Shown here one piece after another: positions 1 through 64,000 of a stretch of 64,000 nucleotides of DNA. Source of the DNA: Candidatus Bathyarchaeota archaeon (GTDB lineage: Archaea; Thermoproteota; Bathyarchaeia; Hecatellales; Hecatellaceae); assembly GCA_052246995.1 (NCBI GenBank), contig JBQPWD010000002.1, positions 32,001 to 96,000 on the forward strand, in the 5' to 3' direction. The notes under the pieces were generated by a model. The model did no database searches. It saw nothing but the letters and a program-made list of their open reading frames with translations, and was not told the DNA's origin. Every line of letters begins with the position of its first letter. Position 1 is the stretch's first letter. A program made the position numbers and the translations under genes.

Positions 1-387
1 CTTTTAATGGGTGGTTCATGTGGAACTGCAAGAGTTGCTGTTGATAAGCTTAGAGAAAAAGGTGAAAAGGTGGGGTTACTAAAGTTAAGAATGTTTAGAC
101 CTTTCCCCTTTGAGGAACTTTTAAACTTTGCCAAGAAAGTTAAGGCTTTGGCTGTTGTTGACAAAGCAATATCTATTGGTGGTGTTGGCGGCCCAATTTT
201 TAGTGAAATTCGCTCAGCCCTTTATGGTTTGGATGATAAACCTAAAGTTTTAGGTTTTATTGCAGGGATTGGTGGGAGAGATATCACAATCAACGATTTT
301 ATAGGTATTTACAAAAAAACTAGGGCGGTTTTAGCTGGTGAAAAAATAGAGAATGATTTTATGTTCTTCCAGTTGAGGGAGGGGTAG
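1..387 (+). CDS. porA: Pyruvate/2-oxoacid:ferredoxin oxidoreductase alpha subunit, C-terminal part (begins before window)
   Basis: KVGLLKLRMFRPFP and GIGGRDIT motifs; directly upstream of the beta subunit. Confidence 0.9.
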   Translation, partial: LLMGGSCGTARVAVDKLREKGEKVGLLKLRMFRPFPFEELLNFAKKVKALAVVDKAISIGGVGGPIFSEIRSALYGLDDKPKVLGFIAGIGGRDITINDFIGIYKKTRAVLAGEKIENDFMFFQLREG

Positions 388-391
388 CAAA

Positions 392-1321
392 TTGATTTCT
401 GAAAAAGTTTACTTTAAAAGTTTGAAAGAAATCCCTAAAGAAGACTACTTTGTTTATGGACATAGGGCTTGTGCAGGTTGTGCTGAACCTATAATTGTTA
501 AACTTGTTTTAAAATCCATAGGTAAAGATTGTATAGTTATATCCCCAACAGGATGCTTAGAAATCATTTCCTCACCCTATCCATACACTTCATGGGCTGT
601 ACCATGGTATCATGTGGCTTTTGAAAATGCTGCTGCTGTTGCATCAGGTGTTGAAGCCGCACTTAAAGTTCTTATACGTAAGGGTAAACTTCCAAATAAA
701 AAGGTTCACGTTGTTGTTTTTGCTGGTGATGGTGGCACTGCGGATATAGGTTTTCAGGCTCTTTCAGGAGCCCTTGAAAGAGGACATGACCTACTATATG
801 TTTGCCTTGATAATGAAGCATACATGAACACTGGCATCCAAAGGTCAAGTTCAACCCCGTTTGGTGCATGGACAACAACTTCAGCCGTTGGTAAAGTTTT
901 TCTAGGAAAGCCTCAATGGAAAAAGGATATGGCAAAGATTGCTGTTGCACACGACATTCCCTATGTTGCAACCGCTTCGCCAGCGTATCCGTTAGACCTT
1001 ATGAATAAGGCTAGAAGAGGAGTTGAGGTTGATGGTCCTGCATATCTTCACGTCATTAGTCCATGTGTGCCTGGTTGGAGGATTAGGCCTGAGATGACAA
1101 TTAAACTTGCAAGATTGGCAGTTCAAACAGGGATTTTTCCGCTTTATGAAGTTGAGAATGGTGTTCTACGGGTTACAGTTAAAGTTTCTAAGAGGAAGAG
1201 GGTTGAAGAATATCTTAAACTTCAGGGAAGATTTGCCCACTTAACAGAGGATATGGTTAAGAAAATTCAGGAGCATGTTGATAAGGAAGCTGAAAAACTT
1301 GGCTTAGGCTCAAGAGAGTAG
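392..1321 (+). CDS. porB: Pyruvate/2-oxoacid:ferredoxin oxidoreductase beta subunit
   Basis: GHRACAGC, TGC, TPP-binding GDGG...DNEAYMNTGIQRS, and PCVPGW. Confidence 0.93.
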   Translation: MISEKVYFKSLKEIPKEDYFVYGHRACAGCAEPIIVKLVLKSIGKDCIVISPTGCLEIISSPYPYTSWAVPWYHVAFENAAAVASGVEAALKVLIRKGKLPNKKVHVVVFAGDGGTADIGFQALSGALERGHDLLYVCLDNEAYMNTGIQRSSSTPFGAWTTTSAVGKVFLGKPQWKKDMAKIAVAHDIPYVATASPAYPLDLMNKARRGVEVDGPAYLHVISPCVPGWRIRPEMTIKLARLAVQTGIFPLYEVENGVLRVTVKVSKRKRVEEYLKLQGRFAHLTEDMVKKIQEHVDKEAEKLGLGSRE

Positions 1322-1332
1322 GTTTAAATTCT

Positions 1333-1740
1333 TTAAACTATTTTTTCTTTCTTAGTTTTTTCGTCAAAATCTATGTAAACCACTTCTACTATACCCGCCT
1401 GTTTCATAAGTTTTCTACATATGTTGCATGGTGGTGCTGTTACATACATTACTCCACCATTAACACTTATACCATGTTTAGCTGCCATTAATAGTGCATT
1501 TGTTTCGGCATGAACACCTCTACAATCCTCATAACCATGACCCCTAGGTTGGCCCTCTCTTGCACATACACCTATATCTACGCAATGAGCCTCTCCACGC
1601 GGAGCTCCATTATACCCTGAACATAGAAAAAGGTTTTCCTTAACTACTACAGCCCCAACCTTATTTTTTAAACATGTTGAACGTTCAGAAACAACTTTTG
1701 CGATTTTCAACCAATATTCTTCCCATGAAATTCTTTTCAT
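1333..1740 (-). CDS. dCMP deaminase family (ComEB-like) zinc deaminase
   Basis: SWEEYW..RSTC, GYNGAP, HAE and PCxxC motifs. Confidence 0.9.
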   Translation of the reverse strand: MKRISWEEYWLKIAKVVSERSTCLKNKVGAVVVKENLFLCSGYNGAPRGEAHCVDIGVCAREGQPRGHGYEDCRGVHAETNALLMAAKHGISVNGGVMYVTAPPCNICRKLMKQAGIVEVVYIDFDEKTKKEKIV

Positions 1741-1844
1741 ACACCTTCACTACCTCACTAAAACATTGTTTTGTAATTTTTATTTTAACTGGCAAAAAAA
1801 CTTTTACGGAGAACTTTATTAGTTTTGGGAAAAAATAAAGGTTA

Positions 1845-2090
1845 TAGTACCTGCTTAGGATTGTTTCCACTTATGGTTGTTTCAGGAATGATTTATTCTA
1901 TACTTGCAATTTACATTAATGAGGCTGGGCATCAGCTCTTCAGGTTGGTACATTTTTTTACTGTTGGTGTTTTTTAAGAAAATTAGAATAAGAAAGTTTT
2001 TGTGTCAATGGCTATGTTTGTCTTTATTATGCTTTTGCTGAAAACTTAATAGACTCACACTATTGGTAGTCCAGTTTGGGCATCATCATA
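1845..2090 (+). pseudogene. Degraded MFS transporter fragment
   Basis: Frameshifted fragments read LFPLMVVSGMIYSILAIYINE / ASALQVG, KKVFVSMAMF and IGSPVW, which resemble MFS TM1-TM3; stops and frameshifts present; boundaries approximate. Confidence 0.45.
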
Positions 2091-2254
2091 GGTTCGCGTT
2101 TAGGAAAGGGTCCTAGCTGAAACTTATAGTTTTTAGGCATAAAGCTTATTAGATGTTTTATTCTGATGGTGTTGAAGGGTATTTTTAACATGTCTTACGA
2201 CAAGAAACTTAAAATAAGTAAGGTTTTCTTAGACAGGTTTAACCTACTTAAAAC

Positions 2255-2431
2255 CTACTTAAATGTGGAGTAACTTTTGCTATATTCATAAAAAATCAAT
2301 GAACATTTACTGCAAATGTAGATATCCGACATTAGGCTTCGAGTCCTGCCTACCTTTACTGGAATTAATCCAACATGTACACTATTCTCCCCACCACATC
2401 TTGGACATAACCCTTTTCCGTTACCACTCAT
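2255..2431 (-). CDS. Small zinc-ribbon protein (58 aa, CPxCG...CxxC), absent from the ORF track
   Basis: Translates as MSGNGKGLCPRCGGENSVHVGLIPVKVGRTRSLMSDIYICSKCSLIFYEYSKSYSTFK; GGAGG Shine-Dalgarno 7 nt upstream and AT-rich promoter region. Confidence 0.75.
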   Translation of the reverse strand: MSGNGKGLCPRCGGENSVHVGLIPVKVGRTRSLMSDIYICSKCSLIFYEYSKSYSTFK

Positions 2432-2834
2432 ACATATTCCTCCAAAAATTCAAAAATTCTAATAATTATATATTTAATATTATAAATAAACTTTACCTAC
2501 AAAGAATTTAAAGCAAACAATTTACACAAAAACGTAAAAATGTTGTTGAAGATTAGGGAAAACATCATTTTTACTCTCCGTGAACCAAACGTCACAAAAA
2601 TCCTAACATGCTTGGGGCTTGGAGAAATTTTTTCCAAGCTTTTTTCTAGAAGCTTTCCAGCTAGGAGGTTTATGGTTTCACGATCTTAGATTAGATGCTC
2701 CGGTAAGTTGACAGTCTGGTTTTTGCCTCCTCAAGCTTTATTGCAACTTTAAGGTCCAACACTAAGTCAAGTTTGAGCGAACTGGGCTGGAGGTGAGTTT
2801 TTATTTAGCATGTTACGGATTTAAACAATTTGTA

Positions 2835-2909
2835 TGGAGCCGGGGGCAGGATTTGAACCTGCGTTTAGCGAGTCTGCAGCCCGCCGCCTAACCGCTCGGC
2901 CACCCCGGC
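2835..2909 (-). tRNA. tRNA-Cys (GCA), intronless, CCA encoded
   Basis: GCCGGGG/CCCCGGC acceptor stem, GCGGG-CT-GCA-GA-CTCGC anticodon arm, GGTTCAAATCC T arm. Confidence 0.95.
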
Positions 2910-2992
2910 TTCCTTATTTTTATATCCCTTGTTTGTAATTAATTTTTTGTTAACTATCTTTATATGGGTTTGATGGCATCTTAATTTTAGAT

Positions 2993-3622
2993 TTGACAAG
3001 CCAAATAGCTGTAGTTGTTTCTGATGGAAGATTATATTACCAGTTGGTTGAGGAGTTAAAAGGCAGAGGTTTACGCTTTATCGCTAAAAAACCAGGGGAA
3101 AAAATACCTTTAACGGTTAAGGTTGTTTTAACAACAAAGGATCTTGAAAAGTATGTTAGGCATCATACAATTGTTACGGTTGATGAAAAAAACCTTGGTG
3201 AAAGTTTAGCTAAAGCTTTAAAAATTGTTAAAGGTGTTAAAGCTGAGAAATGTGAAAAGTTAATTGTTGGCATTGACCCTGGAAAAAATGTAGGTTTTGC
3301 TGCTGTTGTTGATGGTGTTGTGGTTTTAACGGAAAATTTTAAGAGTTTTCATGAGGCTTATGAAGCTTTGAAAAACGTTTCTGAAATATATTGTCCTGAG
3401 GATATTATAGTGAAGATTGGTAAAGGTTCTTTACCTAAAAATGGCTTAAACAACAAGGTTGGTGATGTTTCAAACTTCGTAAAAAACATCTCAAATAGCT
3501 TTGCTTCTAAGATTAAAGTTTTATTTGTTGATGAAAACCGTACAACAAAAAAGGTTAAAAAGTTAAGGGTTAAAAGAGGGGAAAAAGACAAAAACTCGGC
3601 TGTAGAGATTGCTTTCAGATAA
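2993..3622 (+). CDS. Conserved archaeal protein with RNase H-like (YqgF/RuvC-type) domain
   Basis: LIVGIDPGKNVGFA and VDENRTT motifs. Confidence 0.65.
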   Translation: MTSQIAVVVSDGRLYYQLVEELKGRGLRFIAKKPGEKIPLTVKVVLTTKDLEKYVRHHTIVTVDEKNLGESLAKALKIVKGVKAEKCEKLIVGIDPGKNVGFAAVVDGVVVLTENFKSFHEAYEALKNVSEIYCPEDIIVKIGKGSLPKNGLNNKVGDVSNFVKNISNSFASKIKVLFVDENRTTKKVKKLRVKRGEKDKNSAVEIAFR

Positions 3623-3633
3623 ATGTTGAGGCA

Positions 3634-4752
3634 GTGTTTAGGTTGAACACGGAAAGCAAGTTTGATTTAACAGTTAAGGCTGATAGGACCGTAATAGTTT
3701 CTGGACCTGCATTAGTAAAACTTGTAGAAGGTGAAGTTTCAGTTCTAGGTGCACCGTTAAATTCTGGGGGTGAAATTAAAGTTAGAGAATGTAAATCGTT
3801 GCCATTTTACTGTTCTTCACCAGCAAAACTTACGCTTAACTGTGGTGAAGAATCCTCTTTTAAGGAGGTTGAGGGGGACACCATACCTGAAGATTGGAAA
3901 GAAACTGTTAAAAAGATTTTGATTGAAGCCAAAACCAAAAACATTGGTGTTATGGTTGTTGGTGGAGTTGATACTGGAAAAACAACTTTTACCGTTTACG
4001 CATTAAACAATGCTTTAAAACAATCTTTAAGCGTTAACGTTGTCGATGCAGATATAGGACAGTCTGAAGTTGGGCCCCCAACAACCGTTGGCTGTTGCAG
4101 CCCTAAACACTACGTTTACGACTTTTTCTACGAAAATCCTGACAATGTCATATTTATAGGCTCAATAACTCCTGTAAATGTCCAATCTAGGATGGTTAAA
4201 GCAGTTTCAGACTTATGCTTAAACAGTAAAGAAAACTTTAACCTTACAGTACTAAACACGGACGGCTGGGTTTTAGGTGAGGATGCTAAGAAATATAAGC
4301 TTGAAATGGCAAAAAGTGCTAAGATAGAGTTTATTGTTGCTCTTCACTCTTCAGAAGACGAGCTTTCCCTTGCTGACATGTTTGAAAATAACGGTTTTAC
4401 AGTTTTTATGGTTAAGTCCTCTAGCTATGTAAAAAAAAGAAGCCGTGAAGAGAGAAAAAAGCTTAGATGGCAATCTTACTATAGGTACATGAAAAATTCC
4501 GCGGTAAAGGTGTTTTTGTTGGAGAATGTTAAAGTTGTTGGTAAATTGCAGGAAGAGGGTGTTCTTCTTGGGCTTTACGATAAAAATTCCAGTTTTCTCG
4601 GGCTTGGTGTTTTAAAAAACTTTGATAAAAATAGGGGATTAGTTAAAGTTTTTACACCAGTTAAAGGCAGCGTAGGGATTATTGAAGTTGGAGAAATAAC
4701 TATTAAAGATGAACTGGGCTTACCTTCGTATATACTAAGAATCTTTAGGTAG
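3634..4752 (+). CDS. Clp1/Nol9-family polynucleotide 5'-hydroxyl kinase
   Basis: P-loop GGVDTGKTT, DADIGQSEVGPP, NTDGW and RSREERK motifs. Confidence 0.88.
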   Translation: MFRLNTESKFDLTVKADRTVIVSGPALVKLVEGEVSVLGAPLNSGGEIKVRECKSLPFYCSSPAKLTLNCGEESSFKEVEGDTIPEDWKETVKKILIEAKTKNIGVMVVGGVDTGKTTFTVYALNNALKQSLSVNVVDADIGQSEVGPPTTVGCCSPKHYVYDFFYENPDNVIFIGSITPVNVQSRMVKAVSDLCLNSKENFNLTVLNTDGWVLGEDAKKYKLEMAKSAKIEFIVALHSSEDELSLADMFENNGFTVFMVKSSSYVKKRSREERKKLRWQSYYRYMKNSAVKVFLLENVKVVGKLQEEGVLLGLYDKNSSFLGLGVLKNFDKNRGLVKVFTPVKGSVGIIEVGEITIKDELGLPSYILRIFR

Positions 4753-4764
4753 AGATAGGAAAAT

Positions 4765-5463
4765 TTAATCTCTAACTTTTTTTCTCAACTTTTCAACTAT
4801 CAGCTTAACTTTTTCACACCTTCCACCATTCTTACACTGGATTATTTGTAGAGAATCTTTTGGTGTTAAAGGTAAGAATTCTTCAACGCCACATTTTCTT
4901 ACAATACTTAATGCTACTCTCTGAAGCTCACCTACAAGCTTTGAATCTACAAGGTCTGCTAAATGAACAATTAACGCTTCTACAGTTCTTGGTGGTATAG
5001 GACTTGCCTCCCCATGTGATGCTGCAAGCACATGAATAAAGTCTAACGGTAATCCCTGATTATATGCTTCAGCCACAAGTATAGATAGATGGTCTAACCT
5101 TTCACCTAAACCTGAGAAATCAAATTTTCCATCTTCCTCTTGAGTATATGTCAATGGTTTATAGAGGTCATGTAGTAATGCTCCAGCTAAAACATAGTCC
5201 CTATTTATCCCCTTACACCCATAAACTTTTTCCAATATTTCAACAAGCATCAAAGCGATTTTAACGGTTGATAGTGTATGTTGGACTAATCCCCCAGTAT
5301 AGGAGTGATGATGAGATTTACCAGCAGGAGAAACATAAAAATGTAAACTCCTCGACTCACCAAAACTGGTTATGGAAGATTTAAAAAACTTTTTAACTCT
5401 AACCATAAACTTTTTATCCCTTATTTTCTTAAAAAGGATGTCAATATCCCTTTTTAAACTCAT
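4765..5463 (-). CDS. HD-domain phosphohydrolase, probably MptB-like (dihydroneopterin 2',3'-cyclic phosphate phosphodiesterase)
   Basis: PAGKSHHHSYTGGLVQHT, LLHD and HLAD motifs; no N-terminal OB fold of YhaM. Confidence 0.7.
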   Translation of the reverse strand: MSLKRDIDILFKKIRDKKFMVRVKKFFKSSITSFGESRSLHFYVSPAGKSHHHSYTGGLVQHTLSTVKIALMLVEILEKVYGCKGINRDYVLAGALLHDLYKPLTYTQEEDGKFDFSGLGERLDHLSILVAEAYNQGLPLDFIHVLAASHGEASPIPPRTVEALIVHLADLVDSKLVGELQRVALSIVRKCGVEEFLPLTPKDSLQIIQCKNGGRCEKVKLIVEKLRKKVRD

Positions 5464-5557
5464 AACTTAGTACACCTAAAAACTATTAATCAGCAAGTTA
5501 GCTATAAGTTAAAGCTACAAAAAGCTAATTTAAACCTAAAAGGTCTACTAGATTAAG

Positions 5558-5644
5558 GCCGGGGTGGCGGAGTTGGTAACGCGCCGGACTCGAGATCCGG
5601 TGAGCCTTTAAAGGCTCGTATGGGTTCAAATCCCATCCCCGGCG
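5558..5644 (+). tRNA. tRNA-Ser (CGA), intronless
   Basis: CCGGA-CT-CGA-GA-TCCGG anticodon arm, long variable arm GAGCC..GGCTC, GGTTCAAATCC T arm. Confidence 0.95.
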
Positions 5645-6247
5645 CTACATCCTCATCAGCATTTTCTTAATGAACCGAGAACTTTGGTTTTGGAGAAGGT
5701 CTCCCTTTCAAGCCTAGCTTCAATATTAACCACGCAATCACTTTCATCAGCAGCTTTAATACGAAAACATAGAACAGTATGATAGCATCAGAAGCATGAA
5801 ATGTTTTACACGATACTCATTTTCTTTTTATAAGTTTATTAGCAGAAAAATTTGTGTAAATGGTGCAACTAGTAGTAGCTATGAATTACAAAAAGCTATG
5901 GCCTTTATCCTTGTACTTAGCTTCTTATGAGTTTCCAGAAGAATAAAGGATCCTGGTTAAACAAGGAATTGGTAAGTATTCTTCTGAAAGGAAGACCAAC
6001 AACATAAAAAGTGTGAGATGTTATTTTCTTTCTGGAATGCTATCTGTTAACTCCATTCATCCCAACCGAAGGGTTAATTTCATATCTATCTTTAACCTTT
6101 AAAATAAAGTTTGCTAGTTTTCTTTTTCTAGGCCCTATGCGAATTTCAATAAGCATACAACCAATTATTTCTCAAAACATTTTTAAAAACTAACGTTAGT
6201 TTTAAGTATCACTTAATCCCACAATTTTTTCATAAAAAGGTTATGGT

Positions 6248-7693
6248 GTGTGGATTTTTATGCCTTTAAGAACACCTCAACAGTATTTTGAAGCGCTTAA
6301 AAAAATGAAACCAAATGTTTACATCGATGGGGAGTTAGTAGGCAGAGATGACCCTAAACTTAGACCAGGTATAAACGTTATTGCTAAAACCTATGAGCTT
6401 GCTCAAAACCCTGAATATCAGAATCTTATTTTAGCAACATCCCATCTTACAGGTGAAAAAATTAACAGGTTTACTCATATAAACAGAAGTCAAGAAGACT
6501 TGTTAAAAAAACAGGAGATGATTCGTAGGCTTTGTCATGTTACTGGTGGATGTATCCAACGTTGTATGGGTTGTGACGCAATAAATGCTCTTTCAGTTGT
6601 AACCTATGAAGCTGACAAAAAATATGGAACAAGTTATTATGAAAACTTTATAAAGTTTTTAAGGTTTTTTCAGCAAAACGACCTATGTGCCGCTGCTGCT
6701 CAAACAGATGTTAAAGGTAATAGGGTTCTAAGGCCTCATCAACAGAAAGATCCGGATCTTTATATGCGTATTGTTGAGAAAAGAGATGATGGTATAATCG
6801 TTAGGGGAGCAAAAAATCATATAACGATGGCTTCCTACGCAGATGAAATCATAGTTCTACCTACAAGGGCAATGACAGAGAGGGACAAAAACTGGGCTGT
6901 TTCTTTTGCTGTTCCAGGAGATTGGGAAGGTGTTAAACATGTTGTACGTGCAACAGCGCCAAGACCTAGAGAAAAACTACATGCTCCTATTGAGGAGTTT
7001 GGTGTTGGAGACTCTTTTATAATATTTAACGATGTTTTTGTTCCATGGGATCGTGTGTTTCTTTGTGGTGAATGGGATTTTGCAGGTCTTCTTGCTCATC
7101 ATTTTGCTAATTACCATAGACATAGCTACACTGGATGTAAGCCCGCGGTTACAGATATAATGCTTGGCTCAGCAGCACTTGTAGCAGAATATAATGGTAT
7201 TGAAGACCGTCCGCATGTAAGAACCAAGCTTGTTGAGATGGCTTGCCTTGCTGAGCTTGTATATGCCGCAGGTGTTGCATCTGCAGTTAAATCTACAATT
7301 TCAGGCTCAGGTACATGTGTACCTGACATGATATTTACCAATGCCGGAAGACGTCATGCCGGAGTAAATATCTATCATGAATTTGATGTGGTAACAGAGC
7401 TTGCAGGCGGTCTTCCTGCAACATTACCGTTTGAAAAAGACTTTTATAATCCTGAGGTTGGACCACTGCTTGAGAAATATATTATGAGAAAAGAGAATAT
7501 TTCTTCTGAAAAGCAGCATAGGTGTTTTAGGTTTCTTTCAGACATTCTTTGTTCAGCATTAGCTGGAGTAACCCAGATTGCAGGGGTTCATGGTGGAGGT
7601 TCCCCAATAATGGAGGAAATTATAATATCTCAGGTATACAACTTTGAAGAAAGAAAGAGTATCGCTAAAAAGCTTGCAGGTATAAAGGATTAA
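6248..7693 (+). CDS. abfD: 4-hydroxybutyryl-CoA dehydratase / vinylacetyl-CoA isomerase family (start probably ATG 6260)
   Basis: CIQRCMGCD and YHRHSYTGCK Fe-S ligand motifs, TDVKGNR, HGGGSP. Confidence 0.8.
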   Translation: MWIFMPLRTPQQYFEALKKMKPNVYIDGELVGRDDPKLRPGINVIAKTYELAQNPEYQNLILATSHLTGEKINRFTHINRSQEDLLKKQEMIRRLCHVTGGCIQRCMGCDAINALSVVTYEADKKYGTSYYENFIKFLRFFQQNDLCAAAAQTDVKGNRVLRPHQQKDPDLYMRIVEKRDDGIIVRGAKNHITMASYADEIIVLPTRAMTERDKNWAVSFAVPGDWEGVKHVVRATAPRPREKLHAPIEEFGVGDSFIIFNDVFVPWDRVFLCGEWDFAGLLAHHFANYHRHSYTGCKPAVTDIMLGSAALVAEYNGIEDRPHVRTKLVEMACLAELVYAAGVASAVKSTISGSGTCVPDMIFTNAGRRHAGVNIYHEFDVVTELAGGLPATLPFEKDFYNPEVGPLLEKYIMRKENISSEKQHRCFRFLSDILCSALAGVTQIAGVHGGGSPIMEEIIISQVYNFEERKSIAKKLAGIKD

Positions 7694-7724
7694 ACAAATT
7701 TTAACCCTCAAACTTTATCTTTTT

Positions 7725-8423
7725 ATGATGAAAAATTTAACAGTAGATAAATCAACAATTCCTGAATGGTTTAACATATTTAAAGCTAGAAAGATTCAGC
7801 AGGAATTTGCTAAGAAGGTTATAATTAAAGAGCTTTCCCTTAAAAATGTTAAAACTATTTGTGGGTTTGATGTTGCATACAAAGGCGAGAATGCTTATGC
7901 TTCTGCTGTTGTTTTAAATTTTAAAGATCTAAGCATGCTTGAACTTAGCGTTTTAAAATTACCTGTCAAGTTTCCTTATATTCCAACCTTACTATCTTTT
8001 CGTGAAGCACCTTTAATTTTTAAAGTTTTTAGTGTACTTAAAACTAAACCTGATGTGTTGATGGTTGAAGGACATGGTTTGGCTCATCCTTATGGTTGCG
8101 GTTTAGCAACTCATGTGGGTGTTGTTTTAAGGCTTCCAACTATAGGTGTTGCTAAAAAACTTTTATGTGGTTTTGAAGGTAAATTTGTAGATGGTAAGGC
8201 TAAGATAATGTATGATGGCAAAGTTGTTGGTTACGCTGTTAAGGTAAAAGGTGAAGATAAGCCAATATACGTTAGTGTTGGAAACATGTTGACGTTTGAA
8301 GATGCGTTAAAGATTACGTGTAAATGCTTGAAAGGTAGTAGACTTCCAGAACCTTTAAGATTGGCTCATATTTACGCGGAAAAGTATAAAAGGGAAAACT
8401 TGAAGGAGATAAGGGAAGCTTGA
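7725..8423 (+). CDS. nfi: Endonuclease V
   Basis: GFDVAY, FPYIPTLLSFRE, GHGLAHP, GVAK and PEPLRLAH motifs. Confidence 0.92.
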   Translation: MMKNLTVDKSTIPEWFNIFKARKIQQEFAKKVIIKELSLKNVKTICGFDVAYKGENAYASAVVLNFKDLSMLELSVLKLPVKFPYIPTLLSFREAPLIFKVFSVLKTKPDVLMVEGHGLAHPYGCGLATHVGVVLRLPTIGVAKKLLCGFEGKFVDGKAKIMYDGKVVGYAVKVKGEDKPIYVSVGNMLTFEDALKITCKCLKGSRLPEPLRLAHIYAEKYKRENLKEIREA

Positions 8424-9094
8424 GAAAAGAATATTATCTTTTTCCTCTTATGAAGATTGCTCAGCTTGGAGGTATAAAAAAGTTCATCTTTACCTCAACA
8501 AAAAAACTTTCTGTTGAACTTGGTTGTTCTCAGCAAACAGCATCAAGAATTTTAAAGCAGCTTTCACATGAAGGCTTTATTGAAAGAAAAGTTAACCATC
8601 GTGGAGAATATTTAAAATTGACTGATAAGGGTTTAGAAGAGCTTAAAAATCTTTACACAACAATTCACTCCATACTTTACGTAAAAAAGCCTGAATTTTT
8701 AACGTTAAAGGGCAAAGTTTTTTCAGGGTTTGGAGAAGGAGCATACTATGTTACACGTAAAGGTTACATGGCGCAGTTTATCCGTAAACTTGGATTTAAA
8801 CCATATCCTGGTACATTAAACCTTAAACTTTTAACTCAGCAAGATATTTTAGCTAGGAAAGAACTGGAAAAGCTTGAAGGAATACCTATTGAAGGTTTTA
8901 GCAACGGGCGTAGGACGTATGGTATGTTAAAATGTTACCCATCTGTTGTGGAAGATAAGATTAAGGGAGCCATCCTGCTTATTCAAAGAACCCACTATAA
9001 CTCGTCTGTGTTGGAAGTTATAGCGCCAATATATCTAAGGGGAAAGCTTAACTTAAAGGATGGTGATATTGTAAAATTAAAGGTACTCATTTAA
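8420..9094 (+). CDS. ribK: CTP-dependent riboflavin kinase with N-terminal winged helix (RbkR-type)
   Basis: SQQTASR HTH; GKVFSGFGEGAYY, PYPGTLN and RTHY motifs. Confidence 0.92.
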   Translation: MRKEYYLFPLMKIAQLGGIKKFIFTSTKKLSVELGCSQQTASRILKQLSHEGFIERKVNHRGEYLKLTDKGLEELKNLYTTIHSILYVKKPEFLTLKGKVFSGFGEGAYYVTRKGYMAQFIRKLGFKPYPGTLNLKLLTQQDILARKELEKLEGIPIEGFSNGRRTYGMLKCYPSVVEDKIKGAILLIQRTHYNSSVLEVIAPIYLRGKLNLKDGDIVKLKVLI

Positions 9095-9119
9095 CATGGC
9101 ATAGCTGGGAAGAGAAAAC

Positions 9120-9716
9120 TTGTTTAGCAAAACTGAGATTAAACATTTAATCATAGCTTGGATAGTTTTAGGTTTTTGTTTTTCCTTAACATGGTTGTTT
9201 GGCAATCCAAAAATGTTTCCATTAATGCTTGTTATTTCACTTACAGCTGTTGGCTCTGGTTTCATTTTTCATGAATTAGCCCATAAGTTTGTGGCTTTAA
9301 AACTTGGATGCTGGGCTGAATTTAGAATGTGGGGTTGGGGTTTAATTATGGCTTTAGCTTTTGCTTTAATGTCTGGTGGCGGGATAATTTTTGCAGCTCC
9401 AGGTGCGGTTTACATCATCCCTAAATACATCTGGAGTTTGGAAGTTGATAAAAAGGGAAATGGTTTAATAGCTTTGGCAGGTCCTCTGACAAATCTTCTG
9501 TTGGCTTTTATCTTTTTGCTAGTTTATCAAGAATTTGCTGGGGTAGTTGGAATTCTAGGTTTGATTGGTTTTAGAATTAATCTTTGGCTTGCAGCTTTTA
9601 ACTTAATACCATTTATGGGTTTAGATGGCAGTAAAATTTTTTTCTGGAATCCTTTAATCTGGGCTTCAATCACAATTCCAGCGTGGATTTACACCGCTTA
9701 CAACTTTTTTACTTAA
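9120..9716 (+). CDS. M50 family (site-2-like) membrane metallopeptidase
   Basis: HELAH, ALAGP and FNLIPxxxLDG motifs; hydrophobic segments. Confidence 0.88.
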   Translation: MFSKTEIKHLIIAWIVLGFCFSLTWLFGNPKMFPLMLVISLTAVGSGFIFHELAHKFVALKLGCWAEFRMWGWGLIMALAFALMSGGGIIFAAPGAVYIIPKYIWSLEVDKKGNGLIALAGPLTNLLLAFIFLLVYQEFAGVVGILGLIGFRINLWLAAFNLIPFMGLDGSKIFFWNPLIWASITIPAWIYTAYNFFT

Positions 9717-9884
9717 ACCTCAAATATTGCTGTTACGCCAAGCTTTTTTATTTCCAACATCTCATCCATGTTGTTAGAAGTCCCACATGGTAGTACTTTT
9801 CAATACCATAATTACCAATTGACTGTACATCAATAACCTACAACATTTTTGCTTAACTTTTAAAAAAAGATTCTATTGTAAGGT

Positions 9885-10328
9885 TTAGATGTTTTCTTCA
9901 AGTTTCTTCTTAAGCTTGGAGGAACTTGAAGCTTCCCAGAAATCAAATTTTCCGATTTGAACTATCCTTATGTTTAGATTTTCTTTTTTAATAACCTTTT
10001 CAACCTCCTTTTTGACACTATCTTGGTCGTATCCAAATACTATGATATCGGGTTTATGCTCCTTGATTACTCTGCTAATGTTAAAATCTTCATAGCCAAG
10101 CACAGCTAAATCTACAGGTTTAAGTGCTTCAACAAGCATTCTTCTTTCGTTTTCAGGTAGGATTGGAGGTTTACCTTTAAACTTCACCACTGTTTGGTCT
10201 CTTGCAACAACAACGATAAGCTTTGCATTTTCACCTCCAACCTTCTTTGCCTCCTCAAGAAATTTTACATGTCCAAGATGGATTAAGTCAAAAACTCCAG
10301 ATGCGAGAACAATCTTTCCATTTTTCAT
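9885..10328 (-). CDS. ribL: Archaeal FAD synthase
   Basis: GVFDLIHLGH, VVVARD, GYDQ and SSS motifs. Confidence 0.88.
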   Translation of the reverse strand: MKNGKIVLASGVFDLIHLGHVKFLEEAKKVGGENAKLIVVVARDQTVVKFKGKPPILPENERRMLVEALKPVDLAVLGYEDFNISRVIKEHKPDIIVFGYDQDSVKKEVEKVIKKENLNIRIVQIGKFDFWEASSSSKLKKKLEENI

Positions 10329-10329
10329 C

Positions 10330-10599
10330 TTAACATTCCCACCTGAAGTTTACAATTCCAAGCATTCTTAAAGCATCAAGCAAACCTTCAGAGTATGAGA
10401 GAGAAAGTAATGCTGTGGTAAGGTCATCTTTTCCCTTGTAGTATTCAGCATCACTAACATACCTTTTAGCCAAGTCTAAGATATCCTCAACAATTTTAAC
10501 ATTGATGTTAAAGTTTTTTACCAAACTTAGCGTGGAAAAGGCTTTCTTAAGATTGCCTAAATATTTAAAGTATTTTTCATTAAGGCTTTCTTTACTCAC
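10330..10599 (-). CDS. DUF357 family protein
   Basis: LAKRYVSDAEYY...SYSEGLLDALR; usual dph5-ribL neighbour. Confidence 0.85.
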   Translation of the reverse strand: MSKESLNEKYFKYLGNLKKAFSTLSLVKNFNINVKIVEDILDLAKRYVSDAEYYKGKDDLTTALLSLSYSEGLLDALRMLGIVNFRWEC

Positions 10600-11393
10600 T
10601 TACTTAAAACCTCCCTTGGCGCATTAGCAAGAACGTGTAATGCTTCAGCTTCAATGAAGTGAAGTTTACCAGGAAATATGATTGTTTGAGGATAAGCTTT
10701 AAAATCAAAATTTAAAACTCTGCTAACAATATCTGCCTTAACCACAGGTTTTTCTGAACCTAACCCCGCCAAACCTACTACAAGTTTTTCAGAAGTCACA
10801 ATTTTTGACTTTTCCTCCTCTTCAATAGCCAGTAGGTATTCAAGTCCCTCTCTAATACTCATCCATCTACCTTTTTCAGCATCAACATCAAGCAAAACGA
10901 GAGTATGAAGACCTCTAATAAAATTTTCTTTTACAACTTCATAAGGCGTTTTAGGCTTATAATTCTCCTTTGGAAATGGAATTGTAACAGTTTTACCGAA
11001 CTTATAAATCTGTAAACCAGTGATTGAAGGTGCTGCGGAGTATATTGACGGTGCATGGATAACCTCGGTTTTTACACCTTTTTTTTCAGCTTCTAGTCTA
11101 ATCCAAACATGTGTTGTTGCAATCATAGGGTCTCCTGGAACTATTAACGCGATATCATTTTTCTCAGCTTTTTTAATTAATACTTCTTCAGCCTTCTCTT
11201 CTAGATCTCTTCTTTTCAGAACCGTAACCCTTTTCCCTATCATCTTTTCAAGATTTTTTGTTGAAAAATTTGGCATAAGATTTGTGTAAAGCTCGATGTA
11301 AACTTCCTCAGCTTTTCTTGCTTTTTCAAGACCTTTAATGGTTAGGTCATTCTCGTCATTTAAACCTAACCCAATAAAGACCAAGCTACCCAA
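10596..11393 (-). CDS. dph5: Diphthine synthase
   Basis: FIGLGL, GDPMIATTH, GLQIYKFG and GLHTLVLLD motifs. Confidence 0.95.
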   Translation of the reverse strand: MGSLVFIGLGLNDENDLTIKGLEKARKAEEVYIELYTNLMPNFSTKNLEKMIGKRVTVLKRRDLEEKAEEVLIKKAEKNDIALIVPGDPMIATTHVWIRLEAEKKGVKTEVIHAPSIYSAAPSITGLQIYKFGKTVTIPFPKENYKPKTPYEVVKENFIRGLHTLVLLDVDAEKGRWMSIREGLEYLLAIEEEEKSKIVTSEKLVVGLAGLGSEKPVVKADIVSRVLNFDFKAYPQTIIFPGKLHFIEAEALHVLANAPREVLSK

Positions 11394-11415
11394 AAAATTT
11401 CTTCACCAAAAATTT

Positions 11416-12330
11416 TTACTTTACAGCTTTTCTAATGTCAAGCTCAAGTATGTCAGTTGCTCCATACTTCTTAAGCATTGGAATAAGCTTTACAACTTCA
11501 TCTTTTTTAACGGCAACTTCAACAGCATATCCTGCTTCTTCAGATGCAAGCTTAGAGATTGTTGGGCTTTTCATGGATGGTAAAATTTCTAGAACGTTTT
11601 TTAATGCATTTTGGGAGACATTCATTTTAACAAGTTTAAGGTTTTCAGCGTCTTTAGCTCCGGTTAAAAGTATTACAAACCCTTCGATTTTATCTCTTTT
11701 CCATTTATCATTTAGACTTTTCTTGTTAGCTATAACTCTCGCTGTAGAGCTAAAAATCTTGAAAATTACTTCCCAACCATTCTCTTTAAGCGATGTTCCT
11801 GTTTCTGAGCATTCCACAATCATATCTGCAGTATCAATGAAAGTTTCAGTTGCTCCATAGGATCGTATAAACTTGTAGGGAAAACCCTTAAACTTTTCAT
11901 CACAAAATCTCCTGGTAATATTTTCATATTCTGATGCTACAATAATTCTCTCTCTACCTTCAAGCTTAATCTTTTCCACAAGTCTATCAAAAACATCCTC
12001 CCCAGGAGATAACCCATAACTTTGCGGTACAGCTGCAACAACATCAACTCTACCAAATTCTAGGTCTAAAAGTTCTACAACATCAGCATTATATTCAACA
12101 ATCCAATCAAAACCTGTAATTCCAACATCATACACTCCCTCCTCAACAAGGGGGCTAATGTTTTGAGCTCTATGAATCCTCATTTCAACTTCAGAATCAT
12201 TTGTTAAGATAAGATAAGACCTTTCACTAGTTATTTTAAGCTCGTATCCTGCTTGTATAAGCAGGTTGCTTGTTTTATCCCATAGATGGCCTTTAGGTAT
12301 GGCAACCTTAAGTTTTTTCAATTTCCCCAA
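11416..12330 (-). CDS. hisG: ATP phosphoribosyltransferase, long form
   Basis: AIPKG, DVGITGxD, GATE, ETGTSL motifs and C-terminal regulatory domain. Confidence 0.92.
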   Translation of the reverse strand: MGKLKKLKVAIPKGHLWDKTSNLLIQAGYELKITSERSYLILTNDSEVEMRIHRAQNISPLVEEGVYDVGITGFDWIVEYNADVVELLDLEFGRVDVVAAVPQSYGLSPGEDVFDRLVEKIKLEGRERIIVASEYENITRRFCDEKFKGFPYKFIRSYGATETFIDTADMIVECSETGTSLKENGWEVIFKIFSSTARVIANKKSLNDKWKRDKIEGFVILLTGAKDAENLKLVKMNVSQNALKNVLEILPSMKSPTISKLASEEAGYAVEVAVKKDEVVKLIPMLKKYGATDILELDIRKAVK

Positions 12331-12476
12331 TACCTCCAGTATGCCTTACCTAACTAACTTGATAGACTAGAAAGAAAGACTAGTCTCAAAAATTTAAGTC
12401 TTCCCAAAAAATCAACAGTAAAATAGTTTTTAACTCTTATAGGTGTAAAAATTCATTAGGAAAGACTCCTTTACAT

Positions 12477-12552
12477 GGGGTGGTGGTCCAGCTTGGTCTA
12501 CGATTCCGCGCTCGGGACGCGGAGGTCAGGGGTTCAAATCCCCTCCACCCCA
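12477..12552 (+). tRNA. tRNA-Pro (CGG), intronless
   Basis: GGGGTGG/CCACCCC acceptor stem, CCGCG-CT-CGG-GA-CGCGG anticodon arm, GGTTCAAATCC T arm. Confidence 0.95.
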
Positions 12553-12801
12553 TTTTACCAAACTTTGTGACCTTCAAAATCTGCGGAGAATCTTTAAAAT
12601 TACGCTGAAACCATGATTTACAAAAAGTATAGCAAAACATTTTATGCATAAAAATTAAAATTCTTGTTTAAGAATTCAAACCTTTGTAGGCTGTAGAAAA
12701 TTTAAACTGTAGTTGAAGGAAGTTTCAGCTATATAGGTGTATATAGTTTAAGTAGACAACTCATAATTAACTTTTTACTCTTAATACAAATAGAAAAAGA
12801 G

Positions 12802-13821
12802 ATGACAACTTTTGCAATTTTCGTTGCCGGTCTTGTCCTCACTTTGGTGATTGCATGGTGTCTTGGTGCTAATGACGCCGCAAATCCAACGGATTGTGCT
12901 GTTGGTAGTGGTGTAATAAGTTTAAGAACGGCTTTAGTTCTCTTCTCAATTTTTGTCTTTATAGGTGCTGTTCTTCAAGGTCACATGGTTATGAAAACAC
13001 TTTCAAGAGGTATTGTTGAACACGTAGAATTCTTAGGTGCATTCAGCGTAGTTCTCTCTATTGTTATATGGCTTGTATTATGTACTTGGAAGGGTCTTCC
13101 TGTTTCAACAACCCATGCAACTATAGGTGCGGTTATTGGTTATGGTTTTGCAGCTTATGGTTTTAATCTAAATCTAGATGTAATTGGTAAAGTTTTCTTG
13201 GGGGTTATATTCTCTCCTTTACTTTCCTTGGCGTTTGGATTTGTATTTTTTAAAGTTTTAAATGTTATTTTTAGAAAATTTTCTCCAGAAGAAAATTTTG
13301 AGAAACTTCTCAAATATTTACTGGTTGGCAGCCTTGCATCTTCAGCTTACAGTTTTGGTGCTAATGATGTTGGCAACGCTACCGGGGTATATGTCTCTAT
13401 TACCGAACAATTTGTAGGATTGCCCACAAAAGAGACAATGCTTATTCTTGCATTCCTTGGTGCAGCGGGTATTTCTCTTGGAGGTTTTACATGGGGTTAT
13501 AGGGTTATTCAAACAGTTGGCTATGGTATAACCCGTTTAACTCCTCTTATGGGGTTAGCGGCTGAACTTTCGAATGCCTTTGTTGTTTGGGGGTTTACCA
13601 CGGTGCCTTACATTCTTTTTGGCTGGGGTTTGCCTGTTTCAACAACTCATAGCAGTGTAGGTTCTATTATAGGGGTGGGTTTAGCTTTAGGTAAAAAAAC
13701 TGTTTCTTTATCAACTGTTTTAAGAATAATTTTAGCATGGATTTTAACACTACCCTGTACTATAATCTTAAGCTTCATAATGTTTAAATTTGTTTTTTCT
13801 TTATGTTTTAGTTATGGGTAA
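12802..13821 (+). CDS. pitA: PiT family inorganic phosphate transporter
   Basis: Duplicated GANDxAN/GANDVGN and GLPVSTTH signatures. Confidence 0.93.
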   Translation: MTTFAIFVAGLVLTLVIAWCLGANDAANPTDCAVGSGVISLRTALVLFSIFVFIGAVLQGHMVMKTLSRGIVEHVEFLGAFSVVLSIVIWLVLCTWKGLPVSTTHATIGAVIGYGFAAYGFNLNLDVIGKVFLGVIFSPLLSLAFGFVFFKVLNVIFRKFSPEENFEKLLKYLLVGSLASSAYSFGANDVGNATGVYVSITEQFVGLPTKETMLILAFLGAAGISLGGFTWGYRVIQTVGYGITRLTPLMGLAAELSNAFVVWGFTTVPYILFGWGLPVSTTHSSVGSIIGVGLALGKKTVSLSTVLRIILAWILTLPCTIILSFIMFKFVFSLCFSYG

Positions 13822-13843
13822 ACTAAAAAGAGGCGTATAAAAG

Positions 13844-14536
13844 TTGGGTTCAAGAGACTTTAAATCTACAAGTTCCATGGTTTGGCTTGGAAGAAAAAAG
13901 GAGAAGAAGATTCTGGAACTTTGCAAAAATCATGTTGAAACTGTTGTTAAAACCGTTGCTGCAATGCATAAAACTTTTCAATCTTTTAGCGTTCTTGATA
14001 GAGAAGATACAAAAAAAATGTTTAATGAAACTTTTAATTATGAAAGAGAGGCTGATGAGATAAAAAGAAACATACTTTCCGAATTATCTAGAGGACTTTT
14101 TCACCCGATAAACAGGGATGAGATTGTTAGGCTTATAATGACTATGGATGATGTTGCCGCATATGCTAAAGCATCATCAAGAAAACTTGAATTTATAGAC
14201 CCATCCACGTTAACTGAAAGTTTAAGAGAAACTTTAAGGGTTTTTGCCGATAACCTTCTTAAAATCTCTGAGAAAGTTAAAGTAGCATTTGAAGCATTAA
14301 TAGACGACCCTAGAAAAGCAGTAGAGGCTTCCCATATAGTTGAATCTTTGGAGGAAAAAATAGACGATTTTAGAGTGGAATTTGTCATTCCTGAATTTTT
14401 AAGCTGGTGTAAAAATAGTAAAAATATTGGCGTAGCCCTAATTTTAAAGGAAATACTTGATGGAATGGAAAATCTTGCAGATAGATGTGAAGATGTTGCT
14501 GATGTTATTAGAAGCATTGCCTTAAGTTACATTTAA
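13844..14536 (+). CDS. DUF47 / PhoU-like phosphate transport regulator
   Basis: EREADEIKR, PINRDEI and ADRCEDVAD motifs; follows pit. Confidence 0.9.
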   Translation: MGSRDFKSTSSMVWLGRKKEKKILELCKNHVETVVKTVAAMHKTFQSFSVLDREDTKKMFNETFNYEREADEIKRNILSELSRGLFHPINRDEIVRLIMTMDDVAAYAKASSRKLEFIDPSTLTESLRETLRVFADNLLKISEKVKVAFEALIDDPRKAVEASHIVESLEEKIDDFRVEFVIPEFLSWCKNSKNIGVALILKEILDGMENLADRCEDVADVIRSIALSYI

Positions 14537-14628
14537 CCATTTTGGGCTTTTTCCCACCAGAAAGGTTAAGTATTTTTTCATAAAGTTTCTTTGTAAAGTA
14601 GTCAACATAGGATGCGGGGTAAATTGTT

Positions 14629-14847
14629 ATGGTTAAATGCTCAAAATGCGGCTCGGAAGTTAAAAACTTAACAAAAACTTGGAGTGTAACCTTAGGGAAG
14701 GAAAGGAAAGTAAAAATTACCTTTGGATCCTTTACATGTGAGAAGTGTAGTAGAAAGTTTAGGGCGTTAATAAAAAAGGAACCTGTAGTTGATGTTTACC
14801 AGAAATCTAAACCCTCCCCACCGCCATCAATAAGAATGATAGTTTAA
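14629..14847 (+). CDS. Cren7-like chromatin protein, zinc-ribbon type
   Basis: CxxC..KTW..GKERKVKITFGSFxCxxCxRKFR matches the Cren7 K-x-W...G-x-F...FR pattern; small and basic. Confidence 0.7.
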   Translation: MVKCSKCGSEVKNLTKTWSVTLGKERKVKITFGSFTCEKCSRKFRALIKKEPVVDVYQKSKPSPPPSIRMIV

Positions 14848-15755
14848 CCTTGCTGCAACCTCATAAGGTTGTATGTCTGTGTGATATTTTCAACCTCTAA
14901 AACCTTAACATCGCTATAACCATTCATTTTGAGAAATTCTTCAAGCTTAATTGTGTAAGGTTCTCTAACGATTACCGTGAAGATTGGGGTACGACGTTCT
15001 CTTTCTCTCCAAACTACAACGCTATCCTGACCTTCTGGTACAAGAAAAAGCTTACACCCTTCCTTGGCTGCGGCTAACGCTTTTTCAGGGATACCTCCAA
15101 CTTGACCTATTGAACCATCAGGATTGATGGTTCCAGTTACGTACACCGATGAATTTAGCTTTTCATGTTTTATTGCTGCAATTATTGCCACTGTTATAGC
15201 TGCACCAGCGCTAGGGCCGTCGATAATGTCAACTTCTTCTTTAGCTGTAACCTTTAAAATAACATCTGTTTCGGTTAAACGTGTTAAAGTTACATTTTCA
15301 GCTACGTGAACTGCTAACCTTAAGCTTGACTGTAAATCTATTCCTATCTTAGGTTCAGTACTTACAAGCACATCTCCACTTCCATGTTTCAATACTATAC
15401 ATCCCTTTAATGTTGTTCCATCTAACTTATACCCAAAAACGCTGGCTTCAACAATTCTGACTGCTACTAGGTTTACTTCTGAAATACCTTCAATTACACT
15501 ATAACCTTCAACTCCTCCTGTTAAACTTGATGAATAGTAGAGTGTTTGATTTCTGTAGTAGTTAAGCTGGTTTTTAATAATTTCCTGTTCTTTCTTTAGA
15601 TTTTCAATTTCTTCAGTAAGATTTTTTATCTGTAGTTTATAGTAGTTTAAACTCTCAGTGTAGGTAGTGTAGGTTACCACTAAAACATATGCTAGTAAAA
15701 CATTAAGTAAAAGACTTGTGAGAAGGAAAAATTTAACCCTTAAACTTCTTCTCAT
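14844..15755 (-). CDS. Membrane-anchored S16 (Lon C-terminal-like) serine protease
   Basis: DGPSAG nucleophile, TGTINPDGSIGQVGGIPEK; N-terminal TM plus coiled coil. Confidence 0.88.
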   Translation of the reverse strand: MRRSLRVKFFLLTSLLLNVLLAYVLVVTYTTYTESLNYYKLQIKNLTEEIENLKKEQEIIKNQLNYYRNQTLYYSSSLTGGVEGYSVIEGISEVNLVAVRIVEASVFGYKLDGTTLKGCIVLKHGSGDVLVSTEPKIGIDLQSSLRLAVHVAENVTLTRLTETDVILKVTAKEEVDIIDGPSAGAAITVAIIAAIKHEKLNSSVYVTGTINPDGSIGQVGGIPEKALAAAKEGCKLFLVPEGQDSVVVWRERERRTPIFTVIVREPYTIKLEEFLKMNGYSDVKVLEVENITQTYNLMRLQQG

Positions 15756-15874
15756 ACATCTTCATGAGACTTAAAAGTTACCATGAAAGTTAAAAGGTTT
15801 ACTTATCTTCTTACTCTTTTATAAACATTTACAATTTAAGAATTGAATTGACGATAGAAGTAAACCTTAAAAAT

Positions 15875-15932
15875 TTGTCAGTTAAGGCTGAAATCTTCAT
15901 AAGATTCAGCTCCGTCCTTCGTTCATCATCCA
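15875..15932 (-). ncRNA. Box C/D methylation-guide sRNA
   Basis: C ATGATGA, 13-nt guide, D' CTGA, C' ATGAAGA, 12-nt guide TTTCAGCCTTAA, D CTGA; the D guide complements 16S AAGGCUGAAA. Confidence 0.85.
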
Positions 15933-16063
15933 GAATAGGCTCTCCCGCAATGAGAGAAGGTAAATCATGGGTAGTCTTTCTAGGTCAGTTAGGTCATTGA
16001 GCCTAAAAATTGTATTTAAATGGAGAAATAAAAAGTTTTTAGGTTGATTTTTCAATCTTTAAA

Positions 16064-17362
16064 CTAATATTTATAGAATCCTTCTCCAGCTATTTTTCCA
16101 AGCTTTCCATCTTCAACCATTCTTACAAGTAGCGGTTCAGGTGTGTAGAATGCTTTTTGCCAATCAGGAACCTTAGCTCTTTTCTCCAGAAGAACATTAA
16201 CAATGTTATGTATCCCAAACTCGTCTGCAAGCTTAAATGCTCCTTTAGGCCAGCCAAATGCAAGCTCAAAAGACTTATCAGTATCCTCAATTGACCCGAC
16301 ACCATTGGCAACACACCAAGCTGCACTGTTTACAGCTGGAGCTAAAACTTGTATAGGGTTAACTTTTTCTGCAAACTCTTTTGGAAGGTCAGGTCTAGCA
16401 TACTTTCCAGGTCCTGGATACTTGTAGAATCCTTCTCCAGTTTTCATGCCACTTTTACCCTGCTCGCTACGTGGAATCCATACTTGTTCAGCTAAACGCT
16501 TAAACATGTATAGCCCTACAGGATTAGGCTCAAAATCAGGGTTTTTTGCTAAAATTTTATCTATTGAAGTGTATGCTTCTTTTACTATGTCTGCCTGTCC
16601 TGTTAAATCTGAAAGTTCAAAAGGCCCCATTGGTAGGTTTAGCTTATATCTTGCCATAGCATCTATTTCCTCTATTTTTGCCTCGCCACGAAGCCACATT
16701 AAGGTGGCCTCAGTACCCCAACCAGTATGAGCTCTTGCTGCAAGAAAGAACCAGACATCCTTTTTAGCTACAACCGTTTCCTTCCAAAATCTTTTACAAA
16801 GCTCTATTGTTACTTTTAACGTTTCATCACTTGTATGTTTTCCCTTAATAACCTCTATAAGCCTCATTAATTGTGGAGGATTCATCCAATGCATTCCAAC
16901 AACTTTATCAGGTCTTTTTGTTGCTTCGCTAATCATGGTAATGGATAAGCCGCTTGTGTTTGTAGCTAAGATTGCATGTGGTGGAGCGTTTTTATCAGCT
17001 TCAGCAAAAACTTTCATTTTTAAATCTATGTTTTCAGGTATAGCCTCTATCATGTAATCAGCATCTTTTACACCTTCAGCAAGACTTGTTGTAGGTTTAA
17101 TTCTACTTAAAACGGTATCAACACTTTCAGAAATAAACTTTTTTTCAGCAAATTTTCCTAGACTCCACTTTATTCTTTCCATACCCATCTTCAAGACGTT
17201 TTCAGAAATATCGATAAGGTTAACCTTACATCCAAAAATTGCCGCAACTTGTGCTATTCCGTGACCCATTACGCCTGCGCCAATAACTGCTACTGTGTTT
17301 ATTTTTGAAGCCAAAACTTTCACCTCTACTCTTTCTGCTAACTTTAATATTGAATTAAACAT
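16064..17362 (-). CDS. 3-hydroxyacyl-CoA dehydrogenase with duplicated C-terminal domain
   Basis: GAGVMGHGIAQ, EAIPE, ATNTSGL, GMHWMNP and PMGPF motifs. Confidence 0.9.
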   Translation of the reverse strand: MFNSILKLAERVEVKVLASKINTVAVIGAGVMGHGIAQVAAIFGCKVNLIDISENVLKMGMERIKWSLGKFAEKKFISESVDTVLSRIKPTTSLAEGVKDADYMIEAIPENIDLKMKVFAEADKNAPPHAILATNTSGLSITMISEATKRPDKVVGMHWMNPPQLMRLIEVIKGKHTSDETLKVTIELCKRFWKETVVAKKDVWFFLAARAHTGWGTEATLMWLRGEAKIEEIDAMARYKLNLPMGPFELSDLTGQADIVKEAYTSIDKILAKNPDFEPNPVGLYMFKRLAEQVWIPRSEQGKSGMKTGEGFYKYPGPGKYARPDLPKEFAEKVNPIQVLAPAVNSAAWCVANGVGSIEDTDKSFELAFGWPKGAFKLADEFGIHNIVNVLLEKRAKVPDWQKAFYTPEPLLVRMVEDGKLGKIAGEGFYKY

Positions 17363-17515
17363 GCTTAAATTGTTTTTTATTTGATGTTGAAAAGTCCTTT
17401 AGGCTTTAAAGCACGTTCTACTTTTACCTTAAAGGAAGTTGTAAAAAACTGGTTTAAGGAGTATTTACCAAATAGATACATTTTCTAAAGATTGGTTTAG
17501 GCTTAATTTAACATA

Positions 17516-18448
17516 CTAAACATCTAGGCCAAGTTGCTCCTTAAGGCTTCTATATCTATTTCTTACAGTAACCTCAGTAACACCTGCAGCTTCAGCTATA
17601 TCCTTCTGAGTTTTTTTCTCTCCAGTGAGTACACACGCAATATAAAGTGCAGCTGCAGCAAGTCCAACTGGATCTTTACCTATAACAGCTCCCTTTTTCC
17701 CAGCTTCGTCAAGAATTTGAATTGCTTTTAGTTGAGTTTCTTCTGGGACTTCAGATTTTGCCGCTATTTTTGAAATATACAGCTTAGGATCTGGGATAGG
17801 CATCTTTAAATCAAGCTCATTTAACAGTAGACGGTAGCTTCTTGCAATATCTTTTTTCTTAACTCTACTAACTGATGCTATTTCTTTAAGGCTACGTGGT
17901 CTATTATAAACTCTACATGCAGCGTATATTGAGGCTGCAACTATGGCTGATATTGAACGTCCACGTACAAGACCTTTATCCAAAGCCTTCCTATAAATTT
18001 CAGCAGCCTCTTCTTGAAGGTCTTCAGGTATATGAAGTTTGTCAGTTATTCTGTCAAGCTCAGCTAAAGCTTGAAGGAGGTTTCTTTCGATTGGAGACTG
18101 ATACTGAGTTCTTGTCTGCCATTTTCTTAAACGTAGCATTTGGATCCTTGTTTGCAAATCTATTTTTCTTCCAAATGCATCCTTACCAACCTTATCTATA
18201 ACCGTTGGTAAACCTTTATCCGCATGGAGAATAGATACTGGACCTCCAACCCGGCTTTTACCAGCCTTTTCTTCAAGTGTAAAAGCCCGCCACTCAGGAC
18301 CCATATCGTAGCTTTCTTCGCCAATAACAAGTCCACAATTACTACAAACAATCTCTCCAGTTTCACTTTTTATGAAAAGTTTGCTATCACATTCAGGACA
18401 CTTTTGAGGTTTTTTTTCCTGTTCTAACTCTCCTTTGTTACTGTTCAA
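17516..18448 (-). CDS. tfb: Transcription initiation factor B
   Basis: CPEC..CSNCG ribbon, GPEWRAF, cyclin repeats, GVTEVTVRNRY. Confidence 0.96.
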   Translation of the reverse strand: MNSNKGELEQEKKPQKCPECDSKLFIKSETGEIVCSNCGLVIGEESYDMGPEWRAFTLEEKAGKSRVGGPVSILHADKGLPTVIDKVGKDAFGRKIDLQTRIQMLRLRKWQTRTQYQSPIERNLLQALAELDRITDKLHIPEDLQEEAAEIYRKALDKGLVRGRSISAIVAASIYAACRVYNRPRSLKEIASVSRVKKKDIARSYRLLLNELDLKMPIPDPKLYISKIAAKSEVPEETQLKAIQILDEAGKKGAVIGKDPVGLAAAALYIACVLTGEKKTQKDIAEAAGVTEVTVRNRYRSLKEQLGLDV

Positions 18449-18819
18449 TTAAGTAAACCTCCAGTAAGCTTAAATTTTAAGTTAAAAACTTTAGGGTTAA
18501 GTTTTCTCCACCCTACTTCTCATCCTCAGTTTCCGTCAAAAAATGCAGAATATGATTAGTTTCAATACTCTGCCGGGCAAATACTCTTTAGAGTAGAGTA
18601 TGTATATAAACTTTTTGGTAAGTAAAAAAGGTTCTACATGGTTTTAAGTCGGTTGTTTGGCTGTAATAAGAAAGTTTCTTTGTTTCGTATCAACTAGGTA
18701 TGTGAAAAACGTCATATAACTTATTGTTTACGTTTAAACTATAAATAGTTTAATACTAGTTGAAGCACCATATATAGTGTTTTTAGAAACCTGTATAATA
18801 GCTTAATGAGGTTTTATAG

Positions 18820-19191
18820 GTGAAAGTCTACATAAAGGAGGAAACATGTCAAGGAATTCTGAACTTTTTTAAACATATTCATCCTAAAGAAGGAGTACTT
18901 TTACTTAGGGGGAAAAAGTTTAAGGATGGAATTATCATTGAAGGAGTCATTATCCCCCCCAAATCGGTACATGGTGAAGGTTTTTCAAGTTTTTCAGCTA
19001 CTCTGCTTCCAGCCGATTTTTCAATAGTAGGTTTGGCACATTCGCATCCATTCGGAGCATTAAATCCTTCTCCACAAGATTTAAACAACTTTTATGGGAA
19101 AGTTATGATGATAGCTTGTCCACCCTACACCTATACAACCTTAGCCTTTTTTAGTAAGAATGGAGAAAAAATTGAATTTAAGCTTATTTAA
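18820..19191 (+). CDS. JAMM/MPN+ metalloprotease
   Basis: HPKE..., HSHP and SPQD JAMM motif. Confidence 0.88.
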   Translation: MKVYIKEETCQGILNFFKHIHPKEGVLLLRGKKFKDGIIIEGVIIPPKSVHGEGFSSFSATLLPADFSIVGLAHSHPFGALNPSPQDLNNFYGKVMMIACPPYTYTTLAFFSKNGEKIEFKLI

Positions 19192-19236
19192 CTATGGTCA
19201 TAAGAAAGTTTAAATTTTTAAGCTCAGCAAACATAG

Positions 19237-19304
19237 TTTGGATGATGAGCCTAGCTCACTTGAAATATGTTGATGAGAAATTCTTGGAAGAGCCGGCTGA
19301 CAAA
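19237..19304 (+). ncRNA. Box C/D methylation-guide sRNA with two 23S guides
   Basis: C ATGATGA 19242-19248, guide GCCTAGCTCAC, D' TTGA, C' TGATGA, guide ending GGAAGAGCCGG, D CTGA 19297-19300; TTTAAA about 25 nt upstream. Confidence 0.88.
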
Positions 19305-19309
19305 AACTA

Positions 19310-20509
19310 TTAGCTAAATTTTTCCAGCTTAACCTTCCAAGCACCCATTAAGCTTGAAGCTATAAGGCTTATTATTGCTCCGTACATAAATGTTAATTCA
19401 GGGTTTACCTGCCACAATAAACCTGCAATCAAGCTTGCTGGTAGGGCTACAAAGCCTGTTAAAGTATGGAAAACACCCAAACCCGCACCTCTTAATTCTT
19501 CCGGTAAGAGGTTTGATGCGTAAGCTCTTTGATTTGCCTCAATAAAAGCGTAAGCTAAACCGTAAAGACTGAAGAACGCTATAAACAATGGTAGTGATTG
19601 TGCAAACATAAAGCCTAAACATGTTAAGCTAAAAAGAATGTAGCCTAGGAAAAGAATCCTCCTTCTACCCAGTTTATCTGAAAGAATTCCTGAGGGTGTT
19701 GAAAATAAAGCGTAAACAAGGTTAAACAGGATATATAAAAGAATTGGAAAAGCCTGAGAATAACGTAATGGAAATGTTTTGGCAAAAGCTTCTTGAGCCT
19801 TAAGAATGAAAAACATGTACGTGAAGTTTCCAAGAGAATAAAGAGTCACGATTATCAAGTAAAACATAAAATTTCTAGGAAGTCCTTTAAGGCTAAGACT
19901 TAAACTTCTTAGCTTAACAGGCCTGATTTTTACATCCCTAACTGGGATAAGTGGAATTAGAGCAAAAAAAGCTATTAAAGCTGCCATCATAAGTATAACT
20001 CTAAACTCAAAGCCTAAAACCCAGAAAAGGATGAAGGATAAAGATGCACCTAAAACAGCTCCACCAGTATCCATAGCTCTATGAATTCCGAAAGCTTTAC
20101 CTCTAACATCTTCTGATGTCGAAGCTGCTATTAAAGCATCTCGTGGTGCTGTTCTCAAACCTTTTCCAACTCTCTCCAAAGGTGTTAACACAAGTAAGTG
20201 ATGCCAAACTGTAGAAAGTGGAAGAAAGAGTTTTACGATTGAAGATGTAAGGTATCCTGTAAATATGAATTGCTTCCTTTTTCCAGCTTTATCTGAAAGG
20301 TACCCTGAGAAAACTTGTAAAATGCTTTGGATGCTACTACTTAACCCTCCAATTAACCCGACAATAAACGCTTCCCCACCTAAAGCAACAATAAACATTG
20401 GTAAGATTGGCATAATCATTTCACTACTAACATCTGCTAAAAAACTCACAAGCCCAAGCAAGACTACGTTTATCATCAATGATTTTTTTACATGTCTATT
20501 ATTTTGCAT
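19310..20509 (-). CDS. MFS transporter
   Basis: GYLSDKAGKRK and GILSDKLGRR motif A in both halves; about 12 TM segments. Confidence 0.92.
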   Translation of the reverse strand: MQNNRHVKKSLMINVVLLGLVSFLADVSSEMIMPILPMFIVALGGEAFIVGLIGGLSSSIQSILQVFSGYLSDKAGKRKQFIFTGYLTSSIVKLFLPLSTVWHHLLVLTPLERVGKGLRTAPRDALIAASTSEDVRGKAFGIHRAMDTGGAVLGASLSFILFWVLGFEFRVILMMAALIAFFALIPLIPVRDVKIRPVKLRSLSLSLKGLPRNFMFYLIIVTLYSLGNFTYMFFILKAQEAFAKTFPLRYSQAFPILLYILFNLVYALFSTPSGILSDKLGRRRILFLGYILFSLTCLGFMFAQSLPLFIAFFSLYGLAYAFIEANQRAYASNLLPEELRGAGLGVFHTLTGFVALPASLIAGLLWQVNPELTFMYGAIISLIASSLMGAWKVKLEKFS

Positions 20510-20573
20510 TGTTAAAAATTAAGCAGCACCTTACCCTATTCTTTAATCGGTAAAAGTAAGTATAAATATATCC

Positions 20574-21227
20574 TTAAATATCTAACTTTCTCCTTAAGGA
20601 AACAACTTTCCCAGCAATTTCCGTTATTCTTTTTTTATGTGTTGTAACAATGACGGTTTTCTTGTTAAGTATTTCTCCTTTAAAAAAAGCCAAGATGATA
20701 TCCAATGTTAACGGGTCAAGAGTCTCCAAAGGTTCATCCATTAACATTATTGGTGGGTCTGATACAAGTGCTCTAGCAACAGCTACTATTTGTTTTTCAC
20801 CTGCACTCAAAGTTGAAACCCTTCTTTCAAGGTAACCATTTATAAATGCTTTTTTCGCAACTTCTTCTATTCTTTTTTTCCTATCTGCCTTTTTAATGCC
20901 GAGAAAAACCAGTGGAAGTTCAAGGTTTTCATAGACTGATAGTTCAGGTATAAGAGTGTTTGATTGAAATACTATCCCCATATTTTTTGCTCTAAAAGTT
21001 GTAATTATGTTCGCATTAAGCTTTACAATATCTACGTTGTTAATTACTATGCTTCCGCTATCCGGATAATCAAAACCTGCAATAAGGTTTAGAAGCGTTG
21101 TTTTTCCACACCCGGTAGGTCCTGTTATGACAACACATTCTCCAACTTTAACTTTTAAGTTTAAGTCCTCAAAAACCTTAATTTGGCCATGTTGGCCATT
21201 ATACGTTTTTTTGACATGCTCTACCAT
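20574..21227 (-). CDS. ABC ATPase of the LolD/FtsE/MacB type
   Basis: GPTGCGKTT, GIVFQ, LSVYENLELP, LSAGEKQ, MDEP and TTH motifs. Confidence 0.85.
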   Translation of the reverse strand: MVEHVKKTYNGQHGQIKVFEDLNLKVKVGECVVITGPTGCGKTTLLNLIAGFDYPDSGSIVINNVDIVKLNANIITTFRAKNMGIVFQSNTLIPELSVYENLELPLVFLGIKKADRKKRIEEVAKKAFINGYLERRVSTLSAGEKQIVAVARALVSDPPIMLMDEPLETLDPLTLDIILAFFKGEILNKKTVIVTTHKKRITEIAGKVVSLRRKLDI

Positions 21228-21240
21228 TAAAATGTAATCA

Positions 21241-21762
21241 TTATGTGTAAGTAAGGTTCTCTACCACCCTTTTCCTAATTTTCCTCCAAACATTAACTAC
21301 GCTTACAATAATACCGATGGATGTGTAAATGGAGAGTAAGGTTAATAGTAGTATCAACTCGTTAATACTGAAACTTGTTAAGGTGGAAAATGAAAAGAAT
21401 GGTGTAATAAACGGGGTTACAGATATTAACAACGTTCCAAGAGAAGTTCCCAGTATTACACCGCTAAAACCTAAAACTGTTAACTCCACCAATACTGCAT
21501 TTACCATTGTAGACTCTTCTGCTCCAAGAGCTCTAAGAACTCCTAAATCATTATAGATCCATCTTGTAGCGTGAAGAAAGATGCTTGATAATGCTATTAC
21601 CAGGATTGTTGATGAAAAAACTTGTATGGGTAGATTCTTTAAATCGTTAAAACCTAAAAACATAAGCGTAAAACTGGCCACTAAGATAGCTGTAACTAAA
21701 ATTGTAAACTTTAAATATATGCCTTTAATTTTAAACATCTTAAGCGCAATCCAAACAGACAT
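21241..21762 (-). CDS. Minimal FtsX-like permease (4 TM, no large external domain)
   Basis: DLGVLRALGA...VLVE...G...G..LG FtsX/MacB coupling-helix pattern. Confidence 0.7.
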   Translation of the reverse strand: MSVWIALKMFKIKGIYLKFTILVTAILVASFTLMFLGFNDLKNLPIQVFSSTILVIALSSIFLHATRWIYNDLGVLRALGAEESTMVNAVLVELTVLGFSGVILGTSLGTLLISVTPFITPFFSFSTLTSFSINELILLLTLLSIYTSIGIIVSVVNVWRKIRKRVVENLTYT

Positions 21763-21833
21763 CTATCAAACCCATAAATTAGGTTAAGAAGCTGTAACTA
21801 TGTCAAAAATAAAAAATTTGGATTTATGTTTTA

Positions 21834-22550
21834 CTAGCTATCAGGTTGTAATCGAACTGTGAAGGGTTTTTGTTCTTCACTTTTCTTCTCTGATTGGACT
21901 TTAGGTAAGTAATATGTTGACTCTTCTCCTATGGGCGGTTCTGTTTTTGCTGGTTCCTCTTCAATCGGAGAAATAGACTCCAAGCATTTTTTAACATCCT
22001 CTTTTTCTCTAAACGCTTTCTCTATTTCTGATAAAATGTACTCGCTTGCTATTATATATGCTTCCTCACTTAACTCGCCTGTTCTACGTTGAACCTTGAG
22101 ATATCCTAAGAATCTTTCAAAGCTTCTTATGTTTCTATCTACTTCTTCCATCCTTTCAGAAAGCTCTAATGAGATTTCTTTTTGTCCCTCTTCAAGCTTG
22201 CTTATGATTTCCTTGTATTCCTTATAAAATTCTTCGTAAACATAGTCAGGAATTTCTTTATTTTTTAGAAGCTCCTCTAATGCTTTAAACCTGCTATAAG
22301 CTAGCTGAAATTCTTTTCTAAATCTTTCAGCTTCAACTTTCCAGCGTGGTGTAATAACAATATTGTCATCTCTAATTGATATTTGCGGTTGTGAGAATTC
22401 TTCAAATCTCCCTCCACAGTCAACGCCAACCGAGTGTAGTTTACCAGAGAGGTCTAAAGTTAAACCAACAACATATCCTAGATGCCTTCCGTAAATATCC
22501 TTTGCAGGTTTTCCTATAAACTTGCGAAAAGCTTCTCCTTGAATACTCAT
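21834..22550 (-). CDS. cdvA: Cell division protein CdvA
   Basis: FIGKPAKDIYGRHLGYVVG PRC-barrel N-terminus, TPRWKVEA, coiled coil, GELSEEAY, disordered linker and terminal beta-strand KPFTVRL. Confidence 0.88.
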   Translation of the reverse strand: MSIQGEAFRKFIGKPAKDIYGRHLGYVVGLTLDLSGKLHSVGVDCGGRFEEFSQPQISIRDDNIVITPRWKVEAERFRKEFQLAYSRFKALEELLKNKEIPDYVYEEFYKEYKEIISKLEEGQKEISLELSERMEEVDRNIRSFERFLGYLKVQRRTGELSEEAYIIASEYILSEIEKAFREKEDVKKCLESISPIEEEPAKTEPPIGEESTYYLPKVQSEKKSEEQKPFTVRLQPDS

Positions 22551-22588
22551 AAAAAATTCACCTAAAAATTGGTTTAATTAAGTAATTT

Positions 22589-23185
22589 TTAGCTCATTCC
22601 AGTAAAAGCTCTCTTTATTCTCTCAAAGATGGATAAATGCTTTGTGGTTTTCTCCTCACCTACAACTACCCTTTTTTCCTCACTAGCTTCACCAAACTCC
22701 TTTATTTCTTCTATTGGAGAGAGCGGTTCTTCAATTTTTGCCACTGAACCATCATCAAGCATTTCTTTAATAACTTTTGTAAGTTCGCCAGGATCCACAT
22801 TTAACCTTGTTGAACACTCCTTTATGTTTAGAAGTCCATTATGAGTTTTAATGTAATCATACACTTGGTCTTTAAGTTCTTTCTCTCCATCTCCATGTTT
22901 TATAGGGATTTCTTTAACAATGGTTAACTTTATAACTTCATCCATGGTTAAGTTAAAGGTTGGTCGTTGTTCACTGGTTAAACCACTTGTTTGAGATGTT
23001 GTGTTTTCTGTAGGTTGAGTTTTGGTTTCAACCTCAAGCTTCGTTGCTCTTCTAAACTTATGGTTACAATCTTTACACTGATAAACGGTAACGTGTATAG
23101 GTTTTCCTCGCCCACTTTTGGGGATAACGTCCCAAGATTTGTTTGCATTAACATTTTCACTGTTACATCTTGGGCATTTTATCAA
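22589..23185 (-). CDS. Cren7-like zinc ribbon fused to a CdvB-type winged helix and a C-terminal amphipathic helix
   Basis: CPRC..KSW..PKSGRG..CKDC.HKFR; YDYIKTHNGLLNIKECSTRLNVD aligns ungapped with the CdvB C-terminus; ends SIFERIKRAF; GGTGA SD; 38 bp upstream of cdvA. Confidence 0.8.
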   Translation of the reverse strand: MIKCPRCNSENVNANKSWDVIPKSGRGKPIHVTVYQCKDCNHKFRRATKLEVETKTQPTENTTSQTSGLTSEQRPTFNLTMDEVIKLTIVKEIPIKHGDGEKELKDQVYDYIKTHNGLLNIKECSTRLNVDPGELTKVIKEMLDDGSVAKIEEPLSPIEEIKEFGEASEEKRVVVGEEKTTKHLSIFERIKRAFTGMS

Positions 23186-23495
23186 TCCTCTATCACCGCA
23201 AAAATTTTCAGTAAAATACTAATTAAGGGTTACCCCTCTGAAACATCCTGTTTTAAAGCTTAAACCAGCAATTTCTGTGGTATTAAGGCTTTAAATTTAT
23301 ATTTGAAGGTGAAAGTTTACATACACTTCACCAGGATTGTAGTCAAAAATATGTGAAAAATCTTAAACATACCAGCTTTCACTAAGGTTTAACCTTTAAA
23401 GCTTTACCTTAAATACTCCGTAAACATCATAGAATTACGAAAAATAAAGCTAAAAATGCTAAACCTTTAAAAGTTGGGTTTGGAGAGATGGTTTA

Positions 23496-24905
23496 ATGTC
23501 CGACCTTGAAGGATTGGTAAATATTCTTCTGGATAGAGGTTTTCACGAATCAGATATAAAGATAAAACTTGTGGATGAAATTTTAACGTTTAAAAGTGAT
23601 ATATCCAAGGTGAAGGCTGAAAAAATTGCTGATGCTGTCTTAAAAGAAGTTTTAAGGAGCAGAAGTGTTAAACAAGTTAAAAACAAGGTTCTACATGAGC
23701 TTGTTGATTACCCAAAATCTAATGTTTCTATGGGTGTTATGGGTGTAGGCTCACGTGGTGAAGGAGACATATTTGTTCATAAGCTTATTGCAAAGCTAGC
23801 TTCTCTTGGAGGTTTAAACCCGTTTTTAGGGCCTCTTTCTCTTGATGATGCGGGTATGGTTTCGGTTGGAGACCTTATTGTTGCGGTTTCTGTTGATGGT
23901 ACGCATTCAAGGTTAAGCAATTTCCCGTTTTTAGCAGGTTTTCACGTTACAAGAGCATGTTTAAGGGATGTTTACGTTAAAGGGGCTAAACCTATTGCCC
24001 TGTTTGACGACATACACTTGGCTGATGATGGTGATATTGGAAAACTGTTTGACTTTGTTGTTGGAATAAACGTTGTTTCAAGTCTGATAAGGGTCCCACT
24101 GGTGGCTGGAAGCACGTTAAGGGTGGGTGGGGATATGGTTATTGGTGAAAGGATGGTTAGTTGTGTTGGAGCTGTGGGAATTGTTAAAGCTAAACATAAT
24201 GTTACTGCGAAGAGAAACGTAAAGCCAGGAGATGTGATATTGATGAGTGAGGGTGCTGGTGGTGGGACAATAACAACTTCAGCTATATATAGTGGAAACT
24301 TTGATGTTATTCTTGAAACATTAAACCTAAGATTTCTTGAAATATGTGACTTCCTTTTAGAATCAAACCTAATTTCAAAAATTCATTCTATGACTGACGT
24401 TACAAACGGTGGTATACGGGGTGATGCAAACACTATTTGCAAAGAAGCAGGAGTGGGTTTAGTTATAGATGGAAAGATTGTGGAAGAAATGGTTAATGAG
24501 AAGGTTTTAGAGATGCTTAAACATCAATCTATCGACCCTTTAGGTGTATCCTTAGATTCGCTTTTAATGTTTGTGCCCGAGAATTTTTCAGAAGAAATTA
24601 GAAGCCAGATTAGGAAACTTGGGGTTAAAGTTGAACCTGTAGGTTACGTTGTAGATAAGCCTAAAAAGGCTAAGATTATAGTTGATGGTAAGCTTTTGGA
24701 TTTAAAACCAAAATTTAGAGAATCAGCCTATACTGAGGTTAAAAAAGTTGTTGGTGAAAGGTCTCCTGCTAATAAAGTTGAACTTGAAAAGGCTGTTAAA
24801 AAGGCTTTCTACAATTCAATTAAAAAGAGAAACTTTTTCATGGAAATTGTAAAAAGAAGTATGCTCAAAAATAGCAGGATCGGTGAAGCAGGTTATAGTG
24901 GGTAA
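23496..24905 (+). CDS. AIR synthase/HypE-related protein
   Basis: GSRGEGD, DDAG, DGTHSRL and MTDVTNGGIRGD motifs of the PurM/HypE fold. Confidence 0.8.
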   Translation: MSDLEGLVNILLDRGFHESDIKIKLVDEILTFKSDISKVKAEKIADAVLKEVLRSRSVKQVKNKVLHELVDYPKSNVSMGVMGVGSRGEGDIFVHKLIAKLASLGGLNPFLGPLSLDDAGMVSVGDLIVAVSVDGTHSRLSNFPFLAGFHVTRACLRDVYVKGAKPIALFDDIHLADDGDIGKLFDFVVGINVVSSLIRVPLVAGSTLRVGGDMVIGERMVSCVGAVGIVKAKHNVTAKRNVKPGDVILMSEGAGGGTITTSAIYSGNFDVILETLNLRFLEICDFLLESNLISKIHSMTDVTNGGIRGDANTICKEAGVGLVIDGKIVEEMVNEKVLEMLKHQSIDPLGVSLDSLLMFVPENFSEEIRSQIRKLGVKVEPVGYVVDKPKKAKIIVDGKLLDLKPKFRESAYTEVKKVVGERSPANKVELEKAVKKAFYNSIKKRNFFMEIVKRSMLKNSRIGEAGYSG

Positions 24906-24910
24906 CGTCC

Positions 24911-25933
24911 ATGAAAAACCTAGGTGAAGGTAATTTTAAAGTGGTTGTTAAAACACCTTCGAGGCTGCATTTTACACTTATAGATCTTAATGGTGAGGTT
25001 GGCAGAGTTGATGGAGGTATAGGTGTTGCGCTTAACCATCCAGGGGTGAAGGTTGAGGCAACCAGAACAAGTTGTACAGGAGTTAAGGTTGAAGGTTTTA
25101 GAAGAAATTTAGCATTAAAATTTGTTGAAACATTTTTAAGTCATTACAAGCTGAAGCCCTCCGTTAACATCAAAATTGTTAAAGATATCCCTGAACATGT
25201 GGGTTTAGGCTCGGGGACACAGTTAGCATTAGCTATTGCAAAATGTTTAGCTGAAGTTTACGGTATAGTTGCTGATGCTAGAAGGTTTGCGGAAATTATG
25301 GGTAGAGGTGGAACTTCAGGTATAGGTGTTGCAGCCTTTGAAGGTGGCGGATTTATAGTTGATGGAGGTCATAGTTTTGGTAAGGGTAAGCAAAAGAAAT
25401 CCTTTTTACCTTCACACTTCTCCAGGGCTTCGCCAGCTCCTCTTTTAGTTAGGTATTCTTTACCTGAAGACTGGTTTTTTGTTATATGTATCCCTAAAGT
25501 TAATCGTAGGGTTTTCGGTTTACATGAGTTTAAAATTTTCAGGAGGTATTGTCCAATTCCATCCGAGGAAGTTTGTAAGCTTACAAGGATAATATTGATG
25601 AAGATTTTACCGTCAATTGTTGAAAGAAAAATTGAAGATTTAGGCTCAGCCTTAACAGAAATTCAAAGTATAGGTTTTAAGAAGATTGAAGTTCAGCTTC
25701 AACATAAAGTTGTTAAAGATTTGATAAAATGGATGCTTGAAAATGGGGCATGTGGTGCTGGTTTAAGCTCATTTGGGCCTGCAGTTTATGGACTGGTTAA
25801 GGGAAAAAAGAAAGCTGAAAAGCTTGTTAAAAAAGCAGAAAACTTTTTAATTGACCGAAAAGTTGAAGGCGAGATTTTCTATACAAACACAAACAATGTG
25901 GGCGCTGAAGTTTCCAGAATAAGGTTTTCTTAG
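24911..25933 (+). CDS. mptG: Beta-ribofuranosylaminobenzene 5'-phosphate synthase (GHMP family)
   Basis: TPSRLHFTLIDLNG..GRVDGG, PEHVGLGSGTQL, RGGTSGIG and GLSSFGP motifs. Confidence 0.9.
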   Translation: MKNLGEGNFKVVVKTPSRLHFTLIDLNGEVGRVDGGIGVALNHPGVKVEATRTSCTGVKVEGFRRNLALKFVETFLSHYKLKPSVNIKIVKDIPEHVGLGSGTQLALAIAKCLAEVYGIVADARRFAEIMGRGGTSGIGVAAFEGGGFIVDGGHSFGKGKQKKSFLPSHFSRASPAPLLVRYSLPEDWFFVICIPKVNRRVFGLHEFKIFRRYCPIPSEEVCKLTRIILMKILPSIVERKIEDLGSALTEIQSIGFKKIEVQLQHKVVKDLIKWMLENGACGAGLSSFGPAVYGLVKGKKKAEKLVKKAENFLIDRKVEGEIFYTNTNNVGAEVSRIRFS

Positions 25934-25974
25934 TAAAAACTTGTGAAGCTTGAAATTTTAGCTATAAAGAAGCT

Positions 25975-26160
25975 TTATGCAACTTTTAAAGCATACCTGC
26001 CAGGCTTTGTTATTCCAATTTTTTTAGCTAACTCAGATTTTTCAGGGTCTAAAACTATTAAAAGTCCTGAAAAGTTTTCCGTTAAAGATGTACTTTTACA
26101 GTTTGGACATATATTTCCATAAACAATCATATGGCAGTTTAGGCATGCTTTCTCTTTCAC
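25975..26160 (-). CDS. spt4: Transcription elongation factor Spt4 (RpoE'')
   Basis: ACLNC..CPNC, GLLIVLDPEKSE and PGRYALKV motifs. Confidence 0.93.
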   Translation of the reverse strand: MKEKACLNCHMIVYGNICPNCKSTSLTENFSGLLIVLDPEKSELAKKIGITKPGRYALKVA

Positions 26161-26179
26161 TTTTTCTCAACCTCTGTTT

Positions 26180-26764
26180 TTACCTCTTTCTTTTTTCGGG
26201 TTTTGGTTGTGGCTCCATAAGCTTTTTAAGGTCTTCCTCTATCCACTCTAGTTTACCTAGAAATGGTTGCCTCATTGTTACACCAATTTTTCCGCTTGAA
26301 CCTCCTTTACCCATGCTTACAGCAGTAATTCTTACTCTCACTTTGTCACCTGTTGACAGTTTACGCTGGGTTTCTTTTCCAAGTAGCACACCCTTTTTTG
26401 CATCAAAAACAATGTAATCGTCGAGAATCTGGGATACGTGAAGTAAAGCTTCAACAGGACCTATTCTTACAAATGAGCCAAAATCTCCTATTTCTATAAC
26501 TTCGCCTTCAACAACTTCTTGAAGTTCAGGTTTGTAGGTTAATAATGTAAATTCTGCTTGATGGTAGGTTGCTCCGTCACCAGGTAAGATTTTTCCTGAA
26601 GGTGAAACATTAACATCTAAAATAGCTATTATATAGCCTAGCTCAGCATTTAACATTCCCTCGTATTTCTTACTAAGCTCCTCTAAAGCAACAGCCTTAA
26701 GCTCGTGATTAAACTTTCCAGGGGGAATTCTAACAACATCCTGACATTTAACAAGCTCAAACAT
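26180..26764 (-). CDS. rpoE1: RNA polymerase subunit E' (Rpo7)
   Basis: VRIPP, PGDGATY, S1 domain with LLHVSQI, MRQPFLGK. Confidence 0.95.
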   Translation of the reverse strand: MFELVKCQDVVRIPPGKFNHELKAVALEELSKKYEGMLNAELGYIIAILDVNVSPSGKILPGDGATYHQAEFTLLTYKPELQEVVEGEVIEIGDFGSFVRIGPVEALLHVSQILDDYIVFDAKKGVLLGKETQRKLSTGDKVRVRITAVSMGKGGSSGKIGVTMRQPFLGKLEWIEEDLKKLMEPQPKPEKRKR

Positions 26765-27169
26765 TTAATCCACATACCCCTCCAAAACTAGGTGTTTTCT
26801 ACTTCTTGGGTATATAACAGGGATACCTTTATCCCTAAGCTTCTTCTTAAGCCTTATATCTGCTGTGGCAACAATATAACCGTATTTTTCAGCTAAATTA
26901 GCAATGTAATCATCAACATTAACATTTAGGGGTTTTTCTTTAAAATCCATCTTTACACATTTAGTATTGGCAAGTTGAAGTGCAATTTTAGCTTTTCTGC
27001 TTATAGATGCTTTTTTACCGGCCAACTTTTCAACCTCGCTTAAAACTTCCGGTACCAGTATAAACTCAACCTTTGTAGCTAAAAGCTTCTCAACCTCCGT
27101 AAAAATGTCTATCTTAAGGTTTAATGGTAGTAGGAGAAAATTTGAATCAAGTATAACTTTTCTACTCAA
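26765..27169 (-). CDS. Fcf1/Utp24-like PIN domain protein
   Basis: ILDSNFL, VDD and VATAD motifs; usual position upstream of rpoE1. Confidence 0.88.
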   Translation of the reverse strand: MSRKVILDSNFLLLPLNLKIDIFTEVEKLLATKVEFILVPEVLSEVEKLAGKKASISRKAKIALQLANTKCVKMDFKEKPLNVNVDDYIANLAEKYGYIVATADIRLKKKLRDKGIPVIYPRSRKHLVLEGYVD

Positions 27170-27276
27170 CCTACTATTCCCACAAAATTTAAGTTAGTTG
27201 GCAATAAACACTGTTACTCAATGTTATTAGGTTTAGGTTAGGAGAGTTTTTTAAATGTTTCTATTTTTCAAAATAG

Positions 27277-27594
27277 TTAAATAACAGTTGGAGATTTACC
27301 TTTCACGCTTTCTATTTTTTCAATGTTTTGAATTTGCATATCAAGCCACTTTTTAAGTTCTACCGCGGCTAAAGGGCTTAAAATAACTTCTGCTTTTATT
27401 TCTCTTATAATTGAAGGTTTATCGGAAACGTTTTCTCCATAAACTAGGTAGTCAGTAAAAAATGCTATTCTTAAGTCGTATCTATAGACACCTCCAACAG
27501 CTCCAGTGACGTAGATTCTTTTGAAATCTTCTGAATATTTTATTTTTAATGGTATCTGTGTTTCATTCTTGTTTTCTTCTTTTTGATTTACCAT
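27277..27594 (-). CDS. DUF3467-like protein
   Basis: FKRIYVTGAVGG..DLRIAF and EVILSPLAA motifs. Confidence 0.65.
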   Translation of the reverse strand: MVNQKEENKNETQIPLKIKYSEDFKRIYVTGAVGGVYRYDLRIAFFTDYLVYGENVSDKPSIIREIKAEVILSPLAAVELKKWLDMQIQNIEKIESVKGKSPTVI

Positions 27595-27861
27595 ATCACT
27601 TCACTAATAACCTAAAACTTTATAATAGTATTTAACTTCGCTTATCATTCTAAGGTGTTGGTTTGAATGAATAGTAACCTTAGAACTTTATTACAAGCTT
27701 TTTAATTAAACCTTTAACTACTGAAATTTTTAACAAGTTTTTGATTTAACCTGTCTAGTTTTTAATGTTAAAGTTTGAAAAGTAAATCTCTACTTTACCA
27801 TTTCTTTCTTGCTTAAAATTTTATCTATTATTCCTCTAAACCACTTTTTTGGTGTTTTAAT

Positions 27862-28692
27862 GTGGCTTTGCTGGAGAGTTCTAAAAAGACAACTTTGAAA
27901 GCGGGTAGGAAAGCTTTAGCTCTTGGAAGAGTATTTTCCATCCGGTTTGAAGATTTTTCATTTCTTATACCATTAAGTTTAATGCTTCTTTTTTGGGAAT
28001 CTTTATTAAGATTAAATGTTGTTTCGTCAGAAGTTTTGCCAGCACCTTCTCAGATTTTACTTGCACTTTTATTAAATCTTTTAACAAAACCGGAATTTAC
28101 AGCTAGCGTTTTTATAAGTCTTTTAACCATTGGTCTTGGGCTTGTTATTGCTATTTTAGTTACTCTTCCGCTTGCAATTGTAACAGGTCTAAAGGCTAGA
28201 ATTGATGTTTCCATTACACCGTTAATAATGGTTGTTGGCGCTTTACCTGATGTTGCTTTAATGCCTTTCTTCATCTATTGGTTTGGAAAAGGTATGGAAA
28301 CAGCTTTATTGATAGCTGTAATGGTAGCCTTCTTCCCGCTATTCTTTACGTTAAGGGAGGGTGTAAAACACATACCCTCCGACTACTTTCACGCTGCAAT
28401 GGTGTTTAATGCTGAAGGGTTAAAGTTTTTTACGAAGCTTGTTTTTCCAGCAATTCTTCCACAGTTTATAACAGGAGTTAGGCTTGCATACGAGTTTTTA
28501 TGGGAGGTAATATTAGCTGTTGAGGTTATAGCAAGAATTAATGGTGTAGGTTTTCTTATAACTCTTGCAGTTGGGGAAGGTTCTCTTACCCAAGCTTTTG
28601 CAGGTATTTTCATGATTGGTGTCATAGTTATACTTGTCGACAGGCTTATTTTTCAAGTTATGGAAAGCAGAGTGAAGAGGTGGCATGAATGA
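27862..28692 (+). CDS. ABC permease, nitrate/sulfonate/taurine family
   Basis: LPAPSQI, FPAILPQFITGVRLA and GVGFLI motifs. Confidence 0.88.
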   Translation: MALLESSKKTTLKAGRKALALGRVFSIRFEDFSFLIPLSLMLLFWESLLRLNVVSSEVLPAPSQILLALLLNLLTKPEFTASVFISLLTIGLGLVIAILVTLPLAIVTGLKARIDVSITPLIMVVGALPDVALMPFFIYWFGKGMETALLIAVMVAFFPLFFTLREGVKHIPSDYFHAAMVFNAEGLKFFTKLVFPAILPQFITGVRLAYEFLWEVILAVEVIARINGVGFLITLAVGEGSLTQAFAGIFMIGVIVILVDRLIFQVMESRVKRWHE

Positions 28693-29516
28693 CAAGGGTT
28701 TTAGAAGCCAAAAACATAGCAAAATACCATGAAACCATTAATGGTAGACATTTTCCAACTCTGGAAAAAATATCCTTTGATGTAAAGAAAAAAGAATTTT
28801 TATGTGTTGTTGGTCCAAGTGGTTGTGGAAAATCAACGTTGCTAAAAATACTAGCTGGACTTGAAAAACCATCTCATGGTGAGGTTAGACTTTATGGTGA
28901 ACCTATTAAATCTCCTCATCCCAAGATTAGCATGGTTTTCCAGAATTTTGCACTTTTTCCATGGAGAACTGTTATCCAAAACATTGAGTTTGGTTTAGAA
29001 ATGCAGGGTATGCCTAAACCTATGCGTAGAAAAATTGCTGAAGAATTTGTAAATCTTATGGGTTTGAAAGGTTATGAGAATGCTTACCCTAAGGATCTTT
29101 CAGGTGGGATGAAGCAGAGGGTTGCTATTGCTAGAGCTTTAGCGGTTGACCCTGATGTTGTTTTAATGGATGAGGCTTTTAGCGCTATAGACGAGTATAC
29201 TGCTCAAGTGCTGAGAAGTGAGGTTTTAGAATTATGGGAGGGTTGTGAAAAAAGTTTTATCCTTGTAACTCATAATCTTGCTGAAGCTTTAGAAATGGGT
29301 GACAGAATAATAGTTTTAACAAGAAAGCCCGCAAAGGTTAAACATGTTTACCCTGTAAACCTTAAAAGGCCTAGAACAAGGTCTCACTCTAAATTTTTAA
29401 AATGTCTTAAAGAACTTTTTACACTGCTTGAGGGTGAGCTTGAACATGTTGTTGTTAAACATAAGCTTAGAAGCATCTATGAGCATCATAAGATTGATGA
29501 CATGGAAAATTACTAA
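28689..29516 (+). CDS. ABC ATPase, nitrate/sulfonate/taurine family
   Basis: GPSGCGKST, LFPWRTV, LSGGMKQRVAIAR and VTHN motifs. Confidence 0.92.
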   Translation: MTRVLEAKNIAKYHETINGRHFPTLEKISFDVKKKEFLCVVGPSGCGKSTLLKILAGLEKPSHGEVRLYGEPIKSPHPKISMVFQNFALFPWRTVIQNIEFGLEMQGMPKPMRRKIAEEFVNLMGLKGYENAYPKDLSGGMKQRVAIARALAVDPDVVLMDEAFSAIDEYTAQVLRSEVLELWEGCEKSFILVTHNLAEALEMGDRIIVLTRKPAKVKHVYPVNLKRPRTRSHSKFLKCLKELFTLLEGELEHVVVKHKLRSIYEHHKIDDMENY

Positions 29517-29522
29517 ATGTTT

Positions 29523-29729
29523 TTAAGCCAATTTTTTTAATGCTTCAACATTTTCTTGATGTTTTGACTTTCTTCTTTCATCAACATAGATTCCAAGTTT
29601 TCTTGCTTTATCTATGGATAATCCAGCCTCCTTCAACTCTCCAATAGAAAATCCTCTTCCAATCCTAGTTTTGAAGGAAACTTTTAAACACCTAGTAACT
29701 ATAGGTTTAGGGGTTTCAACTTTACTCAA
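29523..29729 (-). CDS. rpl13e: 50S ribosomal protein eL13
   Basis: [16 protein letters not shown] and [11 protein letters not shown] motifs. Confidence 0.92.
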
Positions 29730-30376
29730 CTTTCATTCATCAAAATTTTATTTGCAAACTCGCTTAAATCTTTAACGACAAATTTTTTGTTTAAATTGTT
29801 AATTTTTCCAAATCTATCAAGAAGGTATGTTTTAATTCCAATTTTTCTGGGGGTTTCAAAATCATCTATTAATCTATCTCCAACATGGACGATTTCCCAA
29901 GGATTAACGTTTAAAATTTCACAAATCTTTTTGTAGAATTCAACATTCTTTTTTGTGGTTTTAAAGTCTGATGTTGCTGAAAAGGTATGTTTAAAGTATA
30001 CTTTAATTTCTCTGGTTAAAAATTCTATGAATTCCTTGGCAGAGTTTGAAGTTAAAATTAATGTAAACTTTTTATTTAGAAGGTTTAGGACACTTTTAAC
30101 TTCAGGATATACTTGTACTTTATCCTTATATGTGTTAAACAAGTTTTTTACGTCTGAAAGCCCAAACTTGTTAAACCAGTACATTACATCATACCATTCG
30201 ATACGTTCCTCTCCAACTTTCATATACTCGTTTAAAACAATTCTTTTTGCATCCTCAAATTTTAAACCAGTTTTTTGAGCATAAAGTAAAGGTATTCCTT
30301 CATTCCAGACTTTATCGCTAAAGTCTATGTTTACAAGTGTCCCCTCCAAGTCAAATGAGACTATTTTACTCATCAA
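29726..30376 (-). CDS. HAD-superfamily hydrolase
   Basis: FDLEGTL, LTSNS and HVGD..DD motifs. Confidence 0.88.
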
Positions 30377-30500
30377 TATTAACTATGAAGCCTAAAAAGA
30401 TAAAAGTTAAATAGACTTCTACGTTTTAATTAGAACCTAACCTATGCTGGTGTAGTTTTTAGCCGTAGTAAAATATCTTCTCAGGTGTATTGTCCCAGCC

Positions 30501-32027
30501 TTGTTGGGAGGTTTAGTTATGGAGGGAAATATATACGAAGAGCTTAAACCACTCTTCTATCCTAACTCTGTTGCTGTTGTTGGTGCAACTGAAACTGTTG
30601 GCAAGTATGGTTTTAACACATTTTTCAACCTGATTTCTGGAGGATTTAAGGGAAAAATTTATCCCGTAAATAATAGGGTTGATAAAGTTTTAGGGTTTAA
30701 GGCTTATAAAAGTGTTAAGGATATTCCTGAAGATTTGGATTTGGTTGTGGTTGTTGTTCCAGCGTTGCAGGTTCCAGTAGTCATGGAGGATTGTGTTGAG
30801 AAAAACGTTAAAGCTTGTATTATTATTTCAGCAGGTTTCAGGGAAACTGGAAATGAGGGTAAGAAGCTGGAGGATGAGGTTGTTAACATTGCAAGGAGGG
30901 GTGGGATAAGGATTGTTGGACCTAATTGTATGGGAACGTTTAACACAACAATAAATCTTAACGTTTTAATGGCTTCCTTCCCCCTAGACTTTTCAAGCTT
31001 TAAAGGTAAAATATCCTTCGTTTCTCAAAGTGGAAATCTTGGTACAAACATGGTTATTTGGGGGCTTATGAGGGGGATAGGATTTAATAAGTTTGTTAGT
31101 AGTGGTAATGAGGCTGACCTTACATGTGAAGATTTTATAGAGTACTTTAGCTGTGACCCTGAAACTGAGGTTATTATGGCGTATATTGAAGGTTTTAAGC
31201 CTAATTCAAGATTTCCAAGGTTGGCTAAGGAGGTTACAAGAAAAAAGCCTTTAGTTGTACTTAAGACGGGAGCAACAGAAGCTGGGGCGAAAGCGGCAAG
31301 GTCTCATGTTGGAGCTATGGCTGCTAGAGATGAAATTGTTGATGCACTTTTTAGGCAAACAGGTGTTGTTAGAGTTTATGATATTGAAGAGTTTTTTGAT
31401 ACAGCTGTAGCTTTTGCAAACCAACCTTTACCTAAGGGTAAAAGGGTTGGAATAGTTACAGGTGGAGGTGGTTGGGGTGTTGTTTGTGCTGATATGTGTG
31501 GTAAACTTGGTTTAAGTGTTGCTTCTCTGAGTAGGGAAACTATAGAAAGAATGGATAGGTTTCTACCAAGCTACTGGAGTAGGTCCAACCCTGTTGATAC
31601 TGTTGCAATAACAGATCCTGCCATCCAGTTTAAATGTGTTGAAACGGTTATGAGTGATGAAAATGTTGATGGAGTAATTTATCTTGGTTTTGGTTGGGCT
31701 CAGAGTCTTCTTGAAAGATTCAAAAGATCCCCTTACATTAAAAACTTAGATCTATCAGTGTTCAACAAGTTTATCGAAGTTGAGTCTGACGTAGCTAGGA
31801 AGATTGTAAGTCTTGTAAAGGAGACTGGTAAACCTGTTTATGTTGCCACCTTAGCCGTAGGTACGAATGCCCCATCGTTAAGTATTTTAGAGTCTAATGG
31901 TGTTCCTGTTTATCCTACCCCTGATAGAGCTGCAAAGGTTTTTGCTAGAACATCAACCTACAAGCTTTATCTTGATAAGATTAAAAAAGTTGAAGGTAAG
32001 GGTAATATTGGAAGTGATGTTAGTTGA
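30501..32027 (+). CDS. acdA: ADP-forming acyl-CoA synthetase alpha subunit (start probably ATG 30519)
   Basis: PNSVAVVGA, GPNCMG, SQSG, GNEAD and SHVG motifs. Confidence 0.9.
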   Translation: MLGGLVMEGNIYEELKPLFYPNSVAVVGATETVGKYGFNTFFNLISGGFKGKIYPVNNRVDKVLGFKAYKSVKDIPEDLDLVVVVVPALQVPVVMEDCVEKNVKACIIISAGFRETGNEGKKLEDEVVNIARRGGIRIVGPNCMGTFNTTINLNVLMASFPLDFSSFKGKISFVSQSGNLGTNMVIWGLMRGIGFNKFVSSGNEADLTCEDFIEYFSCDPETEVIMAYIEGFKPNSRFPRLAKEVTRKKPLVVLKTGATEAGAKAARSHVGAMAARDEIVDALFRQTGVVRVYDIEEFFDTAVAFANQPLPKGKRVGIVTGGGGWGVVCADMCGKLGLSVASLSRETIERMDRFLPSYWSRSNPVDTVAITDPAIQFKCVETVMSDENVDGVIYLGFGWAQSLLERFKRSPYIKNLDLSVFNKFIEVESDVARKIVSLVKETGKPVYVATLAVGTNAPSLSILESNGVPVYPTPDRAAKVFARTSTYKLYLDKIKKVEGKGNIGSDVS

Positions 32028-33118
32028 AACGGTTAGCCTTGTTAAGTTTTTTCTATACTTTTCTTCTAGTTTCCTTCATTCTTCCTGGAACGTTATTTCA
32101 CACAGTTTATGCAGAATCTACGTATGTTACCTTGCTTGGAGGTTTAAATTATCCTGTCGGTGTTGCTGTTGATTCTGCTGGAAACGTATATTTTACTGAG
32201 TATGGAGGTGCTGGTGAGGGTAGGCTTAATGTTCTCTTTAATAACGGTACACTAGTAAGTATGTTTTCAAATCTTACAACACCTACAGGTGTTGCTGTTG
32301 ACTCTGACTGGCTGTATTTTGCTGAATCCAGTCTGGGTTTGATAAAAAAGGTTTCTTTAAAAAATTTTAAGGATGTTAAGGTTGTTGCTGAGGGGGTTGT
32401 AGGTGTTTGGGGTTTAGCTTTAGATAGGAGGGGCTTCCTGTATTTTACAGTTAAAAGTGTTAATGGCACGCTGGGAAGGGTTAATCTCCAAACTGGTGGA
32501 GTTGAAGTTGTTGCTGAAAACTTGAATGTACCTTACGGGGTTGCTGTTGACTCTACTGGAAACATATTTTTTGTGGAGTTTATGGGCGGCACATTAAAGA
32601 AGGTTTCCAGGTTAACTGGTGAGGTTGATGTTTTAGTTGAAAATCTTACATCTCCCTATGCTGTTGCTGTTGATTCTGCTGGAAACGTATACTTAACGGT
32701 GAAAGCTGGAAATCTTCTAAAGTTTTCAGAGGTTAATGTTTCTTTGGAGGTTTTACTTTCAGGTTTAGGTAGGGTTTACGGCTTAACAGTTGACCCTAAA
32801 GGCTTTAACATATATTTTACTGGTTTTGGAGATCCTATGCGTGAAAACACTGGTTATCTTGCAAAATTTCCAGTAAAGTTTGATCCGTTGATGGAGTTTT
32901 CTGAAAGAGTAAGCAAAATTGAATCTCAAATCTCCACCTTAAAGAGGGAATTATCTCTTATTGACGCTTCAATTGTAGGTTTAAGTTCTCAGCTTCTGTT
33001 TTTAACTTATTGGGTTATTGTTTTGACAGCAGTTCTTTTTGTATCTCTAATTTTTACCTTAACGATGTTTTTAAGGAGAAAAACTTTTAAAAGTGAAAAA
33101 TCTTCGGGTAAACGTTAA
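32024..33118 (+). CDS. Cell-surface NHL/beta-propeller repeat protein with C-terminal TM anchor
   Basis: Signal peptide; repeated PxGVAVDSxGNxYF units; coiled coil and TM at the C-terminus. Confidence 0.85.
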   Translation: MKRLALLSFFYTFLLVSFILPGTLFHTVYAESTYVTLLGGLNYPVGVAVDSAGNVYFTEYGGAGEGRLNVLFNNGTLVSMFSNLTTPTGVAVDSDWLYFAESSLGLIKKVSLKNFKDVKVVAEGVVGVWGLALDRRGFLYFTVKSVNGTLGRVNLQTGGVEVVAENLNVPYGVAVDSTGNIFFVEFMGGTLKKVSRLTGEVDVLVENLTSPYAVAVDSAGNVYLTVKAGNLLKFSEVNVSLEVLLSGLGRVYGLTVDPKGFNIYFTGFGDPMRENTGYLAKFPVKFDPLMEFSERVSKIESQISTLKRELSLIDASIVGLSSQLLFLTYWVIVLTAVLFVSLIFTLTMFLRRKTFKSEKSSGKR

Positions 33119-33352
33119 CATTAGATTTTGCTATTTTTTTGTGTTTAAACTTCTACTTAGTAGTATGGTATCATAAAGATACAAACTTAACCACCTCTTC
33201 CCTCTATCTTCACGTATAGTTATAGCTACTTTTTTATCATGTTGGATGATTCGTTTACAATCTCTCCAGCCTTCGTCTAAGCTTCTCCAGAATACGCTTT
33301 TTTACCTCTTCTTCAGGAACCATTCTTGTAAAATGTTCAAATTTTACTTGGT

Positions 33353-34105
33353 TTACTCGAAACCTGCTAGGAAGGATTTTACATTTTTGCCTAACACATT
33401 TAGGTTATATCCCCCCTCAAGGACAGCAAATCTTTTGCCTTGGCAGTTTTTTTGGCTAGCCTTTTTTATCAATTGGCCAATTGTTTTGTAGTCTTCAATT
33501 TCAAAAACTCCACCCCAATCTTCTTTTCCTCGGTCAAAGCCGGCTGAAACTGCTATAATCTCATAGTTTTTTTCTTCTTCTAAGAAGTCTTCCAAACTTT
33601 TTAGTTGTTGAATTCTGTTTCCGGTTGGTAGGTGGAAGTAGGTGGCTTCACTTGTATCTTTGAATATGTTGAAGGTTCCATCTCCAAAGTGTAAATCAAA
33701 ATCGATGATTAAGGCTTTTTTTATTCTTTTCTCGGTAACAAGTTTTTTGATTGCAATGGCAATGTTGTTGAAAAAACAAAATCCCCAGCAATGGTCAGGG
33801 TTTGCATGATGACCTGGCGGTCGGATTAGGCCGAAGCTAGGTTCTCCTTTTATTGTCAGTTCGGCGGCTAAGATTGCTCCTCCAGCTGAAAGGCAGGCAA
33901 CATCATACAGTAATGGATCTTTTTTAATTGAGTCAATATGTCTCTGGGTGTGGACTCTTCTTAAATCTTCCTCTTTAGCTGGTTCTGGCTTGATGAATTC
34001 GTAAAGGTTTTCAATTTCTTTTAAAATTGTCTCCATTCTTCCAGCTTTGGCTGCTGGGTCTGAGGTGTAAACCTCTTTATATCTTGGATGAAAGATAACC
34101 TTCAT
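33353..34105 (-). CDS. Histone deacetylase family protein
   Basis: RPPGHHA, GFCFFNN, DFDLHFGDGT, SAGFD and LEGGY motifs. Confidence 0.93.
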   Translation of the reverse strand: MKVIFHPRYKEVYTSDPAAKAGRMETILKEIENLYEFIKPEPAKEEDLRRVHTQRHIDSIKKDPLLYDVACLSAGGAILAAELTIKGEPSFGLIRPPGHHANPDHCWGFCFFNNIAIAIKKLVTEKRIKKALIIDFDLHFGDGTFNIFKDTSEATYFHLPTGNRIQQLKSLEDFLEEEKNYEIIAVSAGFDRGKEDWGGVFEIEDYKTIGQLIKKASQKNCQGKRFAVLEGGYNLNVLGKNVKSFLAGFE

Positions 34106-34328
34106 TTTTCTCTAACCTTTTATCCTAATTTTACTTTCAAGTGTTAAGATAAAAATTTTCCAAAGTTAAACTAATTTTCTAACTTCTACCTACTTAGAAG
34201 CTGATGTAAAACTTTGGTATTTTTGCTTTTTTCGTTTTGGAGGTTTAGTGTTGAGAAAATCGATTCTGGCTTTTTGGTGGCTTTACCATTGTAGTTTACA
34301 TGTGGAAGAATGTTTGTTCATAGGTTGC

Positions 34329-34745
34329 TTATTCTGGTGGGATTATTATTGTTAAGCTGGTTTTTCTTAACCCTTTTTTAAGGAGTTCTTGGTAGATGTT
34401 TTCTATTTCTAGAAAGTTTTGTTCTTTATGTAGTGTTATGCCTTCGCTGAGTGCGTTGACAATTAACGGATTTCCTTTTTTTAACATTTCTTTTGCCTCT
34501 TCTAAAGTGTATGGATGGGTTTCAATTGTTATTTTAATGTTGTTTAGCAACTCGATTATTTCACCTATTCTTTCCATGTATTTTTTCTTAAATTCGGCTA
34601 TTATTAGGAGGTCGTAGTCACTCCAAGGTTTGTAGTCTCCTCTGGCTCTTGACCCAAAAAGGATGATTGCAGACGGTTTATAGTGTTTTTTAAGCTTGTT
34701 AACAGCTTTTTCAAGCTCTTTATTGGCTGATAATTTTTCTAGCAT
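34329..34745 (-). CDS. Minimal nucleotidyltransferase (MNT), pair 1
   Basis: LFGSRARGD...SDYDL motif. Confidence 0.9.
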   Translation of the reverse strand: MLEKLSANKELEKAVNKLKKHYKPSAIILFGSRARGDYKPWSDYDLLIIAEFKKKYMERIGEIIELLNNIKITIETHPYTLEEAKEMLKKGNPLIVNALSEGITLHKEQNFLEIENIYQELLKKGLRKTSLTIIIPPE

Positions 34746-35118
34746 ATTCCACCACTATCTCAGCACATTTAATGGCTCTTAAGGATGTTTCATCATCGTA
34801 GGCTTCATGTGGTGTGCCAGAGGGATGTGCATTGGGGTATCTTGACGGTATGTAGTGTCTGTCAAGCTCCCTAGCACATTGCATGATTTCTTCTGCGGGG
34901 TTTAGGGCATTTTTTTCAAAGTATCTAAGCAGAAGCTCCCTAACACTATGTCCCCAAGGAGCTTCGTTAACATGGTAAAGCATGGCTTTAGAGGCTTTTT
35001 CAGCAGCTTGATGGGAGTAGAATGTTGCTGCATTAAATCTTCCAGCTTTATGTAGTATTCTGGCGGTATCCAAGTCCCATAGGGCCTCATTAAGCCATCT
35101 TAAGGCTTCATGTTTCAA
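34720..35118 (-). CDS. HEPN protein, pair 1
   Basis: HQAAEKA, WGHS and LDRHYIPSRYPNAH motifs. Confidence 0.9.
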   Translation of the reverse strand: MKHEALRWLNEALWDLDTARILHKAGRFNAATFYSHQAAEKASKAMLYHVNEAPWGHSVRELLLRYFEKNALNPAEEIMQCARELDRHYIPSRYPNAHPSGTPHEAYDDETSLRAIKCAEIVVEYARKIISQ

Positions 35119-35287
35119 ATTTAAAACCCCTTGAAAAAATAATGTTGTAGTGATGATATATAAGGAAAGCTTAGCATACGTATTCTATCAAAAGGGTAAA
35201 GTTGGCGGTGGCGTAATTGTTGAATAGAAGCTGTTTTAAGTTTTGAAATATGGAAAGGTTAATAAATAGTTAAGGTTATCAAATAGG

Positions 35288-36040
35288 TTGGTTTGGATGT
35301 GGCTTTCTAGATGGATTGGTGAGGTTTACTCTAAGCTTTTTGTAAAGTTTGGTGGCGAACTTTTCACGTTTAGTAGTGCTAAAGAGGTTTTATCACTTGA
35401 TGAAAACAAGCTTTCAGTGTGTTTTAGTAAGCTTCATTCGATGAGGGCTCTTCTAGTTTTTAGTCGTGAAAAGCCTAGGCTTTACAGGCTTTTAGACCCT
35501 GAAAACCTTGTTTTTTTAGCGTCTGGGTTGGTTAAGAACTTTGACAGGGTTGCTCAGGAAAGATATCTTAAGCTTATACTGGATTGTCTTAGAAGGGTTA
35601 TGAAATACTTAGATTTATGGTCTATTGCTGTTTACGGGTCAGTTGCACGTGGTTCAGCGGTAAATAACAGCGATGTTGACATACTTTTAATTTCTGACTC
35701 TTTTCATGGAAGCCTTGGTTCTAGGATGGAAAAGCTTGTTTACGTGGAGAAAGAATTGGAGGAGGAGCTTAGATGGCTTAGAAAGCATGGTATCTACACT
35801 ACTTTAAGTTTTTATCCGTTGAGAAGGGAGGAGGTAAAGAGGATTCCGTTGCTGTTTCTAGACTTAACTGAGGAGGCCATTATTCTCTACGATAAGGAAC
35901 GTTTTCTTGAAGCTACGTTGTTGGAGCTTAAGACATGGTTGCTTAAGCATGGTGTTAAAAAGGTTACGGTGGATGGAAAGTACTGGTATTGGGATTTAAA
36001 GCCAAGTTACAAGTTTGGTGAAAAGATTGAAGCTTTTTAA
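35288..36040 (+). CDS. MNT with N-terminal winged helix, pair 2
   Basis: YGSVARG...SDVDIL motif; wH-like N-terminus; C-terminal WYWDLKP. Confidence 0.85.
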   Translation: MVWMWLSRWIGEVYSKLFVKFGGELFTFSSAKEVLSLDENKLSVCFSKLHSMRALLVFSREKPRLYRLLDPENLVFLASGLVKNFDRVAQERYLKLILDCLRRVMKYLDLWSIAVYGSVARGSAVNNSDVDILLISDSFHGSLGSRMEKLVYVEKELEEELRWLRKHGIYTTLSFYPLRREEVKRIPLLFLDLTEEAIILYDKERFLEATLLELKTWLLKHGVKKVTVDGKYWYWDLKPSYKFGEKIEAF

Positions 36041-36458
36041 AGTTGCAAGGGCTTATCTTCGTCAAGCTGTGGCTAGGTTGAAAGATGCTAAAGAAGCGTT
36101 TCTGGAGAGTAATTATCCATATGCTGTGAGACTAAGCCAAGAATGTGTTGAACTTTCGTTAAAGGCGGTTTTAAAGGTTGTTGGAATTGAATATCCTAAA
36201 GTGCATGATGTTTCTGATGTGCTGCTAGAGGTTAAAGATAGGTTTCCAGCTTGGTTTAGTGGGGAAACAGGTTTTCTATGTGAATCTAGCAAGATACTGG
36301 TTAAGAAGAGAGAAATAAGTCTTTATGGAGGGGAGGAGGCTTTTCTCACTCCAGATGAAGTTGTTGATGAGAAGGATGCGGAAGATGCTGTCAAAAGGGC
36401 TGAAAAAGCATATTGTTTATGTGAAAGACTTGTAAACGAAGCTGGAGTTCAGGGTTAG
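36015..36458 (+). CDS. HEPN protein, pair 2
   Basis: SQECVELSLKA, YPKVHDV and REISLYG motifs. Confidence 0.88.
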   Translation: MVKRLKLFKVARAYLRQAVARLKDAKEAFLESNYPYAVRLSQECVELSLKAVLKVVGIEYPKVHDVSDVLLEVKDRFPAWFSGETGFLCESSKILVKKREISLYGGEEAFLTPDEVVDEKDAEDAVKRAEKAYCLCERLVNEAGVQG

Positions 36459-36624
36459 CTGAAGAATGTGGGAAGATTATTTTGTTAAGTTAAAAAAGTT
36501 AAAGCAGTGGTAAAGGCTGAACCTTAGAAAATAGTTACTACATGGTTTGTCAGAATATAGAAAGCTTTCAACAAGAAATTTTTAAATTTTTTAAAGTAAT
36601 TTAAGCTTAATCGTTAAATGTACG

Positions 36625-37572
36625 GTGGGTTTGATGAGGGCTGGCTACGTCTTACTACTTGTTTTACTGTTGGCTTCTTTATCAACCATTACGGTGCTTA
36701 ATGCAAATGCTGAAAGCCTTTCATCTGACCCCGCAAATGTTGAGGTTGGAGTTTGGCTTGTAAACGTGGAAAGGGTAGATTTATCTGCGAGTAGTTACCG
36801 TTTAGATTTTTACTTATGGTTTAGGTTTGACCCATCCAAAATAAGCTTGGAAGAAGTAAAGGAGTTTGAGTTTGTTAACGGTTTTCCAACAAAGTACGAG
36901 GTTAAAGTGGATGCAGAACATGGATACGTGGAATATCGTGTTAGAGGAGAGTTTATAAAAACTTTTGATTTTTCACAATATCCTTTTGAAACACATACCC
37001 TTGCCATAGAGCTTGAACATAAAAACTTGGATGTTTCTAGGCTGATCTTTACAGTAGATCCAACATCAAATGTTGATAGGGAGGCTAATGTTGCTGGCTG
37101 GGAAATAGAGGGATTTAAAGCCATGGTAACTGAACACCAGTATGGAGAGGACGTTTATTCTAGGCTTGTTTTCAATGTTTTACTGAAAAGACCCGTGTTA
37201 TCTTCCTTTGTTAAAAATGTTTTAACAGTGTTTGTTATAACAACAATATCGCTTTTAACCTTCTTTATCTCACCTCAAAACTTTAGTCAGAGGATAGGTT
37301 TGGGTGTAACAACCCTTATGTCTGCAACGGCTTTTCATTTAGCGTTGCTTAGCGGTATTCCCCCTGTTGGATACTTGACTTTGGCTGATAGAATGATGCT
37401 TTCGATCTACGTGATTTTTCTATACAACCTTTCAGTTTCCGTTTACATCATGAAGCTTGTAGATGCAAAAAAGACTGAAGAGGCTCAAAAGTTTAATACA
37501 AGAGCATTAAAAATGTTGGTGTTTCTTGTAGTAGCTATGGTGGTAATTCAGTTCTTTATCTTTTTAAGATAA
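36625..37572 (+). CDS. Pentameric ligand-gated ion channel (GLIC/ELIC-like Pro-loop receptor)
   Basis: Signal peptide; DFYLW; FSQYPFETH Pro-loop; GWEI; pre-M1 LKR; four TMs with M2 QRIGLGVTTLMS and PPVGYLTLAD. Confidence 0.85.
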   Translation: MGLMRAGYVLLLVLLLASLSTITVLNANAESLSSDPANVEVGVWLVNVERVDLSASSYRLDFYLWFRFDPSKISLEEVKEFEFVNGFPTKYEVKVDAEHGYVEYRVRGEFIKTFDFSQYPFETHTLAIELEHKNLDVSRLIFTVDPTSNVDREANVAGWEIEGFKAMVTEHQYGEDVYSRLVFNVLLKRPVLSSFVKNVLTVFVITTISLLTFFISPQNFSQRIGLGVTTLMSATAFHLALLSGIPPVGYLTLADRMMLSIYVIFLYNLSVSVYIMKLVDAKKTEEAQKFNTRALKMLVFLVVAMVVIQFFIFLR

Positions 37573-37649
37573 ACCACTCACCACACGTAATTAATTCTGG
37601 AATGGTATTTAAAGCGATATTTCCTTTCTTGTTGTGTTAGGATTGAAGT

Positions 37650-37884
37650 TTGGGGTCGTTCTGTTAGTAGAATGCTTGAAAGTCTTCCAGAGGGTTTTAA
37701 GCCTCATAAGAACCTTGTTGAGGAGGTTAAGGAACTGGATAAACATTACATACCTTCAAGGTATCTAAATTTTCACCCTGAAGGTGCACCTCTAGACTAC
37801 TATACTAGGGCTGATGCTGAGAGAGCAGTAAGATATGCTGGTAAGGTGGTTGAGTTTGCCAGAAGTAAGGTTGTTCAAGCTTGA
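37650..37884 (+). pseudogene. 5'-truncated HEPN gene, pair 3
   Basis: Only the C-terminal half (WGRSV..LDKHYIPSRYLNFH) is present; the N-terminal QAAEK region is missing. Confidence 0.75.
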
Positions 37885-38242
37885 TTATGATGTTGTAATC
37901 AAGGAGCTTAAAGACTATGCTAAAAAGAGTGTTAAAAAGGGAGCTTTAGCTGTAATATTGATAGGGTCTCTTGCTAGGGACGACTATACGGCGTTTTCAG
38001 ATGCTGATGTGGTAATAATTGTGAGGAAGTCAAAGGAAAGGCCCTTAGATAGAATTGCTAAGTACATTGAGCCTAAAGCTACAATAACCATTGAGCCGAG
38101 GGTTTATACTGTTGATGAAATGCGAAAAATGGTTAAAGAGAAGTCTGGGGTAATTAGGGAAATAGCGGAGTACGGTGTACTTCTGGGTGGTGATGAAAAA
38201 ATTTATGAGAAAATAAGGCAGTTTGACGTTTTCCTTGATTAA
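37835..38242 (+). CDS. MNT, pair 3
   Basis: LIGSLARDD...SDADV motif. Confidence 0.85.
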   Translation: MLVRWLSLPEVRLFKLDYDVVIKELKDYAKKSVKKGALAVILIGSLARDDYTAFSDADVVIIVRKSKERPLDRIAKYIEPKATITIEPRVYTVDEMRKMVKEKSGVIREIAEYGVLLGGDEKIYEKIRQFDVFLD

Positions 38243-38437
38243 CTTTTTGCTGGTTGGTAAAACCTGGTAAATCCACCAGTAAAATCGTGTTGTAGCCTAC
38301 ATAAATGATGTAGGTTAAACTGGGCCTCCTATGGATAGAGTCAATTTTTGCTCATTACTTCTTACTCTTCTTTAATTCTTTAAAATTGTGGAAATCCTGC
38401 TTGATGTGTTAGGAACTTATTTTTATATCCAAAGAAA

Positions 38438-38896
38438 CTATGCCTGTTTTATACGAAAGCTCCAGCCCTTTTCATCTCTTTTTAAATTGTACTTTTTCTT
38501 TACTTCTTCAAATAAAGTTTTAACCTTACCTAGATATTCATCATCGGCATGAATAACTTTACCATGTTCTAAAGCATCAAAAACAACAAAGCTTTTAAGG
38601 TTTTTAACAACCTCAAGAAAAGATTCTGGATTGTAGCCTAAAGGTTCAATTATCCCCGTAAGCTTGAGAATTTCGTAGTTTTCGCTTGGAGTAGGTTTTA
38701 AACCTTCAGCAACAATCAACAAGTCAACATCGCTTTTTTCAGCAATCCAAGAATTTTTAGGTATTGAGCCAAAAAGGATAACCAGTTTTACGTTAAACTT
38801 CTTTTTTAAACAACTAACATACTCATCAACTTCTCGATATACTTTTTCTACAAAACTGGACAACTTTTTCACCATGTTGAACAGCCTCCTCAGCAT
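38438..38896 (-). CDS. MNT, pair 4 (true start may lie slightly downstream)
   Basis: LFGS....SDVDLL motif. Confidence 0.85.
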   Translation of the reverse strand: MLRRLFNMVKKLSSFVEKVYREVDEYVSCLKKKFNVKLVILFGSIPKNSWIAEKSDVDLLIVAEGLKPTPSENYEILKLTGIIEPLGYNPESFLEVVKNLKSFVVFDALEHGKVIHADDEYLGKVKTLFEEVKKKYNLKRDEKGWSFRIKQA

Positions 38897-39206
38897 CCTC
38901 CCTTGTATAGTAATCTACTGGCGCTCCCTCATGGAAAGTGTTAACATACCTTGATTGAAGATAATGTCTATCAAGCTTTCTACCTAAATCTAAAATTTCT
39001 TTTGGAGCGTTTAACTCTTCCAAAAACCTGTAAACCGAATGACCCATCCTTTCCAAACCCAAACTTTGAAAAACAGCCTTCAACGCGTATTCTGCTGCCT
39101 GATGAGCCATAAAACATGCAACCCAATAATCTCCAAACTGAACATTTTTTTTAGCGTTGTTTAATGCAGCTTCAGCTTGTCTAAGCCAATCCTCAACCCT
39201 TCTCAT
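38826..39206 (-). CDS. HEPN protein, pair 4
   Basis: HQAAEYALKA, GHS and LDRHYLQSRYVNTFH motifs. Confidence 0.9.
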   Translation of the reverse strand: MRRVEDWLRQAEAALNNAKKNVQFGDYWVACFMAHQAAEYALKAVFQSLGLERMGHSVYRFLEELNAPKEILDLGRKLDRHYLQSRYVNTFHEGAPVDYYTREDAEEAVQHGEKVVQFCRKSISRS

Positions 39207-39276
39207 AAACTACTGAATGCAAAGTATCATACTTTAAACTTACGTTTAACAAGTCTAGGAAGGTTGGCGGGTACGG

Positions 39277-40128
39277 TTAAACAAGAGGGGAAGGACTTGT
39301 TTCCGAAGTAAACGGTAGTTTCTCCAGCTTTACAAATACTTGACGATTCAAGTTCTTAAGTCTCTCCAGCACTAGATTTTTTGCCTTTTGAGTTATTGTA
39401 AACATGGGTATGGTAGCACCAGCCTGCAGTAATGCCTTCTTTCCAGCAATTTCTCTTACCCATTTTGATGCACATGCGGTTATCATGTCACATGTCTCCA
39501 ACAGTCTTTTTGTCTCTTCCTTTGAGATCCCGGTTAAGTGTACGGCAAATATCCATGAATCCTCATACTTGCTTCTTACAGCCTCAGCATCTTTTGCACT
39601 TACTACTGTGACAGCAACGTTTGACATTCCAAGTTTGTAGGCAAGTTCTACTCCAGCTGGCTGGTCTATTCTAGCAGTTTCTTTATCGAGGACGATGCCC
39701 TCCTCTTGCTCTATTTTTTTAATAACCTCTGGAATCGGGCTTGTTTTTACAAGACCTGATAGCCTACCTCCAAGACCTTGAACTAGTGATGGGTTTTTTG
39801 TTACAACTGTTCCAGCACAATCAGCAGCAATGACGGCTCCACCAATCATATGTTTTTTTAATCCAAAGCTTATCAGCTCGGAAGCCCCGAAGGGAACAAA
39901 TTCTTCATCTGAAACTACAATTCTATTTTTTGTGAGCATGCCAAACTTCTTTATTCTAAACTCTATGTTTCTCTTTATTTCTTCTTTTGAAAAGGTTTTT
40001 ACTGGCTCCTCAAACCTGACTGCTAAGGGACAAAAGTTTATTAGTGGTTCTCCAACTTCTATTACTTTGCCGTCACGTACAACTATTCTTGTTTTTCCCA
40101 ATGCTTCCATTACATGCTCATCTGTCAT
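39277..40128 (-). CDS. Methanogenesis marker protein 8 (DUF2099)
   Basis: DEHVMEALGKTR, CPL, FGASE, DCAGT, GGRLSGL and ACAS motifs. Confidence 0.85.
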   Translation of the reverse strand: MTDEHVMEALGKTRIVVRDGKVIEVGEPLINFCPLAVRFEEPVKTFSKEEIKRNIEFRIKKFGMLTKNRIVVSDEEFVPFGASELISFGLKKHMIGGAVIAADCAGTVVTKNPSLVQGLGGRLSGLVKTSPIPEVIKKIEQEEGIVLDKETARIDQPAGVELAYKLGMSNVAVTVVSAKDAEAVRSKYEDSWIFAVHLTGISKEETKRLLETCDMITACASKWVREIAGKKALLQAGATIPMFTITQKAKNLVLERLKNLNRQVFVKLEKLPFTSETSPSPLV

Positions 40129-40370
40129 ATGTCAGAAAGGATGTGGAGAAGGATATAACGATTTTTGCATGTGTAAAGCAGTTTATCAGTTTTTAGGCGT
40201 TAAAGTTGGGGTTATTTTGTTAGTAGTATGTTTGAAAGTTTTCAAGGATGGTTTGAAGTTTCATAAGGGTCTTGGAAGCGGTGGACGTGGAAAGCTGATG
40301 AAAAGTGTAAAAACTAAATCTGACGGAAGTTAACGTCTTTCTCAACCTTTACCGTTAAATTATCAAAAGT

Positions 40371-40400
40371 GTTTGTAAATTTGTAAAATTGTAAATGTAA
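40371..40400. repeat. Short-period degenerate tandem repeat (TGTAAA units)
   Basis: GTTTGTAAAT TTGTAAAATT GTAAATGTAA. Confidence 0.5.
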
Positions 40401-40972
40401 CTGGGATATCAGATTTTATGGAAAGTTTCTTAAAAGTTTTTACAGTTTCTTGGAATGTTTCCAGTTTTCCAAATTTCCAACCAGTTTTTGTTTTTTAACT
40501 TTTTACAAGTTTCTTCTTTTAACCCAATTTTTCGGTTAGTATGATTATGTTTACGGCTTGAGTTTGAGATGAGGCGTAAAAAAACATTTTGACGGGTTTT
40601 TCATTCTTACTCATTTAGGCTGAGAGAAGCCTTCATAACTAAAGTAATTTCTAAAGCCTAAATTTGTTGATAGCTTTCTCCTAAGAAATCCTAACAAGTT
40701 TACGCTTGTGTCTGTCCAATTGGGTAACGCAATTCTGATGTTCGCTAAAGTTGATGAGGAAGTTGACTTTTAGATGTCTACTGAGGCTTGTATGCCTATA
40801 AGTCTGGGAATCCATGTTTGTCAAAGCTGAAAATTGTTGTCTTTTGGTTTGTTATCTTGTTGAGGGGGTTGAAGGTTTAAAACTTGAAGACTTGGTGGGA
40901 ATTGGGGAAATGGGGAAAAAGGGAAAATGGCGAATCGGGACATTTATAAAAATTGTTAGGGGTAAAAACGCG

Positions 40973-41002
40973 TGAGAATCTACATTCCAAGGGAGTTTCA
41001 TA
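40973..41002 (+). repeat. 30-bp dispersed repeat, copy 1 (inverted relative to 52246-52275)
   Basis: TGAGAATCTACATTCCAAGGGAGTTTCATA; 28/30 identical to the reverse complement of copy 2. Confidence 0.85.
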
Positions 41003-41155
41003 GATTTTTGGGGACATAAATTTTGTTTATGTTGCGGAAACAAGAGATTTAGCAGGTAATATTGTCCCTACAATTTTTACGTGAATCTTGGTGAGGGGTT
41101 TGTGGGTGTATTAGGTTAGTAAAGTATAAATCCCACTTTATTTAAATTTTCCTAA

Positions 41156-41401
41156 TTGGTGGGTAAGATGAGTATATTGGAGCTTGACGATAAGGGTAGG
41201 CTAACTATACCTAAGGAGATTAGGGAGTCTTTGAATTTTGGGAAGAAGGTTTTGGTTATAAATGCTGGTGACCATCTCAAAATAATTCCATTACCATCCG
41301 ACCCCTTTAAAATCCTTCATGGTGCGTTTAAAGTCAACAAGCCGTTTAGGGAGCTTAGAAGACAGGCGGAGTTGTTGGCTGAGGGTGAAGCAGGTAAATA
41401 A
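41156..41401 (+). CDS. vapB: AbrB/MazE-type antitoxin
   Basis: DDKGRLTIPKEIRE motif; upstream of a PIN toxin. Confidence 0.88.
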   Translation: MVGKMSILELDDKGRLTIPKEIRESLNFGKKVLVINAGDHLKIIPLPSDPFKILHGAFKVNKPFRELRRQAELLAEGEAGK

Positions 41402-41415
41402 AGGTTGATGACATA

Positions 41416-41820
41416 ATGCCGCTCTTAGAAAACGATGTTATCTTTGCCTATTTAAATGAGTATGATCCTAACCATCCTGTTGCAGAGAGAATATTTAAAA
41501 AACTTCAGGATGGGGAGATAAGCATCCACATCTCAAGTGTTAGCTTGGTTGAAATGGAGTTAATTTATAGGAGTGAAAGAATGGAAGAAAGGCTTCTGAG
41601 GGATTTAGCAGCTCTAGCAGCTCTACCACGTGTAGAATATGTGCCATTAACCCCTGATACAGCCGTTGCAAGCGTGTATTTAAGGCAGACATTAAACCTC
41701 TCGTTCTTTGACTCTCACTATGCTGCGACAGCGCTGAGCCTGGATAGAAAAGTAATCTCATTCGACAAAACATATGATAAAGTGCCAGGTTTAACGCGCA
41801 TCAGACCCGACACCCTTTAA
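41416..41820 (+). CDS. vapC: PIN-domain toxin
   Basis: ENDV, E, SFFDSHYAA and SFD motifs. Confidence 0.88.
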   Translation: MPLLENDVIFAYLNEYDPNHPVAERIFKKLQDGEISIHISSVSLVEMELIYRSERMEERLLRDLAALAALPRVEYVPLTPDTAVASVYLRQTLNLSFFDSHYAATALSLDRKVISFDKTYDKVPGLTRIRPDTL

Positions 41821-42027
41821 ACCAGATGACTATGATGAATGTTAAAAATAAATAATTTCACAATCACTCCTATTGTTGTTTCCGCAGAGAATTTTGTTAC
41901 TATTAGAATTACGGTTTCCTATCTTGGTTATCAAAGTCCTCCGCTTAAAGTACTTCCAGAAGCCGCTTTGCTTACTGGTATTTTTAATTTCTTAGTCTAC
42001 TTGCCATATTTTACATAAAAGTTTTAA

Positions 42028-42372
42028 CTATTTAGAGAAGATTTTGAGGTCGTCCCTCAAAACTACCCCATATTTCATTGTTTCTATAACCATTGTTTCC
42101 CTCTTTTCCATTAGCGTCTTAAACTCTTTGTATGTTAGGGCGATGACTTGGTATCCTGGGGGGGTATCTATGTTTCTTAACCTGTCTGGTGGTTTTCCTG
42201 TAAAGTATTCTGAGATGAGTAGTATGTCTACGTCGCTCCAGAGGTTGAAGTCTCCTCTAGCATAGGAGCCGATTAGAATGGCTGTAACCTTAAATGGGAT
42301 CTTAGAAGCCCACTCCCTTGCCTCGTTTATATGTTTCTCTCTTATCCTTTTTCTTTCTTCAATGATTTCCAT
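42028..42372 (-). CDS. MNT, pair 5
   Basis: LIGSYARGDFNLWSDVDIL motif. Confidence 0.9.
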   Translation of the reverse strand: MEIIEERKRIREKHINEAREWASKIPFKVTAILIGSYARGDFNLWSDVDILLISEYFTGKPPDRLRNIDTPPGYQVIALTYKEFKTLMEKRETMVIETMKYGVVLRDDLKIFSK

Positions 42373-42755
42373 TTCTCCTCAACCCAACTTATTATATCCT
42401 CAGCAAGTCTTATAGACTCTTCAGCATCTCTTCTTGTATAGTATTCGTCTGGACTACCTTCAACCCAAGCATTAGGATACCTTGTTGGCACATAGTATTT
42501 ATCTAATGTCTTAGCAGCTTGGACTGTTTTATCGTCATACTGAAGAACACTTGAAACTCCTGTTAGAAGTCTTGATAGGCTATGTCCGTATGAAGGCATT
42601 CCTAAGCCCCTAAGCAAAGCCTTCAACGCGTATTCTGCTGCCTGTTGTGATTTAAAACATGCCCAGTTGTAATCGCCCCTACCAAGATCCCCCCTTGCAG
42701 AATCCAGAGTTTTTTTGCTGAAGACAATCCATCTCAGGTATTCGTTTTCATCCAT
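42342..42755 (-). CDS. HEPN protein, pair 5
   Basis: QQAAEYALKA, GHS and LDKYYVPTRYPNAW motifs. Confidence 0.9.
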   Translation of the reverse strand: MDENEYLRWIVFSKKTLDSARGDLGRGDYNWACFKSQQAAEYALKALLRGLGMPSYGHSLSRLLTGVSSVLQYDDKTVQAAKTLDKYYVPTRYPNAWVEGSPDEYYTRRDAEESIRLAEDIISWVEEKWKSLKKEKG

Positions 42756-43069
42756 GGTTCTTCTAAAATTCTAGGATACAATTTTAATTTAACCTTTTGT
42801 TTTACTGTTAGACAGTGGAGTTGTTACCAAGCTTCAGCTTTTTTTGTTGAGTGGTAGTTCGACACCTTGATAAAGTTAAAATGTGGAAGTTTGACTCTAA
42901 ACCTAGGTAAGAGTTTAAGTTTTAGTTTTAGGGTTGTGTGTAGTTTAAGTTGTTTTTATGTTAAGTTTTTGTAAATCATGGTTGGGATGATGGTGCTTAT
43001 TAAGATACAGATGCTGGCAATGTTGTCTGGCTGATGAATTTTCTATATATTCTTTTTGTTGTGGTTGTT

Positions 43070-43375
43070 CTACACTTCTACAAGCTCTTTATCCGGTATG
43101 AATCTTTTATACCATCTTTCCAAGATTTCTTCGGTGACCACGTGTAATTCCACGTTTTCCTCTACAGTCTTATACACCTTAACCATGATGTCATATTTTT
43201 GTTTAATCATCTTGGTAGCAACCAAAATGTCTATGTCGCTCGTGGCTGTAGCCGTACCTCTAACAACAGAGCCGAAAACGAAAACTCTTGCATGGGGATC
43301 TATGCTATGCACTATCTTCTTAACCCTTTCAGCAACCTTTAAGTGATCTTTATGGTCTTTGTTTTTTGATGTCAT
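43070..43375 (-). CDS. MNT, pair 6
   Basis: VFGSVVRG....SDIDILV motif. Confidence 0.9.
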   Translation of the reverse strand: MTSKNKDHKDHLKVAERVKKIVHSIDPHARVFVFGSVVRGTATATSDIDILVATKMIKQKYDIMVKVYKTVEENVELHVVTEEILERWYKRFIPDKELVEV

Positions 43376-43761
43376 TAAGTTTCATCTATAATTGGTTTGA
43401 ATACTTTAATCACGAATTTAAATAGGCTTTGAGCTTCATTTTCCTCGTAAACATATGGGATATATCTTGAAGTCAAGTAGGCTTCTTCGAGTCTGGCTAT
43501 ATAATGTAGTTTATCTTCATCATTAATGAGGGATAGCAGTTTTGGGTTTAACTTAGCAAGCTCCCTTATGAGTCCTCTAAGGGAATGTGTCCTTGGATAT
43601 GATCCGGATTTAATCAGCAATTTATATTTTAAAATTAATTGGCAGTACTGCTCAAGGTTAAAGACTGATAGGTCCCATTCGCGGTTTTCGAGTAAATATT
43701 TTGCAGTTCTCAGAAAGGCCTCTGCCCTACGCCTAATAATTTCAGACTCCTCAAATGACAG
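43375..43761 (-). CDS. HEPN protein, pair 6 (extended to a CTG start; track shows only 43375..43620)
   Basis: Open frame reads SFEESEIIRRRAEAFL...FNLEQYCQLILK..YPRTHSL..YLTSRY; GGTGG SD upstream of CTG. Confidence 0.8.
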   Translation of the reverse strand: MSFEESEIIRRRAEAFLRTAKYLLENREWDLSVFNLEQYCQLILKYKLLIKSGSYPRTHSLRGLIRELAKLNPKLLSLINDEDKLHYIARLEEAYLTSRYIPYVYEENEAQSLFKFVIKVFKPIIDET

Positions 43762-43835
43762 TTTTATTCCACCACTTAGTATAACAGCAGATAGGTTGGA
43801 TAGACATCTATTTTAATTTAACTTTTAAACCACCT

Positions 43836-44063
43836 TTAGGTTTTGCTTTTCTCACCAGGTATAATAAGTGAGTAGAGGACTGTTAAGAAGCCAGAAATAA
43901 GTGTGGGGATAAATAAGTTTTTCATCCTCTTCGGCTTTTTTTTTTCCTTAGTGTAGCTTTGTAAAGTCTTGTAGTCTTCAAGAAGCTTTTTCATTGTTTC
44001 AATGTCTAAGTCGAGCGTGGACATGACTTCAACTTGGCTACATCCATCTTCAAGCTTTTCCAT
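43836..44063 (-). pseudogene. Probable remnant of an HTH-containing mobile-element-type gene
   Basis: LEDGCSQVEVMSTLDL resembles an HTH; broken upstream frames and an unrelated-looking tail. Confidence 0.3.
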
Positions 44064-44237
44064 AGCCTTTAGGTAAACGGGAGACTCAGGTTGGGCAAGG
44101 GATAATTGTGGGATAGTGGCTCTCCATGTAGGTCACTTACACGTTACTTTGCACGTGTTTTCTGCAAGATGTTTACAGTTAGGGTTCAAGATGGTTGGGA
44201 ATAACATTCTAAGCAAAGTTTATAAGTTTAGCATTAA

Positions 44238-44537
44238 ATGAAATTCTTAGTGACATATATGAGTCTTAGTAGAGTTTCAAAAAAGTGGCTGACCACAATC
44301 CCCTCAGATGTGAGGCGTTCTCTCGGCCTAGATGAGGGTGACTTTATCATGTGGGAGGTGGATGCATCCAAGGCGGTTGCCACCGTCAAGGTTGTAAAAG
44401 ACCCGCTTAAGTTTCTCAAGGGAAGGTATAGTGACCCAAAATTGAGGTATGACGTTGTTGAGGAGACAGCCGACAAAATGGTTAGGGGGATGATCCATGC
44501 CGATAGTAGAGCTCGACCTTCTAATAGCTCTAGTTAA
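44238..44537 (+). CDS. vapB: AbrB-type antitoxin
   Basis: TTIPSDVRRSLGLDEGD motif. Confidence 0.85.
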   Translation: MKFLVTYMSLSRVSKKWLTTIPSDVRRSLGLDEGDFIMWEVDASKAVATVKVVKDPLKFLKGRYSDPKLRYDVVEETADKMVRGMIHADSRARPSNSSS

Positions 44538-44910
44538 TAGGGAAGATGGGCTTCACGAGGCCGCTTCAAAGCTCTTTGAGGCCGCCGCCCACGGAAGGAT
44601 TGGAAAGATAACCATAGCAACCTCAGCCCTCATGGAGTACGAGCTTATCCTCAAATCAAGAGGCTATAGTGAAGAAGATATAGCCACCGATATAAGAGCA
44701 TTAACGAGCATAAGAAATGTGGATGAGGCTCCCATAAACGCTCAGGTGATGCTTACAGCCATAAACCTCAGAAAAAAATATCAACTAACCTATTTCGACT
44801 CACTACACGCTGCAACAGCAATCCTACATGACGGGGCAATAATATCAACAGATAAAGCCTACCGCGAGATAAAAGAGCTCAAAGCAATAGACCCTAAGAA
44901 ATATGAATAA
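44497..44910 (+). CDS. vapC: PIN-domain toxin
   Basis: ELD, E, LTYFDSLHAA and STD motifs. Confidence 0.88.
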   Translation: MPIVELDLLIALVNREDGLHEAASKLFEAAAHGRIGKITIATSALMEYELILKSRGYSEEDIATDIRALTSIRNVDEAPINAQVMLTAINLRKKYQLTYFDSLHAATAILHDGAIISTDKAYREIKELKAIDPKKYE

Positions 44911-44981
44911 CCATGCACAAGTTTTAAGGCTCTCTTCACATGCATTGTTTAAGTGTTGATGAAATATGCTAAGAATAGTGT

Positions 44982-45190
44982 TACATAACAGTTTATTCAG
45001 CCATGAGTGTTGATGGGAGAATTGCAAGTAAGAGACGCTACAGCAAGCTCAGTTGCCCATATGACTTAAAAAGGCTACATGAGCTTAGAGCTCAAAGCAA
45101 TGGAGTGATGGTGGGAGCAAACACGGTCATTATAGATGACCTAATCTCTCACAGTTAAATATGTTGAAGGTGTTGAAGGGAGAAATCTCT
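44982..45190 (+). pseudogene. Truncated, frameshifted archaeal riboflavin-pathway pyrimidine reductase (RibD C-terminal/ArfC-like)
   Basis: YSAMSVDGRIASK..SCPYDLKRLHELRA..VMVGANTVIIDD, then a frameshift to LTVKYVEG; the rest is missing. Confidence 0.8.
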
Positions 45191-45206
45191 CCCTGAACCT
45201 AGCTTA

Positions 45207-45392
45207 TTATTTCCAGATTCTACGCACCCATTCCACTCTCTCAAAGTCTTTATCGTTTGTGTAAATTTCAGTCACATTATTTTTCTTCATTATTACTTGT
45301 AGTGTAAGAGCATCAACAAAATCTAAGTTGTATTTCTCCATGTCCGACACTGCATTCAACATCTCCCTCCATGAGGTTTCAACCTTCCTCAT
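45207..45392 (-). pseudogene. C-terminal half of a VapC/PIN toxin
   Basis: LDFVDAL and IYTNDKDFER motifs without the N-terminal catalytic Asp strand. Confidence 0.75.
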
Positions 45393-45399
45393 TAAGAGG

Positions 45400-45603
45400 C
45401 TTCAAGAAGGTGGAATGACGAAGGCTATTCTAACAGGATGGATGGCTCATTATAACTTAGTAAGACCACATCTAGCATTAGGAAAGAATCCTCCAGCAAA
45501 AATGGCGGAGATACCTATCCAAAACGACTGGAAAACATTATCCGACAAGCAACCTTTAAACTTTATAACCCATCACCAAAAACTTAACAAAACCCTATTT
45601 TGA
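45400..45603 (+). mobile_element. C-terminal remnant of a DDE (IS6-like) transposase
   Basis: GWMAHYNLVRPHLALGKNPPAKMAEI resembles the YNxxRPHxAL..TPA end of DDE transposases; abuts the truncated vapC. Confidence 0.65.
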
Positions 45604-45625
45604 AACTGCTCAGAAGGCAAGCTTG

Positions 45626-45669
45626 ATTTGTTTACATTTGTTTACATTTTTAAAGCTTAGCTTTAAATA
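45626..45669 (+). promoter_or_regulatory. Putative S-layer promoter with a 10-bp tandem repeat
   Basis: ATTTGTTTAC twice plus ATTT (45626-45649), then TTTAAATA at 45662; GGTGA SD before the ATG. Confidence 0.45.
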
Positions 45670-45730
45670 CGTGATACCAGCCTTATATCATACTTGGAAA
45701 TAGCCTAGTAACTCTTAAGGTGAAATAAAA

Positions 45731-48700
45731 ATGAATCATGTTCTTCAAAACAAAACCCTAGCAACAATAACAACGTTAATCCTAATCATAAGCACCCTAG
45801 CAACCCTAACACCACTACTTGTGGCACATGGAGCAGCAGGAACAATAACAGCATCCCAAAGCACCTTCAGCGCAAAGGTGTTGTTGCAAATAACGGTAAC
45901 AGACCCGGATGTGGCTGAAAAGGCTAGTGAGCAACTTGTATCAATAAGGACAGAATACACTGACAAAAACGAGGGATCTCAAGTAGTTTACCTGAATGCT
46001 TCTCAAGTAGTTGGTGGACAGTGGGTGTGCTGGGTAAGACCAACAGATAGTGCCCCTACCACGCCTGGAAATCCGCCACCCTTCTGGTACGAGGATGAAA
46101 CCTACGCTACAAACCTATTACCTAAGGAACCTAAATCTGACACGGATGTTAAGTTTATCTATTTTGATGCCAGCGAAAACCAGGAGAGGGTTGTAACCGT
46201 AACATATAAGGAGGTTAAGGGAAGTATTAGCCTCGACAGAACCGCCTACCCGATGCAGGGGAAGGTGTACATTACAGTTACAGACCCAGACATGAACGTT
46301 GACCCAACAACTGTAGATGAAATATCAGCTACGAACGTAATACTTGATGTTGCAGGTCTATGGCAAGAAAATGTTAAGTTGACCGAGACAGGACCCAACA
46401 CCCAAACATTTAAGGGTTCCACTATTTTGCCTGTTAATCCTCCTTATTATACTTACGCCATGCCTGGTCAAAGAATAACTGTTACATACAGTGATCCTAA
46501 AGGAGATGTTACCGCTTATGCCATTGTAACTGTTTCAACTGCTGAAGTAAGCCTTGACAAGGCTGTCTACATGGTGAATGATACTGCAAAAATAACCCTT
46601 GTTGAACCTGACCTAAACAAGGATTCAGACAAAGCTGAATATGTGGAGGTTACCGTTAAAAGTGACAAACTAGGAGGATGTTTATACGTAAAGTTGGATG
46701 AAACAGGAAAGAATACTGGAAGATTTACCGGGACATTCAAGTTTGCAATAGAGCCAACTCCTGGAAGATTAAATGTTACTGCTAAAGATAAGGTAATAGT
46801 GGAGTACACTGATCCTCTTACCGCCACTGGCGACAGGAGTGTTCTACGCACAGCCAAAGCTGACTTTACAACCAACACTGGTGTTGTATCGCTTGATAGA
46901 ACCGTCTACTCACCCAACATGATGGGTTATATTACCGTTGTCGATCCAGACATGAACGTCAACCCTGATGCAATAGACTATCTAGGAACACCTGTAGCTC
47001 AAAGCCTAGTAACCGTCAACAGTGTTAAAGCTGATGGCACAACGGTGGATACTGAAAAGGTTCTTATGACGGAGTATGGTGGAACAAACACTGGAATCTT
47101 CGTTGGAAGATTCAAAACCAGTACAACCACCTCAGCACCAGGAAACATTCCAACAGTCCAAGTTTCCATTGGAGGAAAAATAAAAGTAACCTATACTGAC
47201 CCAATAACCGCTGATGGAGAGACAAACAAGGCAATTTCTAAGGAGGCAAGCATCCGTGCAACAACAGGCACCGTTGAACTTGGAAGACCAGTGTACTCAC
47301 CAAACGTTCAAGTTACAGTTCGCATAACAGACCCAGACCTCAACCTCGACGTATACAGCAAAGATAAAATCGTTGTTGGAAAAGTAGGTGACAAATGGCA
47401 GTTAAACATCACCAACAACATAGTCCCACCAGGGGTAACCCTTGGCGAATATACTGAAGCCCCTGTTGTGCTTTACTCAACAGGTTGGGATGGTACTTCA
47501 ATAACGAACATCGAAGAAACTGATGTTAACACAGGCATATTTGAAAAAGTTGTTAATGCACATATAGGTAATGTTAAGGCTGGAGAAACATTGTACTTTA
47601 AATACATAGACCCCGCCAACGAGATTGGAGTCCAGGAGCCTGTTGTGGCCTCAGCAAGACTTGACACCTTCACGGGAACACTCACCATAGATAAATCTGT
47701 TTACAAGGTTGGTGAAAAAGTTAAAATCACCGTTGTCGACCCAGACATGAACAAAGATCCAAAAGCTAAAGACAAGATCACTGACAGAGTCACGATTAAG
47801 AGCGATACCTCCCCCGGCGGACTTACAGTAGAACTTACGGAGACCGACAAAGATACTGATACATTTACAGGTGAAGTTAAACTTGTTACCGGTACACCAG
47901 GTACTGGTGAGCTTAAGGTTTCACGTGGAGACACTGTTACCGTAACCTACGAGGATCAGGAGACAGCTGGTGGTGGTGGAAAGCTAAAGATAACCGCAAG
48001 CGCAAAAGTTTACTCAAGTGATGGAAAAATAGAACTGGATAGGTCATCCTACTCACCATATGGTACGGTTAAGATTACAGTTACAGACCCAGACATGAAC
48101 GCAGACTCAGCTGTTGTTGACTCAATAGCTAAAGACCGTATAAGGATATACACTACAAGTGACCCATACGGCATTGAAGTAACCCTTAAAGAAACTGATG
48201 TTGACACAGGCATATTTGAGGAATACGTTAAACTCGGCGATAAAACTGATGAGGCTGCAAAAATGTTGAAGGCAAGCCATGGTGATGGGCTTACAGCCGT
48301 ATACACTGAAGAGGCTGACGCTGCAGGAAAGAAAGACGTTGCAAGAATGGTAACAGCAAAAGTAAGCTATGTAACAGCAAAAATAAGTTTTGACAAAAGC
48401 TTCTACCTTATAAACGAAACTGCAAAAATAACCCTTGTTGAGCCTGATGAGAATAAAGATGCCAAACTTGAAAACAGTGTTCAAATAACAGTAACATCAA
48501 CAACAGACCCAGCAGGAATTAGAATATCACTTACCGAAACAGGTAAGGATACTGGAATATTTGAAGGTAGTCTCACATTCACCACTGGACCATCAACCGG
48601 AACAATGCTAAAGGTAACCAAGGGAGACACAATAACAGCAATCTACGATGATAGGTCGATAGAAGACTACCCAACCGTCACCGTAAAAAGAGTAACCGCC

Positions 48701-49075
48701 ACAGCCAAGATAGGTGTTCCTGTAATTGCCAAACCCATAATCGCGGGCACACCTGTAGCCGCAGACCCAACCACAGGTGAACCGTTAACAGAGGTTGCGG
48801 CTGGAAGCATGGTTCTAATTTCAACAGCCATGACAAACACTGCGGAGGAAGACGTATCCATGCTTTACATTGTACAGGTTAAGGATGCAGCTGGACATGT
48901 GGTCTTCCTAAGCTTTATAAGTGGAACAGTCCCGGCAGGAAAAACCTACACCATGGGTATAAGCTGGACACCTACAGCCCCAGGAACCTACACCGTTGAA
49001 GTCTTTGCATGGAGAAGCTGGGATGAACCTGCACCACTATCAGATGTTGCAACAGCAACAATAACGGTAGTGTAA
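45731..49075 (+). CDS. Large Ig-repeat surface glycoprotein, probable S-layer canopy protein (SlaA-like)
   Basis: Signal peptide; about 8 repeats of xDRxxY..ITVTDPDxN....ETGxNTGxFxG; no C-terminal TM; codon usage visibly differs from neighbours. Confidence 0.8.
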   Translation: MNHVLQNKTLATITTLILIISTLATLTPLLVAHGAAGTITASQSTFSAKVLLQITVTDPDVAEKASEQLVSIRTEYTDKNEGSQVVYLNASQVVGGQWVCWVRPTDSAPTTPGNPPPFWYEDETYATNLLPKEPKSDTDVKFIYFDASENQERVVTVTYKEVKGSISLDRTAYPMQGKVYITVTDPDMNVDPTTVDEISATNVILDVAGLWQENVKLTETGPNTQTFKGSTILPVNPPYYTYAMPGQRITVTYSDPKGDVTAYAIVTVSTAEVSLDKAVYMVNDTAKITLVEPDLNKDSDKAEYVEVTVKSDKLGGCLYVKLDETGKNTGRFTGTFKFAIEPTPGRLNVTAKDKVIVEYTDPLTATGDRSVLRTAKADFTTNTGVVSLDRTVYSPNMMGYITVVDPDMNVNPDAIDYLGTPVAQSLVTVNSVKADGTTVDTEKVLMTEYGGTNTGIFVGRFKTSTTTSAPGNIPTVQVSIGGKIKVTYTDPITADGETNKAISKEASIRATTGTVELGRPVYSPNVQVTVRITDPDLNLDVYSKDKIVVGKVGDKWQLNITNNIVPPGVTLGEYTEAPVVLYSTGWDGTSITNIEETDVNTGIFEKVVNAHIGNVKAGETLYFKYIDPANEIGVQEPVVASARLDTFTGTLTIDKSVYKVGEKVKITVVDPDMNKDPKAKDKITDRVTIKSDTSPGGLTVELTETDKDTDTFTGEVKLVTGTPGTGELKVSRGDTVTVTYEDQETAGGGGKLKITASAKVYSSDGKIELDRSSYSPYGTVKITVTDPDMNADSAVVDSIAKDRIRIYTTSDPYGIEVTLKETDVDTGIFEEYVKLGDKTDEAAKMLKASHGDGLTAVYTEEADAAGKKDVARMVTAKVSYVTAKISFDKSFYLINETAKITLVEPDENKDAKLENSVQITVTSTTDPAGIRISLTETGKDTGIFEGSLTFTTGPSTGTMLKVTKGDTITAIYDDRSIEDYPTVTVKRVTATAKIGVPVIAKPIIAGTPVAADPTTGEPLTEVAAGSMVLISTAMTNTAEEDVSMLYIVQVKDAAGHVVFLSFISGTVPAGKTYTMGISWTPTAPGTYTVEVFAWRSWDEPAPLSDVATATITVV

Positions 49076-49081
49076 TACAAC

Positions 49082-49870
49082 ATGAAGAGGTGCCAAACAA
49101 TGTACACCCTACAAAAAACAACACCAATATTTTTTGTTTTAATGTTAACATTGGCAGCGTTGGCGGTTATACCCTTAGCTTCAGCATCACCAATAACAGT
49201 TAAACCTGAAAAAGACTCCTACAACGCTGGTGAAACATTAAACGTCAGCGGAACAGCCTCAGCTGGAGCCTCGGTGTCAATCCAGCTTTTCAACCCAGAC
49301 GTTAAAATAGTAGCTGTAGCCCAAGCTGAAGCCGATACAACAGGAAAATATAGTGTTAAAGGAGTTTACACGTTTGGTGTTGGAGACAAATCTGGAACAT
49401 GGACAGTTAAGGCTTACGACCCTGTAACAGGTGAATGGGCTGAATACAAGCTTACACTTGGAGTTATAATAACTCCTCCACCAACAACGTTAGAAGGACG
49501 TGTCGCCGAACTTGAGAAAAAAGTAGCCGCACTGGAAAATCAGGTATCAGACCTATCCAACACGGTTAAAACCCTGACAAGTAAGGTTGCAAGCTTAGAA
49601 GCAACAATATCAACCCTACAGTCTAAGGTTGCAAGCTTAGAAGGTAAAGTTACAACTTTAGAGGGAGCAGTTACCAAACTTTCAACCAGCGTTACCGAAC
49701 TTGGAAACGCTGTTCAAGCCTTAGCTGGAGCCGTAACAATGATGTATGTAGCGTTAATCCTTGCAATAATAGCAATCATCCTTGCAGTAATATGCCTAGT
49801 AATGATTAGAAGAATTGTTGCAGCTGCAAAAGCACTCCTAGCACCAAAAGCACCTGAAAAAACAGCTTAA
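49082..49870 (+). CDS. S-layer anchor-like protein (SlaB-like: Ig domain, coiled coil, TM)
   Basis: Signal peptide, one Ig-like domain, heptad repeats (KVASLE twice), C-terminal TM. Confidence 0.75.
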   Translation: MKRCQTMYTLQKTTPIFFVLMLTLAALAVIPLASASPITVKPEKDSYNAGETLNVSGTASAGASVSIQLFNPDVKIVAVAQAEADTTGKYSVKGVYTFGVGDKSGTWTVKAYDPVTGEWAEYKLTLGVIITPPPTTLEGRVAELEKKVAALENQVSDLSNTVKTLTSKVASLEATISTLQSKVASLEGKVTTLEGAVTKLSTSVTELGNAVQALAGAVTMMYVALILAIIAIILAVICLVMIRRIVAAAKALLAPKAPEKTA

Positions 49871-49882
49871 AGGAAAATGTAA

Positions 49883-50971
49883 ATGGAAAAACTTAAACCT
49901 AAACAAAAATTTTTTTTACCTGTTTTTACTCTTATCACGCTTACATTTATCCTGCTTTTATTAACATCCCCATCAGTTTTAGCCTACACAAGCACAATCA
50001 TAATTGAAACAAATAAACAGTACTATAAGCTTGACGACCCCCTCCTAGTTAGCGGGGTAGCCTCACCCTACTCATCCTTAACAATACAGTTAATCAACCC
50101 TAAAGGTGAAAGAACAGCCATAGCTCAAGTTGAAGCTGACAGTAGAGGATGGTGGGGTCCTGTAGACATCTACCGCTTCTCAGCCAGAGATGTCGAGGGA
50201 GAATGGGTAATAAAGGTTTACCATGAAGGATGGTTTAACAAAACAGTATTTTTAGATCTATCCCCACCAACAATAAGCATCCTACTAAGCCCTGAAAAGA
50301 AAATCTACAAAGATGAAGTTTTAACCATAATTATCTCTGGAAATGAAAGACTTGGAAAGGTAGTGGTAAACGTAACCCAAGCCAACCTTCCACAAAAAAG
50401 CCCAGACGTATCCAGCGTAGACGGGAAAACATGGATTGCAAGATACCATATCCAGCCAGGTTTTGAAGGAATATCAACAATCAAAGTATACGCTGAGGAC
50501 TTAGCAGGACATCCTGCAACATCAACCATAATCTTTAACGTTGACACAACCCCACCAAAAGTAGCAATAACAGAAATACCCGCAAAAACAGAATCAGCGT
50601 TAATCAAAGTTAAAGGAACAGTTAACGAACCTGTAAACTATGTTGAAATTTTCACTCCAGGTTTAACACCTGTAAAAACACCTGTCAACATAAAAACCCT
50701 AACATGGGAAGCTGAACTTCCCCTCTCCACAAGAGGAGACAACATAATTAGGGTTGTAGCTGTTGATGAAGCTGGAAACATAGGAGAAGACTCAAAAGTT
50801 GTCTACTACGTTGAACCTTTAGAGGTTGTTAAAAACGAAATTAAAACTTTACGAGAAGACATAAACATACTTAAAATATTCATACTTACAGCAGCAGCAT
50901 TATCAATACTGGCAGCAGCATTCTCAATAATCTCAGTAATAACAATAACCAGAAGAATAGTTGTAAAGTAG
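49883..50971 (+). CDS. Second membrane-anchored Ig-domain surface protein
   Basis: Signal peptide, Ig domain similar to 49082, DTTPP and AVDEAGN motifs, short coil and C-terminal TM. Confidence 0.75.
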   Translation: MEKLKPKQKFFLPVFTLITLTFILLLLTSPSVLAYTSTIIIETNKQYYKLDDPLLVSGVASPYSSLTIQLINPKGERTAIAQVEADSRGWWGPVDIYRFSARDVEGEWVIKVYHEGWFNKTVFLDLSPPTISILLSPEKKIYKDEVLTIIISGNERLGKVVVNVTQANLPQKSPDVSSVDGKTWIARYHIQPGFEGISTIKVYAEDLAGHPATSTIIFNVDTTPPKVAITEIPAKTESALIKVKGTVNEPVNYVEIFTPGLTPVKTPVNIKTLTWEAELPLSTRGDNIIRVVAVDEAGNIGEDSKVVYYVEPLEVVKNEIKTLREDINILKIFILTAAALSILAAAFSIISVITITRRIVVK

Positions 50972-51068
50972 TGCTTTTTACGTAAAACACAATATATTAT
51001 AATAGTATGCTGTATACTGCAAACCCTAAACAACTAAAACTTTTTTAAGATGAACAGTTAGTTTTTAT

Positions 51069-51269
51069 TTGGTGGTTAAAATGAAAACCCACTCAGAAGA
51101 GCAAGTGGAACAAGTCAAGTCACTTCTTAGAAAAGGCAAAACATACGAGGAAATTGCTAAAGAATGTAACCTACCACCAGAAACCGTAAAAAAGTATATT
51201 AAAAATATTATAGAAGAAGAATTTTCCGAGGAAGATGTAAAGCTCAGTTTTGAAAGCTGCTGCCACTAA
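51069..51269 (+). CDS. Small HTH protein with C-terminal CCH
   Basis: GKTYEEIAKECNLPPETVKKY helix-turn-helix. Confidence 0.7.
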   Translation: MVVKMKTHSEEQVEQVKSLLRKGKTYEEIAKECNLPPETVKKYIKNIIEEEFSEEDVKLSFESCCH

Positions 51270-51451
51270 ACTTTTTTTAAACTTTAAATTCCAGTTACAA
51301 ACAACATTCCACATCTTTTAAATTCCCTTTTACCAGGTTGACCTCCAAGTCAAACAACTTAAATGTAACAGCTTTATGAAAGCCTAAACTTGAAGTAAAC
51401 CAGTTAAGAAAAACTTAGACAGGTTGCACATAGATTTCTACCTAACTAAAA

Positions 51452-52087
51452 CTAACTTAACAGCCTAACTATGTTACGCATATCTCCTCCTAACACTCCC
51501 AGATTTAACTTGGACGTTGTATATTGCTGTTTAACTTTTTTTCCAAGATAGATTTTAACAACCTCAGGTAAAATCTCATCCAAAATTTTCTTTGATGGTA
51601 AACCGTAAATTAAACCTTTACAAAACGTGTCAACATAAATGTAAAAGTTTAACCCGTTATGGCTGTAGCATGCAAACTCCCCGTAACCATAAACAGGCTT
51701 TTCCTTAACGTAAAACGGCCAAAGCATACATGCCCTAGGCTTAATAGACTGTAACCCGCAAATCCACCTACCACCAATTCTGCGAAGAAAAACACATGAA
51801 CCATCAACCCCCCTCCTTAAAACAAGCTTTCCAAGACTAGAAACTACAACATCACCATAAATCCTAGTAATCCTTAACCACTCATCAACACTAAGATTAA
51901 CATTATACTTTCTACAACAATCACCACAATTTACACACTCCCAGCTATAAATAAAACGCCAAGGTATAAACCCGCTTGAGGCTTTCAAAACCCTTGGAAA
52001 AATAAGCCAAAAATTTCCAACAAAACCTTGATTTTCAAAACCCAGCCTGTTAACGTTAAAAAAAGCCTTCAACCCGTCAACCGCCAC
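51452..52087 (-). CDS. YkgJ-family (Zn/Fe-chelating) cysteine-cluster protein; true start probably near 51990
   Basis: CxxCGDCC, CVFL, C and KPRACMLWPF motifs. Confidence 0.85.
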   Translation of the reverse strand: MAVDGLKAFFNVNRLGFENQGFVGNFWLIFPRVLKASSGFIPWRFIYSWECVNCGDCCRKYNVNLSVDEWLRITRIYGDVVVSSLGKLVLRRGVDGSCVFLRRIGGRWICGLQSIKPRACMLWPFYVKEKPVYGYGEFACYSHNGLNFYIYVDTFCKGLIYGLPSKKILDEILPEVVKIYLGKKVKQQYTTSKLNLGVLGGDMRNIVRLLS

Positions 52088-52149
52088 CGGATAGTTAACA
52101 TTTTATTAACTATCCGCTTCACCTCAGCCTTTAAGGCTTCATGGCGGTT
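52079..52149. other. Predicted three-way-junction RNA structure
   Basis: AACCGCCA/TGGCGGTT closing stem, perfect 11-bp hairpin 52088-52116, 5-bp hairpin 52126-52138. Confidence 0.45.
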
Positions 52150-52245
52150 TTTAATTCAACTCTTCAACAAAATAGCCTTAAAACCATATAAAGTTAACTA
52201 CTCAAAAACCCTCAGCATGAGGAAATTTTACACCTTAAAAAAGCT

Positions 52246-52275
52246 TATGAAACTCTTTTGGAATGTAGATTCTCA
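52246..52275 (-). repeat. 30-bp dispersed repeat, copy 2
   Basis: Minus strand TGAGAATCTACATTCCAAAAGAGTTTCATA; 28/30 identical to 40973-41002. Confidence 0.85.
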
Positions 52276-52375
52276 TGCTTTTTAAACTGGTTGACGCTTA
52301 CAAATTTACCCATTTCCAGCTTTTTTAGCTATTTTGGCTATTTGGCGAATTGGCTACGGATTCTTGAAAGGATAA

Positions 52376-52738
52376 TCAGAATGCTAGTAATGCTTCAACT
52401 TTCTTAAGCTGTCTTGTTACAGGGTCTACTTCAAGCCTTAAACCCTTAAGTGCATCAACACCTAAAACTTCAGCATCTTCACTCTCGGCGAAAACAACTA
52501 TTCTTGTAGCTTTCTCACCTAAACATTCAACCACAGCCTCACCAATTTCACGCTCAATCACCCTACCCTCAATAGTCTTAAACTTCCATTTTGATGTTGA
52601 TTTTATGTCAAGTTTTTCAAGTTTTTCACGCTTAACCCAGCTGTACGCGCTACCAGTATCCACCAACAACTCTAAATCTAAAGATTTAGACACCTCATAA
52701 GGATTGTAGAGTTTAACTTTAGCTGTTGTATGTCCCAT
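52376..52738 (-). CDS. Clan AA (retropepsin-like) aspartic protease
   Basis: LVDTGS catalytic motif and VLGVDAL. Confidence 0.85.
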   Translation of the reverse strand: MGHTTAKVKLYNPYEVSKSLDLELLVDTGSAYSWVKREKLEKLDIKSTSKWKFKTIEGRVIEREIGEAVVECLGEKATRIVVFAESEDAEVLGVDALKGLRLEVDPVTRQLKKVEALLAF

Positions 52739-52870
52739 AATACTTCACCTATAAATAGTAATGACATATTTTAAGTTTCATTTCACTCCTTTTGGTTTTT
52801 CGTCACGGCTTGTTGAAGTAAAACAGACATATTTTTATGTTAACTTCCACAAAAAATAGAGTAGAAAGCC

Positions 52871-53440
52871 TTGAATAGAAAATTTTTAGCTGCGCGTGGA
52901 GACCTTGTAGAGAAGATTAAATACCTTGCTAAAAAAAGAAACTTAACATTGTACTCTGTTGTAAACGAAATCTTAGAACAGTCTTTAAAGTTAGAAGCTA
53001 CAGGTAAAACTCTTTCACAAGTTATTGAGGAATACAACATAGTTAAGGCTGTTAAAGATGCAGGCTTCATCCTAACACCTAGAATACTATGGTATGAGCT
53101 TCTAAAAAAACAGGATAATTTAAACATCACCAAATTTTGGAGTGAAACTGGAGAATGGTTTGGAAAATACTGTAAAACAGTTTTCCCCCAAGAAGATATA
53201 CAAAAACTTTTAGAGAAAGTTATCAGCATAGTTTTCTGGGACCTTTCAGAGTGTATTTTAAAAATGGATGGTGAAAAAGCTTTAATCCGATGTATAAGCT
53301 CAAACTACTCAGAACTTCAAACAAACATTTTATGGGCCTTCCTTTCAGGAATGATGAAGGCTTTCAACTATAAAGCGTTAAAAACCGAGGTAGTTAAAGG
53401 AATTGTTGCCGCAACCTTTGTAAGAGAAATAGGTGGATAG
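52871..53440 (+). CDS. Ribbon-helix-helix protein with V4R-like C-terminal domain, paralog 1
   Basis: KFLAARGDLVEKIKYLAKKRNLTLYSVVNEILE RHH pattern; W..TGEWFGKY. Confidence 0.6.
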   Translation: MNRKFLAARGDLVEKIKYLAKKRNLTLYSVVNEILEQSLKLEATGKTLSQVIEEYNIVKAVKDAGFILTPRILWYELLKKQDNLNITKFWSETGEWFGKYCKTVFPQEDIQKLLEKVISIVFWDLSECILKMDGEKALIRCISSNYSELQTNILWAFLSGMMKAFNYKALKTEVVKGIVAATFVREIGG

Positions 53441-54059
53441 GGAAGTGTCAACATCAAAAAAGTTTGTTGCTGTACGAGGAGACCTTTTACAAAAAATAAT
53501 TGAAATATCCAACAGGAAAGGTAAAACTGTTTATGGATTTGTAAATGAAATGTTTGAACAGGCAATAAAAGCTGAAGAACTTGATTCAACCCTACCTGAA
53601 ATTGTGGATTTTTACGTTTTAGTTAAAGCTTTAAGAAAAGCTGGAGCAGCACTCATCTTCTCAGACATTTTAAACTACTCCATAAAAAGGTTGTATGAGG
53701 TTGAAAAGGAAAAGCTTTTAAAAAGCTGGTTTTCCTCAGGTTTATGGTATGGAAAATTTTTAAAAGCAAAATTTCAAGAACCACTAGAAGTTTTAAAAAA
53801 GGTTTTAACAAGCCTCTTCTTCTTTGAAATCTCTGAAGTTGAATTTTTAAACACTGGTGGAAACAAGTTTACCCTTAAAGTTATCTCTCCAAACCAGCCT
53901 CAAGAAAACACTGAGCTTTTATCAAGCTTTCTTGAAGGATTTTTAGACGCATTAGAATTTAACATCTTAAACAGGGATTGCTGGCGTGGTATAATAGTTT
54001 TTGAAGTTGAAAAAAGAACAAAACTTTCAGAAATGGGCCTCACAGACATGGAAGAATAA
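53433..54059 (+). CDS. Ribbon-helix-helix protein with V4R-like C-terminal domain, paralog 2
   Basis: KKFVAVRGDLLQKIIEISNRKGKTVYGFVNEMFE; W..SGLWYGKF; similar to 52871 along its length. Confidence 0.6.
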   Translation: MDREVSTSKKFVAVRGDLLQKIIEISNRKGKTVYGFVNEMFEQAIKAEELDSTLPEIVDFYVLVKALRKAGAALIFSDILNYSIKRLYEVEKEKLLKSWFSSGLWYGKFLKAKFQEPLEVLKKVLTSLFFFEISEVEFLNTGGNKFTLKVISPNQPQENTELLSSFLEGFLDALEFNILNRDCWRGIIVFEVEKRTKLSEMGLTDMEE

Positions 54060-54296
54060 GCTTTCCAACATGTTAAAAGATAGTTACATATAAATCAAAC
54101 TTTCATTCAAACCTCACCTAAAATTGAATTGACACCATTTTTTTCAAGTTTAAAGTTAAACTTTACCTGTAAAATTTCTCAAACATTTTACCCTTATTTT
54201 AACTAAAAAAATTTACAAGCTTAATAGAGTTTTAAGTTAACTATTTAAATGCGCAACTTACAGCTTAAAAAGTTAACCTAAAGTGGAGGGTTAACA

Positions 54297-54947
54297 TTGA
54301 CAAAGCTAACAAAAAACTGGGAAAAAGAATCTCAAGAATCCATTATTAAAAAGATAGGTGAAAAAATACACCATAAAAAAGAGTCCCTCAGGGAAAGAAT
54401 AGAGTATGTTTTATGGAAGCTTAAAACTCAGCATGAAAAACTTGAACAAGCATTAACAAGAATGCAAAACCATGATAAAGAGCTTTTCGAAAAATGTGTA
54501 AAAGCTGAACTTTCAAGAGACCATGCCCGTGCAACAATCTACGCTAATGAATGCGCTGAAGTCAGAAAAATGGCTAGAATAATGATTTTAAGCCAACTTG
54601 CACTGGAAAAAGTTATGCTAAGACTTGAAACAGTTAAAGAGTTTGGTGAAACATTAAAAGAAATAGCTCCAGTTTCAGGTGTAATCCACAACATTAAAGG
54701 TAGACTTTCAGGAATCATCCCCGAAGTATCATATGAGCTTGGAGCTATAAGCGAAATGCTGGATGGAATGGTTACTGAGGTTGGTGAAGCCTCAGGAGTA
54801 ACAATACCGTTTAAAGCTGAAAACGAGGAGTCAAAAAGAATACTTGAAGAGGCCTCAGCTGTTGTTGAACAGAAAATGAAGGAAAAGTTTCCAGAAACAC
54901 CACCAATCTACAAAGAACCCTCAACCAGCAGCTTACATCTAACATAA
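54297..54947 (+). CDS. cdvB1: ESCRT-III paralog without winged helix (CdvB1/B2-like)
   Basis: Snf7 core RATIYANECAEVRKM..LEKVMLRLETV; MIM2-like FPETPP. Confidence 0.85.
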   Translation: MTKLTKNWEKESQESIIKKIGEKIHHKKESLRERIEYVLWKLKTQHEKLEQALTRMQNHDKELFEKCVKAELSRDHARATIYANECAEVRKMARIMILSQLALEKVMLRLETVKEFGETLKEIAPVSGVIHNIKGRLSGIIPEVSYELGAISEMLDGMVTEVGEASGVTIPFKAENEESKRILEEASAVVEQKMKEKFPETPPIYKEPSTSSLHLT

Positions 54948-54960
54948 CGGCTGGTGGAGG

Positions 54961-55905
54961 ATGAAGTATCCCCGTAAAATTTTTAAAAATATTTTGGAGG
55001 TTTTTGGTAAAATGCGTTTTCACTTTAGCTTCTCAAGAACACCCTTAAAGGAGAAAATTTCTCAGGCAATTTTTAGGCTTGAAACCCAGCTAAACAAGCT
55101 TGAACAATCAGCCTCAAAACTTCATCAAAGAGATAGAGAAATGTTTGAGAGATGTATTGGTGCTAAAGCCTCGGGGGACGATGCACGTGCAACAATGTAT
55201 GCTAACGAATGTGTTGAAATCAGAAAAATAGCAAAGATTATACTTGCATCACAACTTGCAATAGAAAAAGTTATCCTTAGACTTAGAACAGTTGAAGACG
55301 TTGGAGACCTTTTAAATCAAATGTCCCCTGTGGCTGGAATAATAAAGGAAACAAGAAACAAGCTTAAGGGGATTGTTCCAGAAGTAGCTTATGAGCTTGA
55401 AGAAATAAACAACATGCTTGGAAACACCATAATAGAGGCTGGAAAAGCCCCGTTAGAGGAGGCAGCATCAGAGGTTACGTCAGACGAGGCTAAAAAAATT
55501 CTTGCTGAAGCAGCAACAATAGCTGAGCAAAAAATGGGTGAAATCTATCCAAAGCTTCCAATACCACCTCAACCTGAACCTAAAGTTGAGAAGCCTGTAG
55601 AGGCTGTATCACAAGCAGCTTCACAACCAATTCAACAGCCTGAACCTCAACAAACAAAACCAACCCCTGAAGAACCTATCAAACCAGTTATGGAAAAGAT
55701 GGTGGAAGAGTCTAAACCTCAGCCATTAAAAGAACTATCCTTAGAAGATTTAGAAAAACTTGAAGGGGAAGTTTTAAACTACATTTACAATCATGGTGGA
55801 GAACTAAGCATAAAAAAATGTGCTGAAACTTTAAATGTGGATGTTGAAGACGTTAGAAAAGTGTTGACAAAGCTGGAGAAAGATGGAAAAATAGTTATAG
55901 TTTAG
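54961..55905 (+). CDS. cdvB: ESCRT-III CdvB with C-terminal winged helix
   Basis: Snf7 core, MIM2-like YPKLPIPP, Pro/Gln linker, terminal wH VLNYIYNHGGELSIKKCAETLNV. Confidence 0.9.
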   Translation: MKYPRKIFKNILEVFGKMRFHFSFSRTPLKEKISQAIFRLETQLNKLEQSASKLHQRDREMFERCIGAKASGDDARATMYANECVEIRKIAKIILASQLAIEKVILRLRTVEDVGDLLNQMSPVAGIIKETRNKLKGIVPEVAYELEEINNMLGNTIIEAGKAPLEEAASEVTSDEAKKILAEAATIAEQKMGEIYPKLPIPPQPEPKVEKPVEAVSQAASQPIQQPEPQQTKPTPEEPIKPVMEKMVEESKPQPLKELSLEDLEKLEGEVLNYIYNHGGELSIKKCAETLNVDVEDVRKVLTKLEKDGKIVIV

Positions 55906-55948
55906 GCATATGCAAAAAGGAAAAATAGGCTGTTAGGGTAAGGGCGGG

Positions 55949-57073
55949 ATGAACGGGCTTACCGAGCTTGAAAAGTATGCCTTAAACTATGCTAATGAAG
56001 CTGTTAAACTTGACCGTCAAGGTTTAAAAAACCAGGCTGTTGAGAAGTATCAAAAAGCTGTTGAAGTTTTACTTAAAATTTGCAACCTTTACCCTAACAC
56101 TCCTCAAAGCAGAATATACCTTAAATATGTTGAATCTTACAAACGTAGAATAGAAGATATCAAGGGAAACCATGAAGAGGAGCTGGAAACATCAAACATA
56201 GATAAAGAAAAAGTTGTACTACAAACAGAAAAGCCAGGTGTAAAGTGGAACGAAATAGCGAACCTTGAAGAAGCAAAAAAAGCAATTCAAGAAGCAATAA
56301 TCTACCCTGTTAAAAGACCAGACCTTTTCCCTCTGGGATGGCCTAGAGGAATCCTACTTTTTGGCCCTCCAGGTTGCGGTAAAACTTTGCTTGCAGCTGC
56401 GGTTGCAAGCGAGATTGATGCAAACTTTTACTCTGTTGATGCAGCGTCAGTAATGTCTAAATGGCTTGGAGAATCTGAAAAAAACGTTGCAGCACTTTTT
56501 ACAGAAGCAAGAAAGTCTGCTGAAAACGGTAAACCTTCGATAATATTTGTTGATGAAGTTGACTCTTTAACAAGAACCTTCTCAACAGAGGTTGGAGGTG
56601 AAACTAGGGTTAGAAACCAATTTCTCAAAGAAATGGATGGAATAAACGACAAAAACAGAAAACATTTTGTCTACGTTATTGCAGCCACAAACAAACCATG
56701 GCTTCTAGACGAACCCTTTATCAGAAGATTCCAAAAAAGAATTCTCATCCCGCCTCCAGATTATCATGCCCGCCTAGAAATGTTTAAAATTTACGGTAAA
56801 GACCTAAACTTATCACCAAACGTGGATTTCATGGAGCTTGCAAGAAAAACTGAAGGTTACAATGGAAGTGATATAAGAGACATCTTCCAAACAGTTCAAC
56901 TTAAAGTTGTAAGAGAATTTTTTAACAACCAAAAAGCCGACGACCCCAACCTAAAACCAAGACCAATTCAAATGGAAGACTTTCTAGAAATTATTGAAAA
57001 AAGAAAACCAAGCATCTCACAAGAAATGTTAAAACAATATGTTAACTGGTTTGAAAAGTTTAAAGCCCTATAA
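55949..57073 (+). CDS. cdvC: CdvC/Vps4 AAA ATPase
   Basis: MIT domain, RPDLFPLGWPRGILLFGPPGCGKT, FVDEVD, RRFQKR, terminal FKAL. Confidence 0.95.
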   Translation: MNGLTELEKYALNYANEAVKLDRQGLKNQAVEKYQKAVEVLLKICNLYPNTPQSRIYLKYVESYKRRIEDIKGNHEEELETSNIDKEKVVLQTEKPGVKWNEIANLEEAKKAIQEAIIYPVKRPDLFPLGWPRGILLFGPPGCGKTLLAAAVASEIDANFYSVDAASVMSKWLGESEKNVAALFTEARKSAENGKPSIIFVDEVDSLTRTFSTEVGGETRVRNQFLKEMDGINDKNRKHFVYVIAATNKPWLLDEPFIRRFQKRILIPPPDYHARLEMFKIYGKDLNLSPNVDFMELARKTEGYNGSDIRDIFQTVQLKVVREFFNNQKADDPNLKPRPIQMEDFLEIIEKRKPSISQEMLKQYVNWFEKFKAL

Positions 57074-57150
57074 CCTAAAATTTCTAGGTTTTTAGTTTTT
57101 ACAATTTAACCTTTTAACGTTTAAATTTGGCATAGTTGTAAATTAAAGCT

Positions 57151-58281
57151 ATGGAAATAAACTCTCCAGACAAAAACCTTTTAGTTAAAACTTTAGTTGA
57201 ACTTGTTCAAACACCAAGTTTAAGTTTAAACGAGAAAGAAATTGCTGAAAAAATTTTTAAAATGTTTGAGGAGTTTGGCTACAAACCAAAGATGGATGAA
57301 TACTATGATGTTATAGTTGAAGTTGGCAGTGGAAAGAAAACCATACTTCTAAACTCACATACAGATACAGTTCCACCAGTTGGAGATTGGAGTATAAACC
57401 CTTATGCTGGTAAAGTTGCTGGTGGAAGGGTTTACGGTCTTGGAGCCTCAGACAACAAGTGTGGTGTTGCCGCTATGGTTGAAATTGCAAGAATTTTCAG
57501 TTTTAAACCTCCAAACGGTAAAGTAGTTTTCCTGTTTACAAGTAGAGAGGAAAGCGAAAAGGATGAAGCTAGAAAAGCCTTAATTGGTAAGGTTGAAGCT
57601 AACCTTGGAATATGTCTAGACCACTACATTTCCGCTAAAAACAAGGTTGCTGATATAGTGGTTGGCTGTAAAGGTATAGCCAATTTTACATTAAAAGTTT
57701 ACGGGAAAGCATACCACTCATCAGAACCTGAAAAAGCTGTAAATGCAATTTATAGAGCTGTAGACGTTGTGGAAGCTGTAAAAAAAGCCAAATTTCCGTC
57801 AATATTTAAACCTCTAAAAGAGAAAGCTGTTGCAAGTATAACAAAAATAAGTAGTAATGGTTGGGCTACAAGAATACCTGACCAATGCAACTTAACAATA
57901 AACTATAGAGCTCTACCTAGAGAAAAAAGGGATAAAGCTGAAAAAAGAATTTTTAAACTTGTAAAAGGAGTTTTAAAAAAAGACTTCAACTTAACCTTAG
58001 ACACCTTTCACGAAGGTTACCTTATAAACTTAAAACATGAAGTTGTTAAGGCTGCGGTTAAAACCGCAAAACAAATCAAGTTTAAACCTAAACTATCCAT
58101 AGCTAAAGGCTGGGTTGACGCTGCATTTTTTAACCATACTTTAAACATTCCAACAATCTGTATAGGACCTGGAACTCAAGGTCAAGCTCATGTTAAGGAT
58201 GAGTATGAGGATATAGAAGACCTTTACCATGGAACTTTACTTGTCTACAAAACTGTTTTAAACATTTTAGGTGAAAGTTAA
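57151..58281 (+). CDS. M20 family metallohydrolase (ArgE/DapE-like)
   Basis: NSHTDTVP, GLGASDNK, REE, HSS and AHVKDE motifs. Confidence 0.88.
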   Translation: MEINSPDKNLLVKTLVELVQTPSLSLNEKEIAEKIFKMFEEFGYKPKMDEYYDVIVEVGSGKKTILLNSHTDTVPPVGDWSINPYAGKVAGGRVYGLGASDNKCGVAAMVEIARIFSFKPPNGKVVFLFTSREESEKDEARKALIGKVEANLGICLDHYISAKNKVADIVVGCKGIANFTLKVYGKAYHSSEPEKAVNAIYRAVDVVEAVKKAKFPSIFKPLKEKAVASITKISSNGWATRIPDQCNLTINYRALPREKRDKAEKRIFKLVKGVLKKDFNLTLDTFHEGYLINLKHEVVKAAVKTAKQIKFKPKLSIAKGWVDAAFFNHTLNIPTICIGPGTQGQAHVKDEYEDIEDLYHGTLLVYKTVLNILGES

Positions 58282-58284
58282 AGC

Positions 58285-59226
58285 TTGAAAGTTGCCGTGC
58301 TGGCTGGAGGTACAGGGTCAGCAAAGCTTCTTAGAGGCTTAAAAAAGATAGTTCCAGAAAAAGATTTAACAGTTATAGTTAATGTTGGAGACAACTTTAA
58401 AATTCACGGTCTTACAATATGCCCAGACCTAGACACAGTCATGTACATGTTTGCAGGAATATTGGATAAAAGAAGGGGTTGGGGGGTTAAAGGAGACACT
58501 TTCAACTTTCAAAAAATGCTTAAACGCTACAAGCTGGAAACATGGTTTAACATTGGAGACATGGACCTTGCAACTCACATCTACAGAACAAACCTTCTAG
58601 CTAAAGGCTTAACGTTAACAGAAATTACAAAAATTCTTTGTAGAGCTTTAAACGTTAAAGCAAAAATTCTTCCAGCAACAGACGGCTGGGTTGAAACAAA
58701 AATAAAAACTGTAGATGGAAAGGAAATTCACCTGCAGGAATTCTGGGTTAAAAAACGTGGAAAAGTTAAAGTTTTTGATGTTAAGTACAGCGGCATTGAA
58801 AAGGTTAAAGCAAACTTTGAAGCCTTAAACCTTCTTTCAAAATCTGATGGAGTAATAGTTTGCCCAGCAAACCCTATTACAAGCATAAAACCCATCATCC
58901 TCCTACCTGGAATGCTTGAAGAGTTAAAAAAACTTAAAAACAAGGTTTTAGCAGTTTCACCAATAATTGGAAATTCACCTGTAAGTGGACCAGTTGGAAC
59001 CATCATGAAAGGTTTAGGCTTAACCCCTATTTCACCTCTTAAAATCGCAGAACTATACAAAGAGTTTGCTGGAATTTTTGTTGTTGACAACAAGGATGTA
59101 AAAATTAGGAAAAAAATTGAAAAACTTGGTTTAAAATGTTTAACAACAAACATTTTAATGAAAAATTTTAAAGACGAAGTTAGGCTTGCAAGGTTTTGTC
59201 TTAAAGCTTTAAACCTACCTCCCTAA
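58285..59226 (+). CDS. cofD: 2-phospho-L-lactate transferase (F420 biosynthesis)
   Basis: GGTGSAK, CPDLDTV, GDMDLATH, HLQEFWV and PANP..SI motifs. Confidence 0.93.
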   Translation: MKVAVLAGGTGSAKLLRGLKKIVPEKDLTVIVNVGDNFKIHGLTICPDLDTVMYMFAGILDKRRGWGVKGDTFNFQKMLKRYKLETWFNIGDMDLATHIYRTNLLAKGLTLTEITKILCRALNVKAKILPATDGWVETKIKTVDGKEIHLQEFWVKKRGKVKVFDVKYSGIEKVKANFEALNLLSKSDGVIVCPANPITSIKPIILLPGMLEELKKLKNKVLAVSPIIGNSPVSGPVGTIMKGLGLTPISPLKIAELYKEFAGIFVVDNKDVKIRKKIEKLGLKCLTTNILMKNFKDEVRLARFCLKALNLPP

Positions 59227-59869
59227 ACCTTTTACCCAGAAACTTGGTTGTAAAGTTTTCCTTATCAACCAGGGTAAGCATTTTAAGATCCTCAGGCTCG
59301 TCAACATCAAGCATAATTCCCCATGAAACATAAAGCTTAACCTTTACATTTCTTTTAAAAGCTTCAGCAACATGTCTACGAAAGCTGTTATTCTCGTAGA
59401 ATGTTGGAATAACCCCTGGCGGGTTAAGTAGAAGAAGATTGGTGCCGTCAAACCTTGCTGAAGGAGAAATTGTAATACTTGGCTTTTCCAACCCTAAGCT
59501 GATAGCAATGTTAACATCTTCAGCTGTGATAAGCGGTATATCTGATGGTAATATAAGCAAAGCAGCATTTTCCTCATTTTGAATTTGAACATGGTTTAAC
59601 ACATAGTTTACAGCAGAATTTACCCCAGAATCCCTCTCCTCCTGCAAAACTTCCACATCAAAACCTTTAACAAAATCTAAAACTTCCTTATCCGAACTTA
59701 CAACAAAAGTCCTCCAAACGTTCCTGGCTTGTTTAATCGTGTATAACACATCCCGAAGCATTTCAAGTGTTAACCTACGTCTATCCTCCATTGAAAGTAT
59801 TGTTGAAAGCCTACTTTTAACATTTCTAAGATTTTTAACTGGAATAACAGTATAAACCTTCAAACTCAA
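59201..59869 (-). CDS. cofC: 2-phospho-L-lactate/PEP guanylyltransferase (F420 biosynthesis)
   Basis: VIPVK...KSRLS, PSDIP, GTN and DVDEPEDL motifs. Confidence 0.9.
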   Translation of the reverse strand: MSLKVYTVIPVKNLRNVKSRLSTILSMEDRRRLTLEMLRDVLYTIKQARNVWRTFVVSSDKEVLDFVKGFDVEVLQEERDSGVNSAVNYVLNHVQIQNEENAALLILPSDIPLITAEDVNIAISLGLEKPSITISPSARFDGTNLLLLNPPGVIPTFYENNSFRRHVAEAFKRNVKVKLYVSWGIMLDVDEPEDLKMLTLVDKENFTTKFLGKRFREVGLKL

Positions 59870-59982
59870 CGCTACTTCAACCTAAATCTTTTACATCCCT
59901 AACCCTTAAATCCTACATCAAAAAATATTTTTAATATTAAAGCATTTAATAGGCACTTAATTAACCTTGAGGGTGTAAATCC

Positions 59983-60909
59983 ATGCCTATAAGCGAAACC
60001 AAGTATATATGGTTTAACGGTAAATTTGTTAAATGGAATGAAGCGAAAGTTCATGTTTTAACCCACACACTTCACTATGGCAGCGGCGTTTTTGAAGGTA
60101 TAAGATGCTACAAGACACCTAAAGGTCCAGCAATTTTTAGGTTAAGAGACCATGTAGAAAGGCTTTTTAGGTCTGCCGAGGTTTTCAAGATAAAAATCCC
60201 ATACACGCTGAATGAACTTTCAAAGGCCATTGTTGAAACTGTTAAAGTTAACAACCTGGATGAATGCTACATAAGACCCATAGTTTTCCGAGGTTACGGG
60301 GAAATGGGTCTTAACCCCTTAAACAGCCCAGTTGAGGTTGCAATTGCAACATGGACTTGGGGAGCATACCTTGGAGAGGAAAGCCTTAAAAAAGGTGTCA
60401 GGGTTAAACTTTCACCCTACATCAGAATTCCAAGAAGAGCTTTTCCATCAAACGTTAAGGCTACAGGAGCCTACATAAACTCTATACTTGCTAAGGTTGA
60501 TGCCCTTATGGATGGGTATGATGAAGCCTTGATGTTTGATGAAAACGGGTTTGTTGTCGAAGGTCCAGGTGAAAACTTTTTTATAGTTAAAGATGAAGTT
60601 TTATATACTCCTCCGGATGATTCAGCAATAATCTTAGGCATAACAAGAGATAGTATTATTAAAATCGCAAAAAACATTGGGTACCGAGTTGAAAAGATAA
60701 ACATAGACGAACAGATGCTTTACAACGCAGACGAAGCCTTCTTTACAGGTACAGCAACTGAAGTTGCCCCTATTTGTGAGGTTGACGGTAAAAAAATTGG
60801 TAATGGGAAACCTGGAAAAGTGACACTAAGACTCCAACAGGAATATTTAAAAATTGTTAAAGGTGAAAACCTAGACTATGAGTTTTGGCTAACCTATGTA
60901 AACTACTAA
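59983..60909 (+). CDS. ilvE: Branched-chain amino acid aminotransferase
   Basis: HYGSGVFEGIR, YIRP, KATGAY, EGPGEN and LGITR motifs. Confidence 0.95.
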   Translation: MPISETKYIWFNGKFVKWNEAKVHVLTHTLHYGSGVFEGIRCYKTPKGPAIFRLRDHVERLFRSAEVFKIKIPYTLNELSKAIVETVKVNNLDECYIRPIVFRGYGEMGLNPLNSPVEVAIATWTWGAYLGEESLKKGVRVKLSPYIRIPRRAFPSNVKATGAYINSILAKVDALMDGYDEALMFDENGFVVEGPGENFFIVKDEVLYTPPDDSAIILGITRDSIIKIAKNIGYRVEKINIDEQMLYNADEAFFTGTATEVAPICEVDGKKIGNGKPGKVTLRLQQEYLKIVKGENLDYEFWLTYVNY

Positions 60910-60983
60910 ACTTTTTTAGCTTGTATTATCAACTGTTTGGAGATATAATTTTTAAGTATCAATTTTTATTCTAATTATATTGG

Positions 60984-62381
60984 GTGGTACGAATGAAATA
61001 CGGTGGCCTCCTATCATATATTGCGGGGGTTATCGTAGCTACACTTTTATCTTTAATGTTTAACCTTCAACCAAGCCAGGTAATATCGGTTGTATGCTTT
61101 ATTGGAATAATTCTTGGTGCAATATTTTTCTGGAGGCTTAGGGTTGCATTTGCACTTGCAGGTATAGCCTTAATGCTTTTTACAGGAGTTTTAGATGTAC
61201 CCCACCTAATAGAGTATGCACACTTTGATGTTATACTTTTCCTTGTAGGCATGATGACTATCATAGGTTTTCTTGAGGAGAAAGGTTTTTTCGAATACCT
61301 ATTAAACCTACTTTTCAAGGTTTTTAGTAGAAGCGGTAAACTGCTTTTCTCAGGACTACTTATACTTTCAGCTTTGTTTGCAGCCTTAGTTGACGAAGTC
61401 ACATCAATACTGTTTATTACAGCCTTAACTTTGAGAATAACCAAAAAATACAACCTTGACATTTTACCCATGGTTATAGCAACGGTTATGGCTACAAACG
61501 TTGGAAGCAGCTACACAGTTATAGGTAACCCAATAGGTGTTCTTATAGCGTTTGAAGGAAAACTTACATTTTTAGACTTTATTCGATGGGCAACACCAAT
61601 AGGAATTGTGGTTTTAATTTTAACAATCTTCCTGGCGCTTGTTTATTGGAAGCCTTACGTTAAAGCCTTGAATGATGGAATGAAAACATTAGGTGTGGAG
61701 ATGGAGTCATCAACAAATGGTGGTGGAAAAGTTACTCATAAAACCATGCTTATACCGTGGATTGTTTTTCTTTTAACCATTGGGGGGCTTGCAGTTCACC
61801 ATCCCATTGAAGAGCTTTTACATTTACCTAAAAATAGCTTACTACTTGCAGTCCCAGTTGTTATGGCTGGAGTAGCCCTATTTTTAAGCAGGGAAAAAGC
61901 AAGAGAGATAATTGAGCGCAGGGTTGAATGGTGGTCTCTTGTTTTCTTCATTTTTTTCTTTGCTTGTGTTGGAACATTAGCCTACACCGGGGTAAACAGG
62001 CTTATGGCTGAAGGTATTGTTTCTGCAGCTGGAGCCAATCCCATGCTTATGACAACAGCAATAACATGGACCGCCGGCATTTTAAGCGCATTCATGGATA
62101 ACATTCTTGCAGTTGCCACGTTAATATCCATTGTACATGGGCTTGAAGCCTACGGCTATCACCTATTTCCAGTGTGGTGGGGTCTCCTGTTCGGTGCATG
62201 TTACCTTGGAAACTTAACAATGATTGGAAGCACAGCAAACATTGTAGCATTAGGGATTATCGAAAAGGAGAGGAGAAGGTACATAAACTTTATAGACTGG
62301 CTTAAACCTGGACTTGCAATAGCCATACCTCAGCTTGCTCTTGCAACACTACTACTGCTAACTCAACATTACATGGTTTAA
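60984..62381 (+). CDS. ArsB/NhaD (IT superfamily) ion transporter
   Basis: SALFAALVDEVT, ATNVGS..TVIGNP, SAFMDN and GNLTMIGSTAN motifs. Confidence 0.85.
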   Translation: MVRMKYGGLLSYIAGVIVATLLSLMFNLQPSQVISVVCFIGIILGAIFFWRLRVAFALAGIALMLFTGVLDVPHLIEYAHFDVILFLVGMMTIIGFLEEKGFFEYLLNLLFKVFSRSGKLLFSGLLILSALFAALVDEVTSILFITALTLRITKKYNLDILPMVIATVMATNVGSSYTVIGNPIGVLIAFEGKLTFLDFIRWATPIGIVVLILTIFLALVYWKPYVKALNDGMKTLGVEMESSTNGGGKVTHKTMLIPWIVFLLTIGGLAVHHPIEELLHLPKNSLLLAVPVVMAGVALFLSREKAREIIERRVEWWSLVFFIFFFACVGTLAYTGVNRLMAEGIVSAAGANPMLMTTAITWTAGILSAFMDNILAVATLISIVHGLEAYGYHLFPVWWGLLFGACYLGNLTMIGSTANIVALGIIEKERRRYINFIDWLKPGLAIAIPQLALATLLLLTQHYMV

Positions 62382-62389
62382 AAAACATT

Positions 62390-64000
62390 TTACTGGAAAA
62401 ATTCCAGTTTAGCCTCCCTAGGCATTCCTGTAATCTCATTAAAGCTTAAACCTAACGCATCTAAAACCTGTTCAAACGTTGTTTGAATATGTTCAACATA
62501 CTTTTCCACGTCCACCTCATCCATTCTTGCATGGGTTATAAGTTTAACACCAGGTTCTCTTCTAACTTTAACATACCTAATAACCGACCCAGCGCCAACA
62601 TCAACTTTTTCCTTTTTAGGTAAGAGTTTTAACGCTTTAACATGTTGAGGTGTAGTTTTATCGTAATCTTCAACATCTTTACCTAAAACAACTGTAAAAG
62701 CCAACTCTTCAAGACTGTACTGTCTATTTTTAAGCCTCACATAGCAATCTTTTACAATACTTTTTATTTTTTCTCTTGCTTTATCAAAATCATCCTCACT
62801 TTTAACCTCTCCAAGAATTTTAATCATTTCAACAAAAGTCTTCTTAAGAAACTCAGGAGTATTTCTTTTCTTACCAGTTAAACCTTTAATTTCAACATTA
62901 CCGTCATGGTAAACTCCAATATAGTTCTTTTTTCTTGTTGAAAAAACAGAATACCTATACTGTTTATCAACATCAAGCTCCATTCCAAGAACATTTTTAG
63001 ACCACTCTATAAGAGCTTCAACCTGCTCTTCAGAGGGATTTTTAAGAAACATTGAGTCAGTATCTCCGTAAATTACTTCTATCCCCAACTCCTCCGCCTT
63101 CTTGATTGTTGTTTTTATAGCATATCTTCCAATGCTTGCTGTTGCCTCAGCCACAAGTGGACAGTAAAGAGCAAAATGCTCTGCACCAAAAACACCATAA
63201 GATGCGTTCAGTATTACTTTAAGAGTTCTCTGAACAACAGAATACCACACCCTAACCTCTTCAGGTAACGTTTTATCTTTAGCCTTAGCCTTATACCACT
63301 TTACCCTTAAATCTCTTAATGAACCTATAACTAGACTTGTTAACCCCTGCCTTCTTTTACAAACCCAGTAATTTGTTTCAGGTATAAGGTTGACTTTGCA
63401 TTCTTCATGAGAACATTTAACAGTTTCATAGGAAAGGTTCCACTTTTTAATTATGCTTGGATAGAGGCTGTTAAAGTCTAAAACTACTACACTAAAGTTT
63501 ACTCCAGGTTTAGGTTCAATAACAATAGCCCCTCTATACTTTTTACCCTTAATGATTGAGTGGGTTGATGTTGAACCTTTTACAGCTAAAATTTCCTCAG
63601 ATGATGGTATAAGGTAGTTGTTTCTTCTATGTTCCCAGTACATTAAACTTTTAATCCAGTTTGAAACACTCTGCCTTGAAACATCCTCTAAAATCATTCT
63701 TGTAATTCTTGCTAAAGCTATAATAAGCTTTAGTACAAGGTTTCCATCAAAACTTGCAAGCTTAAAAGTTAACTCTGAATCTCTTAAACAATATGTTGCA
63801 AGCTGCTTATAATCTAACTCTGAAACGTTTTTACTTAACTCAACCTTACCTAAACCAAGAAAAACTAGTGAAATGTCGTGAAGGTTAACCTCCCTATACT
63901 TCTGGTCAAAAGCATAAACCTGAATAGCTTTGTTAAAAAAGAACCTGTAAAGGTCTATGTGAACACTATAGGGAAGGTATGCATATTCTCTAGTTAACTG
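62390..64000 (-). CDS. polB1: Family B DNA polymerase, PolB1 type (begins beyond window end)
   Basis: Frame open from 64000 (HIDLYRFFFNKAIQVYAF..YCLRD); DFNSLYPSII, KVILNASYG and YGDTDS motifs. Confidence 0.93.
   Translation of the reverse strand, partial: QLTREYAYLPYSVHIDLYRFFFNKAIQVYAFDQKYREVNLHDISLVFLGLGKVELSKNVSELDYKQLATYCLRDSELTFKLASFDGNLVLKLIIALARITRMILEDVSRQSVSNWIKSLMYWEHRRNNYLIPSSEEILAVKGSTSTHSIIKGKKYRGAIVIEPKPGVNFSVVVLDFNSLYPSIIKKWNLSYETVKCSHEECKVNLIPETNYWVCKRRQGLTSLVIGSLRDLRVKWYKAKAKDKTLPEEVRVWYSVVQRTLKVILNASYGVFGAEHFALYCPLVAEATASIGRYAIKTTIKKAEELGIEVIYGDTDSMFLKNPSEEQVEALIEWSKNVLGMELDVDKQYRYSVFSTRKKNYIGVYHDGNVEIKGLTGKKRNTPEFLKKTFVEMIKILGEVKSEDDFDKAREKIKSIVKDCYVRLKNRQYSLEELAFTVVLGKDVEDYDKTTPQHVKALKLLPKKEKVDVGAGSVIRYVKVRREPGVKLITHARMDEVDVEKYVEHIQTTFEQVLDALGLSFNEITGMPREAKLEFFQ

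What the first reader, a model, noticed from the sequence alone, without database searches (positions are those of the whole stretch)
21834..23185. Cren7 - CdvB-type winged helix - amphipathic helix protein beside cdvA: candidate chromosome/divisome/membrane linker
Seen: the 198-aa gene ends 38 bp upstream of cdvA on the same strand and has three parts. (1) An N-terminal zinc ribbon with Cren7 hallmarks (KSW, PKSGRG, KFR). (2) LKDQVYDYIKTHNGLLNIKECSTRLNVDPGELTKVIKEMLDDGSV, which aligns without gaps to this genome's CdvB C-terminus (LEGEVLNYIYNHGGELSIKKCAETLNVDVEDVRKVLTKLEKDGKI) at 18/45 identities by hand count. (3) A terminal SIFERIKRAF resembling the membrane-targeting helix of MinD. Established: in Sulfolobales the CdvB broken winged helix binds the C-terminal E3B strand of CdvA, and Cren7 binds DNA. 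Inference: the protein could tether chromatin to the CdvA ring and membrane, or compete with CdvB for CdvA over unsegregated DNA as a nucleoid-occlusion-like checkpoint. I know of no described equivalent. The strand VIKLTIV just before the wH might complete the wing in cis as autoinhibition (speculative).
Basis: partly seen in the sequence, partly recalled or inferred. Interest (0 to 1): 0.92.

Follow-up and report, generated by a model that had tools for sequence, protein, structure and literature searches.

The report
Cren7-ribbon adaptor gene beside cdvA
A small archaeal gene next to the cell-division gene cdvA joins a probable DNA-binding zinc ribbon, a copy of the CdvA-binding domain of CdvB and a probable membrane-binding helix, which makes it a testable candidate for the link between chromosome, division ring and membrane.

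Summary
Window 22589..23185 (-) encodes a 198-aa protein ending 38 nt before cdvA (21834..22550, -).

Its three parts:
- Residues 1-52 are a four-cysteine member of the Cren7 family. They link through 4-Cys Cren7 homologues by profile comparison (E 7.5e-16, then 2.6e-17). Pfam's own Cren7 model does not detect them.
- Residues 83-152 are a CdvB-type winged helix (18/45 identities to this genome's CdvB). A CdvB-only profile scores it 1.4e-14; the next ORF in the genome scores 6.1e-6.
- Residues 184-198 are a conserved cationic amphipathic helix.

New here: the gene opens a conserved four-gene cluster (this gene, cdvA, an FtsX-like permease, an FtsE-like ATPase) in one Bathyarchaeia family. It lies upstream of cdvA in 11 of 12 genomes of that family that have cdvA. 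Ribbon and helix are always present; the winged helix is missing in many members, probably by loss.

Best reading (0.5): a DNA / CdvA / membrane adaptor. No binding was tested. Kaur et al. 2018 already proposed that Cren7-domain fusions anchor DNA in division, so this is a new variant, not a new kind. It matters because CdvA's membrane tether is still unknown (Drobnic et al. 2025 preprint).

The parts
22589..23185 (-). Whole gene, 198 aa, TTG start: Cren7-type zinc ribbon, linker, CdvB-type winged helix, linker, amphipathic helix
   Evidence: ORF list and translation. Orthologues start at the same place just before CPRC.
23030..23185 (-). Residues 1-52: four-cysteine (C4, C7, C37, C40) Cren7-family zinc ribbon, net charge +7
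   Evidence: hhalign to 4-Cys Cren7 homologues: 98.6%, E 7.5e-16. Those against cys-less Cren7: 98.9%, E 2.6e-17. Direct comparison: 51%, E 1.5e-4. Genome-wide specificity. AF2 strands 12-20, 30-37, 43-49 with pLDDT above 90. Foldseek TM(target) 0.56-0.62 to Cren7 2jtm and 3kxt. Charge.
22940..23029 (-). Residues 53-82: low-complexity T/Q/S/P-rich linker, predicted disordered
   Evidence: pLDDT below 50 for residues 56-79; poorly conserved.
22730..22939 (-). Residues 83-152: CdvB-derived module, strand 84-89 plus winged helix (H100-114, E118-120, H121-128, H132-145, E148-150), acidic (net -3, pI 5.0)
   Evidence: BLASTP 18/45 to own CdvB. NCBIfam CdvB profile positions 213-256 of 260, E 0.0017. 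CdvB-only HMM E 1.4e-14. Profile's top PDB hit 2xvc_A, E 2.7e-5. VIA Z 6.7, rmsd 1.9 over 51 residues to 2xvc_A. Model. Charge.
22637..22729 (-). Residues 153-183: acidic second linker
   Evidence: pLDDT about 48-69; net charge -4.
22592..22636 (-). Residues 184-198: conserved cationic amphipathic helix (LSIFERIKRAF)
   Evidence: AF2 helix 186-195. Hydrophobic moment 0.64-0.70 and net charge +1 to +3 in 11 of 11 family proteins. S185, F187, I190-F194 invariant among the six long forms. Motif kept in the short forms.
22551..22588 (-). 38-nt spacer with a GGTGA ribosome-binding-like word before the cdvA ATG; probable co-transcription
   Evidence: Sequence. One contig of an RNA library spans 22139-23157 across both genes; this is only a weak hint.
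21834..22550 (-). cdvA (238 aa): PRC barrel, CdvA coiled coil and a C-terminal tail
   Evidence: Pfam CdvA 5.8e-22, PRC 5e-4; NCBIfam CdvA 6.7e-31.
21837..21875 (-). CdvA residues 226-238 (EQKPFTVRLQPDS): E3B-like terminal strand, the expected ligand of a CdvB-type winged helix
   Evidence: A proline followed by a short hydrophobic strand with V, then R/H/K, near the C-terminus is kept in most of the 31 CdvA frames printed from relatives. The E3B-to-winged-helix rule comes from Sulfolobus (PMC5840170 passages).
21241..21762 (-). 173-aa FtsX-like permease, third gene of the conserved cluster
   Evidence: Pfam FtsX 28.1 bits against a cut-off of 25.5. Lies next to cdvA in 12 of 12 genomes of the family that have cdvA.
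20574..21227 (-). 217-aa ABC ATPase of the FtsE/LolD/MacB kind, fourth gene of the cluster
   Evidence: ABC_tran 7.3e-35. NCBIfam FtsE 1.1e-45 and LolD 1.2e-44, both below their cut-offs. Conserved position.
54961..55905 (+). This genome's CdvB (314 aa) with C-terminal winged helix (residues 267-311), 32 kb away, between a CdvB paralogue without winged helix and cdvC
   Evidence: Snf7 27.5 bits against a cut-off of 27.3; neighbour has MIT, AAA and Vps4_C domains; ORFs.

Best explanation
The gene encodes a modular adaptor of the Cdv division machinery of one Bathyarchaeia family. The basic N-terminal ribbon is a zinc-stabilised Cren7 domain and most likely binds double-stranded DNA through the same three-stranded sheet and loop that Cren7 uses. 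The acidic winged-helix module was captured from CdvB and most likely docks on the C-terminal strand of CdvA, the product of the next gene, as the CdvB winged helix does in Sulfolobus. The last 11-15 residues form a cationic amphipathic helix that most likely lies on the inner face of the membrane. Flexible linkers join the three parts. Bound in many copies along DNA or along a CdvA polymer, the short helix would gain avidity. The protein would then hold CdvA, which in Sulfolobus has no membrane-binding surface of its own, and the chromosome at the membrane. Orthologues without the winged helix would still tie DNA to the membrane, like a Noc-type protein. The FtsEX-like pair encoded in the same cluster probably works with it.

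Shown here: domain identities, conservation, gene order. Inferred: every binding step and the cellular role.
For: Ribbon is a Cren7 family member:
- The profile chain runs to canonical Cren7 through 13 four-cysteine homologues that pass Pfam's Cren7 cut-off.
- Only two ORFs of 20,436 in the genome match that profile.
- By the alignment, the Cren7 positions K24, L28 (as V20), K31 and V36 (as I30) are kept. K24, L28, K31 and V36 are named at the DNA interface in PMC8927968 and PMC5042384 (passages read). W26 (as W18), P30 (as P22), F50 (as F44) and R51 (as R45) are also kept in that alignment.
- Net charge is +5 to +8 in 10 of 10 family ribbons.

Winged helix is CdvB-type:
- Searches agree.
- It is acidic, like this genome's CdvB winged helix: both net -3, pI about 5.0.
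- CdvA keeps an E3B-like terminal strand.

Helix.

Linkage:
- The gene lies directly upstream of cdvA, on the same strand, in 11 of the 12 family genomes that have cdvA. The twelfth has cdvA at a contig end.
- The same order holds in 14 of 15 metagenome loci.
- The four-gene cluster is present in 7 of 7 longer loci.

Independent fusions of the same ribbon to cytoskeletal proteins:
- FtsZ/tubulin-like plus ribbon: P0018, L107, L108 and the 961-aa L106.
- CdvA-like coiled coil plus ribbon about 2 kb from cdvA-cdvB: L103, L104.
- The same architectures were reported by Kaur et al. 2018.

Need for such a factor: the Drobnic et al. 2025 preprint says CdvA filaments show no membrane binding in vitro and may need unidentified tethers, and that 9-11-residue amphipathic helices suffice for the CdvB paralogues (Discussion read).
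Against: - No binding was measured or modelled with support.
- Pfam's Cren7 model finds nothing in this genome at E <= 10 or in the protein at E <= 1. A profile of cys-less Cren7 alone does not reach the gene, and the direct profile comparison gives only 51% probability.
- The positions aligned to Cren7 K42 and K48 are Q and H.
- Fold searches do not single out Cren7. NrdR and RNA polymerase ribbons rank higher, and no match reaches E <= 0.001.
- Fold searches do not single out 2xvc either. It ranks 27th, tied within about 1 Z unit with Lrp/AsnC and Z-alpha domains.
- The winged helix is missing from many orthologues, so CdvA docking through it cannot be the family's core function.
- In the model a cis strand (84-89) belongs to the module and might occupy the place of the CdvA strand. 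The tools gave no coordinates, so I could not check this.
- The terminal helix could be a protein-binding motif instead of a membrane anchor.
- The family is confined to one Bathyarchaeia family in what I searched.
Confidence: 0.5

Rival explanations
1. It is a dedicated membrane anchor for CdvA (a ZipA/FtsA/SepF-like role), and the ribbon contacts CdvA or another protein rather than DNA. DNA is not involved.
For: The amphipathic helix and the position upstream of cdvA are the two invariant features. CdvA lacks membrane binding in vitro in Sulfolobus. Short forms have no winged helix, so something else, possibly the ribbon, would have to contact CdvA.
Against: The ribbon keeps Cren7's DNA-interface positions and a charge of +5 to +8. 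The same ribbon occurs as stand-alone 50-aa proteins resembling chromatin proteins, and at the ends of FtsZ-like proteins, where a CdvA-binding role makes no sense.
Confidence: 0.15
2. The terminal helix is not a membrane anchor but a docking motif for a protein: a MIM1-like helix for the MIT domain of CdvC/Vps4, or a ligand of the FtsEX-like pair. The protein would then recruit or regulate an ATPase at CdvA or at DNA.
For: The genome's CdvC has an MIT domain. C-terminal amphipathic helices are the MIM1 type of ESCRT-III proteins (recalled). The FtsX-like and ABC genes always accompany the gene.
Against: The CdvB paralogues of this class end in a proline-rich FPELP motif, not in such a helix. 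The helix is net positive with a clustered aromatic/aliphatic face (I186, F187, I190, F194), as in membrane-targeting helices. No test was possible.
Confidence: 0.12
3. It is a transcription regulator of the cdvA operon: ribbon and/or winged helix bind a specific operator, and the neighbourhood reflects autoregulation.
For: It is a small DNA-binding-type protein at the head of an operon. Weak Pfam hits to MarR and RPA_C winged helices, E 0.005-0.017.
Against: The winged helix is acidic and specifically CdvB-like, 8 orders of magnitude ahead of any other ORF of the genome. It is dispensable in many orthologues. A conserved terminal amphipathic helix and 30-residue disordered linkers are not features of operator-binding repressors. 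Cren7-type binding is not sequence-specific (PMC5042384 passages).
Confidence: 0.08
4. It is a negative regulator. The winged helix competes with CdvB for the CdvA tail where the ribbon sits on unsegregated DNA.
For: Two proteins in one genome carry the same CdvA-tail-binding module. In this family cdvB has moved away from cdvA to sit beside cdvC.
Against: Short forms lack the competing module. Nothing here distinguishes competition from recruitment.
Confidence: 0.1

Closest known systems
Cren7 (Sso6901; PDB 2jtm, 3kxt), chromatin protein of Thermoproteota
   Same: Homologous through four-cysteine intermediates. Same three-stranded sheet with a basic loop. Positions K24, W26, L28, P30, K31, V36, F50 and R51 are kept or conservatively replaced.
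   Different: It chelates zinc with four cysteines where Cren7 has a hydrophobic core. It does not reach Pfam's Cren7 threshold. It is the head of a 198-aa multidomain protein, not a 60-aa stand-alone protein. K42 and K48 are not kept.
Cren7-domain fusions of Kaur, Iyer, Subramanian and Aravind 2018 (CdvA-like coiled coil plus Cren7; bathyarchaeal FtsZ plus Cren7)
   Same: The same Zn-chelating Cren7 domain is attached to division or cytoskeletal proteins, and the same proposed role of anchoring DNA in division. I found such fusions again in relatives.
   Different: Here the ribbon is not fused to CdvA or FtsZ. It carries a CdvB winged helix and a terminal amphipathic helix, and is encoded beside cdvA and an FtsEX-like pair. 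This architecture is not in the section of the main text that I read (section 7, plus passages elsewhere). I could not open the paper's supplements.
CdvB winged helix bound to the CdvA E3B peptide (PDB 2xvc, Samson et al. 2011)
   Same: The module is of the CdvB type by sequence and superposes on 2xvc_A with Z 6.7, rmsd 1.9 over 51 of 56 residues, 24% identity. CdvA keeps a terminal strand.
   Different: It is detached from any ESCRT-III core. It carries an extra N-terminal strand, as do other Bathyarchaeal CdvB proteins. Binding to CdvA is not shown.
Noc of Bacillus subtilis (DNA-binding protein with an amphipathic helix that brings DNA to the membrane and blocks division there; recalled, no paper read)
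   Same: The conserved core of the family has a DNA-binding head plus a short membrane-type amphipathic helix, in a division context.
   Different: Unrelated fold (ParB-like against Cren7 ribbon). Noc's helix is N-terminal. Noc acts in an FtsZ system and this protein in a Cdv system. The analogy is about mechanism only.
C-terminal membrane-targeting helices of MinD and FtsA, and the short N-terminal helices of Sulfolobus CdvB paralogues
   Same: A 10-11-residue cationic amphipathic helix at a protein terminus behind a flexible linker. The Drobnic et al. preprint shows that 9-11-residue helices suffice for the CdvB paralogues.
   Different: No sequence homology is claimed. Membrane binding was not tested here.
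Thermoproteales arCOG03733 (Zn ribbon, coiled coil, CdvA-like domain; Makarova et al. 2024)
   Same: A zinc ribbon joined to a CdvA-type protein in a TACK lineage (passages read).
   Different: That is a fusion in one polypeptide, without winged helix or terminal helix. I did not test whether that ribbon is of the Cren7 type.

Membership tests
Cren7 (Pfam PF11520) | Scores above the curated Pfam threshold (25 bits) | tested here: not met
   No Cren7 hit at E <= 1 in hmmscan of the protein. No match at E <= 10 in the whole genome.
Cren7 (Pfam PF11520) | Demonstrable homology to bona fide Cren7 | tested here: met
   Family ribbon against 13 four-cysteine homologues that pass the Pfam cut-off: 98.6%, E 7.5e-16. 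Those against 30 cys-less Cren7: 98.9%, E 2.6e-17. Direct: 51%, E 1.5e-4. Genome-wide, only two ORFs match.
Cren7 (Pfam PF11520) | DNA-interface residues (K24 and K31 contacts, L28 intercalating, V36; K42 and K48 at the edge) | tested here: inconclusive
   By the alignment: K16, K23, V20 and I30 are kept or conservative; Q36 and H42 replace K42 and K48. Residue roles come from passages of PMC8927968 and PMC5042384.
Cren7 (Pfam PF11520) | Small beta fold of five strands with a three-stranded DNA-binding sheet | tested here: inconclusive
   AF2 gives three long strands, pLDDT above 90. Foldseek: 2jtm at rank 13, TM(target) 0.56; 3kxt_A at rank 34, TM 0.62. Other zinc ribbons such as NrdR rank higher and no match has E <= 0.001.
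Cren7 (Pfam PF11520) | Binds and bends dsDNA | not testable with these tools
   Needs a gel-shift or similar assay.
CdvB / ESCRT-III (NCBIfam NF041008, Pfam Snf7) | ESCRT-III helical core | tested here: not met
   The NCBIfam CdvB match covers only profile positions 213-256 of 260. No Snf7 hit. The protein is not a CdvB; it only shares CdvB's C-terminal module.
CdvB-type winged helix (as in PDB 2xvc) | Closer in sequence to CdvB winged helices than to other winged helices | tested here: met
   CdvB-only HMM: target 1.4e-14, next non-CdvB ORF 6.1e-6. BLASTP 18/45. The profile's best PDB hit is 2xvc_A at 2.7e-5, the next natural winged helix at 0.0029 (16 of the 17 profile rows are CdvB).
CdvB-type winged helix (as in PDB 2xvc) | 'Broken' wing completed by the CdvA E3B strand | tested here: inconclusive
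   The model has strands 118-120 and 148-150 plus an N-terminal strand 84-89. No coordinates were available to see which strands pair. VIA Z 6.7 to 2xvc_A, tied with many other winged helices.
CdvB-type winged helix (as in PDB 2xvc) | Binds the CdvA C-terminal peptide | not testable with these tools
   Needs ITC or a pull-down.
Membrane-targeting amphipathic helix (MinD/FtsA/CdvB-paralogue type) | Terminal, about 10-residue helix with a clustered hydrophobic face and net positive charge, conserved | tested here: met
   Hydrophobic moment 0.64-0.70, charge +1 to +3, in 11 of 11 proteins. It is the top-ranked window in 8 of 11. AF2 helix 186-195. Conservation.
Membrane-targeting amphipathic helix (MinD/FtsA/CdvB-paralogue type) | Binds lipid bilayers | not testable with these tools
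   Needs liposome co-sedimentation or localisation.
FtsEX (for the two downstream genes) | FtsX-family permease plus FtsE-type ATPase above the curated thresholds | tested here: inconclusive
   Permease: Pfam FtsX 28.1 bits, above the cut-off of 25.5. ATPase: NCBIfam FtsE 155.9 bits, below its cut-off of 264.85, and other type VII ABC models score alike. It is therefore FtsEX-like, not shown to be FtsEX.

The most novel reading that the evidence does not exclude
This protein is the missing partner that fixes CdvA to the membrane in a Cdv-dividing archaeon, and at the same time couples the chromosome to the ring. It would be a one-polypeptide Noc-plus-ZipA of an ESCRT-based divisome, working with an FtsEX-like ABC pair that would then be the first FtsEX-type component of a Cdv system.
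Probability: 0.22. Interest if true: 0.85.

Novelty: new variant of a known kind. Interest (0 to 1): 0.6.

Why it matters
How CdvA reaches the membrane, and how Cdv-type division is coordinated with the chromosome, are open questions. The Drobnic et al. 2025 preprint states that CdvA filaments show no membrane binding in vitro, and speculates about unidentified partners that tether CdvA to membranes. This gene offers a concrete candidate whose three predicted activities (DNA, CdvA tail, membrane) can each be tested with small recombinant pieces. The natural forms with and without the winged helix serve as built-in controls. The conserved cluster with an FtsX-like permease and an FtsE-like ATPase also suggests that a bacterial-type divisome module has been joined to an ESCRT-type one in these archaea. 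Finally, it adds an architecture to the evidence that zinc-containing Cren7 domains serve as DNA anchors of cytoskeletal proteins.

Tried and rejected
- Complex prediction of the winged-helix module (residues 78-155, alignment A3) with the CdvA tail (residues 197-238, alignment A4) gave no verdict: score 0.00 in two runs and controls not run. It counts neither for nor against binding.
- Sequence search of the whole protein against PDB chains gave only noise: LpqN low-complexity regions and C2H2 fingers.
- Foldseek of the whole model gave no match at E <= 0.001. The VIA second look lists only the winged-helix part and does not separate 2xvc from other winged helices.
- I asked whether the terminal helix was inherited from the ESCRT-III paralogue that sits upstream of cdvA in other families. 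Rejected: those proteins end in FPELP-type tails.
- I asked whether the winged helix is a recent copy of the genome's own CdvB. Not supported: the six winged helices of this family group together (support 76/89; one group in 80% of bootstrap trees) and are not nested with their hosts' CdvB. With 63 columns the tree resolves little else.
- I looked for an FtsZ-ribbon fusion in this genome. None was found with P0018 at E <= 0.001.
- Searches for loci of P0009 in genome contigs and in metagenome contigs found nothing. A search with alignment A6 then gave 15 metagenome loci. Several are probably the same contigs as the G genomes (for instance a contig of 15,002 bases matches the length of G013:C1), so they are not independent counts.
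- Sequencing runs: the stretch is held by hot-spring metagenome runs of one study. Smaller shares in other runs were not interpreted. Parts without cover in the RNA run are not interpreted either.
- PF27303.1, listed as a precomputed domain of the partial homologue P0007, is not in the Pfam copy held here. I do not know what it is.
- Supplements of PMC5906684 and PMC11188069 could not be opened. They may list this architecture.
- Not-in-print claim: it rests on searches and on the sections and passages read only.
Full report
**The observation**

The ORF at window 22589..23185 on the minus strand gives a 198-aa protein with a TTG start. It ends 38 nt before the ATG of the next gene on the same strand, 21834..22550. 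The spacer holds a GGTGA word 8 nt before that ATG.

The next gene is cdvA. Pfam CdvA scores E 5.8e-22 (78.5 bits, cut-off 30), with a PRC barrel in front. NCBIfam CdvA scores E 6.7e-31, below the equivalog cut-off.

BLASTP against this genome's CdvB (54961..55905, +) gives exactly the claimed 18/45 identities without gaps, E 1e-8.

**The N-terminal domain**

Pfam sees only sub-threshold generic zinc ribbons and no Cren7 at E <= 1. Pfam's Cren7 model finds nothing in the whole genome at E <= 10.

The same model run over 201 genomes of the phylum finds matches above its cut-off in 72. They include canonical cysteine-free Cren7 and many 47-80-aa proteins with four cysteines. I fetched 13 of the four-cysteine proteins and 30 canonical ones. 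The profile comparisons were:

| Comparison | Probability | E-value |
|---|---|---|
| Ribbons of 10 proteins of the cdvA-linked family vs the 13 four-cysteine proteins | 98.6% | 7.5e-16 (50 columns) |
| The 13 four-cysteine proteins vs the 30 canonical Cren7 | 98.9% | 2.6e-17 |
| Family ribbons vs canonical Cren7, direct | 51% | 1.5e-4 |

This is not an effect of cysteine knuckles. Of 20,436 six-frame ORFs of the genome, 169 have a CxxC...CxxC/H pattern. The four-cysteine Cren7 profile hits only a 74-aa paralogue (window 14623..14844, 8e-12) and this gene (3.1e-9), with the next ORF at 9.5e-4.

In the alignment, K16, W18, V20, P22, K23, I30, F44 and R45 stand at Cren7's K24, W26, L28, P30, K31, V36, F50 and R51. 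K24 and K31 contact DNA and L28 intercalates (passages of PMC8927968 and PMC5042384). K42 and K48 are not kept. The ribbon carries a net charge of +5 to +8 in 10 of 10 family members.

That Cren7 descends from a zinc ribbon, and that four-cysteine versions exist in Crenarchaeota and Bathyarchaeota, was established by Kaur et al. 2018 (PMC5906684, section 7 read). The domain is a zinc-containing member of the wider Cren7 family that fails Pfam's own threshold.

**The winged helix**

- NCBIfam's CdvB model matches residues 105-148 at profile positions 213-256 of 260.
- In the genome, the protein's only matches besides itself are CdvB and the ribbon paralogue.
- A profile of 16 Bathyarchaeal CdvB winged helices, built without the target, scores CdvB 8.7e-24, the target 1.4e-14 and the next ORF 6.1e-6.
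- The profile with the target included has as its best PDB hit 2xvc_A, the Sulfolobus CdvB winged helix solved with the CdvA peptide (E 2.7e-5). The next natural winged helix is at 0.0029.
- The module is acidic (net -3, pI 5.0), like this genome's CdvB winged helix. That does not fit a DNA-binding winged helix.
- Structure comparison cannot discriminate. 2xvc_A aligns with Z 6.7, rmsd 1.9 and 51 residues, but ranks 27th among many winged helices within about one Z unit.
- The strand VIKLTIV (84-89 in the model) has counterparts in many Bathyarchaeal CdvB proteins: a hydrophobic strand followed by a GGE-like turn just before the winged helix. It came along with the module.
- The six winged helices of this family form one group in a tree (support 76/89) and are not nested with their hosts' CdvB. 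This fits one old capture.

**The C-terminal helix and the model**

The last 11-residue window has a hydrophobic moment of 0.64-0.70 and a net charge of +1 to +3 in 11 of 11 family proteins. It is the top-ranked window in 8 of the 11. The motif is the best conserved stretch outside the ribbon.

The AlphaFold2 model has mean pLDDT 78. It gives a confident ribbon (strands 12-20, 30-37, 43-49), a disordered linker (56-79), the winged-helix module and a terminal helix at 186-195.

**Gene neighbourhood**

I searched 61 related genomes. Counts for the window's own family of 14 genomes, including this one:

| Feature | Count |
|---|---|
| cdvA found | 12 of 14 (the other two genomes are 90% and 61% complete) |
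| A homologue of this gene directly upstream of cdvA, same strand | 11 of those 12 (the twelfth has cdvA at a contig end) |
| FtsX-like 173-aa permease directly downstream of cdvA | 12 of 12 |
| Full order gene, cdvA, FtsX-like, ABC ATPase | all 7 longer loci examined |

The permease passes Pfam's FtsX cut-off (28.1 against 25.5 bits). The ATPase resembles FtsE, LolD and MacB without reaching any equivalog cut-off.

Of 15 metagenome loci, 14 have the gene followed directly by cdvA, and 12 of these 14 continue with the permease and the ATPase. The other two end at a contig end. Some loci duplicate the genomes.

Outside the family the arrangement differs. Of the 19 cdvA loci examined, 17 have cdvB with a winged helix directly downstream of cdvA, and most have an ESCRT-III paralogue upstream. 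None has this gene. In this genome the two cdvB paralogues sit beside cdvC, 32 kb away.

**Long and short forms**

Only some orthologues have the winged helix: this genus, two further genera, and metagenomic P0009, L129/L130 and L137.

The rest are 97-123-aa proteins of ribbon, linker and helix, still upstream of cdvA.

P0011 keeps what looks like the two ends of a winged helix around an internal deletion. The long form P0009 is 51% identical to the short form P0010. I therefore infer that the winged helix is ancestral and was lost several times. This is an inference, not a tested result.

**The same ribbon elsewhere**

In relatives it ends FtsZ/tubulin-like proteins (P0018; L107; L108; the 961-aa L106). 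It also ends 400-aa proteins with a CdvA-like coiled coil encoded about 2 kb from cdvA-cdvB (L103, L104), and it heads a coiled-coil protein (L105). These are the architectures that Kaur et al. reported.

This genome has no FtsZ-like match with P0018.

**Expression**

In a sediment RNA-Seq run, one 1,015-nt contig at about 94% identity spans 22139-23157, that is most of the gene, the spacer and the start of cdvA. A contig does not prove a single transcript, and DNA can contaminate RNA libraries. This is a weak hint only.

**Mechanism**

Shown: three domains of identified ancestry joined by disordered linkers, and a conserved cluster with cdvA and an FtsEX-like pair.

Inferred:
- The ribbon binds DNA as Cren7 does.
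- The winged helix binds the CdvA tail as in 2xvc (rule from passages of PMC5840170). CdvA here and across the class keeps a terminal strand.
- The helix binds membrane.

The Drobnic et al. 2025 preprint (abstract and Discussion read) makes this reading timely. [quoted passage not shown] It also reports that amphipathic helices of 9-11 residues suffice for the CdvB paralogues, presumably through avidity in the polymer.

I put 0.5 on the adaptor reading as a whole. The rivals are a pure CdvA anchor, a docking motif for CdvC or FtsEX, an operon regulator, and a competitive checkpoint. They are listed with what would separate them.

**Novelty**

The link between Cren7 domains and division is in print as a hypothesis (Kaur et al. 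2018). Zinc-ribbon-CdvA fusions in Thermoproteales are also in print (Makarova et al. 2024, passages).

I found no description of the combination of ribbon, CdvB winged helix and terminal helix, nor of the cluster with cdvA and FtsEX-like genes. This rests on searches and on the texts read.

I file the finding as a new variant of a known kind.

Noticed in passing
window 20574-21762 (-): An FtsX-like 173-aa permease and an FtsE/LolD-like ABC ATPase follow cdvA. They keep that position in every genome of the family that has cdvA (12 of 12), but not outside the family. A bacterial-type divisome module next to cdvA may deserve its own study.
   Followed up: partly
window 14623-14844 (+): A stand-alone 72-74-aa four-cysteine Cren7-like protein, the best match in the genome to the Cren7 profiles (8e-12). 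It is probably this organism's Cren7-type chromatin protein. In three metagenome loci (L130, L134, L137) its homologue lies 1.5-1.8 kb upstream of the cdvA-linked gene.
   Followed up: partly
L106 (G002), L107 (G010), L108 (G003); protein P0018: Tubulin/FtsZ-like GTPases, one of 961 aa with a long coiled coil, end in the same Cren7-type ribbon in genomes of the same family. This genome shows no FtsZ-like match with P0018.
   Followed up: partly
L103 (G057) 1654-2877 and L104 (G052) 1201-2406: [quoted passage not shown] They are encoded about 2 kb from, and divergent to, the cdvB-cdvA-cdvB cluster.
   Followed up: partly
window 52871-54059 (+): Two tandem paralogous genes (189 and 208 aa) with no Pfam family lie directly upstream of the cdvB paralogue, cdvB and cdvC. 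Their N-termini look like small DNA-binding domains to the eye, but this was not tested.
   Followed up: no
protein P0011 (137 aa, metagenomic): It appears to keep only the first helix start and the last strand of the winged helix around an internal deletion, a possible snapshot of how the short forms arose.
   Followed up: no
window 22139-23157: A 1,015-nt contig of an RNA-Seq run from sediment (coded X6), about 94% identical, bridges the gene and cdvA. Its 3-nt deletion near the gene's end matches the 197-aa homologue P0004.
   Followed up: partly
protein P0007: This partial homologue carries a precomputed Pfam label PF27303.1 that is not in the Pfam copy held here. It may be a recent family covering the winged helix or the tail.
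   Followed up: partly
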